Assembly (NCBI GenBank): GCA_951804945.1 | Contig: OX638149.1 | Location: forward strand, 139,438,001-139,502,000 | Direction: 5' to 3' | DNA from: Podarcis cretensis | Lineage: Eukaryota | DNA length: 64,000 nt | Shown here: one piece after another, positions 1 through 64,000 of the stretch | Numbering within the stretch: position 1 is the first letter of the stretch | Layout of the letters: each line of letters opens with the position of its first letter | Program-made: the position numbers and the translations under genes | Notes under the pieces: generated by a model | Databases searched by the model: none | What the model saw: the letters and a program-made list of their open reading frames with translations, nothing else | What the model was told of the DNA's origin: nothing

Positions 1-231
1 CTGACAGTAGGAGTATGCTGAAGATAGACTAACATTAGGCATAGACTCACACATTAAATTTGCTTCTTTATTTTCCCCCATAGAACCATAACTGTTGCTA
101 CTCTTACATTTTACTAAGCACGGTCTTCTTCTCTGTCCAGAAAGATACAACTTGTCTCATGGAGAAATTAACAAATACCTTTTCTTCTTCTTAACTGTAG
201 AAGAACGTATTAACTGTTTCAGCTTGTTTTC

Positions 232-255
232 ATTTATTTATTTATTTATTTATTT
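232..255. repeat. (ATTT)n microsatellite
   Basis: Run of tttatttatttattta seen directly. Confidence 0.9.
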
Positions 256-1636
256 GACATAAAATAATGAGGTTGTCCATTAGAGATTAATGTGAATCTG
301 AAATAGAGAAAAAATTTAAGGCTCTTTCCACTGTACTAAAATCTATATTTTCCTAACCAAATTATTAACATCCTGAATACACTTGGCAACAATAATTTGT
401 TGTCCTCAAGTCACAAGCCCAATGTTGGTAAAAATAGTTATATTTGCAGATTTGATTCAAATTCCTGGCGACACATTTGGTACCCCAATTCCTATGAAAC
501 CTCTTGGGAGGTTCTAGATAGAGCAAACAGGTGGCATTTCCCCGCCAGGAAAACTCACTGTATATAAAATGTGTTCCTTTTTACACTGGAAACAAATTAT
601 AAACACGGCCTCTTTTGCCATAACCAAAATGAAAACAGGTTTTTTTTTATTCTTCCATTAGTCAAATTGAATCTTTACTGACAGGAATCTGTGCATAATA
701 TGCAAATTAAATACAGTGTAGGAGAAGGGCAGTGTTGAATCCTAGAAATCGTATGGGATTGCTTCTCAATTTCAAGCCCATCTGTACATGTTTGGAGATT
801 GTATCAAGGCTGTCTGGACTTGTGGAGAGGGGAGATCTAAATGTCTGGACTGAAATGAATCATGGCATGAATAATTACACCCCTAAGAAGGAGAGAGTAT
901 AACAGAACAGTGTGAGCAAGTATGAACTGGATGTTAGAAGAGGTGGATACATCCAAGCATCTAGGGTTGAGTATGACAGAAGTAGTTCAGTGGAAGTTGA
1001 TTTCACTATATATGCTAATTCATGGAGACAAGTTTCTGCCATTTGTATAGGCATTGGAAGAGGGGATGCATGAGAAGTAATTAAAACAACTGATGAAATA
1101 TAATGAGCAAAAAAAAATCTCCTCCATCATCAAAGATCTGGATTTCACATTTCTTTAAATTTAAGCCATGCACTCAGCATTATATAAAATCAAGATAATT
1201 AAAACTTGTTCTGTAGTTTGGTCACTCTGCCTGCTATCTTGCTGATTTTAGAGGTATTTTATTAATGATATCCCTGGAGAAAACTGTAGCAGCTTGGAAA
1301 TTGATAAAATATTAATGATGAACAACCAAAGGGTTGCATTTGGCTCCACTTTAGAAATGACTGACCTGAATGTTCTGTACATTTTACTGTGTTTTGCAGG
1401 GAGAATGTATTGCAAAAGTGTGCATGTAGTTCACGAGAGATGGGGGATAATGTAAGTGTTAATACTGGGATTTTTAAACAGGTTAACACCATGTTAAAAT
1501 GCAGTTTATTCAGCAAAGTCTTTGTCTCGGTCTTGCCTAACTGCTTGCACATATGAATTGCCTTCATGCGCAGCTTGTGACCTCTCAGAGGCATCTGGCT
1601 GGTGGTTGCTCCAAAATATCACAAGCATCATAGATA

Positions 1637-2148
1637 CAGTGGTAAGAAGCTGTGCCTTAGTTTTTGAACGTTCTGGAAGTTCCAGAACTGATTAAGTTTG
1701 GCACTTTTGTTTTTGCTACTTATTTTGTGTTTTTGTTTTTGAGGCTTTTTCAGTTAATTTGTTTTTGTGACTGTGTGGAACCCAGTTCAGCTACTGATTG
1801 ACCGACTGTGTGACTGCAGAAATAGATAAAAGCCCCCCCCCCCATCCAAACAATGACTATTATCAGTGCAGGTAAGAAAATAATAATAATTTTAATTTTT
1901 ATCATCTACAATACTGTCTTATTTATTTTATAGTACAGTACATTGATTATTGCTTTCATTTTATGGATCAGTGGTCTCGTTAGATAGTAAAATTCATGTT
2001 AAATTGCTGTTTCAGGGGTTGTTTTTAAAAGTCTGAAACGGATCAATTCATTTTGCATTACTTTCTATGGGAAAGTGCACCTTGGTTTTGAAATGCTTTG
2101 GTTTTGGAACGGACTTCCGGATTAGGTTTGAGAACCAAGGTGTCACTG
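1637..2148. mobile_element. Non-autonomous Tc1/mariner (Tigger/pogo-like) DNA transposon
   Basis: TA|CAGTGGT...(g)ccttagtttttgaac at the left and gagaaccaaggtgtcactg|TA at the right. Same terminal inverted repeat (TIR) type as the MITEs at 9447, 11872, 35112 and 60307. The left TIR appears to carry a ~10-bp insertion. Confidence 0.7.
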
Positions 2149-2216
2149 TACAGCCTTTTGGGAAAGGCAGAGCAAATTCTTCCTCCATGCCCCGCCTTTT
2201 TCAGTGAGTGCCTCCG

Positions 2217-2217
2217 T

Positions 2218-2277
<60 letters not shown>
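2217..2277. repeat. Compound (TG)n(AG)n microsatellite
   Basis: Seen directly. Confidence 0.95.
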
Positions 2278-2279
<2 letters not shown>

Positions 2280-2520
2280 CAGAATGAAAATGAAAATTAG
2301 TGTGTTGAAATAGTGAAGACCCAAGCTGGGCTGAGATATCTAAGGAGGCCTTTACAGTGTCAACCATGCACTATGGTACTGAAACTTAATACAGCATCAT
2401 ATACATACAAAAATTGTAAATAGCACTTCAGAACAAGCAGCAGAAGTTCTGGGGGAGTTAAAATGGAGTTTTCCTTTTGCACTTCTTGAGCACACTTAAA
2501 GTTCGGTGAGTTTGAAGCAT

Positions 2521-3626
2521 GTTGTTGTTTAGTCGTTTAGTCGTGTCCGCCTCTTCGTGACCCCATGGACCAGAGCATGCCAGGCCCTCCTGTCTTCCAC
2601 TGCCTCCCACAGTTTCCTCAAACTCATGCTGGTAGCTTTGAGAACACTGTCCAACCATCTCATCCTCTGTCGTCCCCTTCTCCTTGTGCCCTCCATCTTT
2701 CCCAACATCAGGGTCTTTTCCAGGGAGTCTTCTCTTCTCATGAGGTGGCCAAAGTCTTAGAGCCTCAGCTTCAGAATCTGTCCTTCCAGTGAGCACTCAG
2801 GGCTAATTTCCTTCAGAATGGATAGGTTTGATCTTCTTGCAGTCCATGGGACTCTCAAGAGTCTCCTCCAGCACCATAATTTAAAAGCATCAATTCTTCT
2901 GCGATCAGCCTTCTTTATGGTCCAGCTCTCACTTCCATACATCACTACTGGGAAAACCATAGTTTCAACTATATGGGCCTTTGTTGGCAAGGTGATATCT
3001 CTGCTTTTTAAGATGCTGTCTAGGTTTGTGATTGCTTTTCTCCCAAGAAGCAGGCGTCTTTTAATTTCATGACTGCTGTCACCATCTGCAGTGATCATGG
3101 AACCCAAGAAAGTAAAATCTCTCACTGCCTCCATTTCTTCCCCTTCTATTTGCCAGGAGGTGATGGGACCAGTGGCTATGATCTTAGTTTTTTTGATGTT
3201 GAGCTTCAGACCATATTTTGCGCTCTCCTCTTTCACCCTCAATAAAAGGTTCTTTAATTCCTCCTCACTTTCTGCCATCAAGGTTGTGTCATCTGCATAT
3301 CTGAGGTTGTTGATATTTCTTCCAGTGATCTTAATTCCGGCTTGGGATTCATCCAGCCCAGCCTTTCACATGATGAATTCTGCATATAAGTTAAATAAGC
3401 AGGGAGACAAAATGCAGCCTTGTCGTACTCCTTTCCCAATTTTGAACCAATCAGTAGCTTCTTGTCCCACATAGAGATTTCTCAGGAGACAGATGAGGTG
3501 ACCAGGCACTCCCATTTCTTTAAGAACTTGCCATAGTTTGCTGTGGTCGACACAGTCAAAGGCTTTTGCATAGTCAATGAAGCAGATTGTTTTTCTGGAT
3601 GTTTTTCTGGAACTCTCTAGCTTTCT
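2521..3626 (-). mobile_element. BovB (RTE-clade) LINE, 5'-truncated, ~1.1 kb
   Basis: ORF pieces translate to BovB RT C-terminal sequence (MAESEEELK..GLKLNIKKTKI..MVFPVVMYGSESWTIKKA..RRIDAF.LWCWRRLLRVPWTARRSN..MRREDSLEKTLMLGK). The (CAA)n-type 3' tail is at 2521-2530. Confidence 0.95.
2757..3281 (-). pseudogene. BovB ORF fragment (RT C-terminal part), ending at a premature TAA
   Basis: 174-aa ORF in the track. The in-frame continuation 2529-2741 resumes after the stop. Confidence 0.85.
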
Positions 3627-5341
3627 TGAGATGGTTTATTAGCCTGAGTGCCCAGCCATTTGAAAGTTAGCTGGTGTCTTAGTGTACAGAAATTCTTGAA
3701 ACAAGGTTAATTAAACATGTTAATTAAACAATTTTCTAGGCCTTTGTTAAATTAACAGGAGTTCAGGGTCATTCATACAGATTAGCATTGTGCCTTATAA
3801 CGTTTTGATATATATGGAAAACATCTGCTATTTAAAGAAAAGAGAACAACAGAATTCAAAGGTTGACCCACTTCTTTGAAGACTAACGGCTCATTTCAAA
3901 TTCTTCTGAACTCGCACCCTTTTACTGAGTGTTCAGCACTTGTTTAGTTTAGGACTGTTTGATCATTTAGCAAATTAACATAGTCTCGGCTTCTGAAGGG
4001 GATATGTTAGTCAAGCCAATTCAAATAACAAAAAAGCAAATGCTTTAGAAGCACTTACCTTTACTGACAACCCCCCCCCCCCCCCAAGACCCAGCAACTC
4101 CTTTTGCTGAGACTTTAACGCATTAGTAGGAGCTTTGGTGGTTTTGTGGCGCGGCAGCGGGCGTTCTGGACCGGCTAATATGTTGCAGCCAAGTTTCCAT
4201 CCACTTAGCCTGATCTCTGGCTGTGAGATCTACGAAGAAACCCTGGAGGGAGGCTGATTTCACAATCAGTTGATGAGATTGTCATTTTCCACTTAATACC
4301 CTGTTGTTATCTCTCAACTAATCTGACATGTGTGAAGCTCTGTCAAACAATCCATGGCTGTGGGGCATCTGTCCTGGGCATGTTAGTATAAAAAAGGGAA
4401 GAGTTGTTTAAAGGTAACTCATTCATGCTGAAGTTTTTGTTGTTGGAAAAACAAGGAGATATGATGTAGATGGATTGTGGCAGTTAGGATTCCTTTGGCA
4501 AGAAACCTTGTCTTGTGCATGGAATATACTTCACAGGCAGAAAACGATCCATTGTGCTGATTTCATCTCCCTTCATATTCACAAAATATAAAATGTTTGG
4601 AGAACTCTGCATATGCAAGGCAACCTGTTTCCATTGGGAGAGCTCCATTTTGAAAATGTAAATTGCATAATAAAAGGTAAGCACACTTGAACATGTGTAG
4701 AGGGCCTTTCTCTGACCACTGATGAGCAGCTCTCTAACTTGCCTACCTGCATTTCATCTTTCAGGGGAAGAAGTATGATTTCCAGGCAAGTTTCACTGTC
4801 GACATTTCTCATTTTCAAAACAAAAGAATAGCATAAGCTGCCCTTCCTGTTTCTGTAGCTTGGTAACTGGGCTCCTGTAAAATTAGGAAAGCAGGAAGAA
4901 TACATGAAAATGTTTAGAAACAGCTTCTGTGACTTCCTTCTCTGCTACTGTGTTCTTCTGCCTTGTATCACCTGGAGGCAAAGGGTGTGTTTATGGTCAG
5001 TGTGTGTGACTGTTTCAGTTAATGAAGAAAGAACAAATGACAATGGCCTTGCTTGCATGTCGCAGAAAGCCAAACCATGGTTTACCGGGAATTGTGCAAA
5101 CGTGTGGGCTGCTAGATAGGAGCTTGCAGCTGCGTTGCTGCTCTCGCTATTTCCTACTCCTGTGCCATGCTGAATTGAGCCAAGTTTTGGCTTAGCGTGT
5201 CCTCTGAACCTGAACTTCTGGTTATGTTTTCTTCTTGCTACCCAGAAGCTGTAGCTTTGGCCATAGCGATGTTCAAACAGAGCCTATGTCATCATGTTGA
5301 AGATCGGGGGGGGGGGCTGTTCTTTCTTTCCCTCCTTCCAT

Positions 5342-5344
<3 letters not shown>

Positions 5345-5418
<74 letters not shown>
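5345..5418. repeat. Compound (CT)n(GT)n microsatellite
   Basis: Seen directly. Confidence 0.95.
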
Positions 5419-5425
<7 letters not shown>

Positions 5426-6454
5426 GGTTGGGGAAGAGGGGGAATGGTACCATGGAATGATATTTTTGGAACATTCATTAATAATTCATTCATGAATAAT
5501 CATTAAAGTATCTGATTAAAATGTATGTCTGGCTTCAAAAGAAATGATCCGTAAAAGTTGTTTGTGTTTGTATAGTTCATTTACCACCCCCCCTCCTCAC
5601 CCCGTTCCCCCTGATTGCCTACATTGCAGTGGCACGAATTTTGTAGTTTCTACATGCTATGCATATATATGCTGTATTAAGCTTGATTGCTCCAAGTTTA
5701 TATTATTTTGTTTCATTTTTTATTTTCACTTGCATCAAACCATGTGACTTTATAAAGGTCCCCAAGATGGCCTATTGTAAAATTATGAAATATTACAAGA
5801 AAATACAAGAAAGCTAACAATAATGAATTTTTAAAGTTACAATTAATTAAGATAAAAATGTCTACAATAATAAAGTGAAAGGGGCAGAGGAAAGGAAGGG
5901 AGATAAACTTAAAGGTCTTTTTAAGTTGGCAGCTGCCCCACCTTCTATATGTCTGCAGGTTTTAAATTCTTCCCAGCAGGCGAGGGCAAGGCAGGTTTCC
6001 CTAGGGAGAGAATTAGAAAGAGAGAGTGCTGCTCGTCCCCATCACACTTACCCCAGCCAAGGAGAGGACTCTCGCTAAGTCCTTTGTTGGGAAGGACGGC
6101 TGCTGAGGGAGCGGGGGCACTCCCTTCCTTAGATAATCTGGGACACAGTCATTTGGTATTTTAAAGCGGGGCATCTAACCCCCAGCTCAGAGCTGGAGGG
6201 CTGATCTAGACACCCAAGCTATTTATTTATTTTTTACTCCAAAGACCCCACCAGTTTGGGTAGTGCAAATGAAAATTAACATGAAGGTAGACACAGGGCT
6301 GGGGTTGGCGGAGAGAGACGGGGGGTATGCAACATGCCACCTCCCTAGGAATCAGCTCAATCATTGGGTGAGGAAGAGGGGAGCAATGGTCCTCCTTTAT
6401 CTTCCCATATAGCTGAGGAGGAGAGCAGTGTGTTCTGTACATGTACTTGTATGG

Positions 6455-6708
6455 CAGGGGCGCCATCGGGGGCTGGGAGGCCAAGCCCCCCCCCCATTTT
6501 CCAAGGAGGGGGCGGGGCCCCTTCAAAATTCTGTAGCGACTGTGCACTCCATGCGGCATCCTTGCGTCACTTGCACAAGCCGTACGGTGTGCATGCAATC
6601 TGTCAGCATGTCAAGTGGGATGTGTGTGTGACGTCAGCACATTGCATGGCATGTGCGCAGGTTGTATTGTGTGGCCCCCTCAGTTGCGGGGGCAAGCTGG
6701 TGCGCTTG
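6455..6708. mobile_element. GC-rich non-autonomous hAT-like element (decayed)
   Basis: Starts CAGGGGCGCCA and ends CTGGTGCGCTTG. Imperfect 8-bp flanks ttgtatgg / atgtgtgg (6/8). Confidence 0.5.
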
Positions 6709-6865
6709 ATGTGTGGTGCATGTGTAAGAGTGTGAGACACACTCACATTTCAGCACACCCAGCACTGTCAGGCGGCCCCTGGAGAGTTTGGCTCTTAGGC
6801 CAAAAATGGTTAGCTGCTTCTGCTTTAAAGGTTGAGGTCAAGTCAACAGGTGCATTTTTGATGAA

Positions 6866-6955
6866 AGCAAAAGCAACAAAGAGTCTTGTGGCAACGTAAA
6901 GACTAACAAATTTATATTATGGCATAAGCCTTTGTGACTATAGTACACACCATGA
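6866..6955 (-). mobile_element. Penelope-like element terminal-repeat remnant
   Basis: caacaaagagtcttgtggca..aaagactaacaaatttat..ggcataagc.. resembles squamate Penelope terminal repeats (from recall). It is a diverged inverted copy of 8822-8895. Confidence 0.55.
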
Positions 6956-7209
6956 GACTCGTGGGGTGGGGTGGTTATGTGCAGATAAAGGCGCATGGGT
7001 GTAAAGGAGAAAAGAATTAAGTGGAGTTAAATGTCGACTGAATGTAAAAGTACAGTCTGTGGCAAGTCAATTACAGCTTAAATATATGCAAAACGATTTT
7101 TCACAGTAGCAGTAGCTGGGGATAAGACAATCACTGTAGCATTACTGAGTTAAGTGACAATACAATTAGAGATTAAATTATGTAAAATGGGCACAATGAG
7201 CTTAGTGGC

Positions 7210-7395
7210 AGGGGAACAGCTACAATTTAGTGGTAGAGTATCTCTGCTTTGCATTCAAAGGTCCCAGGTTCAATTGTTGGCATTACCAGGTAGGGCTGGG
7301 GATCTCCATTCTCTGGAACCCTCCAGAGCCACTGCAGGCAATCCTGAGCTACATAGACCAATGGCCTGACTCAGTATAAGGCAGTTTCCCATGTT
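7210..7395 (+). mobile_element. tRNA(Ala)-derived SINE with a CR1-type 3' tail
   Basis: A-box-like tagtggtagag, then tttgcat, then B-box-like ggttcaatt; tail ctgactcagtataaggcagtttcccatgtt. Confidence 0.7.
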
Positions 7396-8821
7396 AAGAG
7401 CAGCAGTGATTAGTGATCACAGAATCATCTTAGCCTTGTGCATCTCAGCTCAGTCCTCTGAGAAAGCCAGGAGAACCAACCTGTTTTTCCCCTCTTGCCC
7501 ATCACGATGACTGTGGCAATTTCTGTACCATAACTAGATATTCAGGTAGACTGATAAGAATAGAACCAGTTTCATCCAAAGGTGAGACCTTGGAGTTTTT
7601 GCCACATTCGCGTGATTACCTGGCTCCAATGTTAAGTTCAAATGATCCACTCCAGAATGAACTTGTGGATTACAAAATATGTCTCACAGGTGGTGACAGC
7701 CTGAACATGCAGCAACCACACATCTAGCCCCTGCCCCTGTAATGTCTACCAGGCATCTCTTAGACTTAGGCTGTGAGATCACAGTGCACTGGTTTTGCCT
7801 TCTCCCAGCACCACCACCAGCCAGCAATTCAGAGTAGAAGGACAAAGGATGTCGCAGAAGGGTTTGCAGGCAGGCAGTCATGCCTTCAGTATAGTGCCCA
7901 GTTCTGCCATAAATCACCACCACCAAAAGAACTCTGAGTCTTTCCCTATATACATGCCCACGTAAGGGGGCAGGAAGATGCCCTTGCAAGGATATTATAG
8001 TATGTTAAAGGAAAGACCAGGTTCTGCTAGAGCAATGCCACAACTTGGTGCCATGGCAGCCCTGTGGCTGGGGGATGGGGCAGTCTGAATATCCCTCTGT
8101 GGTTTGGATATATTAGCACCACTTTAAAGGCCTGCAGGATGCCACGCAGGTAGGCAGGAGGTAGGGGACCTTCTGTCCCTTTCCTGTCACTTTCCACCTT
8201 TCCACAGCGCAACTAAGTATTCAGACTAACTACAAATCATGACTCCTTTGGCCTGAGAACAAAAGGAGCACAGAGCAGTAAATAATTCCTGCCTGCCTCC
8301 AAGTGCTCCACTTAAACTCACAACTGTGAAATGCAGTGTGCTGGCGACCCAAAGACCCCGACAGGCGGTGATTGTGGATCTCTTTAAAGTGAATGATACT
8401 TGTTCCAAGTTCCTCTCATTCTTTTATGTGCCACCCCAGGTGGTGTCCTTTCTGCAGTCCTAGACACTGAGAGAATTCACCGCTGTCACTTTCCCCCTTT
8501 CTTGCCCAGCCATGTTCTGTAGTTCTGCCAGAATATGAGATTATAGCAGCTGCCACCCTTTCAATTTTCTTTCACTCTTTAGGCCAGATCTCTCACTTGT
8601 ACAATTTGCCATTTCCTCCTCTGAAACTAAATAACTAAGCTTAATAACTAAGGGCGGAGGAATGTAAACAATTTATCGATTATCCACTGTGCACTTTCCT
8701 GCTGTTCATTTCCCTCTGACCTCACTTTTTACAATTCCCTCACTCCTCCGTCCCACAAAAGGTGTTTGTGTCTGTACATGTGCTGCAAACACACACCTAT
8801 CTATAATTCAGGGTAGCATTT

Positions 8822-8895
8822 AATGCATCTGGTGAACTGGGCTGCAGTCTCTAGAAGCTTATGGTGCCATAACTTTGTGAATCTAAAAGGTGCCT
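8822..8895 (+). mobile_element. Penelope-like terminal remnant with an eroded hammerhead core
   Basis: gcat-CTGGTGA-actgggctgcagtctct-AGAA-GCTTA-tgg..tgtgaatctaaaaggtgcc. Inverted partner at 6866-6955. Confidence 0.5.
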
Positions 8896-9367
8896 TTTTT
8901 ACTGCTGGAACATGCAGAACGCAGTTCTGACACCTCTCAGGTGGGCCAGCTTCCTGACGATGATAGTGCTGCTTGTTTACAAAAACTAGCCCCAAAATGG
9001 TCGGTGAGAGCAAAGGATTGAGGCATGCGCTGCAGCAGGGGGGGGGGCACTCCAGCTGCCTTCCGATGCAGAGAAGCAGCTGTTGAGGCTTGCCCCTCGG
9101 GGCACCTGCGCAGTTCAGGCCAGACTGGCACCAGGGCGCAGGCTTGGAGGACGGAGGGTGAAAGTGGCAGTGCCCGGCTGCTGCCGTGGCCATGCACAAT
9201 GCAGAGGATTTGTACTGCATGGCGGTGCCCGCCCAGTATCACTGCTTGGGATGCTTAGCGCACTGAGTTGCCCACGGAGAAATGAGGGCATAAAACAGCA
9301 GAATCTCAAGTTGCAGCCCAGAAAAGTATGTGCGTGCCTTACTCCCCATTAATGGGTGAAAGCCCGG
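8890..9367. mobile_element. GC-rich decayed DNA-transposon-like insert
   Basis: Abrupt GC-rich block starting ggtgccttttttactgctggaac..gcagttctgacacctc and ending ..gaaagcccgg. No clean TSD. Confidence 0.35.
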
Positions 9368-9446
9368 GGGTTATTTAAATCCCCTTATAAGATAGTGTGG
9401 CCCATCATCTGGTCATGTGATTGTGGTTTCAAAAGCACTGCTTATA

Positions 9447-9698
9447 CAGTGGTACCTCGGTTTAAGAACAGCTTAGTTTATGAACAACGTGGATTAAGAA
9501 CGCTGGAAACCCGGAAGTAGGTGTTTTGGTTTGTGAACTTTGCCTTGGGAGCAGAACATGTTTCGCTTCCTATTGAGTGTGTTCTGTTTTTAAACTGAGT
9601 CTCCTGCTGCTATGGGAAAGCACACCTTGATTTAAGAACACTTTGGTTTAAGAACGGACTTCTGGAACAGATTAAGTTCCTAAACCAAGATACCACTG
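9447..9698. mobile_element. Tc1/mariner-type MITE
   Basis: TA|CAGTGGTACCTCGGTTTAAGAAC ... GTTCCTAAACCAAGATACCACTG|TA. Confidence 0.9.
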
Positions 9699-9989
9699 TA
9701 CTACAAAACACAAACATGGCTAACTCCTCTAGAAAGAATATGTTAATGCTCTCAAAGAACTACAAGCATTTCTCATACATCATATTCTTTTCAATAATTC
9801 TTGATCAGTATTATTTTGCCCGTAAGGAAGATAGCGGATAAAGAGTGGCTTGCCTAAGGTCACTCAATGCACAGTGATTTCATTCCAGAAGCAAGTTTTT
9901 GACTTCTTAAGTCATGGTTCAACCTTTTGGCCACTATACAAGCCCTTAAATCACTGTAGGGTATTTATTTTTACTAATAAGAATATTAA

Positions 9990-10110
9990 TTAATGAATTA
10001 AATTTGTATACCACCCTTCATCCATAGATCTCAGGGTGGTTCACAACATAAAAATACAAGAGGAAAACAAAAAATACATAATAAAAACAAGTTCAAGAAC
10101 AAAACAATCA
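9990..10110 (-). mobile_element. L2 LINE 3' end remnant
   Basis: aaatttgtataccacccttcatccatagatctcagggtggttcacaacataaaataca is the reverse complement of the L2-type 3' end at ~45580-45650. Confidence 0.65.
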
Positions 10111-10230
10111 CCTGCCTTCTGTGTGCAGAAGATCCTGTTTGATGACAGCATCAGGTGGTTGTAATAGATGTTCCTTTCTAAGCAATTTAATATCACAATT
10201 ATTTCATAATTTTTCTCCATTACCCAGCCC

Positions 10231-10307
10231 GTTGTTGTTTAGTCGTTTAGTCGTGTCTGACTCTTCGTGACCTCATGGACCAGAGCATGCCAGGCACTTC
10301 TGTCTCC
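10231..10307 (-). mobile_element. BovB 3'-terminal stub (~77 bp)
   Basis: Near-identical to 2521-2595. TSD ttacccagccc at 10220-10230 and 10308-10318. Confidence 0.9.
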
Positions 10308-10789
10308 TTACCCAGCCCACTTTATTGCAAATCAGAAGCAGTTTTAGTTCATCCATACTTCTTCCCATGTCACAGCTCCTGTTAAAATTGCAACGCATCC
10401 AACTGTTTCTGGTGACTTGATCAATCACCTGCCATGTGCTGATCATGCATTTAGACAAGAAACTGGGTACTGTACTTGTCACCCTCCAGGTGTTGTTAGC
10501 TGCAACCAGCATAGTCAGTTGGAGTGCAACAGCATTTACAGATTCTCCATCCCTAATTTAGACAAATGCAGATCTCATTCAAACATTACAGTGATTACCA
10601 TAAAAGATACATAGAAGGTATGTTGCCACATTTTTTCTGTTTTCAGTGCCAGTGTGAGTAGCCCTGTGTCTGGATGTTGTGAGCTGTTTGCAGAATCTAA
10701 TCTTTGCAGATTCCAGTACAAATGAACAAGATCCACACCTCCAGGGCCACTGTGTGAATTTGCAGCCGCCCATTAGATTTTGCACTTCT

Positions 10790-11070
10790 TCAAATATATT
10801 GCAACAAACTACTTGGCTTATTTACAGTATTTATTTTTAGAAATGTTTAAAAATGCATGTTTTGGCAGGAAATCATGTTTAGAAATGCATATTTTAAGGT
10901 AAAATATTGTATTACATATTTAAATATGTATTTAAATGCAAACTTTCATGAAGATGTTTGAAGGGGGGAAAAAGATTCACAGATGCTTGTAGAAGTGGGT
11001 CAAGATAGACTTATGGGGAAATATATCCACAACTCACGCGGAATGGAAAAAGACTGTTCTGCCCATCCTT
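10790..11070 (-). repeat. Old AT-rich interspersed repeat (TAGGGATG-terminated family)
   Basis: Internal aaatgcatatttt-type repeats and a terminal cccatcctta. Related to 29125-29508 and 48292-48700. Confidence 0.45.
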
Positions 11071-11871
11071 AGATCTGTGCAAGAGGTCTCAGATTGCTTT
11101 CTCGTAAGGACAAACACCTACTATCACATTTAAAGCTTTTAAACTTTTACTTAAACACAAGAGAAGAAGAAAAAACCCAGGAAAATGTTTCCAACTTGAT
11201 AGAATTAAACGAGTGTTTCATTTGAACGCTTTCCCCCACCTTGCAACCATTATACCGTAATACGGGGAAGTCCTATGTGACAGTCTCTGATGTATTAAGT
11301 GTCATTTGGGGAAGAAGAGAAAATTAGTTTAGATGTCCTTGAGTTGTTATTAACGTTGAAGTCCAATCTTATTTCCTTTAATACAAAACAAGTCAAACAT
11401 ACAAAACAAGGGAGAGAGGGGAGGAAAAACCCAGAGTAAAAATGAAGCAGCTGCCTCTGGTCCATTTCTTTAATGACAGGCTGGCACTGCTTTGGGGATA
11501 GCAGCACACCACTCAGTCCCAGGGCTGAACTGGAAGGGAATCAATTCTTTAGTTAACATTTTACATAACGGTACTTAGCTTAGATAATGTAGCTTTTTTT
11601 TTTTTAACCTTACTGGTTTCTGCTTAATTGAAGGGCTCAGTGCAAAACAAAAGGAACTGCAGACATATATAAAAAAATGCTTAGAAATTTAACAGCAAAT
11701 GTCGTTTCTTGGCAGTGCAAATGTATAATAACTGTTCTTAAAACACTAAGAATTGGAGCTGTCTTTTTATAGCTTCAGCCTTCTTGAACCACAGTCCAGT
11801 TCAATTGCTACAGAATGGCTTTGTGGATAAGATACCAAACATGGACATGCAACCATGTGAAATTCTCAATA

Positions 11872-12117
11872 CAGTGGTACCTTGGGTTACAGATGCTTCA
11901 GGTTACAGACACTTCAGGTTACAGGCTCCACTAAACCAGAAATAGTACCTCGGGTTAAGAACTTTGCTTCAGGATGAGAACAGAAATTGTGCTGCAGCAG
12001 CACGGCAGCAGCAGGAGGCCCCATTAGCTAAAGTGGTACCTCAGGTTAAGAACAGTTTCAGGTTATGAATGGACCTCTAGAACGAATTAAGTAAGTTCTT
12101 ATCCTGAGGTACCACTG
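11872..12117. mobile_element. Tc1/mariner-type MITE
   Basis: TA|CAGTGGTACCTTGGG ... CCTGAGGTACCACTG|TA with internal tcaggttacag repeats. Same family as 35112 and 60307. Confidence 0.92.
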
Positions 12118-12342
12118 TAGTTGTATATGTCCTGAAAGCCTTTGTCGGAGGAGGAGACTGTTTTAAAACGTCGTTACTTTAAACAACAAGAGCTGGTATA
12201 AATAAACATTATTTAACAAAATTGTACTGTTAAAACGGAAAGGGATCAGACCAGCACAAGAGGTGTTGAAATTTTGGGAGGTTGGAAAGTTTCAATGGAA
12301 TGGTCTTGGGGGTAGAGTGTATTTATTTATGATTATTACTTT

Positions 12343-12374
<32 letters not shown>
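12343..12374. repeat. (GTA)n microsatellite
   Basis: Seen directly. Confidence 0.95.
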
Positions 12375-12375
<1 letters not shown>

Positions 12376-12489
12376 ATGGAAGAACGAATGACAACAATGG
12401 CAGCAGTTGCAGCTGCCAGGAAGCATCCCGTTGCCTCTCCATGGCTTCTGCTGCTGCCTCCTCAATTGGGCAGCTCATAGCAGCTGTTG

Positions 12490-12615
12490 GAGAGCGGGCA
12501 GGGAGGAGGAGGAGAAGAGCTCCCCCCCCCCCCGTGTGATGCACCAGCTTTGAGGGGCAGGACGAGGGGAGGGCGCCTGGGTGGGAGGAAAGGAGGGGCG
12601 GAGGCGGAGCACAAG
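12490..12615. promoter_or_regulatory. GC-rich, GC-box-containing segment (possible promoter/enhancer)
   Basis: GGGGCGGAGGCGGAG at ~12595-12610 and G-rich purine runs. No TIR or TSD found around it. Confidence 0.25.
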
Positions 12616-13043
12616 CAGTCTTGATTTTTTTTAAAAGAAAATGCTTTTAGCACCCATGTCCAATCTTGCCCATTTCTAAAAATTGTTTATTGGTGTGTGT
12701 TTTTCTTTTTGCAAACCTACCAGAGAATAAAACAAAACAAAATCAGGATTAAGGGTTTTTCTCAGGACGGTGGAGGGTGTGTGCGCTGTGCCCTCTTGGG
12801 GAAGTGGTTGTGGCCCTTGCCCTTCTTCTAATAGGAAATGCTCTGTCTGGGTGGGGACTCACAAAAATGTGTATGTGTGTGTGTGTCAAGGTTGGTCAGG
12901 TTTTTTTTTTTTGGGGGGGGGAGCGGAGTGAGAAATGTCTCTATTTTCATCTGAGGAATATTGGAGGGTATGTTCTGTATTGCCTTGGTTCTCATATTAG
13001 CTCCATTTTTGGGACAGTGTGCTGCTGAGTCACTGGAGTAGAT

Positions 13044-13832
13044 GAATTAGAGCAGGCTCTTACACTCAAGTTGTGCCAGTGGGCTTTACAGGGGTATCAG
13101 GTTGACCATTGTGGAACAGTATATTAGCTGAAATAGTATATTATATATATATTATATTATATTATATATATAGTATATTATATTAATAGTATATAATAGT
13201 ATATTAGCTGAAACAGGGGCGTCTTAGCCATAGATATTAGGGGCGCGGGGCGGCAGGGCCAGATTTTGGAGGGCGCCACAGGCTGAGTGTCCAGGAAGGA
13301 GAGCCAAGGCGCACTCCCTTCTCCGCTCTGGGGCAGCCCGCTCCTCTCCTCTCAACCACCCATTGGAGTGTGCTGCATCCGGCTCAGGGCAGCCCCTTTG
13401 CGTCCCCTCCCGCTGGGGCTGCCTGGGTGCCTGACGGGTGTGATTTGGGGCCAGCGCGGGGCGGGGCGCCCCCTCTGACCTGCGCGCCTCCCTGCAGAGT
13501 CTGCAAGTGGAGCAGGGAAGTGCCCTGTGTGATCCCGGTGCCGAGCGAGGATGGCACAGCCCGCCAGCCACCTGATCTGCTTGCTGGCCCTCCTGTGGCG
13601 CAGACTTCCCCGGACAGATGCAGGCAGGGGCCACCGGGCGCTTAGAGGGAGGCTTCGCGGGAGGCCATCTGGGCTGCAATACAGGCGCCTCTTACTTACA
13701 TGCAGCGCCCAGCGCACATCGGAGAAACGGGGCGGGGGGGGGGGGGCGGGCGCTGGAGAGATATTTGCACCATGGTCCCAGATATGCTTAAGATGGCCTG
13801 GGCTGAAAAAGGCCTTTGGGCTCTTCTTATGA
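13044..13832 (+). mobile_element. Old CR1 3' end split by a hAT element
   Basis: gtatcaggttgaccattgtggaacag before the insertion and ggctcttcttatg after it, matching the CR1 3' end type also seen at 57535-57672. Confidence 0.5.
13214..13800. mobile_element. CpG-rich non-autonomous hAT element (587 bp)
   Basis: TIRs CAGGGGCGTCTTAGC / GCTTAAGATGGCCTG. 8-bp TSD agctgaaa (13206-13213) / ggctgaaa (13801-13808). Confidence 0.8.
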
Positions 13833-14359
13833 TTTTCACAGCAATAGCGTACTTAGCAGCTGTTTGAAAATCTATGGCTTGTGTCGCTTACTAGTCTTAC
13901 AAACCAGCCTCAAAGTATGTACACACACACACCCAATACAAGCTCACATACCAAAACAATAAACTAGAGCAGGGGGAGTGGGACAAAACCTTCTCAAAAG
14001 ATTGGGAGAGAAAGACATTTGCCCAAAAATTTCAGGAAGGGGTTGCTACTTACCATACTTAACATTACAAAGTGCCCAAGTTGGGGTCTCCTCTCTTCAC
14101 AGCTTCCTGTCAGCATCCTTTGCTTGCAAATCCCAGGCAAAAAATCACCAGCCATCTGCTGGGTTTTTTTTGAGGGGGGGGGCATCCCTAAAGAAAGCAC
14201 AGACAATCAGCCCCTATTTTTTGCAGCTAGGAGAATATTTTCGGAAAACAGTGGGGAGGGAATTTTGGCTCAACCTTATCTAAAATACAAAAACCACATA
14301 AAAATATTAGAATCACATAAAAACTAATTTCATAGAAATATAGGAGGGTGGGCATATAC

Positions 14360-14520
14360 GAGGCCATGTCTATCCCACTCAGTACTGTGTCCATCAACTT
14401 GGAGCAGGCCTCTAGGATTCCAGACTGGGCTTTTCCCCAACTCTGCCTAGAAATTCTGGGGATTGAAGCTTGAACCTTCTAGAGGCAAAGCAGGTGATCT
14501 TGCCCACAACTTCAGCTGGC
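14360..14520 (-). mobile_element. Old tRNA(Ala)-derived SINE
   Basis: ggggattgaagcttgaaccttct..gcaaagcagg, a diverged reverse complement of 7210-7395. Confidence 0.5.
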
Positions 14521-15432
14521 CTCCAAATCCACACCTACCAAAATGCACTGAACTCAACCTGTTGTCCTTAAGGAGGATAGTCACATTGTTGACCACATGC
14601 CACATTCCAAATGTGTCCTCTATAACGAACCTGTCCTTACCCCTGCCCCTGATATTCTGCAATAGAGATTGAGTTACAGTATATTAAATTCCACTCATAT
14701 CTTACGTATCTTCTTTAGTGGCTGCTAATTTGCAAGATTGGCATCATAATCTTGGCATTCTGTTAGAGTTAGCATCCTCATTAATATTCTGGCTGTTAAT
14801 ATTCAGTAGTAAGTAATTACGGAATGTTTCTATCATCCAGAAGAGCCATTGCTTCAGCAGGGTCTAGAGCATCAAGAGATTGCTACTGAGAAAATAAAAA
14901 TTTATGATATTTACCGCCAATAAACTTTAATTGTGCCAGCAAGGGGGCAGAAAGGCAGAAAATTGCAGACTTTAAAGTGTGTAAAGAGCCTGAAAAGTAG
15001 ACGGGCTAGTGAATTATTTATTCTGGACAGATAATAATGTACATAGCATGATGATTGTTGTGGCTTATGTTAACACATTAAAAGCGGAGATCTTTTGTGT
15101 GTGGTTTTGATTCCTGTCACATTTGAGACTGTATTCAAAACAAATTGACAAAAGATGTGGCTTGTAAGTTTCTGTATGTAGACAGTATCTTGATATGCAT
15201 GAGAACTCTTGAATCAGTTTTAAGTCAGACTGACTTTGGAACTGAATAGATGAAAACTGGGGGTGTCTGCTTTAATCACTGAGAAAAAGTGATCAGCAGT
15301 CTGCCAAGATAATGAAGTAATAGGGATAATTGAAAAAGAAAACTGCACACCTCCCATGGCTGAGAAGGGCACAGTCGCAAGGGTCGCAAGCACAGGGTGA
15401 CCTTCCACCACCTTCGCTTTGCAGCTCAAGAG

Positions 15433-15709
15433 TAAAGGTAAAGGTACCCCTGCCCGTACGGGCCAGTCTTGACAGACTCTGGGGTTGTGCGCCCATCTCA
15501 CTTAAGAGGCCAGGGGCCAGCGCTGTCCGGAGACACTTCCGGGTCACGTGGCCAGCGTGACATCGCTGCTCTGGTGAGCCAGAGCCGCACACGGAAACGC
15601 CGTTTACCTTCCCGCTGGTAAGCGGTCCCTATTTATCTACTTGCACCCGGAGGTGCTTTCGAACTGCTAGGTTGGCAGGCGCTGGGACCGAGCAGCGGGA
15701 GCGCACCCC
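15433..15709 (-). mobile_element. Sauria SINE, young subfamily, 5'-truncated
   Basis: (ACCTTT)n tail, core tgcaagtagataaatagg, 12-bp TSD gcagctcaagag (15421-15432 / 15710-15721). Confidence 0.93.
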
Positions 15710-16620
15710 GCAGCTCAAGAGAACAGTCTGCAAAGAAGTGTGTGGATTTCAGCAGATTTAATCCAAATGACATGGATGGGATTGCATCGTTTATTCTGCA
15801 TGTCCTGATTTTATTGAGAGGTAAAACCTGTTCAGACAATATACCACCCATTATTAGTTTCCTACCATCTTAACAACAACCCAACCCATACTATTCCAAC
15901 TTCCGAGTTTGAAACCAGAGGTTGGAAAAGCAAGTCCACTCCCCACTTTGCTTTACTTTTTTAGGAGGGACTAGTACCCAAATTAGTTTAGGGCCAGGCC
16001 AAAGCTTTGTCCTTTTAGAGCCTAATGGATGCCCAAATGGTTTGTGGCTCAGGCTGCTCGTCCTGTTATCCAGAAACACCTGCTTTCAACAAGACAGAGA
16101 CATATAGTAACAAATGGCTTTGGGTTGCAAACCAACTATTGGGGAGCCAAATTGTTGTAACAAAACTCTAGGAACACTGCCAAGCTCTTCTGGAGCACAT
16201 GGGAAGCCACATTTTTTATTCTAAGCAAATAAAGGAATTTTCAGCTGACACATTAAATGCATCCTTTTAACCATTTTATTGCATTTTACATGTTGGTAGT
16301 TTGAAAGCATATCCTCATATATATATTTTCTAGTTAAATGCTTTTTGTCTTTAAGTCCCCTCAAAGCAGGTTATATGCTGTAATTAAATAATAATGTAAA
16401 ACTATATAATGCTTTCTTAGAAGCACCTCTGATTCTTTATTTCCAATACGATGTTGTGCTATTTGGAAGTTAAAATGAGGAAACTTGGGGGACCAAAGCC
16501 AGGATGGTTTTGGATGTATCTTATCACTAGCGTCTTAAAACCATTTTAGAAATACCTGAGACTAAGGGAGAGTTTTCACCAAGGCAGTAAACCTGTGTCT
16601 AGGAGGTACTACTTTAGGAA

Positions 16621-17040
16621 TAGTATCATAGAGTTGGAAGAGACCACAAGGGCCATCGAGTCCAACCCCCTGCCAAGCAGGAAACACCATCAGAGCACTC
16701 CTGACATATGGTTGTCAAGCCTCTGCTTAAAGACCTCCAAAGAAGGAGACTCCACCACACTCCTTGGCAGCAAATTCCACTGTCAAACAGCTCTTACTGT
16801 CAGGAAGTTCTTCCTAATGTTTAGGTGGAATCTTCTTTCTTGTAGTTTGGATCCATTGCTCCGTGTCCGCTTCTCTGGAGCAGCAGAAAACAACCTTTCT
16901 CCCTCCTCTATGTGACATCCTTTTATATATTTGAACATAGCTATCATATCACCCCTTAACCTCCTCTTCTCCAGGCTAAACATGCCCACCTCCCTTAGCC
17001 GTTCCTCATAAGGCATCGTTTCCAGGCCTTTGACCATTTT
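16621..17040 (-). mobile_element. CR1 LINE 3' fragment (young)
   Basis: Five differences over ~415 bp from 30709-31123. Encodes [22 protein letters not shown]. Confidence 0.95.
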
Positions 17041-17350
17041 AACTTGATTGATTGATTGATTGAATTTATGAATCACTTCCTGTGAGGGGGAGTTTGTGAG
17101 CAGCCTTGGGAGTATGTGTGAGTGGCCACTTCCCGGTTTTTAAAGGGTTGTTTTGACTATTTGTGATTTTGGCTTTTCACACAATCCCTAAAATGTAACT
17201 CCCGTGTAAGCTGCGAGTCAAGTGTAATAGAAACGGGATACCATTTCAGTTATTTGGAAAATGCAGCATACAGAGAGAAACTGCAATGGCGGTAACTATC
17301 TGTGGAGTCCGTGAATAAGAATGTATTGAAATCTATAAGTGCTTATAGGT

Positions 17351-17599
17351 CAGCGGTCAGCAAACTTTTTCAGGAGGGGCCGGTCCACTGTCCCTCAGAC
17401 CTTGTGGGGGGCAGGACTATATTTGGGGGGGGGAAACGAATAAATTCCTATGCCCCACGAATAACCCAGAGATGCATTTTAAATAAAAGCACACATTCTA
17501 CTCATGTAAAAACACGCTGACTCCAGGACTGTCCGCAGGCCGGACTGAGAAGGCGATTGGGCTGGATCCAGCCCCCGGGTTTTAGTTTGCCTACCCATG
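17351..17599. mobile_element. hAT MITE
   Basis: CAGCGGTCAGCAAACT ... AGTTTGCCTACCCATG. Perfect 8-bp TSD ttataggt (17343-17350 / 17600-17607). Same family as 41011. Confidence 0.88.
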
Positions 17600-17929
17600 T
17601 TATAGGTTATTATAAAAATATCCTTTGCTACCACTGCTGCTGTTTTGTTTTGTTGTGTTTTGTTGTTGTTGTTTACTGCAGTTTTAGTGCTTTGAAGGCT
17701 TTTTTTGTAACTAATTGTTTTAAATTGTTAACGTATGGTTTAGCTTTCTTACCTACCTTACGTTTTTTAAAGAAAAGACAGAATACAGATGTTTTCAATG
17801 AATAAAATGAATCAACCAACATTTATGCAGGTTTATTTAGCATAGAAAACAGTATTGTTATTTTCCTCATAACTTTGATCCATTACTTGTGAAAATCAGT
17901 TGTTTTTGTATCTCTTTAACAATTTGCTC

Positions 17930-18842
17930 CTCCTTGGGTAGTTTGTCCACCTGTGGGGCCCCCACCCTGCACTCTGTTCCCACCTGTGGCTCCTAGAAGC
18001 TGTCAGCATGAGACAGGAGCCGTGTCTTGGAAAATGGCTTTTACTGGCCAGCTAAACCAGGTGAGGGGAACTGAAGGGTTTCAAACCCTCAATGATTCGG
18101 GTGACTTTCAAGTTGGTGACACACCTTTTGAACATGCATCATTTCATGGCACAGTAATTCAGTTTGACTAGCAAATCAGAGGTTAAACCAGGGGTGGAGG
18201 AAGGGGGGCGGTGGGGGTGACATTCCATGACTCCCAAGCCTTCCCTGAACCATCGGGAGAAGGGGTGGAGCTGCGCGCCTTGTCGACGGCCTTCCCCCCT
18301 CCCCCTTTGTTTTGACAGCTTGGGGGAGGCTTGGGAGTCACAGGCGGGTGGTGCTCCATTACTCCCCCCCCCCCCCCGCTCCCGGGCTGCTTCCGGGGTG
18401 GGGGGAATCCTCCAAGATGTCAAAAGGAAGAGGGAAGGGAGGAAGGTTGCTTGCAAAGCGGCGCGGCTCCCTCTCCTCCCCCCAGGAAGCAGCCCGCCAG
18501 GGGCGGCTTGCTCTACCCCCCATGGGCACCTCGCCCCCTAGTACGCTTGCCCTGGCATCCCTCTTGGATGCTCTCCACGGGTGGTGCCCTCCTGGGACAT
18601 TCGCCGCACCCCACTGGGATGCTCGCCCCGCCCCATGCCCCCCCCCCGGGTGCACAGCATGTGTGGCGCTCCAGGGGCCAGAGCAGCTCGTTTCGCTTCT
18701 GGGTTAAACTAACCTTTCCAGCCCCAGGAGGAGCACGGGGAGCATTTGTGCAACACACCTACACACTGCAGCCAACACACTTAACGCATCCTGACACAGT
18801 TTGGAAAGCTCTGAGTTAGGGGCTTCCCCTGCATGTGAAGAC
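17930..18842 (+). mobile_element. 5' region of an RTE-like LINE interrupted by nested DNA elements
   Basis: ..cacctgtggctcctagaagctgtcagcatg..gctaaaccaggtgagg..tcaaaccctc resumes as tgagttaggggcttcccctgcatgtgaagac at ~18812. The intervening insert ends acacagtttggaaagctctg. Family assignment is from recall. Confidence 0.45.
18189..18701. mobile_element. GC-rich non-autonomous hAT element
   Basis: Perfect 8-bp TSD ggttaaac (18181-18188 / 18702-18709). Ends CAGGGGTGGAGGAAG / CTCGTTTCGCTTCTG (degenerate TIR). Confidence 0.75.
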
Positions 18843-20124
18843 TTTTGTCTTGAGGGAAATCTGTAAATATTGTTTTCCAGGGATTATAGTGGAAATCACA
18901 GGAGAGGGGAGTGAAGGACTTTGCTGCTTTGTAGATTGCCTTGAAGAAGGAGTTTCCTTGATGGTTACTATTTAAAGCAATAACGGCAGGGTCTCAGCCA
19001 TGCAAATTTCCCTTTCCACTTCAGTGAAAGATTTGAGGCATATTCTTATTTGAACATTTTTTGCACCCCTTGTGAAACCACTCCAATATAGGGGTTTCTG
19101 TCCAACTCGTTTATTACAGCCTCTATATTTTGTTTTAATATTTGGGCAAAGAGGACATTAGCCTAGGGATCAGATGGTTTACAGAGTGGAAAAATATTGC
19201 TTTATAATAAAAGGGGATATTGAATAAAGCTCAGATTTAATACCCAGTCTCACAGAACACCCTGATGAATGTAATTGCATTTTAAGCATTCTGATTAAAT
19301 TTTTTTGATCCATATTGCATTTGTTTTGCTTGTGAATCTTTTATGGGGGAAAAATGTGTCTGGAGATTAAAGGATTAACGAGTTCTTAAGAAGCCCAGGC
19401 AGCTGTTAAAGCATCTGAATATTCTTGCTTAAATTTGGTGGGAAAGCTGTGCTAATCTTTTCTGTTATACAGAATGATACGGCTAAAACCCAAATAGTTG
19501 GGTATGGAGAGAGAGACCCTGGGGATAATAATTGCTATAGGTGGACAAGGCCAGGAATACTCACTTTACATGTAACCAGTTCAGCCTCATCATAATCGAA
19601 AGAGAGTTCATTTGTTGTGATTAATCACAAGAAGTGTGTGTGCACGATAAAATATATCCTTACCTAATTCTTAATATCCAAGATTAATAGACAAGTCAGT
19701 AAAACCTGGAAAGATGAAGAACTGGATTTGCATATATTTAAGTGACCTTAAGGATCACTTCAGCTTCTGACTTTGTTACACAGATATTAAAAATGAGAGG
19801 ATCATAAATTAATATGCTGGCCTTTGCAGAAAGCAATCTGAATTTGTTATACAGTGTCATAACTGTAGAATGGGTTTGTTTTTAAGAATGTATAATTTAG
19901 TGTTGGGTAAGTAATACTACAAGTAATGGAACTCTTAATCGGATAGGGAGTGGATTAGAAATGTGTTCACTTGAGGTGTATATTTTTAGGTTCCATCATC
20001 TCGTCGGATGCTATTGGTGCTCCTCTGTACACTCAGGGAACACACACATAGCCATAGGTAGCAGGGCCCAACCCCACCATATGCAACATCTTCAGTCTGC
20101 CCAATGCAAAATGGGGTTGTTTTG

Positions 20125-20230
20125 CAATTTGAGTGGCATTCAAGTAACTTTTACTCAGAATAGTCTCACTAATTTCAATGGGTCCACTAATTTCAATGGG
20201 TCTACTCTGAGTAAACATTACTTGCATGTT
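20125..20230. mobile_element. Short palindromic MITE-like repeat
   Basis: ttttactcagaatag ... tctactctgagtaaa inverted arms with an internal cactaatttcaatgggtc duplication. Same family as 52188-52285. Confidence 0.6.
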
Positions 20231-21319
20231 AATTTGCCAGAACACATGAGGGTGCACGAAGGGACTGATAGGGTGCATTGATCAGACAGGGTTCCTGCTC
20301 ATGTGGAGGTTTCTAAGCACGTTCAATTGAATGCACTTAGAAGCCTTCTTCAGACCTTGTCACTAAGACAGGTGTAGATCTGAAGAGTAGCCTTTGTGGG
20401 GTAGGACTTGCTTGCATGCTGCTGCCCCACCTCCATTTTAAGACTTCGTTGAACATAGTTTATATCCTTATCTTCCCTTCTTCATGGACCACATCTGACC
20501 TGCCTACCTGTCAATCGCCTAACATCACAGTGACAACAGACGACCTGTTTTGGCTCACAGGATTTGAAATCAAAACATACAAGCAAAGCCTGCAAAGCAC
20601 TGACAATCAGCTGATCATCGAGTCTTGGGAAGCACTGTAACCAGTTCACTGCAAAGCCTCAGGTGAGGGAGATAAAGGTTGTGGAGCCATCAGATATTCC
20701 ATAGTACACTCCCACAGCCATGTATTTCATTCCTGGTACCACGTGTCTTTTTCAATGTGAAGTTCCAGATTTGATGCAGTAATATGGAAGATATATTTCA
20801 TTAACAAACACACATCTATGTACAACTTCCATCAATTGAAGTAGCATACATCAACATGGGGTGCAAAGGGGACCGCAGAATAGAAGAGAAGAGGGAGAAT
20901 GAAATGGGGGTGGTCTGTGTGCAAGATAAAGTTGAGGAAAATGAAGAGTGCGGGTGGAAAAAGGGAGTGAAGGTGAACACAGGGTGCAAAGGAGGTTGCA
21001 AAAATGGGGAGTTGTAGGAACCCTGGGAATGGGGTTGAAGATGAAAGCAGGGGCATAACAGCATCTGAACAATAGGAGAAGCTGGTGACTTCATAATTAG
21101 GCAGAAGCTGAAAAGGCTAGTTGCAATGTGTGGGAGGAGAAGGATGCTGGGGGTGACCATTGGGTGCTTTGTGTGTAAGGAGGGGTCACACAGAAGGAAA
21201 GAAAGAGGAGGCATGGAAGGTGCAAAGCTGGACTGTCTTGAGAAACAATGAAGTGTGCCTCTGGAGGAGAAGTCAAACTGCTGCATTAACAGCACTAAAG
21301 TGACTTCCCCAGGGTGCAA

Positions 21320-21586
21320 GCTAGGGCAGCATGTATGGAGGTCCTGGGCTGCCTAGATGAGAAGACCCCCCCCCTTGGCCTTGCTGATATGGTCCGATGG
21401 AACCAGCTTGGCTGCAGGTGATGCCGGAAGGAGGTGTACAAGGTGCCATCCCACCATCTTAGGGGCTCTACTCCCAATTTGTGTAGGGTTTGCTCCTTAG
21501 CTTTTTCTTCACCCCGAATGTTAGGATCAGAGTTTTCCTTCTCCTAGATAGGCTACCTTCCCAGGTTGATGAGCCCCATCTGCTCC
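21320..21586 (-). mobile_element. RTE-clade 5'-UTR-derived remnant
   Basis: Minus strand reads gggctcatcaacctgggaaggtagcctatctaggagaaggaaaactctga, the motif typical of RTE 5' UTRs. Second copy at 34455-34573. Confidence 0.6.
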
Positions 21587-21940
21587 TATGAAAGAGAAAA
21601 GTGGCTTCAGAAATGGGGATGGGAAGGTGAAAGGCAAGCTCATGGGGTGGGAAAGAGAAGCCTTTTCCTTCCCTTAATGTCGAGGAATGGCAGGGGGGTT
21701 GTCGAATGAGATTAGGATAGCCAGTGGAAATAAAAATTTACTGTACACTGTTGCTTAGAATTCAAGAGGAAAAATCACATGACCTTAGCTTTAGGCATTG
21801 AGCTGGCTATGTGTTTTTTAAAACTTACAATAAATTAAAAAGGAGACATGTTTCAAAAGATAAAATTCCATTACGATATATACAGATTGTGAATAAATGT
21901 TGAGAAAGCTGGGGATTCTTGACTTAATTGGCATTCCCCA

Positions 21941-22434
21941 AGCAGAGACATCACCTTGCCAACAAAGGTCCATATAGTTAAAGCTATGGTTTTCCCAGTA
22001 GTGATGTATGGAAGTGAGAGCTGGACCATAAAGAAGGCTGATCGCCGAAGAATTGATGCTTTTGAATTCTGGTGCTGGAGGAGACTCTTGAGAGTCCCAT
22101 GGACTGCAAGAAGATCAAACCTATCCATTCTGAAGGAAATCAGCCCTGAGTGCTCACTGGAAGGACAGATTCTGAAGCTGAGGCTCTAAGACTTTGGCCA
22201 CCTCATGAGAAGAGAAGACTCCCTGGAAAAGACCCTGGTGTTGGGAAAGATGGAGGGCACAAGGAGAAGGGGACGGCAGAGGACGAGATGGATGGACAGT
22301 GTTTTCAAAGCTACCAGCATGAGTTTGACCAAACTGTGGGAGGCAGTAGAAGACAGGAGTTCCTGGCGTGCTCTGGTCCATGGGGTCACGAAGAGTCGGA
22401 CGCGACTATACAACTAAAGAACAACAACAACAAC
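21941..22434 (+). mobile_element. BovB LINE 3' fragment (~490 bp)
   Basis: Encodes LPTKVHIVKAMVFPVVMYGSESW...LKLRL*DFGHLMRREDSLEK; (CAA)n tail. Confidence 0.95.
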
Positions 22435-22972
22435 CAGGTTTTCTAGCATCCTATGGGACATTGTTAGGACATGACCCCAACAACCAGTATATTGAAACCC
22501 AAAAACTTCAATGAAAATATTTTTGTATGAAGTGTCCATTAATTCTGTGGCCATTAAAAACTTCATTCTAATATCTCTGTCCCTCATTACTTAGTTGTGT
22601 TCAGTGAATTGCAGCAATTATTGGCAGGGGTGGACCCTAAGTTAAGAGATGGCATCTGTATCTAGACTGATATGCATTTATCATGTTCATAGAGCTACAT
22701 CAGCTCACAGGTAACACACTATTTAAACTTACATAGCATAATTTCTATTCTAGTCAAAACTTTCAAAATCATGAAAAGTGAGAATGGAGCTAACATATGC
22801 TTAACAACAAAAGCAGGGAGTGGTGCTAGCAACTGCCTAGGAAATCATCTTCTAATTTCTTTTACTTCCATCCAGTGCCTTTGATTAGCACGGCATTTCT
22901 CCCCAGTATTTTCCTCCCAAGTTTAAATTATGTAAAAAATGCTTAATCTTTTTTATTAGCTCCAGTCTTTCT

Positions 22973-23313
22973 TGGCGCTGTGGTTTAAACCACAGAGCCT
23001 AGGACTTGCCGATCAGAAGGTCGGCGGTTCAAATCCCTGCGACGGGGTGAGCTCCCATTGCTCGGTCCCTGCTCCTGCCACCCTAGCAGTTTGAAAGCAC
23101 GTCAAAGTGCAAGTAGATAAATAGGTACTGCTCTGGAGAGAAGGTAAACGCCGTTCCTGTGCATTGCTCTGGTTCGCTAGAAGCAGCTTAGTCATGCTGG
23201 CCTCATGACCCGGAAGCTGTACGCCTGCGCCCTTGGCCAATAAAGCAAGATGACCGCCGCAACCCCAGAGTCGGCCACGACTGGACCTAACGGTCAGGGG
23301 TCCCTTTACCTTT
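22973..23313 (+). mobile_element. Sauria SINE, near full length
   Basis: tRNA-like head tggcgctgtgg..ggttcaaatccc, conserved core, and cctttaccttt tail. Confidence 0.93.
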
Positions 23314-23484
23314 TAGATATTTGGCACATTAAGATTCTTAAAGTGTTAGTGGCTCAAGGAGTAGCTGTGTAGAGAACTAAATCCAAGGATGGCAGTCAAT
23401 GAATGTTGTAGACCCAGCAAAATTAATAGAGAATGGGAAACTACACAAAACATAGCCTTCTGATTACTTCTGCTACAGAAAGTA

Positions 23485-23624
23485 CAGTCATACCTTGGAA
23501 GTCAAACAGAATCCGTTCCAGAAGTCCGTTTGACTTCCAAAACGTTTGCAAACCAGAACAGTTTGTGGCATTCGGGAGCCAAAACGTTCGAGAACTAAGC
23601 TGTTTGAAAACCAAGGTATGACTG
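23485..23624. mobile_element. Tc1/mariner-type MITE (140 bp)
   Basis: Perfect 14-bp TIR CAGTCATACCTTGG / CCAAGGTATGACTG with TA TSD. Confidence 0.9.
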
Positions 23625-26340
23625 TATTAGGAGACGCTTGTGTGTTTGCCCTATTTCCCGATCCCTTCGCTCCCCATCTTAAATGCCCGTTAGAGTTTGA
23701 ACACAGCCAGAAAAAGTTTGTTGCCTGATATTGGCTTGCATATTTATTTCCCAGAACCAGACAAACACTTTCTTTAATATGACTCTCCTACGCTGAAACC
23801 TGTGTTTTGTTTCTAATATATTCTCTTATGTCCACTATTACATGATTTTCAGTTTTAACTCCCCATTTTACCAATTTCTTTTCTCTGTTGTGGAATTCAA
23901 CCCAAAATGCCCTGTGTTGAAACAGAGCTTTCCCAAAACAGTGTGAAAACTGGTTATCCTTGCATCATGGACTTTAATGCAGATGTGTAAGTTTGCCTGC
24001 GTGGCTGAACCTTTGCCACAGTTGTTTGTGTCACCCTCCATTTTCTAGGTCACATTTGGAGCCATGCCATTTCCACGGCAGCCCTTTCGGGACATTTCCA
24101 CTGCTTTCTTCTCCTTCTAGCTGTTTGAAATGTATGTTCAGGAGCTTCTCGAGTGGTCCCTAGGTTGCTTCTACTAACGTCTAGAATCACACTGAATTTT
24201 GAAGAATCCAATATGTGTGGGCACCAATGGATCAAATCTAAGACAAATTCTATACGCATTTTGACTTTAAAAGGGTGGATAGTATGCACATGTGTTGAGT
24301 TGTTCTTCATATTGAAAATGAAGCGCTACTGAATCAACCTTGACAAAATCAAGACACTGCAGGCAAGAAGCAGCAAACGCTCTTTTGCTCAGAAATGTAC
24401 ACACTCTCCTGATCCCTCTGCTGCAGTTGGGAGAACAAACAGCAACCGACTTCCATTTTTCATACTTCTCAGCAAGTGTGAAAGTGTGTTTAGATACCAG
24501 GGCATGTCTTAATCTGTATTTTGACAAATGCTTTTCTTGTTTCCGTCAGTGCTTTCTCCCATTTTTTCCTTCTCATCAGGTAGCTACTTTCCTCATGGTT
24601 AAGAACTAGCGCCCCAACGTAACAGCACGGGTGAGATCAGCAAAACCAAAACAGTATTTCAAAACATTCCCCTCTCCTGGCAATCTTTGTTCTCTTTCAG
24701 ATCCCAATAATGCAGATTTTGATCTCTATAATTTGGTCATAGATATGAAGCTTATAGATATGAAGCTTAGGATCATGTTTTCGCTTATTGAAAAGATCAC
24801 CTAAGCCTTTATGTTTAATTCAGATGAACTGCTGTCATTCATAGAAGTTAAAGGATGATTATGTCCACGGTACAGTGCTGTAATTATTATTATTTTTAAA
24901 AAGAAAAAGGATTAATCCTAAAGATCTTGGCTTTACTAGAAGCTGCACAAAAACCTGCACAAATTATTTAAGTTCTTGGGGGAATGATTATTTTTATTAT
25001 CTCGCTGCCCTATTTTTGAAGGGGTGTGTCCTTTTCCCCCCTTTGCACTGCGTCTTGCTGCAAGAGCAGCAGCCGAGCAAGCCCAAATCTCTCTTTATTT
25101 TTTACAGTGGTGCTCCACAGTGTGTGTTCGCTATGACTGATAGACCTGTCAGTCTTATCCCCAAACCAAAGCAATTGCCTCTCTGATCCACTCTGTTTCC
25201 ACAAGCCTAGGGAGTGAATCAACTGTTAAACCTTGTATGTTTGCATCCATAGTGACAGCTGAGGCATAGTGTAAAAATTTGGGGAAAGAGGGAAGATACC
25301 AATTTTATTAGTTATTTTAAAAAAATAACCTCTAAATACAGAATGTGGCAGCTGCCTGGTATGTTGAGAATGTCAGATTTAAATTTATTTGGGGGGGGGG
25401 GGGTTTTAGCCCTCATTATTTACCTGGCAAAAGTTTGGAGAAGCCAATAAGTTTCCAGTCATTACAGCAAAGTGCCTCTTCACTTTAGTTGTTGTTGTTC
25501 CCAGGGCATGTTAGAACAATGTAAAGTTAAAAATTAAAAACCATTAAAACAGATTATAAGCACAGGAATAGGGTGGGCACCGAAAACACATATCTCAGAT
25601 GTCAAATGCCCCCATTGCTGTCCACTTCCTTTCACAAGTAGTGTTATGAGTTTTCTTGTAATGAATGAATTCTTAGCACATAATTCCAACGAACAGCGCG
25701 CAGCCAGCCCCCCACCAGTTGCTTGACAACTGCCTTTTTCCAGTGGGGAGCAGGAGAATGAAAAGAGGGGAGTCTGTTTGGGTCATTTCTCATCTATTCT
25801 TGGATATCACAATGTTACTATTATGTTCCATGTTATTCTCTGGTAATACTGTGCAGTATAGATGAAACATTATGGGATAATCAACACCTATCAAGGGCTG
25901 TTGCTTCTCTCTTGGCTCCTCCAAAATACAGTGAATATTGCGTAGCAACAAATAAATGTTTGATGACTCGATACATATGCAATGAAAGTGACTTTTTATA
26001 TCGTTTAAATCCATTCAGTTATTTATTTTCATGTTTGCAATTGCCGACATCTCAAGACAGAAATAAAATGAGTATGTCACCCTGGCTTGCAGTTACATTT
26101 GCACAATTTTCATTTCAGATAATGTAACAGGTGCATTTCTGTCTGATGATGGGCGCTGCAGAGTTTATTGTTTTAAAGGATGATATATTTCTGTTTACCC
26201 TGAAATTAATCATGATGAAATACCAAAAGATCTACATCTTTCTGAGACATTGGCAGGAAGGTATTGAGAGATTGCCTCTCCCATGGCGTTTGTTCACCTT
26301 TGTGGGTAGTTGCGGAATAGATGCAGAATGTAAAAGCTCT

Positions 26341-28378
26341 TTAAAAAAAAAAAAGTGATATTTTATTAAGTTTTTAACAAGAGAAAAGTTACAAAACGAT
26401 AAACAAAAAACACAAGAAAAATACAAAAACCAAAATTTAACATAAAAAGAAAAAGAAAAAAGAAAAAAGAAAAATCCCTCTTTTTAACTTCTCACCGCTC
26501 ATTTACTTATTTTCCTGACTTCCTCACACCTCCCTTTTTTGTATTCCATTTAAAAATTGGTTCAGCAAATTCATACCCTCTTAATTTACCCTTAATTATT
26601 TATCCTCACGGGATATTCTTGCATATTCTTATTTTACCAAACCTTTCTGCTAAAGCCAATTAATTCCTTTCCAGCACATTCTTATATTTCATTAGTATTA
26701 CACTAATTCCAAAGATTATATATATATATATAAATTCTCATTCTGGTTTTATCCAACGTCCCTTCTTCCTGGTTTCGGGTTATGTCAGTCCTTTCAACCA
26801 TTATATCCTGTCCATCAATCTGGTGTTCTAATGTCCGAGGCTCTCGGGTCTCTTCTATGCCCCCTCTGCAAGTTTTCTTGTTCCTGTTTGTACTTGCACG
26901 CTTCCTTGTCCCTTGTTGGATTCTTTCGTAGTTTCTTCCCTTTCTCCTTGGGGAGTGAGTCTCCGGGGAATTCCATACAGTAATAATCTCCATTTTCTTT
27001 CCTCAGATTGTCCCATTCCCCACTAACCCACTCACCTGTGTTAATTTTGTAATCCAAAAAGTAGTTGTTCCAGAAATATTTATCAACTTGTTTCACAGCC
27101 CCACCAGAGCTAAGGACTTTCTTAACTCCAAGATCTTGCAGACACTCTCCAAAATCAGTCTTCCAGTGTTGCAGCTTTTGGTCATGCGGGACTTTAGATC
27201 TCTGTAACTTTTGAGGCGCAATCACCTCCTCTTCCATCTTCATCTGCCCTTGGACTTGCCTTATTGAACCAGTTTCCTGGATTGGTTGTTGTAAGATTTC
27301 TTTATCTTCGTTTCCTGTTGGTTCATATTTACTAGCTGCAGCAGAAATAAAATCCAACTTTTCATTCATCAAAGTCACTTTCTCATCCAACTGCTGCAGC
27401 ATAGTGTTTATTTTGCCAAGGGCAGAGAGTAAAACTTCCTCCCTATTCATTTCTGTTCAAGGTCAAATAGCTGGTCCCACGGTCTAATTTTCACAGCTGT
27501 TATATCTTCCCTGTAGATAGCAGCAACAAGCTGACAAGCTCCCTCTAGGGGACACAGTTTCTATTTAACTTCCATCTTTAAAATGTATCCAACAAAGGAA
27601 AATTCACTTTCGATTTTCCAATACTTTGTTTCCTTACAATACAATACAAAAAAGCAGAAAGCAGCATTGACGTTATTTTGTTTCTCTTTTATTTCTATCT
27701 GTCAAAAGTGTTCCATTTTCAATTTCAATTAATGGACATCTCCGGCAATTCCTGTCCTGACGACCCGTCCCCAGGTTTGGGATGATGGAAACTTATATTC
27801 TTTTACTCTCTCTGCAGGATTAAGAAGTCAAAATTTCTTCCCCTCTTTTCTCCTGCTGTCAAGGGGGTTTTGATGGTTATAGATGCAGGAAATTTCAATC
27901 TTAAAATCAATTTTCCAAGCGGTTTAGCTTGCAAAGTCTTTTGCTTCAGTCTATTTACAAAAAGCGGAAGGCGGACTTCCTGTTTAGACCTTCCCGCTTC
28001 GTTGCCTAATTCATAAAATTTTCTTAACCAAATCTTCCGTTTTTACTCACGGGTGCTTGTTTAAAGTTGAATTGTCACAGGAAAGAGGACAGTGCTCTCC
28101 GGCATCGGCTATGCAGCTTCGCTCTGCAGAAGTAGCGATTGACTCTCAGCACCGCGCCAAACACCCCGTCCTGCTCCGGAGCCCTTTGCAGGGTTCCTTT
28201 GCCAATTGGGGGGGGGCGCAAAAGGTGCCCGCCGAGTCCCACGGTCGCAGGCTTCACCGCCTGTGGTTTTCAAGAGGGTCCCCGCTTCGCTGTAGCGGTA
28301 GGACCCGATTTCTGCGGGGCTTTCTCCCTCTAAGTTAGAGGGAATCCGCCATTGCCGATGGCGCCACCTCCGGAAGTC
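26341..28378 (-). mobile_element. Full-length non-autonomous L1-like (HAL1-like) retroelement, 2,038 bp
   Basis: Perfect 17-bp TSD cagaatgtaaaagctct (26324-26340 / 28379-28395). 5' end GACTTCCGG..AATGGCGG with a CpG-rich leader; AATAAA at 26362-26367 near the 3' end. One ORF, no RT or endonuclease. Confidence 0.8.
26815..27450 (-). CDS. 211-aa orphan ORF inside the L1-like element; N-terminal heptad (coiled-coil-like) segment and basic C-terminus
   Basis: Intact ATG-to-stop ORF. LLSALGKINTMLQQLDEKVTLMNEKLDFISAA shows heptad periodicity. No homologue recognised. Confidence 0.55.
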   Translation of the reverse strand: MNREEVLLSALGKINTMLQQLDEKVTLMNEKLDFISAAASKYEPTGNEDKEILQQPIQETGSIRQVQGQMKMEEEVIAPQKLQRSKVPHDQKLQHWKTDFGECLQDLGVKKVLSSGGAVKQVDKYFWNNYFLDYKINTGEWVSGEWDNLRKENGDYYCMEFPGDSLPKEKGKKLRKNPTRDKEACKYKQEQENLQRGHRRDPRASDIRTPD

Positions 28379-28926
28379 CAGAATGTAAAAGCTCTAAGTA
28401 AACTGATGACTTACCAAAAGAAGATCAACTTTGTCTCAGAAGAAAGCAGCGACCTCAAGTCTGACTGGAGTCCCTGGACTTTGATACAGTGGGTTTGGAC
28501 ATGCATGTGGGTTGCTGATGGGGAGGCTTGCATTCTGAGATTTTAGGAAACTGCCACTCTCTCAGCCCCAAACAGGGACCCAAGTTTCATGATTAGAAGG
28601 AATTGTATCTTGCAACCTAGGGACATAAGTGCATTTTGTGTCCTGCTTATTAAATTGTTGGCCTTTTTGGCTGGGTATCAAGCTTCTTTGTCTTTTGCTA
28701 GAGAGAAGAGGCTGAAAGTTGCCACCTGGCTGCTTTTTTCTTCATAGTTCCTCCCTGACCAGGAAGGGTCTCAGAGGTTCTTTCTCTGGGTCTCTCTTTT
28801 CCTCTTCTTTTATATGTGACTCTCCTGCCATGCCCACATTTCAGGACCCTTTCCTTGCTCACAAATAGCTCCTGATGAACAAGCAGGCCACTCCTCATGA
28901 GGTGGCCATGCTCTCTGAGCCTACAG

Positions 28927-29062
28927 CAGGCATAGGCAAACTTGGCCCTCCAGATGTTTTGGGACTACAATTCCCATCATCCCTGACCGCAGGTTCTGTT
29001 AGGTAGGGATCATGGGAGTTGTAGTCCCAAAACATCTAGAGGGCCGAGTTTGCCTATGTCTG
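28927..29062. mobile_element. Fold-back hAT (Charlie-like) MITE, 136 bp
   Basis: ~57-bp inverted arms with 5 mismatches. TSD gcctacag / gcctagag. Confidence 0.88.
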
Positions 29063-29124
29063 GCCTAGAGATTTGCCTCAGGCTTCAGGAGGGAGGGAGG
29101 TATCTCCCCCAGGCTGCCCTCGGA

Positions 29125-29508
29125 CTAGGAGTGGAAGGACGTATCAATCCACTACTCTCTGCTTCTCATTTTTCCAATCCAGTCTTCATGAATTCTTCAT
29201 GAAAATTCATAAGCATTTTTAGTGCAAATTTATGCTACTAAATACATCTTTATGCAGTTTTGACTAATGTACAGTTTTCCCTAATGCAATGCATTTTTCT
29301 ATGTTATTAGCACTAATATGTTAATTTTTACACACAATCTCCCTAACATATACATTTTTGCAAACATTTGTTGGTGAACTTGATCACTGAATTCAGACAA
29401 GTGAATTTTGAAGGATGGCTGCATTTCAGTCCTTGTATTCTCTTGGAAAGTGTGAATTTGATAGATTCATCATTAAATGCAAATTGAATCTGATTTCTCT
29501 CCATCTCT
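29125..29508 (+). repeat. Old AT-rich interspersed repeat (TAGGGATG-terminated family)
   Basis: ttctcatttttccaatc motif shared with the 48292 copy; ends ccatctcta. Confidence 0.5.
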
Positions 29509-30695
29509 ACCTGGGACTGGCCACCTATTGCTTCTTTGACAGAATTGTTGCTTCCTCCATGAGTACCCCCCTCCCCCAATCCAGGACTGCACTTTCTCTT
29601 TCCTTCAATCCCAATCTGGGACTCCATTGCACACCTGGGACCTCGGCAAGCTAGTTTGCCTCTGGATCTGTACAGAAATCTTGTCCCTTTTTAATGTAAA
29701 CAAGCCATGAGCACCCTACACAGTAATCATATATTTGGGTTCCACAGAGAAACCTCCTTGAATCCTTAAAATGCAGCTGTTGACTTTCTGAATTTGTTCT
29801 TGCCTGCGTTGCTCTGCTGAAGTGTGTGGGTGTGTTGAAGGTAATGTGATGGTATTTTGTACTTTTCAGCATGAGTTGTTTTTATTTTTTAGCAACCCCT
29901 TATTTTCTAACTGAGGGCTTTAATGTAAACATGCCTGAAATTAAAAGAACTTAAACACTGCAGGAAAGTGAATTATAGGTTGACAAGTCAATTACTTCAG
30001 ATGCATAACTTGCTTCTTATGCTAGACTTCTTCCTGCCCATATTGGAATGTCACTCATGCCCTTTTAAATTATGCCATAGTATAACACCTCATATTTGAA
30101 AAGTTAGCTATGTTTGTCTTTGGGAGCAATACCAATACAGTGCTTCACTGTTCCCATACACTTTTTAGAAAACAAAGAACTGAACTTCAGATGTATAATC
30201 TTAAAAGCATCTCTTCATTTGCACCATGGGACATTAATTTCATACTTTGTGCCCCAAAGTAACTATAAATCATTTCCTTTGATTAAAGAAAAAAAGGGGG
30301 GTTGGGAATCAAAGAAAGCAAACGCATAATTTTATTCAGTCATGCTGGGAGAGGAGTGGGTATCAAGTCTGTAAAAGAACAGGCAATGAAAACTTGGCTT
30401 TAGCAGGGGTGGAGTTCCCATGTCTGCCTATCAGGGAATTCTTTGTCTGCTGTGTTCACGCAACACGTTGAGGATGAATCCAATTTGGTACATCACTACG
30501 GCTGGCTGGAAACACAGGCTTCCAAAATCATTAGCTCTTAGATTAAAATGCTGCCTATAAAGATAAGGGAGCTGTTCCAATAACCCTTTAATCAGTTTTG
30601 TTTTTTAGAAGAGTAAAAGTGTAGTCATAAAATAATTCATTTTTAGAACATCTCCATATTACACTAAATAGTGAAGAAGAAGAAGAATTTTCTCT

Positions 30696-33644
30696 TAGAA
30701 TCATAGAATCATAGAGTTGGAAGAGACCACCAGGGCCATCGAGTCCAACCCCCTGCCAAGCAGGAAACACCATCAGAGCACTCCTGACATATGGTTGTCA
30801 AGCCTCTGCTTAAAGACCTCCAAAGAAGGAGACTCCACCACACTCCTTGGCAGCAAATTCCACTGTCAAACAGCTCTTACTGTCAGGAAGTTCTTCCTAA
30901 TGTTTAGGTGGAATCTTTTTTCTTGTAGTTTGGATCCATTGCTCCGTGTCCGCTTCTCTGGAGCAGCAGAAAACAACCTTTCTCCCTCCTCTATGTGACA
31001 TCCTTTTATATATTTGAACATGGCTATCATATCACCCCTTAACCTCCTCTTCTCCAGGCTAAACATGCCCAGCTCCCTTAGCCGTTCCTCATAAGGCATT
31101 GTTTCCAGGCCTTTGACCATTTTGGTTGCCCTCCTCTGGACACGTTCCAGTTTGTCCGTGTCCTTCTTGAACTGTGGTGCCCAGAACTGGACACAGTACT
31201 CCAGGTGAGGTCTGACCAGAGCAGAATACAGTGGCACTATTACTTCCCTTGATCTAGATGCTATACTCCTATTGATGCAGCCCGGAATTGCATTGGCTTT
31301 TTTAGCTGCCGCGTCACACTGTTGGCTCATGTCAAGTTTGTGGTCAACCAAGACTCCTAGATCCTTTTCACATGTACTGCTCTCAAGCCAGGTGTCACCC
31401 ATCTTGTATTTGTGCCTCTCATTTTTTTTGCCCAAGTGCAATACTTTACATTTCTCCCTGTTAAAATTCATCTTGTTTGTTTTGGCCCAGTTCTCTAATC
31501 TGTCAAGGTTGTTTTGAAGTGTGATCCTGTCCTCTGGGGTGTTAGCCACCCCTCCCAGTTTGGTGTCATCTGCAAATTTGATCAGGATGCCCTTGAGTCC
31601 ATCATCCAAGTCGTTGATAAAGATGTTGAATAAGACCGGGCCCAAGACAGAACCCTGTGGCACCCCACTAGTCACTCTTCTCCAGGATGAAGAGGAACCA
31701 TTGATGAGCACCCTTTGGGTTTGGTCAGACAGCCAGTTACAAATCCACTGAGTGGTAGCATAGTCAAGTCCGCATTTTACCAGCTTCTTTACAAGAATAT
31801 CATGGGGCACCTTGTCAAATGCCTTGCTGAAATCAAGGTAGGCTACATCCACTGCGTTCCCTTCATCTACCAGGCTTGTAATTCTGTCAAAAAACGAGAT
31901 CAGGTTAGTCTGACATGACTTATTTTTCAGAAATCCATGCTGACTATTGGTGATCACAGTATTCCTTTCTAAGTGCTCACAGACTGTTTGCTTAATGATC
32001 TGCTCCAGAATCTTCCCTGGTATTGATGTCAGACTGACTGGGCGGTAATTATTTAGGTCCTCTCTTTTCCCCTTTTTGAAAATAGGGACAACATTTGCCC
32101 TCCTCCAGTCTGCCGGGACTTCGCCTGTTCTCCAGGAATTCTCAAAGATGACTGCCAGTGGTTCTGAGATCACATCTGCCAGTTCTTTTAATACTCTTGG
32201 ATGCAGTTCATCTAGCCCTGGAGACTTGAATACATCTAAACTAGCCAAGTATTCTTGTACTATCTCCTTAGTTATTCTGGGCTGTGTTTCCTCTGCTGAA
32301 TCATTTGCTCCAAATTCTTCAGGTCGGGCATTGTTTTCTTTATCAGAGAAGACTGAGGCAAAGAAGGCATTGAGGAGTTCAGCCCTTTCTGTGTCCCCTG
32401 TTTGCATTTCACCATCTTCTCCTCTGAGTGACCCCACTGTTTCTTTGTTCTTCCTTTTGCTACGAACATACCCATAAAAGCCTTTTTTGTTGCTTTTAAC
32501 CTCTCTAGCAAGCCTGAGTTCATTCTGTGCTTTAGCTTTTCTGACTTTGTGTCTACACGTGCTGGCTATTTGTTTGAATTCCTCTTTGGTGGTTTCCCCC
32601 CTTTTCCATTTTTTGTACACATCCTTTTTTAATCTTAACTCAGTTAAAAGTTCTTTAGATAGCCACCCTGGCTTCTTTAGGCACCTTCCATGTTTCCGTC
32701 TCATTGGTATTGCCTGAAGTTGTGCTTTTACTATCTCCCTCTTAACAAACTCCCAGCCATCATGAACTCCCTTTCCTTTTAGTATTACTGTCCATGGGAT
32801 CTCACCCAGCACTTCCCTACGTTTTATGAAGTCGGCTTTCTTAAAGTCAAGAAATTGAGTCCTAGTATGCTTGGCTGCTCCTTTCCGCTGTATAGTAAAC
32901 TTCAGAAGAGCATGATCACTCGCGCCTAATGATCCTTCCACTTCTACCCCACTAACCAGGTCATCAACATTGGTTAGGACCAGATCTAAAATGGCTGTTC
33001 CTCTTGTTGCTTCTCCCACTTTCTGGACAACGAAGTTGTCTGCAAGGCCAGTGAGGAATCTGTTTGACCTTATGCTCTTGGCTGAGTTTGACATCCAGCA
33101 AATATCCGGGTAATTAAAGTCCCCCATTACTACTATCTCCCTTCCTTTTGCATGCTTGGCCATCTGTTCCAGGAAGGCATCATCTATGTCCTCCGTTTGG
33201 CTTGGGGATCTATAGTAATCTCCCACAATGAGGTCCCTGTTATCCTTCTCTCCCTTAATTTTGACCCAAATGCTCTCACTTTGGCTTTGAGGTTCTAAAT
33301 CTTGGATCTCTTCACAGGTATACACATCCCTGACATATAACACCACTCCTCCTCCTTTCTTGTCTGGTCTGTTTCTCTGAAATAGATTGTATCCCTCCAT
33401 TATTACATTCTAGTCGTGGGACTTATCCCACCAGGTTTCAGTGATGCCTATTATGTCATATTTAGTTTGCTGTACCAAGAGCTCAAGCTCATCTTGTTTA
33501 TTACCCATGCTTTGCGCATTAGTGTACAGACATTGAAGTCCATTAATCATTCCCCCGTGTCTCTTATTTAAGGATTCTTTCCTCCCACCACTAGGTCTGT
33601 GTGCTGTTTGCTCCATTTGGTCTATGACATTTGGTCTATGACAT
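30696..33644 (-). mobile_element. CR1 LINE, ~2.95 kb, essentially complete ORF2, 5'-truncated
   Basis: (ATTCTATG)n tail at 30696-30715, followed upstream by APE endonuclease and RT coding sequence. Confidence 0.97.
30866..33400 (-). CDS. CR1 ORF2 (APE endonuclease + reverse transcriptase), 844-aa open segment
   Basis: Endonuclease motifs VMGDFN, LDLVL, SDH; RT motifs [32 protein letters not shown]. The N-terminal piece CLYTNAQSMGNK..IGITETWW (within 33410-33616) is in frame behind one TAG. Confidence 0.93.
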
Positions 33645-34101
33645 CTTCCTTTGGATAGTGCTAAAGAGAGTGTCCCTTTTTGGTGACAGTAGTGTAAGAT
33701 GTCTTTTTAGTTTATTTTTGCTGAGTACTGAAGGTACTTTTTGTGATAAGGGATTAAACTAACTTTTTTAATTTTCACACCTATCTTTCGCATGATGGAA
33801 TCAGGAGATGTTTCTTTATTTTCTTATTACTGGGCCAGATTTGAGACCTTTCAGGGGGCTTTGGGGAAAATCTTTGGGAGGTTTTCTGAGAATTCTCCAC
33901 AACTGGGAATAATGCCCAGCCCAGGGGGAATCACCTACTGTTGCTAACCCCCCTTCACAGCCTTTCCAAAACTCTTTTCAAAATGAATACAAACTAAGGA
34001 GGGGAAGGGTGTGCATACATTAGAGTGGTGCTACTGTGACATACACCATCACTGAAGATGGGTGTTTTCATAGATAAAACTTCCCCTGTAGTCACACAGT
34101 A

Positions 34102-34316
34102 AAAGGTAAAGGGACCCCTGACCATTAGGTCCAGTTGTGGCCGACTCTGGGGTTGCGGCGCTCATCTCGCTTTACTGGCCAAGGGAGCTGGCGTACAGCT
34201 TCCGGATTATGAGGCTAGCATGACTAAGCTGCTTCTGGCAAACCAGAGCAGCGCACGGAAATGCCGTTTACCTTCCTACCGGAGCGGTACCTATTTATCT
34301 ACTTGCACTTTGATGT
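34102..34316 (-). mobile_element. Sauria SINE, 5'-truncated
   Basis: 11-bp TSD gtcacacagta (34091-34101 / 34317-34327); aaaggtaaaggg tail. Confidence 0.92.
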
Positions 34317-34454
34317 GTCACACAGTAGAGGTCTATAATTAACCATTTGTGGTAGCATTTATGTTTAGCATCACCAGTGCATCATAGTTCTGTGAGCAGG
34401 GCAGAAGCTAGGCTTTCCGTCACCCGGGTCAAAGACACACGTATACACACACAC

Positions 34455-34573
34455 AGGAGTTGCCAGAAGGAGGCATACTGAGTGCCATCAAACCATCTTA
34501 GGGACTCTATTCCAGATTTCTGTAGGGTTTCTCCTTAGCCTTTCTTCTCCTGAAGATGTCTTGCAAGGCAGCA
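34455..34573 (-). mobile_element. RTE 5'-UTR-derived remnant
   Basis: Similar to 21410-21510 (gaaggagg..gtgccatc..accatcttaggg.ctcta..tgtagggttt.ctccttagc). Confidence 0.55.
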
Positions 34574-35111
34574 GCTAATGTGATGTTTCAACTTTTGGAA
34601 CAAAATTGTATGCTCATGGTTTTGCACGTGAGGCACCTTAGTTGTAAACATCAATTCTGTACAGAGGAACTTTTAAGCAGCACTCTTTAGCAAGCTCTGA
34701 GAGAGAGTTGAGGCAGGGAGTGGCCAACATTATAGGCAACTAGCTCACTGATTCAGAAAAAGAAAGGGATATTTTGAACTAAGATTAGATTAAATGCATC
34801 ACTTAGCTGGCAGAAGGTTCATGGTATGGTTCAGTCTCACATGGCGTCATTTTGTAAAGCATTCAGCAGCAAATATTGCAGCCACAGTTCATGTGAGGCA
34901 AATAGAACAGGAGAGGGCAATTTCATTTCAAATTGATAAGTACTGTTCTCTAGCCTTGCCAGTTTGGATGGAGGTCATCTCAAGGTAAAGACATAGCAAC
35001 TATCCATTGTGTCAAATGCTTTTTTGTGTGTATGCGCCTGCTTGCTAAGGGTGGTGCAAACCAAGATAAGGTATTGAGATATGACATGATTTGTTCCACT
35101 AAATCTCTGTA

Positions 35112-35353
35112 CAGTGGTACCTCGGGTTACAAACACTTCAGGTTACAAACACCTCAGGTTACAGACTCTGCTAACCTGGAAGTAGTACCTTGGGTTAAGA
35201 GCTTTGCCCCATGATGAGAAAAGAAATCGTGTGGTGGTGGTCCAGTGGCAGCGGGAGGCCCCATTAGTTAAAATGGTACCTCAGGTTAAGAACGGTTTCA
35301 GGTTAAGAACAGACCTCCAGAACGAATTAAGTTCGTAACCAGAGGTACCACTG
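35112..35353. mobile_element. Tc1/mariner-type MITE
   Basis: TA|CAGTGGTACCTCGGG ... CCAGAGGTACCACTG|TA. Confidence 0.92.
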
Positions 35354-35589
35354 TACTTCCAAGATGCTGCTGTTTATTATTTTCTCTTCACAGAAACAGA
35401 TCTTAGCAATTCTTATTGATGCGCCTGCTTTTTGGGGGAGTGGGGGAGATAACAAATTTAGTCTTTTGTGATTCAGTTTTGGGTGCTAGGTTTCAACTTT
35501 GTTCTTACATTGATAACTAACCGGTGAATATTAGTTGCTGAATCAGTGGATTGATACACTTAGGAACATATTTTTGGGCATGACTGCTA

Positions 35590-35836
35590 CAGCTGTAGGT
35601 CTGAACAATATAACACAACACAATGGCCAATAACAATGGCACTAAACACTATTTATAGACTAATACAAAAGATCAGAAATTACAACCAAAGTCTCTAAAT
35701 CTTCTTCACTAGTCGCAGTAGAATAATTCAAAAGTTTGATGTATACATAATCTGTCACCAAATATCGCTGGAACAGAGTTTCCAGATAACTAACGGTAAT
35801 CTTTTTCGTTCAATGCTTCATCAGCTATAGGTCTGG
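35590..35836 (-). mobile_element. Penelope-terminal-repeat / retrozyme-like unit
   Basis: Bounded by 14-nt direct repeats cagctgtaggtctg (35590-35603) / cagctataggtctg (35822-35835), and contains a hammerhead-like core. Confidence 0.5.
35782..35836 (-). ncRNA. Type I hammerhead ribozyme-like motif (probably partly degenerate)
   Basis: 5'-CCAGA CCU AUAG CUGAUGA AGCAUUGAAC GAAA AAG AUUAC CGU UA GUUAU CUGG-3'. Both core boxes and a UUA triplet are present, stem I is CCAGA..AUAG(C) / (G)UUAUCUGG, and stem III has one mismatch. Confidence 0.55.
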
Positions 35837-37047
35837 CGTGTCTAGGTAAAAAAAAAAACTACTTTTAAGCTTTACAAAATATTTTCTCATGAATCTAGTA
35901 TATTTGGAGAGAGGAATGTGTCAAGTTCAGCACAAAGAGTGATATAGATTTTTAAATATAAGCCTAATGTTTGCTGTTAATTAGCACTAAAAAGGGAGAA
36001 TCCCCCTATTTTCCTTCATGTATTCTAAAAGGAGGCCACGTCTAAGGATGCTCTGAAGGTTCTTGGCTATCAGATGTGCCTTGCTGGTTTTTCGGAAGTG
36101 CCAGAGCGAACGCTAGAATCACAGTTTTCTTTGCTCATAAATTAAAGATGAAATTGGGTGGTGTGTGTGTGTGTGAAGAGTAATGAAATGAAACTGAAAC
36201 TGGATAGCAGTGAATATGTACAAACAAAAATGCCTTTTATTATGGAAGGGATTCTCAAGACGAGTGATGACTTTTTCCCTCAGAACTGGTGGAGGAACAT
36301 GCATTGTAAACAGGGTTTTTTTTATTTAATTTATTTAATTTTAGCCTTGTAATGGAAATGGAATGTACAAAATGAGCTTAATGTTTTTCCCCCACCCGTC
36401 ATTAAATTACTATTCTATGAATTTTCTATATATCTTAACAGAACCTCTCTGTGTTCATTAAATATATGCACATAATGTTTCTTCTCCAGAATAATTGCCT
36501 TGTATGGGCCATTAAGCTAAACCTTTTTCAGGCTGTCAGTCAAATTGCTGGAAAAAAAGAAATAAAAATCATAGTTGCCAGATTGTGGCTTTAAGGGTAA
36601 ATGACAATATTGCTAAATACGAGTGTTTTCTGACAGTTTTCAGAGTCAAATCAATTTTTTGATAGTGAATTCAAGAACAGGTAGTATGGAAATTGAGGTC
36701 TGAAAATTTTCACTTGAAGATATTTAAGTGGTGTTTGACTTGTTGCCGTAACTAGTTATCTTTTGTATGATAATGTCAAAAAAGAAGAGGAAGAGCAAAA
36801 AGAAAATGAAAAAATATGATTCAGCAATGCAAACTATATGCAATGGAAGTAGGAAGACAGTCTATTCAAAATGGAGGAAAATACAAAAGGCATTTTCCAG
36901 AACCACAGTTAATGTCGATTCTGCCCTACATGCATGAAAGAAAGAGATAAGAATTGTCAATGCAAGCAATATATATATGCACATGCAAAAGCCTCAAGGG
37001 TGGTATGGAACAAGGGGAGAGGAAGGCAGAGGGAGAAGAGGAGTGGA

Positions 37048-37085
37048 GAGAAGAGAAGAGAAGAGAAGAGAAGAGAAGAGAAGAG
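37048..37085. repeat. (GAAGA)n pentanucleotide repeat
   Basis: Seen directly. Confidence 0.95.
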
Positions 37086-37348
37086 ATTAACCACCACTGT
37101 GAGTGCAGTAGATGATGAGACTCCACTCCAGAAAGATAAGTGGGCTGTTGGTGGACAAGTTTACCTGACAATGCTATGTGCCAGATTCTGTCTATCCATC
37201 CCTGGAGCAAAGCCTGATGTGTCCTTCCAGTGAAGGGCTATTTCTGCCCCTGGCAGCTAACAGTAATGCCAGTGGAGTTTTTGAGTGTGTGGGGGGCATC
37301 TCATTTTCTGTGTCATGCATAAACCACATAGTTTTTTCAGGTTCACTG

Positions 37349-37392
37349 ATTGATAGATTTCATAAAATTTATTGATAGATTTCATAAAATTT
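37349..37392. repeat. Perfect 22-bp tandem duplication
   Basis: attgatagatttcataaaattt x2. Confidence 0.9.
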
Positions 37393-40249
37393 ATACACCA
37401 CTTAATTTACTTTTATTTTTTAAAAAGAAAACTCATTAGTTTGCAGGCAAGCAATATTCTTCATCTCTGAAACCCTGTACAGATATTTTCTATGGATGCA
37501 GGTGGGGATCACGGTTATAATGGATGTCCCAACAATCTAGTGTACTTGACCTCCACTTTTGCTAAGGTATGTTTACACAGTGGTCTGTGTAAAGAGACTC
37601 CCAATTCAGGATCCGTGCAAGCCTTTATTCCCAGTGTGCTGATTGTGAACTTGAGTCTTCTATGCACATAGAGCACCATGTAGAGATTGGACACACAGAG
37701 CAGGCAGGGCCATTGGGAGCAACTCCTTCCCCGCCTGCCACTGTGCATTAAAAATGCCGTATGCGCAGGTCTCACATATGCAACTGAAGCCATAAACAGA
37801 GACCAAAGACTTCCTACATGGGACACGTCCACTCCTTTAAGAGTTAACAGTCACCCAAACTGTCAAGTAGGAAAAAGGGGGTGGGATGACAAGAGGCTTC
37901 TTTCATTTTTATTTACAGCTTTATTCTTCTTCAGAAAATTCCATTATCGAACAAATCCAATGTTTCTTGGGGAAACTTAATATCCCATGACTCTCAGAGG
38001 AACAGATAGCTCAATTTTGAAGTAGAGGTATCAACAGAGGGAAATGAGAATGCAATATCAGATCTTCCAAGTGGCAAATCACTGAGGGCCAGATGGTTTC
38101 AGTTTAAGGAGTTTTGCAAGTATTTTTTTTTAGAACATCTGGTTCCTCAAATGTTTCAGTTCTTACTTTTTCACTGGAAACAGAATTTTCCTCTTCAGGG
38201 CTCCATCAATGGTGTTAATAAAAAAAAGAAAATTGAATCATGTCTGGCTGTGCCCCTAACTAACTGAGAAAGAAAAACTGCTTTCTCTCTTTTTTTCCTG
38301 ATGGTGCCTAATTTAATATAGACTGGTTATTGTGCATGGTCCATGTAAGCAAAGCGGGGCTAGAACGTTACAAATCGCTCAGTAAAACCCTTGGGTACAA
38401 CAGAACTGCCAGCAATTTGTAAATAATGAGTCTCCCATGAGCAAGTCAAAAAAGGAGGAATTACCCCTTTATAAGGATATGGTGAGTTAGAGGGGGTTAA
38501 AGGACCTTTTAAAGTGTGGAATACTTCCTGGATAGTCCCTTCCAAGTTTGCAGAAACATGATCGAGGCAAAGTCAGTTGATTTAAAATCCCATTGACTTA
38601 AATGGACAAAAGCATACATGCTCACTGAAATATATCGGGCTTGGAAATGCTTCTTTTTGGCAGGTTTTTGCTTTCTGGCATGTTTTCCCCTTGAACCATA
38701 CGCATCTTGAATTTTCATAATGTGTCATCTTTTTCGTTACCTTTTATTCCACAGAGCAGTAATGTGGCCTTCACTGTTGACTGTAATGACCAATTCCATT
38801 TTGTCAGATTCCCTCTTCCTGAACATACCCATTTCTCACAAGAAGTGAAAGCTTTTACACTTTGGTTTTGAATAGATGGACGACTTTTGCTATACAGGCT
38901 TGGTACATTGGAAAATTGTGCTTAGAAAATTCTCATCATTCAAACTTCTCTCTAGATTTTTGGAGTTTTGAATTGACCTGCATTGTTTCTGAAGTGGAGC
39001 CAATGCATTAGGAAATCTCCATTGTTCCTGCATTTTAATTTTCAGGTTTTGTAAAAATCCACCATGTTATGCATGCATAGTTTGTCACATCTTTCTGTCC
39101 CTTCAGTTCATTGGCACCTTTTTCTACCTCTGTATTACCAATGCACACATGACCAGCCCAAGGGTCAAATACAACACAGGAAGCTGCATTATGCTGAATC
39201 AGACAGTGGTCTGTCTTGAGTGCCATCAGAGAAAAAGATGGGGTACAAATAAAGATAACAATAGCAACAATAATTACATCTACCTCAGTATTGTCTACAC
39301 TGACTGACAGCAGCTTCATACAGGAATACCTTCCCACCCCACCTGGGGACTGAGTCTGGGACCTTTTGCGTGCAAAGCAGAGATGGGAGAAGGTAGGTAG
39401 AACAATCAATGCAAATTGTTACCTTGGCAAAGAAGGCTATTTTCTACACCAAGTCATACACTCAGTCTATCCATCCTGGCAGCCAAGAGCCACCAGAGTT
39501 CAGGAACATGTTCCAGTCAGAGCAAAACTCTCAAGGAGGGTATGGCTGAGTGGAGAAGAGAACCACTTGGACCACTTTGTTTGGTACTATCTTGAAAGGA
39601 ATGGAGCTGTCCCTCAAACTGCTGTCAGCATCTGTGTTTGTAGCAATCTGTTTCTGAATTATTATTAACTTTGAATTGCTTCTAAAGCATTCTTCATAAA
39701 TAAATAACATCTGCTGCTTTGTTAGAAGTAAGGTGTGAATCCACCTCTACTTCAAACCAGCACTGTGTGTTGTGGGTATAGATGAGAACACCAATACTGG
39801 TATGCTAAAGTAAAAGTACAGAAATGATATGAGAAGAAGATTGGGGGTGGGGGGAGAAGCAAGTGAATATTCTCTCCCTTTTTTGAGCATGTTATTGATG
39901 CATTCTGCAAAATGCTTCAAAGGTCTCTCATCTTATTCTGGCCTTTTAAAATGAAGAAATCGAAACTGTGACTCAGATAGGTAGAGAGATATAGGACTTT
40001 GTATGATACTGTTATGTAGAACCAACCAGCCTTCAAGAAAGGGTTCAGGGGTGGTAACCTGAATGTTCCTCCATCTCTCTCCCTTCCTCCTCAGGTGCCA
40101 TATAGCACCATACAAAGGTTCCTTGACTTTAATAATATTTTGCATAAGCACTGAAACTTTGTTTTATCATGAGACTGCAGTTTGATATGTTTGTAATAGT
40201 TGCTCCTTGGTTCCAGCCATCATATCCCATGCAACAACAATTTCTGTAT

Positions 40250-41612
40250 TAGAATTGCAGCCACATTTGTTGATGGCATTAATCTTTTTTCATAGTCATC
40301 AAAATCAAACCAAAAAACAATTGTGAGGTTCTCCAGAACAATCTCTCCAAAACAGGTCAAATGGCAAATGAGTTCTATGCAAGTAAGCATAAAATGATGC
40401 ACATTTGGCAAAAAATAAAATCTTATACCATCTATAGTCCAATGAGTATTTTTCTAGCAGACTGGTGGTGGGTAGCTTAATAAAAACATCAGCCCAGTGT
40501 GCGGCAGCTGTGGAGGGAAATGTAAGTGCTATGCCATAGGTAATTGGAAAAGGGAATGAAAATAAAGCTGCCAATATTGAAATGCCTTTCTACAAATCAA
40601 TGTTGTGACCACACCTGGAATGCTGTGTACAGTTCTGGTTGTTGTGCCTCAAAAAGGACATTGTAGAGGTGCTGGGAAAGGTGCAGAAAAAGCATCCCAA
40701 ATGATCAAGGTACTGGAGCCAGTGCTCTCTGTTGATGAGCTGCTGCTGCTGCTGCTGATGATGATGATGATGATTGTGTGTGTGTGTGTGTGTGTTTGAG
40801 GCATGTTCTGCTTTAGCTGCAAAGGCTTGGAAAAGGATGGTGATTGTTCCTGTCCTACCCCAAGCTATTTCTATGTGAGAGAGTTTCATATTTGGGGTTT
40901 TTAAAAAGTGGTTTTCCTCCCTGGAGACTGGGGGTGGCATCAGCTGCTAATGGTTTTCTTGATTGATTAAGAAGAGGAGATGGACAGAAGGATCCAAAAA
41001 GCCTCTAAGTCAGGGGTCAGCAACCTTTTTCAGTTGTGGGCTGGTCCACCGTCCCTCAGACCATTTGGTGGGCTGGACTATTTTTTTTGGGGAGGGGAAT
41101 GAACGAATTCCTATGCCCCAAAAATAACCCTGAGATGGATTTTAAATAAAAGCCCACATTCTACGCATGTAAAAACACCAGGCAGGCCCCACAAATGCCC
41201 CTGAGATGCTTTTTAAATAAAAGCACACATTCTACTCATGTAAAAACATGCTGATTCCCAGACCATCCGTGGGGCGGGTTGAGAAGGCGATCTGGCCCAC
41301 AGGGCTTAGGTTGCCAACCTCTGCTCTATGTCACTGCAAATGTGACAGGAAAAAGATTGAGCCATAAGCTTGGAGACTGGAGGGTAGGACCCGGGCCAAT
41401 GGCTTCAAGTTACAAGAAAAGAGATTCCAACTAAGCATCAGGAAGAACTTTCTGGCGGTAAGAGCTGTTTGACAGTGGACAAACTCCCTCGGTAGATTGT
41501 GAGCTCTCCGTCCTTGGAGGCCATCTGTTATGGGTGCTTTAGCTGTGTTTCCTGCATTGAAAGTGGTTGGACTAGATGATTATTGGAGTCCCTTTCAATT
41601 ATATTATTGTGA
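40250..41612 (+). mobile_element. Old CR1 LINE 3' part, interrupted by microsatellites and a hAT MITE
   Basis: gaccacacctggaatgctgtgtacagttctgg (RPHLE.CVQFW), aagttacaagaaaagagattc..aggaagaactttctg, and ggttggactagatga near the end. (CTG)(ATG)(TG) repeats at 40737-40795. Confidence 0.75.
41011..41323. mobile_element. hAT MITE with internal duplication
   Basis: CAGGGGTCAGCAACC ... GGTTGCCAACCTCTG. TSD ctctaagt / ctctatgt. The block ttttaaataaaagc.cacattctac.catgtaaaaaca occurs twice here and once in the 17351 copy. Confidence 0.88.
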
Positions 41613-43274
41613 GGGAAGTTTTAGAATCCTGGCAGGGCTATGACCCACTTTGCCCATCAATGGGGTCTCCCCTGCTTTTAATCATGAGTTGAATAGATAA
41701 TTTATTATTTTTATGCTTGACTGCAAAAATAGCTGCATTTTGGATTTAAAAATGAAAATTTGGACTGCTTGAGTAAAATTTGTGTTGAAACCTGATTTTT
41801 ATGTCCATCTTAATTTCATCTCTTGATGCAAAAGTTGTGAGGTCTTAGGTTAGAAAGATTTTGGCAGGGTCTTCTGAAGTGTTAAGTGTTTTCCCCCCTA
41901 ATTTTTTGTTGTTATTTCTCCATTTCTTTTTAATGACAAGTCCTGGCACTTTGATAGATTATTTTCCTTCCCCTCCCCAGGAGAACATTCATCCCCCTAG
42001 AAATCTTGGCAAGACAAGAAGGTAATAGCTGTGACAGGTGCTGGAGCAAAGGACACATTATCCGAATCAAGGTTATCACTATAACATGAATCCTAAATAG
42101 ATCACTCGTGTGTAGCTGCAAAATGTTTGGGGTTTCAGGGCCTTGCACTGGGCTACAAACCTCGCTCAGCACTGAAAGCATATTCACTTTTGCATCTAAA
42201 GGAGCTTTTACATTCCAGTGAACCAATCTGTCTTTATCAGAAATGGTTTACACTTTCAGCAAGAATGAAATTTTATTGTCTTCAACAGATGGGCTGGAAG
42301 TGGACATTTGAAGGGCGAGGGCTCTGTGAGTGGCACTGTGATTTTTGCCTGATGATATATTTTCTATTTAAGCCAGCCTTGTAATTTCAGAATCTGGCAA
42401 AAAGCCAATCATATATCCTAAGTATGCTCTCCAGATCAGAGTTGGGATTTGCTGATGAAAATATTTTGCCCTTCTCAAGATTAGACACAAAGGTGAAGCA
42501 TAGAAATAAGTCAACTTGTTCTCTTCCCTTGATCTTCAGACCTGAGTCTTATGGTGTCTTTCAGACTCACAGTTTCCTTTTATTCTTTCCATCCCCAGAT
42601 CCAGCAAGCTTTCTTTGTTATAATTACAGTATTTACATACTTCCTTTCAAGATAAAAATCATTCCAAGGCAGCTTACAAGTAACTTGAATATGCTTTGGT
42701 AAAATCAGAACAGTATGAAAACTCAGCAATGCAGCAGGATCCTTCCCACAGTTTAGCCAGTAACAATTGGCCCTGTTGGCGAATGGGAGACCATCCAGCT
42801 GGAACAGGATCTGTTCCCTTCACTTGCTGCTGCCTCTCTTCTGGAATTCTTTCCACAAGGCAGTTGGTAGATAGCCCCATAGGGAAAGTGGGAGAGACAA
42901 CTCAGTTGGCGCGGCAGCCAGACACCTACAGTTATGTCTTCTTTTTTCCATGGAGTTCCCATTGGGAAGCTTGTAGAAGCTTATATTTGATTTAAGAGAG
43001 CTCATAAGGATCTGGTTCAAATCTGGGGATGAGAGACCTTAATCAAGGGGGTGTATTCCAACCAAAATATAGTCATTTACCATTATATTAATTTAGTGTG
43101 ATAGCTAATTATTTGTTTAAATTACCAGTGCATGCAGTTGGATTCAGCTAGATCATATTTGGATCAGGGCCTGAATTCCATTCAGACATTTCCTAATGAA
43201 ACACAACAAAATGACTTGTGCCATCTTAAACTTGTGCCCAGAACCTACTTCATCAGAAAATGAAGACTTTCACT

Positions 43275-44455
43275 TGATCAGTAGAATTTGAACTGAGTGA
43301 GTATATATTGAGTGTAAATGGGCAAGACGGGGCTTTCTTTGTATAAATAGAAGACAAAATGGCAAGCAGTACATGAGATAGTGGTAAGTGTGTCAAAGTA
43401 CAATGCAGAGCACAAGTGAACAGAATAGAATAGAATAGTCAAAACAAATGCGAGTACCAAACAACGTATAGTAAATAGTGGCTACAAGTGAATAATATAC
43501 CTAGCAAGATCAATACTGTGAATGACAAATTACAAAAACAGGTTCGATTGTGCAGCGTATCGACTACATCTGTGGTATTAAAGAAGAAGTTGGTGCTGCT
43601 TTCCTCTTCATCACACTAAGCAGGAAATTAGCTGTCATCTCGGTAATCCAACAGTCAGAATCCTGCAGAAGAAGGGACACTATCCAGGGCTGGATTGGGA
43701 GATGAAGCTTGTTCACGAGAGGAGTTAGAAACCGAGATCTTTCATCTGTCCAGTTGGGACAGAAGAGCATTACATGTTCCATAGTCTCCAGAGCCGTGTC
43801 ATTGCAGGTGCATGTTCTATTTGCGATGGAAACTCTGGAGTAACGACCCGACAGAACTGCTGTAGGAAAACAGTTGAGACGGGCACAGGTAAAGGCCCTT
43901 CGCTTAGCCTCCGATGGAATTGTGAAGCAGTATAAAGGGATTCCTTCAGGGGGTGGAATAGCTAGGGCTAAGCCTGAACACAGCCCTCTTGCATGGGAAG
44001 CTGTGTTAGAGAAGTCAAGTTGCTGTAGCTTCTTTTTGATTAGAGGCAGGGCCGCCGGGCTAATACACTCTAAGTTAAAAACAGTTTTGCGGTTCAAATT
44101 GAGAAGAGAGCGGAATTTGAGATTAATTGTAGTTTTCCAAGGAGAATTATGTATATCTCTTAAGATCAGATTGGAGAAACCACCTCTAATTCGAGCATCC
44201 GATGCTAGTAGGTGGGAGCTATAGGAAATGGCTCGACTCCATGCTCGTTTTACAATTGAGGGCTGGGCGAACTCAAGTCGTAGGGCTGCACCTGAGACAC
44301 ATCTCGGGACACTGGAAAGAGATCTCAGAAACATGTGAAGTGGGCGATCCAAGTTACCTGATATTGCTGTAGTCCATACTTCGCAGCCATATAATAATTT
44401 AGGGACAACTTTGGCATTAAATATTTGAATTGCTGCTGGAAGGTGTTTGCCGCTG
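43275..44455 (-). mobile_element. RTE-X-like LINE fragment (ORF C-terminus + 3' UTR)
   Basis: Open frame 44466-43564: PAAIQIFNAKVVPKLLYGCEVW..FLRSL..VPRCVS.AALRLE..RRAFT.ARLN..GRY..RTCTC..ET.EHVMLFC (C-terminal CCHC-type knuckle). The left boundary is approximate. Confidence 0.75.
43564..44352 (-). pseudogene. Non-LTR retrotransposon ORF C-terminal fragment with a Cys/His knuckle
   Basis: 262-aa ORF in the track. The frame extends upstream without a stop to 44466. Confidence 0.75.
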
Positions 44456-44489
44456 GAAGGTGACAGCTACTCCCAAGATTCCTTAAAAC

Positions 44490-45650
44490 TGACCTGGACC
44501 CTGCAGTCATGCCACCTGTGGCTCTTCTTCATGTGCCTCTTCCATGTGAAGTCCAGAAGGTGGCAACACAAGAAGGGACCTTTTCTCTGGTGGCTCTTCC
44601 CAGGAAGGCTTGCCTGGCACCTTCCCTGCATGTCTTTAGGCACCAGCAAAAACATTTGCGTGACCAGGCGGTGACAGCCCAGGCCCCCAGAGATCATAAG
44701 GAAGGAATAAAGACTCTGACAACGTTATATGGAATTAAAATTAGGCCACAACTTTATTAAGCTTCCGAACATAGGAAGACCTTGGCTTAGGCCTTGGGGG
44801 TGTATCCCTCCCAGGCCCCCAGCCGGGGGGAACTGGGGCTCATCAGGGTAAATGGGAAATGGGGGTGCACTGCGAGACGTAAGTGTAGCAGGCAGCCCAG
44901 CCCATATCCCCACACACAGGGTAGTTCACTGACGACCTTTCAGTGTATGGCCAGTGACACCCATTATATAACCCCTTTAAGAGGGGGACCCTGGAATCTC
45001 CGCCGCGGGGGGCTGAATCACCACTTCACACATACACACACCCCAATATAGGGAAGAAAAGACTAACGGATTCCGTCCAAGGCCATAACTGCCAAAGTTG
45101 TGGCGAATTGCTGCAGGGAAGACAAAAGCTGCCAATGCAGGAAGATTTCTTCCCGGTCCTTCAACAGCAACCAGTCAAAGACCGTAGCAGCGCCCACTAA
45201 ACAAACCTGCAAAAAAGAAACATTAAACAAAGGGAGGGTAGGGAGGGTGAATCTCCACAGCCGCCTGCCTTGCTATTGTTGGCTCCACCCCCTATTTCTA
45301 AATGGGGCTGGCCCCACCTCCCAGCAAAAAGCTTGATTACTGAGGCTGGGCGTGAACCTCCAAAAATTAACACTGAGAGGCAAGCCAGCCCCTGTTTGCC
45401 AGTAAGCTCCTTGGGAACAGTAGCACCACACACGATCCTGCAAAGAGCACCCACCATGTGAAGTGTGTGCTCATTTTCTAAAACTGGGCCTTTGGCTGAT
45501 TAAACTATCTATTGTGTGTTTGTAGGCACAGGGTTATTGATTTGGTTTTTGTTTGTTTGTTATTGTTATGCAGTTTGTGTTCCCATTTTGTATTTTTATG
45601 TTGTGAACCATCCTGTGATCTTTGGATGAAGAGCAGTATACAAAGTTCCA
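44490..45650 (+). mobile_element. L2 LINE 3' end split by a solo LTR
   Basis: gaaggtggcaacacaagaagggaccttttctctggtggct..gcctggcacct..accaggc | gcctttggctgatt..ttgtgaaccatcctgtgatctttggatgaagagcagtatacaaa. Confidence 0.7.
44670..45483 (-). mobile_element. Solo LTR of an endogenous retrovirus-like element (~815 bp)
   Basis: Interrupts the L2 at ccaggc / ctgggc (imperfect short TSD). Minus strand has TATATAA (~44964-44971) and AATAAAGTTGTGGCC (~44744-44758). Termini look like mutated TG..CA. Confidence 0.65.
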
Positions 45651-48291
45651 CAGTGTCAATTTTACTAATACAATCTAATTCAGATGTTATATGATGGAAT
45701 CTTCATTTAAGAACTTTTTTGGGGGTGATCCTGGGCTTTAAAGTGTACTATAAGGTGTTCTGGTAGAATGAAGTACTACAGTATTTTAAATTCTCCCATT
45801 TGTGTCCATTCCTACCCTCATGCAAAGACCGTTTTGCCTGTGTAAAAGACAGGCAACAGAAGATAAAATGTTAGATGAGTGGATACAAAGGTTTTGATGA
45901 CATATGGCTGATACTGTTTGGCTCAGTGATTATTTTGTTTTAGATAGAAGTGGTGACAAAGTTGGGTCTCATGTCAGGAGTTTGCTTTAGGTGGAATATT
46001 ACTGTTGGCGACCACCTACCTCCAGTTGGGAGAGGGGATGTCTGTGAGCCAGGTTAGGCCTAGAAATCCTTTGACCTGTGAGATGGTTTGGAGAGGCTTC
46101 AGCCAAGAGCTGTAGCGTTAGTGTCAACAGAGAGTATGAGGACCAAGCTCTCTAGAGCTTTGCCTGGGAGCTAAGTTCTCCTGCCAGGCTGAAACAATTG
46201 GGAGTGATTCATATTGTCAATTTGTATGACAGCATTTACAGTTTTTTGTGATAAAATTGTAGCTATCACAAGAGTGCACGTGTGAAGTCATTATCACACA
46301 TTCACTGTCATTTATCATTCTTCCTTATGGTGTCAGCTCAATGTGCCTATGAGATGTTAAGAGGGGGGAAATGATTAATTGTAGCAAAGGGATGATACTG
46401 CTACAGGCATATGATAACAGCACATCATCACACAGAGACTCACACATCCTTTAAGTAAACTGGCCTTCAGGTTTCATAAAAAGGTCACTCAATTTCAAGC
46501 CAATTAGAAAAAAGAATCTAATTTTCTTAACAAGCTTAATTCTAGTCTAAGTAAATTAGGCCCTTTGTGGTATAAGATTACATCACATCAGCATTTTCCA
46601 GGGTTACCTGCTCCTGAATGGAAATTACCTGCATGATTTATTAAATACTGTTGCCGTCATAGCTAGGATGTTAGGCACTTTTTAATTGTCACTCTGGGAG
46701 TTGAATCACAGATACATTTACCAGAGTAATCATCTGAATATGATACTTGTTTGTGTACCAATGGATTTTTCCTTAACATAAAGAGGCATTCTTAATTTTA
46801 AATCACTGTTGGGTGTTCTACTTCTCTAAAACCATCATTAACTGGCAGTTTATAGTTGCAGTTCTGTACAGTGTAACACACAATATTAATATGTATTCCA
46901 ATTTTTCAGGAAACTGAGAGGTCAAAGTGTTATGAATCACTAGCAGTTCTTCAGTGCTAAATCTGCTGGACCAAATCCCTAAGCCCCTGTTCTCACAGGG
47001 CTGTGATGGTGCAACGCATGCCTGCTTCATTATGGCATTGCTGTCTGTTGTAATTTCTGCCATCAGTTGATCTTTATTATTCTATAATGGATATTGCCAT
47101 TATAATCTTGCATACTAGTCTTGACATAACAGGATTTAGTTTCCTTTGGATCAGAGAGCACGGGATATTTCAGGTGAATTTTGTGATGTTTACAAATATT
47201 TAGTTACAAATATGCAAGTAGAACATACTAAAGGCAAAACTACTCCAATACGCAGATTGCATAGCCAGAATCAGATTCCTAAAAAGCAAATTTAAGCAGC
47301 CTGTCGAAGTATGAACCCCAGCTAGACACCCTCTGCATGCATGAATTCTCTTTGTCTTGACTCAAAGTGCAACATGCTCTTCTTTGCCAAGTGCACTAAA
47401 CATCCCCGGTAGTCTGGAGCCCCTCTGCTGTCACTAATTCCTGTTGATGAAACAGCACACAGCAAGTTTAGGACTATTTGCCAGCCACAACCTAACCATC
47501 AATGGCCTGTCACTGACAGCACCTATAACAATATTTTTAGCCAAATGCAGGAATAGGGCTAAGTCAGTTTGAGGCTACATGGGGAAAGGGAGTGGTGTAA
47601 AACCCTCCAGTGTATTTTGTGGCCCGAGAAATGAAGTTCATTTTCTGGCACTTGGTGGGTTCCCCTCCCCCCTTTTTACCCCAAGAGTAATGCTACCTGT
47701 ACATAATGCTACCTGTAATGCTAGCAATGAAAATGGGTAGAATCTAATAGTAGAGCTCAAGGATGGATTTTGCAGAGGAGCATCATTCATTGTATAAAAC
47801 ATCAGCATTTGGAAACAGGATTTGTCCCCTTCCCCACACCCCTTCTTGAGTGATGCAACAATAATATTTGGCAGTAGCACAATTGAGGGAAATCAAGGCA
47901 GTTCAGATTCTGCATTTCCATTGGACTGTGTGACAGACTGTGTCTCTTGAAAGTGGGGTCTTTCCTGAAAATGTTATCTCTGCTGCCATGTGAAGGTTCA
48001 GAGAAAATAAGTGCCTGTGGCTTCAGGAAAACAAAGACATAGATTTGTTATTTTCATTTGAGTTCATTGATCTCATTGGTCCCTTCTCTCTTCAAAATAG
48101 TTCAAAGATCCTTTCAGGCAAGGCTCTAAAACATGAGATGTGGGAGACAGTTTACATTACAATTCAAAATGCTTCACCTTGTCTGTGCATGAGGAGGTCC
48201 CAAGAGATACTGATGCATGCTTATTCTGAACCTTCAATTGCCTAACTCAGGAATAATGCTATTGAATTCAGAAGCATTGCAGAAGTGCAAG

Positions 48292-48700
48292 TAGGGATGC
48301 ACGAATCTGTCAATTTCAGTTTCTCTCATTTTCTCATTTTTCCAATCTTAAGTCCAGTTTACCCCATTTCCACATAATTTTGTTATTCCCTCTCCCAAAA
48401 CAGTCTCCACAAAAATTCAGCATTTTACTGTGCAATTTTTCCCAAAACATACCTTTTTGTATGCAATATTGCCAAATATATACATTTTCTCAAACAATTT
48501 TTGCTACTATATTTCTAGTATGTTGTTTTCACACTTTCCACTCAAATCTTGTTATGCACACTTTCCCCCAAATGCACATTTTTCTGTACAGATTGTTTGC
48601 TTGGAGATGTGCACATTTTCAAAGAGTAGCTTAGCTGCATTTTCACTGGCTTATTGTTTCGGGAAGTGCAGATTGCAAGCTGAACAAAATGTCTTCTCTG
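48292..48700 (+). repeat. Old AT-rich interspersed repeat (TAGGGATG-terminated family)
   Basis: tagggatgcacgaatctgtcaatttcagtttctctca..ttctcatttttccaatc. Confidence 0.5.
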
Positions 48701-49777
48701 TAAGTAAGTGCAAGTGGCTTGGGGATTATACTGATCTGTAGAACTCTAATTTAGTTGTATTTCTGAAATTAATATTTCCATGGCAGTACCTACATCACAC
48801 CCCATATTTGTACATAAAACATCTATGTATAATAATCAGTACATGTCCGTTTTGTCTGAGTGATGGTATTTCACTACAAAGTGCTCACATTGTAATTTTG
48901 GCAGGGTTGTGTTTAGAAAAATGCATGGAGCACTGTGATATACTTCCTATAAGTCAGGCCTACACAACTTAAGAACCTTCAAGACAAATATAGTCTGTTT
49001 TCCTTGTTCTCGCAGTCCTGGGCAAGACACACATAGTTTTATCAAGCCATTGGCTGACCACCAAACATGGCTAGGGAGATGTGCTGTTTGGCTTGATGTA
49101 CATGACTGTGTGGCTGCTTCTTAAGCTCCAGAATAAACCTGACCTGCCTTGTTCTACTAAATCTGATTCAAGTTCCTTTGGCCTTCAGCCATTATATATA
49201 TTCTAGTCTTCAGCTGTAAGTGTCACTGAATTCAGTTGGGCTTATTTTTGAATGTACTAATGTCTGTAGCCAAAGGTGCCTCTCCGCTTAGCATATGAAT
49301 TCCCTTTATCTCGTCCACCCTATTCATTGCAGGAGTAATTGCTGTAATTATGAAATAAAATTTCAAGCATGTGTTCTTCATGGCAATATCATCCTCTTTG
49401 TCTTTTGTCTGTAAGACATCTCATTCAGTGTGGAGAATAATGATGATGCCAGCTTGCTTTCTTAGAATCTTCTGCCTTTAAAGAGAAAAGCCTGCCCTAG
49501 TAACCCTTTTTCTTTTTCTTTTTTAAATTCAATTCATATATACTTATTTACATGTGTTGGCTGAAGAGCCTTACTATGCAGGAAGGAGATTCATTCTTCA
49601 AACGAGGAGTCAAGGTTGACTTTTTCCTCAAGCAATGCATAGCATCTGATGCACTGTACCAAATTCAGATTCTCAAGTATCTTTTTCTTACTGAGCTCTA
49701 CACAATATGGATTTCCTGGGCTATATAGAGGACACACACCACCCGTATGTTAGTAACCTTTTTCATCTTACCACCCT

Positions 49778-49779
<2 letters not shown>

Positions 49780-49816
<37 letters not shown>
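49780..49816. repeat. (GT)n microsatellite
   Basis: Seen directly. Confidence 0.95.
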
Positions 49817-49819
<3 letters not shown>

Positions 49820-52187
49820 CATAAGAAGGGGGCCACAAACAACTGTAAGCATTCACTGAACTGAAAGGGACCCTACTCAGATATTTAACCATGGTTCCCC
49901 TCCCCTACCTGCTGAATCTGTGTCTATCCCAACTTAAGCACCTGCACTAGTGATTGTAACATAATCTAGGTGGCTGTCCACTCAGGACTCTGCCTGTTTG
50001 ATTCATAGTTCCTTCAACAGCCATTCCACCTGGATTGTAAGCCATTTGGCATGGACCAAAGTCTTTGTGCTGTGTTTTGCAATTTTTAAAGTGCTGTTCT
50101 CATCATCATCATCATCAGAATCTGTCATGTTATTAATGTGCTACATCTCAACTGTGGGTTTATATGAATTCATAAATCTATAAATTCTCCAAGAACCAAA
50201 ATAGGAAAGTGATGTGTGTAGGTAAGGACTTCCATTGTAAGCACCGTGGGTTGTGAAGACCACCTGTTGTGATAAAACAATATCCTTCAGAAGAGTCTAA
50301 TCCCACTGTAAAGACAAAACCAAAGAGTCCAGACAGCACAACCCACAAAACATATCTTTTCCTTTGCTGAAGATCCAGTGGCATGAGAATGTCCGTAAAA
50401 ACAGACTGTAGAAGTGGCAGTCTTGTAAGTACAGTAGGTATTTTAATCTGAGAGAAACTTTCCAGATACTGGCAGTTGGGCTCTCTTGTCCCCTGTGCTA
50501 GATGGCAATGCTGTTTCCCCCTTGTTTTGTTTTTTTACAATTGTTTCATCCCATTTCAAGCTGGACAGAATAGAAGGGCCTCAGCTGCCAATCCAAAGAT
50601 CACCTGATCCAACACAAACTTTGGTTCCAAACTTGCAGCTGATACCCTTCTGGAAATATGTTGATAGCCTTTCAAACTTCATTATAATATTTTTGATGCA
50701 AAGTGTAATGGATGATTCAGCTTGGCACATGTGGCCATTCTCTTATTAGTATTCTGGAGCAAGCTGTCAGCTAATTAGGTTCTCAAAATGTGAACTACAT
50801 ATTGCAGAAGTTGGGAGAATAAATAAGAAAATTGCATAAACATCAGACCTCCTGGAGTTTAATCTGTTGAAGGAATCCCCTAGCAAATAGGCTGTGCTTT
50901 TTAATTTTTAATTTTTTTGGATCAGATCTCAATATGTTACGATATTTCAACTGCTGTGCATGGAAACTCCCTACCCCTCATACATTAATTGGATGTTTAT
51001 CGCCAAGAGTTTGCCCGGAAGCAGCTTACTAACTTTTCTTTACAAGGTCTGCCTTTTTCAGACTTCAGTTTTACCCTTCTGACCCCTCACATGATGTCTT
51101 AAAAATAACAATCTTCCCATGCAGCTAATTAATTGCACTCACCAGCAAGCAGATGTTATTTGGGTTTGGAAGGCCAGAGAGATACGGGCATGATTACATC
51201 TGGTTTACATTGACTTCACATCCAATTTGGAGCCCAACTTTTGAAGCTCTGGAGAATAAGAGACTATTGAGCCGTGTATGGGAGAACTAGCTCAGTGTGT
51301 CCATTTTATGTCTCTCCCCACAATAACACCCCTTTTTGGCCAAACATCAACCTGTAGGTGACTTGAGCGGTGGCTCATCAAGGTTCCACTTCAAGGGAAC
51401 CCCTAAACAAGAACTGGCTAGTCCCACAAATGCTGTAACCTGGTAGAGCTAATAGATATATGAGCCCATGGATGCTGGAGCTGTGCAGTATTGAAGCATG
51501 GCTGAGTTGGTAATGAATACAAATTTACTTGTTAAAACAGAGGAAGCAAATCAGTGCTGTGATCTGCCATGGGGGCCTGATCTGTGCTCCCAGGATCAAG
51601 TCATTCTATCATGTGGTGCCCCACCCTGGATCTGTTCCCAAATAACTTTTTTAAACCCCATTGTAACATAAGGTTAAATTTTAGTTTAAAAACATGATGA
51701 CGAGGGCCACTTAGCAAGATTGGAACCTCCCGCTTACCAGTTAAGGTGTCTGATCCTGTGTGACACTGCTCTTTCGCAAGTGACTCCTCTTCATGCAAGG
51801 GAAGCAAGCCGCTCACAACAAGCACCCCTCAGGATCAGATCCTTCCACTTACCACCTGCTGCTTCTTACGGCTGCTCAGTGGGAGGATCTGATCCTGTGC
51901 AGTGCAGAAGGAAGTGAAGGAAAGCCACTTACAAAGAGGCACCTGCACCTACAGGATCAAAGCCTCTACTCAGTGGCGGAGCTGCATGCTCCCCTGAAAG
52001 GCACAGATTACTCTGGGCCAACAGATGCTTTTCTGGCTTCTCCTGCCACCTAAGCTCAGGTGAATGTTTGCTGCAGAGAGGATCTTTTTCTTCAGTTGTG
52101 CCACTGCCTGGCAACTCCTTCCCTATGCTGGGAAAAGGTTAGGCCATTCCCCTGGTTCGCTGGGTTTTATTCTGCACTACTGATTTA

Positions 52188-52285
52188 GAGTTGAATTCAG
52201 CTAACATTTACTCAGAGTCGACCCATTGAAATGGTCATTAATTTCAGTGGGTCTACTGTGAGTAAAAGATAGCTAAAGGCAACCG
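52188..52285. mobile_element. Short palindromic MITE-like repeat
   Basis: tttactcagagtcgacccattgaaat / atttcagtgggtctactgtgagtaaa inverted arms. Confidence 0.65.
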
Positions 52286-52469
52286 TTAGTCTTTTTCAAT
52301 CTGTCTTTATTTATGTGTATTTTAAATAAACTTTTCTAAATTGTCCTGTGAGGTTTTTTTTAATAAATGGAAAGGCAGAGCACAATTGTCTTAAATAAAT
52401 ATCATGATGCAGATTTCAGCAGAACATCCACCTAGAGTGGAGCAGATAATTAGTAGATGGGAATATACA

Positions 52470-52595
52470 GCAAAGAGTTTTATGGCCCCTTGAAGACTTA
52501 CTGATTTACTGTGTTATAAACGTTTATGGGTTATAACCTACTTCATCTAGTCAATGAAAGCTTATGCCTTTAAGGCTCTTGTGTTGTTTTTGCTA
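52470..52595. mobile_element. Penelope-like terminal remnants in inverted arrangement
   Basis: caaagagttttatggccccttgaagact..cctacttcatc followed by tgaaagcttatgcctttaagg. Related to 6866 and 8822. Confidence 0.5.
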
Positions 52596-53037
52596 CACAC
52601 TATTGGGTTTGCCCTGAGGCAATCAGTGCTGCATCAGAGTTTGGGAACTGGATGAAAGAATCTTAATGGCTCTGGGTGGACAGCTGAAGGCTAACAATCC
52701 TTGACGGATGGAGAACGGATGGAGATACCTCTGGCATGTTCTGAATGGAGAAAGCTTGACTTCAGAAGGTGACACACCATCTGAGGAGAGTAAGGTGACC
52801 AAGAGGTCCTACTTTACAAAGGGCAGTTCGGTATTGGAAGGACTCAAAGAACAGTCCTCTACTTGAATATGTCCTCTAGTTGAAGGGACTGTCTGGTCCA
52901 AGTGCACTTTAAAGGCAGAGAACCCTATGAAGGAAGGATCTTGATGTTGCCCATGAAGAACATGTCTGGACTGCAGACTGCACAAACATACAGGTCACCT
53001 GGTCACAGTCCTTCCCTCTGTGGTGAGATGCTTCATA

Positions 53038-53391
53038 AAGTAAAGGTAAAGGTACCCCTGCCCGTACGGGCCAGTCTTGACAGACTCTGGGGTTGTGCGC
53101 CCATCTCACTTAAGAGGCCAGGGGCCAGCGCTGTCCGGAGACACTTCCGGGTCACGTGGCCAGCGTGACATCGCTGCTCTGGCGAGCCAGAGCCGCACAC
53201 GGAAACGCCGTTTACCTTCCCGCTGGTAAGCGGTCCCTATTTATCTACTTGCACCCGGAGGTGCTTTCGAACTGCTAGGTTGGCAGGCGCTGGGACCGAG
53301 CAGCGGGAGCGCACCCCGCCGCAGGGATTCGAACCGCCGACCTTTCGATCGGCAAGTCCTAGGCGCTGAGGCTTTAACCCACAGCGCCACC
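53038..53391 (-). mobile_element. Sauria SINE, young subfamily, near full length
   Basis: 9-bp TSD tgcttcata (53029-53037 / 53392-53400). Intact B-box ggttcgaatccc on the minus strand. One difference from 15433-15709. Confidence 0.95.
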
Positions 53392-54645
53392 TGCTTCATA
53401 TTTCTATCCAAATTATGGTAAATTATAGTAATTATTTCTAAATTTGCATATAATCATATAAATTAGCATAGGGAATTTTTATTCAACTCTGTGTCCTCTT
53501 TTGTCCACTTTTTGAAACTGTAAGTGTGTGTGTGTGTGTGTGTGTGAACAATAGGGTATTTTGCAGGGCAGTGAAAAAGGCTCTGCAGTTGGAAACAAAG
53601 AGGAAGACAGAGATTGAGCAGTGAGCCGAAGGGTGGAAGGCAACTTAAGGCACTGGGGTGCCTTTCTGGGAACCTGATGAGGAGCAGTAGATGTGCTCCT
53701 TCAAGGAATGCTTAAGCCTGTTTGACAGCACCCATTCTCCACTTGCATATTGGGAAATGAATTCAATATTACAAACCATCATTCTCCTCTGATCTCTCCA
53801 CCAAAGGAAGCCAAACCCTAGTGAGTTCTGCACTTGGAACTTCTCACTACTCAGGGTAGTGGCAAGCGCATAGCAATATTATTTTCCCTAGTTAGAACAA
53901 TTTAAATGCAAAATCAATAAAACAGTCAGCTGTGCCATCTTCGTAAATAATAGTGACTGGGATACCTTGGGAAAAATAGCTGCTGTTAGCATTCCTTCCC
54001 GTGTCACAGAGCTAAAAATGTCTATGCTGAATACAAAAGTCTTGCACTTTCACATGAGAAATAAATTGGGAAAGAAAATAAGTGGTGGCAGGAGAACTGT
54101 CATGCAGCATTTACTGTTGCAATAATAATAATAATCCGTGATCGAAGAACAGGGTGCCCTGCATGCATCTTTGTAGACAGAAGATGAATTGAGAGCTGCC
54201 ACTGGCAGATGGTAAACACTACAGGTTGTGATCCAAATATTACATAGCAAATGGTGTGACAAGAGGGATGCAATTAAAGTAACAGTTGTGGCCATGCTGG
54301 TGAAGCGGCAGAAAACAGGAGAGAGAATGGGAATTGGAACAATGGAATTGAAGTATTTCAAAGATTTTCGGAAGAAATAAATAACCATCTATTTTGTTAA
54401 CACAGTTTTAATTACTTGAAAATCTATTGCAAGATTTGAGCTACATGAGGCTTCTTTATCATGTGTAGATGCTCAGTGTGCATAAATAAATGGGATTGAA
54501 TGAATATGTGTCTTCTCATACCTATAATCCCAAATTGTCACCTCGTTAGTGTGAATTCGAAGGCGGGCTTTGGAACTGATAGACTTGCTGTTTCAGAGCA
54601 CCGTTGTAAAACAAGCAGAGACATTTTCATACTAAGTAAGGTGCC

Positions 54646-54889
54646 GAACCTAGCAGTTCGAAAGCATGTCAAAGTGCAAGTAGATAAATAGGTACCGCTC
54701 CAGCAGGAAGCTAAACGGTGTTTCTGTGCGCTGCTCTGGTTCACCAGAAGTGGCTTAGTCATGCTGGCCACATCACCCGGAAGCTGTCTGCCGACAAACG
54801 CCGGCTCCTTTGGCCAATAAAGCGAGATGATCGCCACAACCCTAGAGTCATCCGCAACTGGACCTAGTGATCAGGGGTCCCTTTACCTT
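54646..54889 (+). mobile_element. Sauria SINE, 5'-truncated
   Basis: 9-bp TSD taaggtgcc (54637-54645 / 54890-54898); cctttaccttt tail. Confidence 0.92.
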
Positions 54890-55304
54890 TAAGGTGCCTA
54901 CCTAAATTAGAGACTGATTTTTTAAAACAGACCAGCTGAACTAAATTTCAGTTTGGCTGCATCACCATGTGGTGGGAAGCAGCAGTGGTGTCTTTTGAAG
55001 ACACTCATTTATCTGTTACTGAAATTCTCGAAAGAGGCAGAGTGTAATTTGAATTAAAGTCTTCTTTTCAATAGCATAGTCTTCTCTGCCTTGCACAGTT
55101 CACTGCCAGAACTGCAGTCTCTTAGTGACAGCTGTGCTTAGGGAATTTTTCTTAGAATATATATATATACACTTCTCCATAGTTGATCATATTGTAGAAC
55201 CTTTGCAGTAAGCACTCAGCTTGACACACTAATGACTTACAGTTGAACTGTCATCCTTGGCAATGTATTTTTGGAACATACAAAAACTAAGGAGTTTTCA
55301 TATG

Positions 55305-55500
55305 TATCATATAAAGCTGCCTTAATCCATTGGTTCATCTAGCACAGTGTTTTCTGCTCTGGCAGTGATCATCCAGAATTTCAGGCAGACTTTCTAGCTA
55401 CTTGATCCCTTTTTAACCCCTTGATCCCTTTTATGCCCCTTGTTGAACCTGAGAACCTCTGTGTGCCCCCAAAAAGTGCTCTGACGCTGAGCAATGGCTC
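55305..55500 (-). mobile_element. Old tRNA(Ala)-derived SINE
   Basis: aagctgcctta..ccattggttcatctagc..ttgaacctgagaacc..ctgagcaatggctcc, a diverged reverse complement of 7210-7395. Confidence 0.45.
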
Positions 55501-55784
55501 CTGTACTAGCAAGCATGATCCAGTATTAAAAACTATGCACTCCATTGAAATTATTCACAGCTCATAATATGTTGTACGACAGTTTCCCTTATGACATAAC
55601 AAGAGGAATGCTACCAAATTCCCAACTGTGAGAAGACAGGCACATTTCATGAAGAACTGATTGGCTGCACTCTTGTTCATTGCAGTAGAAATTGGATATG
55701 GGATTAATGGAGCACAAGGCATATTTGGGTTTTCTCCTGCCAGGAGGTGGCAAAAGAAAGAAATCTTGAGGAGACCCAGTATAC

Positions 55785-56060
55785 ATCAGAGATCACCAAC
55801 ATGGTGACCTCCAGATGTTGTTGGAATCAAACGCTGATCATTCCTAGCCACTGTGGACAATGGTCAGGCAGCAATTCAGTCAGCAGAGCATGTGACTCTT
55901 TATCTCAGGATCATGAGTTCAAGCCCCACGTTGGGTGAAAGATTCCTGCATTGTGGGGGGTTGGACTAGATGGCCCTCGTGGTCTCTTCCAACTCTACAG
56001 TTCTATGATTCTGTGGAAGGTGTAGTAGTCCAACAAGAACTAGAGGGCACCATTTTGACT
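55785..56060. mobile_element. Old hAT fold-back MITE split by a SINE
   Basis: atggtgacctccagatgttgttgga ... tagtccaacaagaactagagggcaccat inverted arms around the SINE. Confidence 0.55.
55867..56014 (+). mobile_element. tRNA(Lys)-derived SINE with a CR1 3' tail
   Basis: The head tcagtcagcagagcatgtgactctttatctcagg..gttcaagccccacgttggg matches the tRNA-Lys(CTT) layout. The tail matches the reverse complement of the CR1 3' end at 30696-30766. Confidence 0.82.
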
Positions 56061-56090
56061 TCCTTTTGTCAAAGTCCTCCTCATTGCAAC

Positions 56091-56235
56091 AGGAACATAG
56101 AATTCTGCTGAATCAGGCCATCAGTCTGCCTAACCCAGTACTGTCAGTACTGACTGGCAGCTGTTCTCCAGTTTCTCTCCCAGCCCTCCTTGGAGATGCC
56201 AGAGATTGAACCTAGGCTTCTCTGCCACTGGGCTC
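56091..56235 (-). mobile_element. Old tRNA(Ala)-derived SINE
   Basis: aggaacatag..gaatcaggccatc..ctgactggcag..ggagatgccagagattgaacctagg. Confidence 0.6.
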
Positions 56236-57534
56236 AAGCTCTTCCATGTAAGTCTCCCTTTCCTGATAGCATTTTTGAAGGCTTATGAAAGTTCTTCAGG
56301 GGCTGGAGAGAAGAGATATCAGCAAACGAAACATACTTCAAGGAGAGGAACGCAGGCCAGATCCTGGCACTCTCCCCATACATCCCTGACTGCATCTTTA
56401 CAATATAGCTGCCTCTGAGTAGGTGCAAGATGAGGAAAAAATGTAGCATGGGTTGGAGACGGGTATGTGTCAAGACACTGTTCTGTGCAAGGGCTTCTCT
56501 GTATTATAAATGTACATTAAATGTTACTTCCAATAACTGACAAATGGTGAGTGGGATTTTGCTTCTTGTTTTTGTAAAACATATGAAAAACTGAATAATA
56601 TGGAACTCCCCCCCCCCCCCTTTGTATAAAATCCAGGCTTTTTGCTTGTGATTTTAAAAAAGCTCACATTTTAAAAAAACACCAGGAATAGGAAATGCTT
56701 TAGAATAATGAAAAGTTCTATTGTGCATGTAGTTCATTGTATCATTTATCACCTCCATCTCTATCAATATGTTTTGAACAATAGTTCATAGATAATAGTA
56801 TTAGGAAGCAGAAAGTTTAAGAATTTAAAATCCAGCTCAAGTTTAGGGAGGTTGAATCTGTTGAAAGTTACTCAATCTGCCTCTGGTGTTTCCGTGTGCT
56901 GTGCATAATTTTTAAAATTGAATTGGAGCTCCATGAAAAAGTGAATTTGACCGGGGCTGGGTTTGTTTGTTTTTATAATGCAAATAGTGATGATGATGAT
57001 GATGATGATTGAAGTAAAAGTACCCCCTCAGCTCACTCAACAGAACCTCAATTTAACAAGATTATTTAAATATGTAGCTGGACCCCCAATGAATGGCAGA
57101 TTTACCTGAGTGCAGTTGAACTGCTCTTTTCTTTAATGTAAAAATAATTAATTGTGCTGCTCCCGAGAGGTGTTCTATCTGCATCTGCACAGCATCGCAA
57201 GCACAGAGGACCCATTTTTCCTGATTCTTGCCTGAAACACACTTTGGCTGAGAAGAGATTGGAATGAGCAGGAGCCTGGTCAGGGAACAGAGTCTGACCC
57301 TGTTCTAAAATACTGTGAGGGTCAAGCCTATATATGATCTAGTTGGGATTCCAAAGGCTTTTCTTACATTTTCATTATTTCCATTGGGACCACAACTGAG
57401 GAAAGGAATATAACTCTCCCTCCCTACCCATTGTGGACCTGATTCTGATTATTCTGCACACTCTTTCTCTCTCATACCCCTGAAGATTATTTTTTTTCTA
57501 CACCTGTGTGCATTCTCCTAATTAATATTATGTC

Positions 57535-57672
57535 TAAAAGAAGATCCTGCTGGATCCGTCCCGTGGCCCACCTAATCCTGCATCTTGTCTAGCCAGATGA
57601 CAGTGGGGAACCTGCCAGCAGAATCTGAGCCCAAGAGCCGCCCTCTCCCCTCCTGTGGTTTTCAGCAGCTGG
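57535..57672 (-). mobile_element. Old CR1 3' UTR remnant
   Basis: aagaagatcctgctggatc..gcatcttg..ccagatg..ctctcccctcctgtggttttcagcagctgg. Confidence 0.55.
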
Positions 57673-59364
57673 GATAATATGGTGTAACAGAATATGGGTC
57701 TTAATGTTGGATAGGGCCTGTGAGGCCAAACTGCTGATATACATTACAAATTATTTACTAAAGAAGAAATGGAATGGAGGTTTCCCTGAACTAGCTCTTC
57801 CCCATTTCCAACTCTGAGATTAGCACCAGTGTCACAGCCAGGCAAGATCTGGTCCTGTGTCTCCAGTATCTGTTGCCTACATTTACAGATAATCAGGCTG
57901 TGACTCCTTCAACCAGGACAGAGAGATTCTCACTTAATGGTCCAACATTAGCATGTGCTGAAGGACCTTGCTGATTCAGGGTAAAGTTATGTTGAAGTTG
58001 CTCTATTTGCTGAATAATGTATCAAATTAAATAATTGCTATGGCAGATTGATCCACTTTAAGATGATTGTAGAGGGATGCCAATTGGTTTATCTTAGATC
58101 TGAATAATGCAAGTTTAGCAGCATGAGTGATGTCCTTGGATCAAATTATTTAATAACAGGATAGACAGTGCTGGGAGTTCATATTTTAATCATACATCTA
58201 AGCTTTTAAAACAAGCTGTATGGTTGTTTCAAAAACAACAGAAGAAAAAGCACTAAAGCTGGAGTTCTAACCCCACTTACTTACCTGGGAGTAAGCCTCA
58301 CTGAATTAGAGGACTTACTTCTACGTAGACATGGTTTGGCTTATGCTGTAAGTTGACTTGCGTCTTTAATATTCCCTTGCCTGCAGCATTGGTCGCACTG
58401 TGGATATTGCATTGGCGTTTATGCCGCCTTTGCTTTAACACTTGCCCTTTTGTCTGTGCTTACATTGTGAAATCAACCATTTTGAAACAAGGTGAATACG
58501 GCAGGGCTTTATAACCCTTGCAGTGATACGGGCAACTGAAAGCCCCATTGAATTGAATGGATTGCTACAGCTGTTTCACACATTCCTTTTTAAAAAGTGT
58601 GTATGTAAAAAAAATGCAAAGTGTGAATGTGAGAAACACCTGTTTGCAAAGACATCTGTCTGTAAGCTTGTTAGAGAGAAGTAGAATAAACTGCAGCCAT
58701 GCGTCCCTGTGAAGGCAACCCTGAGTGATGTGCAGAATGGTCTTTAAAGGGCCTTTGCAGCGGGAGGGGCGTACGAGCACCAGCCAGGGTGCTTGGAAGA
58801 GTATACTTAAAGTTCTAATTCTGAGCACCCAAAGCTTTGAGGGTTTTTTTTTAAAAAAATGATGATGATGATACCACTTGAACATTAGACAAAGCTGCAT
58901 ACTGTGGCTTAATTGCATGTTTTACTTTTGGGGTACTTATAATGCAATCCTATGTATATCTACTAAGAAGTAGGTCCTATTGAGTTTGAGTTGTCTTACT
59001 GCTAGATTGCAGCCTAAGGATCATTTCTGATGTTCATGCATGGGTGCTAGTTTTTATGTAGCTGAAAGAACACCATCCATGCAGAAGACTGACCAAGGTT
59101 CCAGCAGGCTAGAAGGAAACCCCAGCATCTCCAGAAATACAAGAAAATCTGGTGTAGGAAACCCCCAAGGGGAACCCCCCAAACAGTCCAATAACTACTA
59201 TATATAATACTATGTAAATAATACCACACACCAATGCAAATCACAAAAAATGTGCCAGAATGTTTCATATATGTTGGAGATGTAAAAAAAAAATTGGAAA
59301 GGTACATTTCCCTATATTTTGTGGCAATGTCCTTGTATAAAAAGCAGTAATGGTCAGTTATTGT

Positions 59365-59583
59365 CAGGGGTGCAGCATGGGAGGGGGTGCCAGGAGGGCC
59401 GTGGCTCCAGGAGCCCAATTTTTGAGCGGGAGCTAAAAGGTGCCCCCATTCAGGTGCCCCCAGCATGGCCCGGCCCAGTGTTCCTCTCTGCCCGCCAAGG
59501 GTTGCCTTGGCCAGCTGGGCTCCCCCCTGCACAGCTGGGAAGGCGGCTCTGTCCAGGCACCAGCAACCGAGGCTAAGTTACTG
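59365..59583. mobile_element. GC-rich non-autonomous hAT element
   Basis: Perfect 8-bp TSD gttattgt (59357-59364 / 59584-59591); CAG..CTG termini. Confidence 0.75.
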
Positions 59584-60306
59584 GTTATTGTAAAAGAGGC
59601 TAAGAAGACAGAAGATACAAGACTCAATTAAATCTACAGGCAATATTATTAGGAAAAATAAAAGGACATACTAGAAGGAAACATACAATATTAGTTGTGT
59701 CCGTGTTAACCATGGCGTGTGTGTTATTGGCAAATGCATGGAAGTCAGCTAATTCCACCTGCTCTCAGTTGCTGGTGGTGGAGCATCATATTAAGGCAAA
59801 GTATTATGGCTGATAAATATTTGTGGGAAGGCAGAAACAATGCTATCAACATTTTTCAGGCAATCCTGAGCTTAATTATAGAATTTTGAGCATTACACAT
59901 AGGATTTGACTACTTAGAAGGCTTTGTTGGCATGCTTGTCTTGTATTTGAGTTGATTAATTTGTTAATATGATATAATGTTATTTTTAAAAGACTCATTT
60001 TAAACAAATATACAAAGGCTGGGCATGCTCAATGACTACAGAGCATGGATGGGCTATTGTGGCGGAAATGGAAAGCCAGGTGAGAAGAAGAATGGAAAGG
60101 AACCTTGTGAAAGAGGGCCTGGCTGAGAGGTAGAAATGCTGAAAGCAAGAGCACTCCACACGGTGCTACATGTGCTACAGGTTCCACTTGTTTTGGGTTA
60201 TTTTAATCTTTTCCCTGGAAATGTTCTCACTAGTCTGGAATCCATGTTGCCTAAAATGCATATGCTCACGGAATTACAACACTGTGGTCTGCACTACATC
60301 TAAGTA

Positions 60307-60493
60307 CAGTGATACCTTGGGTTAAGAACTTAATTCGTTCTGGAGGTCCATTCTTAACCTGAAACTAATCAGGCCTCCTGCTGCCGCCGCACGATTTCTG
60401 TTCTCATCCTGAAGCAAAGTTCTTAACCCGAGGTACTATTTCTGGGTTAGCGGAGTCTGTAACCTGAAGCGCCTGTAACCTGAGGTACCACTG
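60307..60493. mobile_element. Tc1/mariner-type MITE (internally deleted, opposite orientation to 11872 and 35112)
   Basis: TA|CAGTGATACCTTGGG ... CCTGAGGTACCACTG|TA. Confidence 0.9.
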
Positions 60494-61586
60494 TATACAT
60501 ATGGAAAAAGTAAGTGCATCCATCTAAGTTTTAGCCTAATCCTCTCTCTGACAATATTCTATAGAACTGGGGGTGCTTTTAAAAAATCCCAGGGCTGGCC
60601 CTCCCACGAAGCAAAAGGAGGCAGCAGCCCCTCCCTCCCCTCTTCCTCCTAGGCTCCCTGGCCCTGCCTTTCTGTTGGGAGACAGAGCTGTGTGCCAAAC
60701 CATCGAGGTTAGCCTTCTGCCTTCAGGTACGTGGAGAAGGACACCCAGTTAGCAGGGTTGAAGCAAGATTCATCTGCCAATCCAGCCAACTTTAGTCCCG
60801 GGTTACCACAAACCAAAAGCAACTCTCAGCTTGCTTTCTAGAGGCAACACAAATCCATCGGAATACTTATTCCCAACTTCACATTTGGAGCAGCTGAATT
60901 AGTTGTTTTCTAAGCTGCGCTTAATGGGAAGTGCTGTGTTAACCCCCCCCCCACACACACACATCCTATATGGACAATATTTTCTTTAATGAAATCTGCC
61001 TTCAAGTCAATGTCACTAAAGTTTGGGTGGTTTTCTTGCAGGTCTTTGTCTGCTTTTTCACTAATGACCCAGATAATTGTTACTTTAAAAGGTTTAATCC
61101 AAGACTAGCCCAGACACCTATTTGCCACTAAGCATGCACATCCTTGAGCTTTTGCTTATGGTCACTGGACTGAAAGAAAGAAGGCTAAAGTCCTCGTTTT
61201 TATAATCACACTTCCCTTGCCTCCTAATACAAATGTGACATTTCAATTTTTGGTGCTTTATAAATCATCTGCAGCAAAGAACAAAGCCCTGATCTAGGTC
61301 AGGAAATCAGTGCATGAAAGCAGATAGCCACATCCATATTACGTTCATGAATCAAGGACTGTGGGACTAAAATGGATGCACATCAAAATGCGAATGTTGA
61401 CTCTGTCTTCCCTTCCCTTCCCTTACTTTAATTAGTTAGATAGTTAGCTCTTTAGTTGTTTGTTTGTTCCCAATGACATCCTGCTATGTCTGGTTACTCA
61501 TAGCTACATATGACATGGGGCTTCTGATAGTTGATAGATAAGCTGTCAGTTCCCAGCCCCACTTGCATTCAAAATGTAGCAGCTAG

Positions 61587-61709
61587 CATGGGCGTAGCCA
61601 GGAGTTTTGCTGAGGGGGCAGGCTTTTGTTAGAGGGGCAGAACTTCAGATTTGTATTGATTTGTCTTGATTTAGGGGGACAGCTGCCCCCACCTTTGGCT
61701 ACACCCATG
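61587..61709. mobile_element. hAT MITE (123 bp)
   Basis: TIR CATGGGCGTAGCCA / TGGCTACACCCATG; TSD gcagctag / gcatctag. Confidence 0.85.
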
Positions 61710-61719
61710 GCATCTAGGG

Positions 61720-61973
61720 CAGCCATGTCCAGCTCCCAAGAGACCGTGATCTACTCCCGGTATAAAAAAACCTGGCAGTGATCTCCCCATTGTCATTGGA
61801 GGAAGGAGGAGCGTGGGTGGGGTGGGGGTGGATTGCCCAGAGTTGTGGAGCTTTTGGGGGGGAGATTCTAGCTTTCCCCTCATAACTTTTTGTACACAAT
61901 AAGGATCCCACTTTCTACCAGGATCAGCCGGTGATCTACCGGTAAATCACAATCTATTGGTTGGACATCCCTC
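61720..61973. mobile_element. Decayed hAT MITE
   Basis: CAGCCATGTCCAGC ... GTTGGACATCCCTC, repeated gtgatctac motifs, partial TSD atctaggg / atctattt. Confidence 0.5.
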
Positions 61974-62879
61974 ATCTATTTGATTACAAATTCTGAAAAA
62001 CAACATTGGCAACAGCATAGCAAAAGAATTCATATTGGGGTTGCCTTGGAGTTTCAGAAATACCCAGAATGGGCAACAAATTCTGGGGTCTACCCCCATG
62101 ACTCTGAGGGAGGACTTTTGGGAGCCTCACAAAAATGCACACAGGAATGAGGAAGAGACCACTTAACCAAAAATCTATGGCTCAGGCTACTAAAGAATAG
62201 AACATGCATGAAAAACAACAACCCAACTTTCATTCAGTTTCCTAATCTGTGTCTCCAAGAAGTGCTGGCACCCAAATTAATTACGGTAGAACAGAGGGAA
62301 GGCCTGCATTTTTCACTTGCCTTTTCCTGCCAACTTGTTGGCATCGTCAAAAGGCTGCCTGCCTTTCTCCTTCTGGCTTCCTTTTTAAATTTAATGTTAT
62401 CTCTTGCTTTCAGTGTTGTTGTAAATTAAAATTAGTTGTTAACTTTAGGATGATGAGGTCATTATAATGCAACTCTTTTGTATATTGATTACATTTGAGC
62501 TTCATTTGTTTAATGCGTCATAGGGTTTAATAGGTCTTTCCAAACATCCCTCTCTCAGTGTAGGAGGTGGGGGAACAGAGAGTGGCAAAATAGATGGAAA
62601 GCAGATGCTCAGTTTAATTTGAAACAGTCGACTGAAATGGACTGAGCCACAGGCAGTTTACACTATCTGTGGAGGACCTGTCCCGTGAGAGCAAAAGACA
62701 AAAATGACGACTGGGAGAAAGGTATGAGCAGCGCAGACTTAACAAATCAGAAAGAGAAGAGCAGCTATTAAGGCCAAATTGGACGTTCCCCTCATCCCTG
62801 TCAACAGTGTTACCAACCGCATAAAAGATGAAACTCTGGCATGGGGTGGTGAAGGGGAAGAGGAAACATGGTTCCTCTA

Positions 62880-63320
62880 GGGCCGCCTTCCCCAGCCTGG
62901 TTCTTTGTGCATTGTTTTGGGTTACAGGGAGCCTCCGAAGATCGTGCGAAGCAGCTCTTCCTCCGGCGAGGAGGGAAGCCCCGCCTCCAGTGGGGAAGGG
63001 ATACAGGGATAAGAAGATGCTAGAGAGAGCCGCAACACGGAGCCTGAGCAAAGCGGGGGGGGGGGGGAGGCAAGTCCCCCTTTGCCAACACCCTCTCTCC
63101 GCAGTCGGTTTGCGCGCAGAGAGGGGAGGAGAAGGATGGGGGTCAAAAGACTGTTTTGCTGGGGAAGGTTTAAGGACCGCCCACTCCCAGATTCTGCTAG
63201 CGACTGAGCAGACACGGACTTGAGATGCTCTGCACTGTAAATGTTTTTGGACAGATACTAAAGCCTGGAAAAGACCGGTGGGAGTCTTGCCTGTTTGCTC
63301 TCGAGCAACCATGCCGGCAC
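62880..63320. promoter_or_regulatory. CpG-enriched non-repetitive segment; candidate promoter or first exon
   Basis: Local CpG cluster with GC-box-like motifs (ccccgcct, ccgccc) and no TIR or TSD. gcaaccATG at 63311. Confidence 0.3.
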
Positions 63321-64000
63321 ATAACAGTTATGTTTCAATTTGTGTATTGGTTCAAAAAGGGTGAACTGGGTAGTTAGCCACTAAAATGCCAAGGAAACTG
63401 AATTTCTCCAGTATCCCTATGAATTAGTACCCCAGTCTACAGATTCTCAGCAGGAGGAAGCAAGACAAACTTGAGTATGATCATCTCTATACACTTATCT
63501 CTGACTGATGGTTTTTTCTGTTTATGTCCTGCTTTCAAGGCCTAGGCCCTCACAAAGCAGCTCATAACAATGCAATAAAAATATGTTTAGAACAATAACA
63601 ACTCAATTTTGTGTAATAATGATCATCAGGTAGAGCAAGTTCCTCAAAAAATCTTGAGGGGGGAAATAATACGAAGGGATTCCCTAACTCTACAGGTCCA
63701 ACCAAGTATTTTTGCTAATCATATTTGAAAATCTGGTGAATTTTGAGATGATTGTATACCCAAACAACACAAGCTTCTTTTATATATTCAGATAGTGGGG
63801 CAGGATATTTCATATAAATTTGTAAACGTTCCGTTGAGTCTGAATTTCAGTATGGTGCTCCATGTTTGTGAGCCATCTCTTTCATTAATACCAGATTTTG
63901 ATGCAGTGGGTTTAAGCAAACCTCATATTAATGCAATAAAATGAGAATTGTTGCTAATCACTAGACTTCCTTGCAAATCCCACCTTTGTTGCAGTGCAAA

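What the first reader, a model, noticed from the sequence alone, without database searches (positions are those of the whole stretch)
26341..28378. Complete 2-kb L1-like non-autonomous retroelement carrying an orphan 211-aa protein
Seen in the sequence: a perfect 17-bp TSD; a TT|AGAG insertion site on the sense strand; a 5' end GACTTCCGG..AATGGCGG with a ~340-bp CpG-rich leader; AATAAA just before the 3' end; and one uninterrupted ORF (26815-27450) with no RT or endonuclease. Established knowledge: L1s begin with a CpG-rich internal Pol II promoter carrying a YY1-type (ATGGCGG) site, L1 endonuclease cuts TT|AAAA-like sites, and HAL1 elements are L1 derivatives that encode only ORF1p. Inference: this element was mobilised in trans by L1 ORF2p. 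Its protein has a coiled-coil-like start and a basic tail, but I cannot see the RRM signature of ORF1p (R..N.RI.G.PE). It may be a new cargo protein of an undescribed lizard family, possibly one that co-assembles with or interferes with L1 ORF1p trimers. The perfect TSD and retained CpGs suggest the insertion is recent.
Basis: partly seen in the sequence, partly recalled or inferred. Interest (0 to 1): 0.8.

Follow-up and report, generated by a model that had tools for sequence, protein, structure and literature searches.

The report
Lizard RT-less protein-coding retroposon copy
This is a young, complete copy of a lizard jumping element present in roughly a hundred or more copies; it has no copying enzyme of its own, so it must borrow one (most likely from L1), and it carries an intact gene for a small coiled-coil protein that matches no named protein family, L1 ORF1p included.

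Summary
A 2,038-bp insert (26341-28378, sense on the minus strand) lies between perfect 17-bp direct repeats. A contig from a related organism carries the exact empty site with one repeat copy.

Public-run contigs show that the insert belongs to a multi-copy family. Thousands of contigs are 85-100% alike, and summed depth is about 100 times that of the single-copy flanks.

The element has these parts:
- a CpG-rich head that starts with an ETS site and two YY1-like cores;
- a 211-aa ORF;
- AATAAA 21 nt before the end;
- no RT or endonuclease.

The protein has no Pfam or PDB match. It has six intact relatives of 174-206 aa and 27-50% identity; four are hypothetical proteins of Podarcis lilfordi and three come from Logan assemblies of unrecorded origin. 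They share an N-terminal amphipathic helix and a near-invariant C-terminal motif.

The copy has no poly(A) tail: it ends T12-AA. The protein is not a strict orphan.

Mobilisation by L1 fits the TSD, the T|A nick and the lack of CR1 or Bov-B tails, but it is inferred, not shown. No L1 ORF1p similarity was detectable.

The scan has already noted many such "half-L1-like" elements elsewhere in this genome. Verdict: a real new variant of a known kind, of moderate interest.

The parts
26324..26340 (.). Left copy of the 17-bp target-site duplication (3' side of the element in sense orientation)
   Evidence: Identical to 28379-28395. About 0.04 such pairs are expected by chance in the window. The empty-site contig of X8 carries one copy.
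26341..26354 (-). 3' terminus in sense: T12 followed by AA. There are only 2-3 A's where a poly(A) tail would be.
   Evidence: Read directly. The X1 contig matches 26141-26385 with 0 differences, so this is not an assembly slip.
26362..26367 (-). AATAAA polyadenylation hexamer, 21 nt upstream of the element's last base
   Evidence: Motif scan at sense position 2012.
26341..26814 (-). 3' UTR of 474 nt. The last 140 nt are 64% T in sense, and the UTR contains a (TA)n run.
   Evidence: Composition. Other copies carry different T-rich fillers here (joints 26374->26489).
26499..26547 (-). Conserved 3'-UTR block with roughly 100 times the summed contig depth of the ORF, so it is shared with a much larger repeat family
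   Evidence: read laying depth bins and loose ends at 26499 and 26546/7. No second copy in this window.
26815..27450 (-). Intact 211-aa ORF, stop codon included. It has an N-terminal amphipathic helix (res 3-41), an acidic or neutral middle, a basic tail (res 166-211, pI 10.1) and a conserved C-terminal motif.
   Evidence: No Pfam or PDB match. Six homologues at 27-50% identity. Helix pLDDT is 83-89. Heptad a/d positions are hydrophobic at 10 of 12.
27451..28378 (-). 5' UTR of 928 nt with seven short uORFs of 2-29 codons
28079..28378 (-). CpG-rich head (first 300 nt in sense), the presumed internal Pol II promoter
   Evidence: GC 0.60-0.64 and CpG o/e 0.6-0.97. The promoter role is inferred.
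28347..28377 (-). ETS-type ACTTCCGG at sense nt 2-9, with two YY1-like cores: CGCCAT at nt 16-21 and ATGGCG at nt 27-32
   Evidence: Motif scan. Binding is not tested.
28379..28395 (.). Right copy of the 17-bp target-site duplication (5' side in sense). The target reads TT|AGAG in sense.

Best explanation
The 2,038-bp unit is one daughter copy of a multi-copy, RT-less, protein-coding non-LTR retroposon family of lacertid (wall-lizard type) genomes.

Proposed life cycle:
1. RNA polymerase II starts at the first base, directed by a promoter that lies inside the transcript: an ETS site, two YY1-like cores and a 300-nt CpG island. Each new copy therefore carries its own promoter.
2. The RNA is cleaved about 21 nt after AATAAA.
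3. The RNA is translated into a 211-aa protein. Its N-terminal amphipathic helix probably mediates self-association, and its basic C-terminal part probably binds the element's own RNA, as ORF1p does for L1.
4. The RNA is reverse-transcribed at a staggered chromosomal nick by the endonuclease/RT of an autonomous LINE acting in trans, most likely a relaxed L1. This produced the 17-bp TSD.
5. In this copy, reverse transcription began at the very start of the tail, or on a deadenylated RNA, leaving only 2-3 A's.

Shown: the insertion event, its recency, the multi-copy status, the absence of RT/EN, the conservation of the ORF, and the lack of any named domain.

Inferred: the promoter function, the protein's role, and L1 as the helper. 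Whether the protein is a remodelled ORF1p or a different gene remains open.
For: - Perfect 17-bp TSD.
- Exact empty site in organism D and filled junctions in organisms A and B.
- 1,733-3,671 contigs per run lie on the element at 85-100% identity; in X1, 271 of them are 99% or more alike. Summed depth is about 50-200 times that of the flanks. The flanks are single-copy.
- An in-frame 39-nt deletion variant occurs in three organisms.
- No RT/EN and no Pfam hit.
- Six intact homologues of 174-206 aa at 27-50% identity share the same N-terminal helix. The five whose C-terminus is present end in the same ...RASDIR(L/T)P(G/D) motif. Three deeply diverged ones coexist in Podarcis lilfordi.
- Where this copy differs from the family majority at T16, R150 and P202, the majority letter matches the residue seen in most or all of the closest homologues. 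This is as expected for a decaying daughter of a constrained master.
- The sense strand of the ORF is A-rich (36% A, 17% C).
- The nick is T|A.
- The element shares no 3' similarity with the CR1 and Bov-B copies in the window and has no CR1 octamer or Bov-B (CAA)n tail.
- L1-dependent tailless retrocopies are reported for a lizard (PMC5322556).
Against: - There is no poly(A) tail, and the last 140 nt of the sense strand are T-rich, which is atypical for L1 passengers.
- No L1 sequence was available, so neither head nor tail could be tied to L1.
- One target site (TT|AGAG) cannot define an endonuclease preference.
- The short contigs do not prove that the amplified unit is the 2-kb form rather than pieces of a longer element.
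- There is no evidence of transcription or translation. The one 'RNA?' run holds about as many family contigs as random genomic DNA would.
- The leader has seven upstream ATGs.
- The structure model is poor outside the helix (pLDDT below 50 for residues 42-187).
Confidence: 0.68

Rival explanations
1. True 'half-LINE': the ORF is the genuine ORF1 of a still unidentified autonomous lizard LINE (an L1 lineage with a strongly remodelled ORF1, or an L2/CR1-type element with an unclassified 'type V' ORF1). The 2-kb form arose by deletion of ORF2, so head, ORF and tail all descend from that LINE.
For: - The 3'-UTR block 26499-26547 and two 5'-UTR blocks are 10-100 times more abundant than the ORF. 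This is what is expected if they are shared with a larger LINE family that has many 5'-truncated copies.
- The layout of an N-terminal coiled-coil-like helix plus a basic region resembles ORF1 proteins that lack RRM/CCHC. ORF1p types III-V are reviewed in PMC5203782.
- Earlier notes of this scan describe L1-derived half elements in the same genome. These are leads only.
Against: - No protein longer than 206 aa and none carrying Transposase_22, RRM or CCHC was recovered, either with the single sequence against 1.84 billion representatives or with profiles of 3 and 5 members.
- There is no Pfam or PDB similarity.
- The element has no stringent-type 3' microsatellite.
Confidence: 0.3
2. A burst of processed pseudogenes, or a retrogene family, from a highly expressed lineage-specific host gene, rather than a self-propagating retroposon.
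For: - ETS and YY1 sites at a CpG-island start are typical of housekeeping host promoters.
- AATAAA with cleavage-site geometry fits an mRNA.
- Podarcis lilfordi homologues are annotated as ordinary hypothetical proteins.
Against: - There are on the order of a hundred or more copies, graded continuously from 85% to 100% identity, in three organisms.
- Several deeply diverged lineages (27-50% aa identity) each keep an intact ORF within one genome.
- An in-frame indel subfamily exists.
- Many copies reach the very same 5' end (bin 28355-28436).
- No spliced parent or intron was seen, and no relatives occur outside lizard-type sources.
Confidence: 0.07
3. The element is mobilised by a non-L1 LINE of this genome (Bov-B/RTE, CR1 or L2), whose RT recognises part of the T-rich 3' UTR.
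For: - There is no poly(A) tail.
- Bov-B makes TSDs of 10 bp or more that start with A after a T in Podarcis muralis (PMC13295347), and this TSD starts T|A.
- A young CR1 with an intact 844-aa EN/RT ORF lies 2.5 kb away.
- The abundant 3'-UTR block could be a recognition module.
Against: - BLAST finds no similarity to the CR1 or Bov-B copies in the window.
- The element does not end in CR1's ATGATTCT repeats or in Bov-B_PMu's (CAA)2-6.
- The T run lies at -5 to -7, not about -10.
- The abundant block sits 160-200 nt from the end, not at it.
- AATAAA 21 nt from the end points to a polyadenylated Pol II RNA.
Confidence: 0.12

Closest known systems
HAL1 ('half-L1') elements of mammals (Bao & Jurka 2010, as summarised in PMC5322556)
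   Same: It is RT-less and multi-copy, is transcribed from its own 5' region, encodes a single ORF upstream of a 3' UTR, is flanked by L1-size TSDs, and depends on a full-length LINE for EN/RT.
   Different: HAL1 encodes a recognisable L1 ORF1p and ends in poly(A). Here the protein has no detectable Transposase_22/RRM/CTD similarity, the copy ends in T12-AA, and descent of head and tail from L1 could not be tested.
L1 ORF1p (type II, Transposase_22: coiled coil + RRM + CTD; PMC5203782)
   Same: It has an N-terminal amphipathic heptad helix and a basic region, sits as the first ORF after a long CpG-rich leader, and is A-rich on the sense strand.
   Different: It is only 211 aa with about 40 helical residues. 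No RRM or CTD was found by Pfam, by PDB sequence or profile search, or by searches of 1.8-5.8 billion proteins. Its conserved C-terminal ...GRDLRASDIRLPG motif has no counterpart that I know of (from memory).
Unclassified ('type V') ORF1 proteins such as zebrafish ZfL2-1 ORF1p (Nakamura et al. 2012, cited in PMC5203782)
   Same: A small LINE-associated protein without RRM or CCHC, built from a coiled coil plus a basic region. For ZfL2-1 this description rests on my recollection of the paper.
   Different: ZfL2-1 is part of an autonomous L2 with a stringent 3' tail, whereas this element has no RT.
L1-dependent tailless retropseudogenes (Noll et al. 2015, PMC5322556)
   Same: It is flanked by TSDs and lacks a poly(A) tail. 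That paper reports such copies in the green anole as the only non-mammalian vertebrate lineage in which they were detected.
   Different: Those are copies of small structured RNAs (tRNA, 5S, U2). This is a 2-kb mRNA-like, self-promoting, protein-coding unit.

Membership tests
HAL1 / half-L1 | Single ORF, no endonuclease or reverse transcriptase | tested here: met
   There is only one ORF above 100 aa in the 2,038 bp, and it has no RVT or Exo_endo_phos hit.
HAL1 / half-L1 | The ORF encodes L1 ORF1p (Transposase_22) | tested here: not met
   No Transposase_22 at E<=10 in any of the three members scanned. No PDB ORF1p hit by sequence or profile. No ORF1p among the database hits.
HAL1 / half-L1 | Poly(A) tail | tested here: not met
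   This copy ends T12-AA next to the TSD. The tails of other copies were not seen.
HAL1 / half-L1 | Variable-length TSDs of L1 size at a TT|AAAA-like site | tested here: met
   17-bp perfect TSD at a TT|AGAG site, plus an empty-site contig. This is a single site only.
HAL1 / half-L1 | 5' and 3' UTR sequence derived from an autonomous L1 of the same genome | not testable with these tools
   The window holds no L1 (one search found no similarity to anything else in it).
HAL1 / half-L1 | Amplified as a family | tested here: met
   Thousands of contigs at 85-100% identity in three organisms, with depth about 100 times that of the flanks. That the 2-kb form itself is the amplified unit was not shown.
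L1 ORF1p type II | Long trimeric coiled coil | tested here: inconclusive
   One confident helix at residues 3-41 (pLDDT 83-89), with 10 of 12 a/d positions hydrophobic. Oligomeric state is unknown.
L1 ORF1p type II | RRM and C-terminal domain | tested here: not met
   The model is below pLDDT 50 beyond residue 42, so no fold comparison was meaningful.
Bov-B/RTE-dependent non-autonomous elements (Sauria SINE type) | 3' end shared with Bov-B and ending in (CAA)n | tested here: not met
   No similarity to the Bov-B fragments at 2520-3006 and 21940-22426. The end is T12-AA. Bov-B_PMu ends in (CAA)2-6.
CR1-dependent elements | CR1 3' stem region and ATGATTCT-type terminal repeats | tested here: not met
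   The CR1 ends at 30703 and 16620 show these repeats. The element has neither the repeats nor any similarity.
Processed pseudogene of a host gene | Copy of a spliced mRNA from an intron-bearing parent gene, with daughters that do not propagate | not testable with these tools
   No host genome was available. The indirect evidence is against it: several deeply diverged intact lineages and an in-frame indel subfamily.

The most novel reading that the evidence does not exclude
Lacertid lizards harbour a diversified superfamily of protein-coding parasites of LINEs. Their protein is not a degraded L1 ORF1p but a distinct, convergently ORF1-like RNA-packaging or ORF2p-hijacking factor, built from a coiled-coil helix, a basic region and an invariant C-terminal ...RDLRASDIRLPG docking motif. 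This protein lets an RT-less RNA compete in trans for the LINE machinery, or damp the helper.
Probability: 0.3. Interest if true: 0.65.

Novelty: new variant of a known kind. Interest (0 to 1): 0.45.

Why it matters
Non-autonomous LINE passengers are usually non-coding (SINEs, SVA) or keep a recognisable ORF1p (HAL1). This is an abundant, young, self-promoting passenger that keeps an unrelated-looking small coiled-coil protein under constraint across deeply diverged lineages. That would show that cis-acting RNA-binding or assembly proteins of retroposons can be replaced or remodelled beyond recognition.

It would also give a tractable system for asking what minimal protein an RNA needs to capture a LINE reverse transcriptase in trans. 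It matters as well for lizard genome annotation, because relatives are currently filed as 'hypothetical proteins' in Podarcis lilfordi.

The near-tailless end adds one mRNA-sized example to the L1-dependent tailless insertions reported in lizards.

Tried and rejected
- Pfam on the ORF and on two homologues: only noise (CCDC53 at E 0.74, ORC2 at E 0.025).
- PDB sequence search (phmmer) and a profile of 3 sequences: nothing, or an epoxide hydrolase at E 1.5.
- AlphaFold2 with 2- and 5-sequence alignments: mean pLDDT 43-44, with only residues 3-41 confident. I did not run fold search, because the tool itself warns that such models give meaningless matches.
- ESM Atlas: best hit 0.79 (a bacterial hypothetical protein). 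For P0004, plant Retrotrans_gag clusters at 0.81-0.86 with 145 or fewer shared features. This is below the tool's lead threshold and not backed by Pfam, so I rejected it as evidence.
- Rfam on 25000-30000: nothing within the element above noise.
- Search for further copies or related LINE heads and tails in the window, by blastn with word size 9 and by tblastn with four homologues: none.
- JGI metagenome scan with the family profile: no relative.
- Scan-notes look-ups by sequence were blank.
- Expression: the only 'RNA?' run (X20, 15 Mb of contigs) holds 11 family contigs. That is roughly what random genomic DNA would give for a repeat making up about 0.03% of the genome, so I rejected it as evidence of transcription.
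- Synonymous versus non-synonymous differences between this copy and the family majority: 6 to 8 over 14 listed sites. The sample is too small and is a selected list, so I did not use it as a selection test.
- DNA transposon, Helitron and LTR readings were rejected: there are no terminal inverted repeats and no LTRs, and a 17-bp TSD fits none of them.
Full report
**What is there**

On the minus strand, 26341-28378 is a 2,038-bp unit. It lies between two identical copies of CAGAATGTAAAAGCTCT, at 26324-26340 and 28379-28395, and the bases just outside differ. Setting aside Bov-B/SINE repeat copies, this is the only 17-mer direct repeat 300-8000 bp apart in the 64-kb window. About 0.04 such pairs are expected by chance.

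Read in sense, the unit has five parts:
- a start of GACTTCCGG, which is an ETS-type site at nt 2-9;
- two YY1-like cores, CGCCAT at nt 16-21 and ATGGCG at nt 27-32;
- a 300-nt head with GC 0.60-0.64 and CpG o/e 0.6-0.97;
- a 928-nt leader with seven very short uORFs;
- one 211-aa ORF (26815-27450) and a 474-nt 3' UTR.

AATAAA sits 21 nt before the last base. The end reads AATAAA-ATATCAC-T12-AA. The last 140 nt are 64% T in sense, while the ORF is A-rich (36% A, 17% C).

**Proof of insertion, and its age**

I laid Logan contigs of four public runs on 26141-28578.
- Run X8 (organism D) has a 1,330-nt contig that joins 26340 directly to 28405. It carries one TSD copy followed by the downstream flank. 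This is the empty site.
- Contigs of X1 (organism A; 0 differences over 26141-26385) and X4 (organism B) cross the filled junctions.
- Flank divergence from the window is about 0-1% for A and B and about 3% for D.

So the insertion postdates the split from D and predates the A/B split. The flanks are single-copy (depth 10-19 in X1 and X4, 102 in X8).

**It is a family, not a one-off**

On the element itself, 1,966 (X1), 1,733 (X4) and 3,671 (X8) contigs were laid at 85-100% identity. For X1 the breakdown is 271 at 99% or more, 552 at 95-99%, 745 at 90-95% and 398 below 90%. Summed depth over the body is roughly 50-200 times that of the flanks. The tool warns that summed depth is not a copy number, so I read it only as 'of the order of a hundred or more'.

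Further details from the same call:
- The terminal bins on both sides are also far above flank depth, so many relatives reach the same 5' end and the same 3'-terminal segment.
- An in-frame 39-nt deletion variant (27262-27300) appears in contigs of all three DNA organisms.
- Three blocks are 10-100 times more abundant than the rest: 26499-26547 in the 3' UTR, and 27945-28026 and 28191-28272 in the leader. They must be shared with a larger family, which may be the helper LINE with its truncated copies, or sister RT-less families.

The window itself holds no second copy and nothing similar to any part of the element.

**The protein**

Searches for known families found nothing:
- no Pfam family (best E 0.74);
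- no PDB chain by sequence or by profile.

A word search, a full phmmer scan of 1.84 billion representatives and two profile searches found only six relatives, P0001, P0002, P0004, P0005, P0006 and P0007.
- They are 174-206 aa long and 27-50% identical to the window ORF.
- None has a Pfam domain.
- P0002, P0004 and P0005 are 'hypothetical predicted proteins' of Podarcis lilfordi. The other three come from Logan assemblies.
- No longer protein and no ORF1p-type protein was recovered.

The alignment shows two sub-clades. One has a lysine-rich basic stretch. The other has a 33-residue insert instead.

Two parts are kept throughout:
- The N-terminal helix (consensus LLxALCKTNALLEQLxEKxDLM) is shared by six of the seven sequences; P0001 begins within it.
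- A near-invariant C-terminus, ...GHGRDLRASDIRLPG followed by the stop, is present in every sequence that reaches the C-terminus, which is all but P0006.

AlphaFold2 is confident only for residues 3-41 (pLDDT 83-89). The rest is below 50. That helix has hydrophobic residues at 10 of 12 a/d heptad positions. Residues 166-211 have pI 10.1.

Intact frames of the same length and the same end at 27-50% identity, three of them within one genome, argue that coding capacity is selected in the propagating lineages.

The family-majority letters in the contigs fit this. Where this copy differs from them at T16, R150 and P202, the majority letter gives the residue seen in most or all of the closest homologues (A, M, L). 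This copy therefore looks like a slightly decayed daughter that is still open.

**Who moved it**

These features fit target-primed reverse transcription of a Pol II mRNA-like transcript by an enzyme supplied in trans:
- a variable-size 17-bp TSD;
- a nick between T and A (sense TT|AGAG);
- an internal promoter-like head;
- AATAAA at cleavage distance from the end;
- the absence of any RT.

The two LINE types actually present in the window are poor candidates:
- The CR1 at 30703-33400 has an intact 844-aa EN/RT ORF and ends in ATGATTCT repeats.
- The Bov-B fragments belong to a family that ends in (CAA)2-6 in Podarcis muralis, with a T-run about 10 nt upstream of the TSD (PMC13295347).
- The element shares no sequence with either, has neither tail, and its T-run sits at -5 to -7.

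A relaxed, poly(A)-using L1 is therefore the best candidate. Two papers are relevant: L1 TSDs start at TT|AAAA (same paper), and L1-dependent tailless retrocopies have been reported in the green anole, the only non-mammalian vertebrate lineage in which that study detected them (PMC5322556).

This remains inference. No L1 sequence was available for comparison, one target site is not a logo, and the missing tail is atypical.

**Comparison with known kinds**

The element works like mammalian HAL1. It is RT-less, codes for one protein, is self-transcribed, is flanked by TSDs and depends on a full-length LINE (PMC5322556).

It fails two membership tests for HAL1. The ORF is not a recognisable L1 ORF1p (type II: coiled coil + RRM + CTD; PMC5203782), and this copy has no poly(A) tail. 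A third test, L1 ancestry of the UTRs, could not be run.

In layout the protein resembles the unclassified ORF1 proteins that lack RRM and CCHC. That is a resemblance, not a tested relationship.

Truncated ORF1 proteins can suppress L1 in trans (title and abstract of PMC5605252, seen).

**Earlier notes of this scan**

Look-ups show that first readers and follow-up agents have already described many 1.6-3.4-kb 'half-L1-like' RT-less retroposons on other DNA of this same genome. Some were read as L1 descendants with a cut-down ORF1. Others were read as carrying a small coiled-coil protein with no named family.

I took from them only two things: the lead that the genome is a wall lizard, and the fact that the class is common there. 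Sequence look-ups gave no link to my element. My own tests agree with the 'no named family' reading. They neither confirm nor contradict L1 descent.

**Limits**

- Both structure models are poor.
- Expression is unknown. The single 'RNA?' run contains no more family contigs than random DNA would.

**Verdict**

This is a real, young copy of a multi-copy, RT-less, protein-coding retroposon with an unclassifiable but conserved coiled-coil protein. That makes it a new variant of the half-LINE theme. It is of moderate interest, and the scan has seen it repeatedly in this genome.

Noticed in passing
window 30703-33400 (minus strand) and 16620-16919: A 5'-truncated CR1 LINE with an intact 844-aa ORF (Exo_endo_phos + RVT_1). 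Its 3' end is of classic CR1 type and finishes in ATGATTCT repeats. A second 300-nt 3' fragment 14 kb away is 99% identical, so this CR1 family is very young.
   Followed up: partly
window 28927-29062: A perfect-looking 58-nt-arm palindrome (91% complementary, 20-nt loop) lies 550 bp from the element. It scores 56 bits against Rfam mir-5408, below the 90-bit gathering score. It is most likely a MITE-type hairpin repeat rather than a confirmed miRNA gene.
   Followed up: no
window 2520-3006 and 21940-22426; also 10226-10305: An inverted pair of 487-nt Bov-B-like LINE 3' parts, 95% complementary and 19 kb apart, with an RVT_1 remnant in ORF 2757-3281. A Sauria-SINE/Bov-B-like 80-nt piece lies at 10226.
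   Followed up: no
window 43564-44352 (minus strand): A 262-aa ORF without a Pfam hit that contains a CxC...H....C motif. This is reminiscent of the C-terminal zinc knuckle of LINE ORF2 proteins, so it may be the tail of another LINE copy.
   Followed up: no
window 27262-27300 (within the ORF): Relatives in three organisms carry an in-frame 39-nt deletion here, in the poorly conserved linker of the protein. This is an ORF-preserving subfamily marker.
   Followed up: no
window 26609-26616: Relatives in three organisms have about 37 extra nucleotides here, so this copy or its subfamily carries a 3'-UTR deletion.
   Followed up: no
window 62614-63312: A GC-rich stretch with overlapping ORFs of 232 aa and 131 aa on opposite strands and no Pfam hit. 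It looks like a CpG-island region rather than a coding gene.
   Followed up: no

Follow-up and report, generated by a model that had tools for sequence, protein, structure and literature searches.

A 5′-truncated Neptune-type terminal-repeat end in Podarcis cretensis and the type I hammerhead predicted for its family

Hammerhead ribozymes are described in a common nucleotide numbering and cut after a triplet that follows the NUH rule. In metazoan Penelope-like elements, the published text of PMC4209133 describes minimal type I hammerheads that lie in the terminal repeats, have a short stem I, an extra nucleotide after A9 and a G10.1-C11.1 pair, and occur in many dispersed, truncated and inverted copies; the family reported here shares all of these traits. 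The two builds differ in the remaining helices: in the minimal motifs stem III is absent or tiny and palindromic, stem II is long and the active form is thought to be a dimer, whereas in the clade of our locus stem III has 5-7 bp with an inner part of 11-17 nt and stem II has 1-3 bp, and an absent or tiny palindromic stem III combined with a long stem II was not found in the family. A large helix III without recognisable loop contacts is instead shared with the hammerheads of fungal and protist Penelope-like elements, of which the one from Serpula cuts as a monomer (main text of PMC4209133); those elements lack an endonuclease and are telomere-associated, whereas our clade is vertebrate, endonuclease-bearing and has one pair in stem II. 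In the Penelope element of D. virilis, the terminal-repeat intron likewise ends at helix I and spliced and unspliced RNAs differ there (PMC4209133), but both forms keep a 2-bp helix I (supplement Fig. S3), whereas splicing in the lizard sister families described below reduces stem I from 2-3 pairs to 1. PAc, a Poseidon element of Anolis carolinensis whose template is uncut RNA, shares with our family a hammerhead upstream of two adjacent 3′ ends and an optional tail of 30-40 nt; it differs in belonging to another clade, in an ORF that starts inside the hammerhead, which was not found in the window family, and in that no stem III is described in its published text (PMC11167929). Animal non-LTR retrozymes, as their published descriptions have it, share a type I hammerhead, a similar unit size and Penelope ancestry (PMC7229834; bioRxiv 10.64898/2026.07.22.740005), but consist of tandem units that each carry a hammerhead, whereas copies of our family are single or inverted, uneven in 5′ length and bounded by apparent target-site duplications (TSDs).

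Throughout this published text a long helix III is reported for fungal and protist elements and for no metazoan, and the lizard variant was not found there, though supplements, figures, Repbase or Dfam may hold it. The family is a member of the Penelope-like class, with neither a minimal dimer-type hammerhead nor the organization of a retrozyme as these are set out in the main texts of PMC7229834, PMC6765202 and PMC6155905. The copy at our locus is a relic of this known class and unimportant in itself; the fold of its family departs from the described metazoan hammerheads and matters modestly. Metazoan Penelope hammerheads are held to be weak dimer-type motifs, and a vertebrate clade here shows the opposite build. 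Moreover, a single genome offers a graded series (stem II of 4, 2-3 and 1 pairs; stem I of 1-5) along with natural spliced and unspliced forms, a panel for asking whether such motifs cut alone, need the element protein or are gated by splicing.

The locus and its element family

The window, by which we mean the whole 64,000-nt stretch of DNA analysed, holds on its minus strand, at 35601-35825, what we read with good confidence as a 225-bp, 5′-truncated end of a Neptune-type Penelope-like retroelement between 14-bp TSDs, belonging to a family with a predicted type I hammerhead and itself likely inactive. The piece derives from the terminal repeat (pLTR), and its limits are those of the family matches, which start at 35825 and stop at 35601. 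In the own genome, which comprises 51 contigs and 1.5 Gb, the search returned at least 52 matches including the window, the other copies being mostly 85-94% identical with 40 of 83 candidates scored; the best matches over the full length of the piece, 86-92% identical, all stop at or near 35601. The absence of other copies, which an earlier note made from the letters alone had named as fatal to its reading, is contradicted by these matches, at least 51 of which lie elsewhere in the genome. Upstream of 35825 the window shares nothing with the matches, and other copies extend up to about 500 nt further.

The piece is flanked by two copies of a 14-nt direct repeat, at 35822-35835 upstream and 35590-35603 downstream on the minus strand, which agree at 13 of 14 positions and lie 232 nt apart; the last 4 nt of the upstream copy overlap the truncated start of the element and the first 3 nt of the downstream copy overlap its 3′ end. 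The earlier note had seen this repeat and taken it for the start of a next unit. A direct repeat of 14-17 nt, different in sequence from locus to locus, is present at both junctions in 13 of 41 family loci, the window included, against a longest repeat of 9 nt in 41 controls, and the junction test gave no repeat of at least 14 nt in the remaining 28 loci, which include nested and split copies with unsure junction calls. In relatives X11 and X15 the 14-mer reads the same on both sides, and no empty site was seen among the four relatives, all of which have the insertion. By this family pattern the repeat is a target-site duplication, and the strand that the earlier note used as the 5′ half of stem I, which is the upstream repeat copy, would therefore be host DNA. 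The case carries a warning that a TSD can mimic a ribozyme stem and a tandem unit alike.

The coding affinity of the family comes from its longest copy (L021), which runs upstream into the end of a reading frame whose product shares 65% identity over 40 aa with P0001, a protein from a lacertid. This protein is 96% identical to the sister locus L041, contains a CxxCxxC linker and a GIY-YIG-type motif, and has GIY-YIG proteins as its neighbours in the Atlas; searches of Pfam and NCBIfam with the sister ORF pieces gave no match. The zinc-finger linker before the endonuclease (CX2-5CxxC) is thus far a feature of P0001 and L041, the longest copy of the window's own family ending short of it. According to the published text of PMC8557442 a CxxCxxC linker marks Neptune and Nematis, and the Penelope-like clades reported from vertebrates are Neptune and Poseidon (bioRxiv 10.64898/2026.07.22.740005, main text). 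We accordingly class the family as Neptune type by the linker of P0001 and L041 and by its own ORF end and terminal-repeat hallmarks rather than by an RT tree, an assignment that applies to the family and not to the window copy itself; no full-length copy of the window family was found in its own genome.

The terminal repeat contains an 84-nt GT-AG intron that is present in some family copies and absent from others. No RNA data set was listed as containing the window locus. Family copies do occur in contigs from four runs presumed to be RNA, and three of them show the 84-nt skip; as intronless copies are also present in DNA, and contigs reveal neither strand nor ends, this carries no weight. 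As in Penelope elements, there are inverted, 5′-truncated partner copies and an optional tail of 30-40 nt: two 3′ ends, 31-39 nt apart, account for 24 and 21 of 63 alignments, and the window copy finishes at the commoner, short one. No core match has a same-strand neighbour within 1 kb (0/46) and 10 of the 46 lie in opposite-strand pairs within 600 bp, which argues against a tandem unit.

The hammerhead predicted for the family

The copies, rather than the window alone, predict for the family a type I hammerhead in which stem III has 5 bp, stem II 1 bp and stem I 4 bp and the cut follows GUU. Its two boxes, CUGAUGA (C3-A9) at 35818-35824 and GAAA (G12-A15.1) at 35804-35807, are retained in the window copy, which had been noticed correctly, as had their spacing of 10 nt; the family as a whole has CUGANGA, GAAA and an NUH triplet. 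Taken by themselves the two boxes are at chance level in the window (3 matches, a number reached by 24 of 100 shuffles), whereas a 22-nt core pattern gave 46 matches in the genome and none in the control, showing that the boxes are borne by the family. An extra unpaired A at 35817 directly follows the first box, as is typical of Penelope hammerheads (published text of PMC4209133). Stem-loop II, at 35808-35816, is reduced to the G10.1-C11.1 pair, kept in all 22 aligned rows, and a 7-nt loop.

The register was set by a descriptor run on 51 copies, in which five bases after GAAA pair with a strand 16 nt on, GUU follows, and a 4-nt strand after it pairs with the bases just before the core. In window coordinates, stem III spans 35773-35804 (35804-35800 with 35773-35777), is closed by A15.1-U16.1 in the family, and keeps four of its five pairs in the window copy; the cleavage triplet GUU, at 35772-35774, is found in 39 of 44 cores, and by hammerhead rules the cut would fall between 35772 and 35771. 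The 3′ strand of stem I follows at 35768-35771. The own-family set of 44 comprises the 46 core matches minus two spurious rows; stem I adjoins the core with 4-5 pairs in 36 of them and with a single pair in the window copy, and 20 of the 44 combine all six features (boxes, G10.1-Y11.1, five stem III pairs, GUH, and at least three stem I pairs).

Stem III is the part that comparison across families bears out. Sister families, collected through the end of the ORF and through patterns that omitted the 3′ strand (41 matches, control 0; 225 matches, control 2), have the same stem III helix in different sequences. In 22 cores from about 11 families, hand-chosen and made up of related sequences that inflate the shuffle control, the helix is 99% paired and both sides change at three of the five pairs, with two of the 22 rows misaligned by a short loop III and dropping out of the counts; slid controls reached 28-49%. 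RNAalifold predicted stem III as the only helix in these cores. Among the 71 sister cores with a 5-bp stem III, the cut-site base is U, C or A in every one and never G. Comparison of copies, from which the earlier note had expected stems II and III to re-emerge, thus recovers a covarying stem III that differs from the drawn one, and leaves stem II unrestored.

For stem II the families form a gradient, with four pairs in some, 2-3 in others and one in the clade of the window family, where a descriptor that demanded two pairs fitted none of the 51 copies in the family register and gave one match at another GAAA. A natural hammerhead with a 1-bp stem II works but needs a pseudoknot, according to the text of PMC3088659. 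In our family a stretch at 35756-35762, in the tail, may pair with loop II over 7 bp including three G-U pairs; this is seen in the own family, without cross-family covariation (p 0.21). A loop II pseudoknot shared across families, sought in the leader (p 0.96) and in the tail (p 0.21), was unsupported. In intact copies, moreover, the hammerhead fold is not the minimum free energy (MFE) structure (−0.5 to +7.3 versus −8.7 to −13.9 kcal/mol), and z-scores are near 0. Rfam hammerhead models gave no match in the window at E values up to 1 and none in 12 loci with intact cores at E values up to 10.

Several observations on the same motifs stand beside these. Other Penelope-like families of this genome (L121-L128, L137) carry near-canonical hammerheads: stem II has 4 bp, capped in one of them by a UUCG loop, stem III has 5-7 bp and stem I 2-5 bp, the triplet is GUC, and Rfam detected none of them. 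In loop III of several own and sister families a self-complementary stretch centred on CCGG recurs despite CpG decay, and could let two RNAs pair. A further, incomplete CUGAUGA box precedes the core by 25 nt in most own-family copies (e.g. L006:1665-1752), and some copies have one box alone. A derivation of the stretch before the core as a copy of the end of exon 1 was rejected, 156 of 1000 shuffles scoring as high.

Competing readings and the fate of the window copy

The earlier note had joined the boxes, a UUA triplet and flanking complementarity into a single hammerhead, and had read the interval as one full unit of a small non-coding retrozyme followed by the beginning of the next, cut after UUA and giving circles of about 230 nt. 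The parts exist: the UUA lies at 35793-35791, and 35836-35825 is complementary to 35790-35782, in the form drawn as a bulged stem I. Also upheld is that the interval belongs to a dispersed repeat and that its hammerhead core comes from a Penelope-like element. What fails is their assembly, and with it the stem, repeat and retrozyme readings. The drawn fold comes to +6.8 to +7.6 kcal/mol and the MFE to −11.0, a gap of 18 kcal/mol; the 55-nt stretch folds as a single long hairpin with the core CUGAU paired and no three-way junction, and in an 81-nt fold the MFE structure pairs CUGAU with an insertion private to this locus, U4 being paired with a probability of 0.985. That insertion, at 35791-35797 in loop III with a net gain of 6 nt, contains the UUA, and the family triplet GUU lies 19 nt further down. 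The drawn stem III is broken by the C at 35803 of three relatives, and the family pairs a different, longer one. The complementary outer strands are not a stem of the family, and the genome has a single instance of the drawn 5′ strand joined to the core (five more matches at two mismatches, none of them family copies), and likewise of the insertion with UUA (one other match at one mismatch, control two); no subfamily with either was found in the own genome. These comparisons make the UUA site and both drawn stems, I and III, chance features of the window locus. A retrozyme would explain the core boxes, the 232-nt spacing, a unit size within the 150-450 bp given for animal retrozymes in the text of PMC7229834, and a local hairpin with a z-score of −2.27; yet the repeat is specific to each locus, none of the 46 core matches is part of a head-to-tail tandem, copies extend upstream into intron and ORF, and stem I and UUA are unique to the window locus and are not kept in relatives. 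We regard the retrozyme as extremely improbable and the piece as the 3′ end of a protein-coding Neptune-type element.

The same drawn fold could instead be a novelty, a working hammerhead made from host and element sequence when the element inserted and kept by the host since. Eight stem I pairs can be drawn for it, and the junction and the 6-nt insertion are common to all four relatives; an unpaired G nevertheless separates UUA from stem I, the MFE structure ties up the core, and three of the relatives carry 2-3 changes per 55 nt, a rate that equals or exceeds that of the flanks, with one change falling on the cut site. Such a host ribozyme is very improbable. Over the four relatives the 55 nt show 0, 3, 2 and 2 differences, no fewer than the flanks, UUA has become UUG in one, and 35803 is A in the window copy versus the family's C, with C in three of the four. 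We read this pattern as neutral decay and the window copy as a neutral relic. It retains a single stem I pair, its 35768-35771 strand having lost its partner, has A for C at 35803 and contains the core-trapping insertion; on the fold model it scores 32.7 bits against 50-63 for most own-family copies. By our reading stem I was lost at insertion, and the copy is likely inactive. The 6-nt insertion may have been copied from local DNA: with its neighbours (35785-35797) it matches 35513-35526, in the flank about 270 nt away, at 13 of 14 positions with one gap.

Harder to set aside is the reading that accepts this relic and denies catalysis: no hammerhead of the clade would cut, and boxes and stem III would persist as a remnant or as a signal for splicing or protein binding. 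It fits the 1-bp stem II, the single stem I pair of one abundant family and of spliced copies, and a fold that is not energetically favoured, and published texts report that the hammerhead of the anole Poseidon element is dispensable for insertion in vitro, with no RNA ends at its cut (PMC11167929), and that Naiads have stemless cores (PMC8557442). Against it speak the non-G at the cut site in 71 of 71 cores, a stem I that shifted from A-U to G-C together with a new 5′ strand in the window family, and related families of the same genome in which this long stem III goes with a complete stem II of 4 bp. Absence of catalysis is possible, though we doubt it, and we lean towards self-cleavage by intact family RNA; acting as a single copy, the hammerhead of an active element would cut precursor RNA, probably with low efficiency or aided by the element protein.

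A sequence of events can be proposed for the origin of the window copy. A tandem element would be transcribed from its terminal repeat, and the element protein would begin reverse transcription at a point past the cut site, about 170 nt from it for the short end and about 205 nt for the tailed end. Its template would be uncut RNA, by analogy with the anole Poseidon element and because copies run through the ribozyme and their 5′ ends are not piled up at the cut, the nearest of 63 ends lying at −11, −8, +5 and +5. Synthesis would have passed the ribozyme and stopped at its 5′ edge, where 4 nt of microhomology would have joined it to the target; the duplication would come from repair of a nick staggered by 14 nt. 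The later 6-nt insertion and a C-to-A change would then have produced the fold of the earlier note by chance.

Splicing and stem I in sister families, and the surroundings of the locus

In five sister families (L045, L049, L067, L081 and L038; intronless copies L144-L187), the last bases of the terminal-repeat intron directly precede C3. These introns measure 95-117 nt and have precise intronless counterparts in the genome. Patterns for the predicted spliced copies, which fixed the 5′ strand and not the 3′ one, gave 95 and 40 matches in overlapping sets, with none in the control and with exon 1 as the upstream sequence; roughly half of the 95 come from a family in which those bases are present without splicing. 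Of 31 intron-bearing copies, 27 have a stem I of 2-3 pairs; of 30 intronless ones outside F046, 27 have 0-1 pairs, and the lone spliced copy of F063 keeps two. F046 itself (L046, L143-L169) is abundant and keeps core, stem III and GUU with a single stem I pair in all ten copies examined; its spread in this state argues that cutting is dispensable. The window family has its ribozyme 50-75 nt downstream of the acceptor, where splicing does not affect it.

A more far-reaching model, speculative and in our view unlikely as a whole, would have the lizard Neptune hammerhead, with its long stem III and 1-bp stem II, cut as a single copy, with several families drawing stem I from the final three intron bases, an arrangement that would let splicing switch cleavage off; the window family would have escaped this control through a new 4-bp stem I beyond the splice site. 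If the model held, splicing would decide which RNAs stay whole for translation and copying, and this hammerhead variant would have escaped both Rfam and the descriptors for minimal hammerheads.

The other Penelope remnants that the earlier note had mentioned in the window gave no protein match, and a fold-model search of the window found no second core; scans of 16 of its 45 long frames revealed no host gene. Directly left of 35590-35836, a small element at 35109-35356 with 26-nt terminal inverted repeats recurs in the window and inside several of the loci; it resembles a miniature transposon of the Tc1/mariner type. On the minus strand, an 847-aa frame at 30866-33409 with endonuclease and reverse-transcriptase domains is a LINE remnant. 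A palindromic repeat at 28953-29036, which has a sub-threshold Rfam mir-5408 match on both strands, is likely a transposon end.
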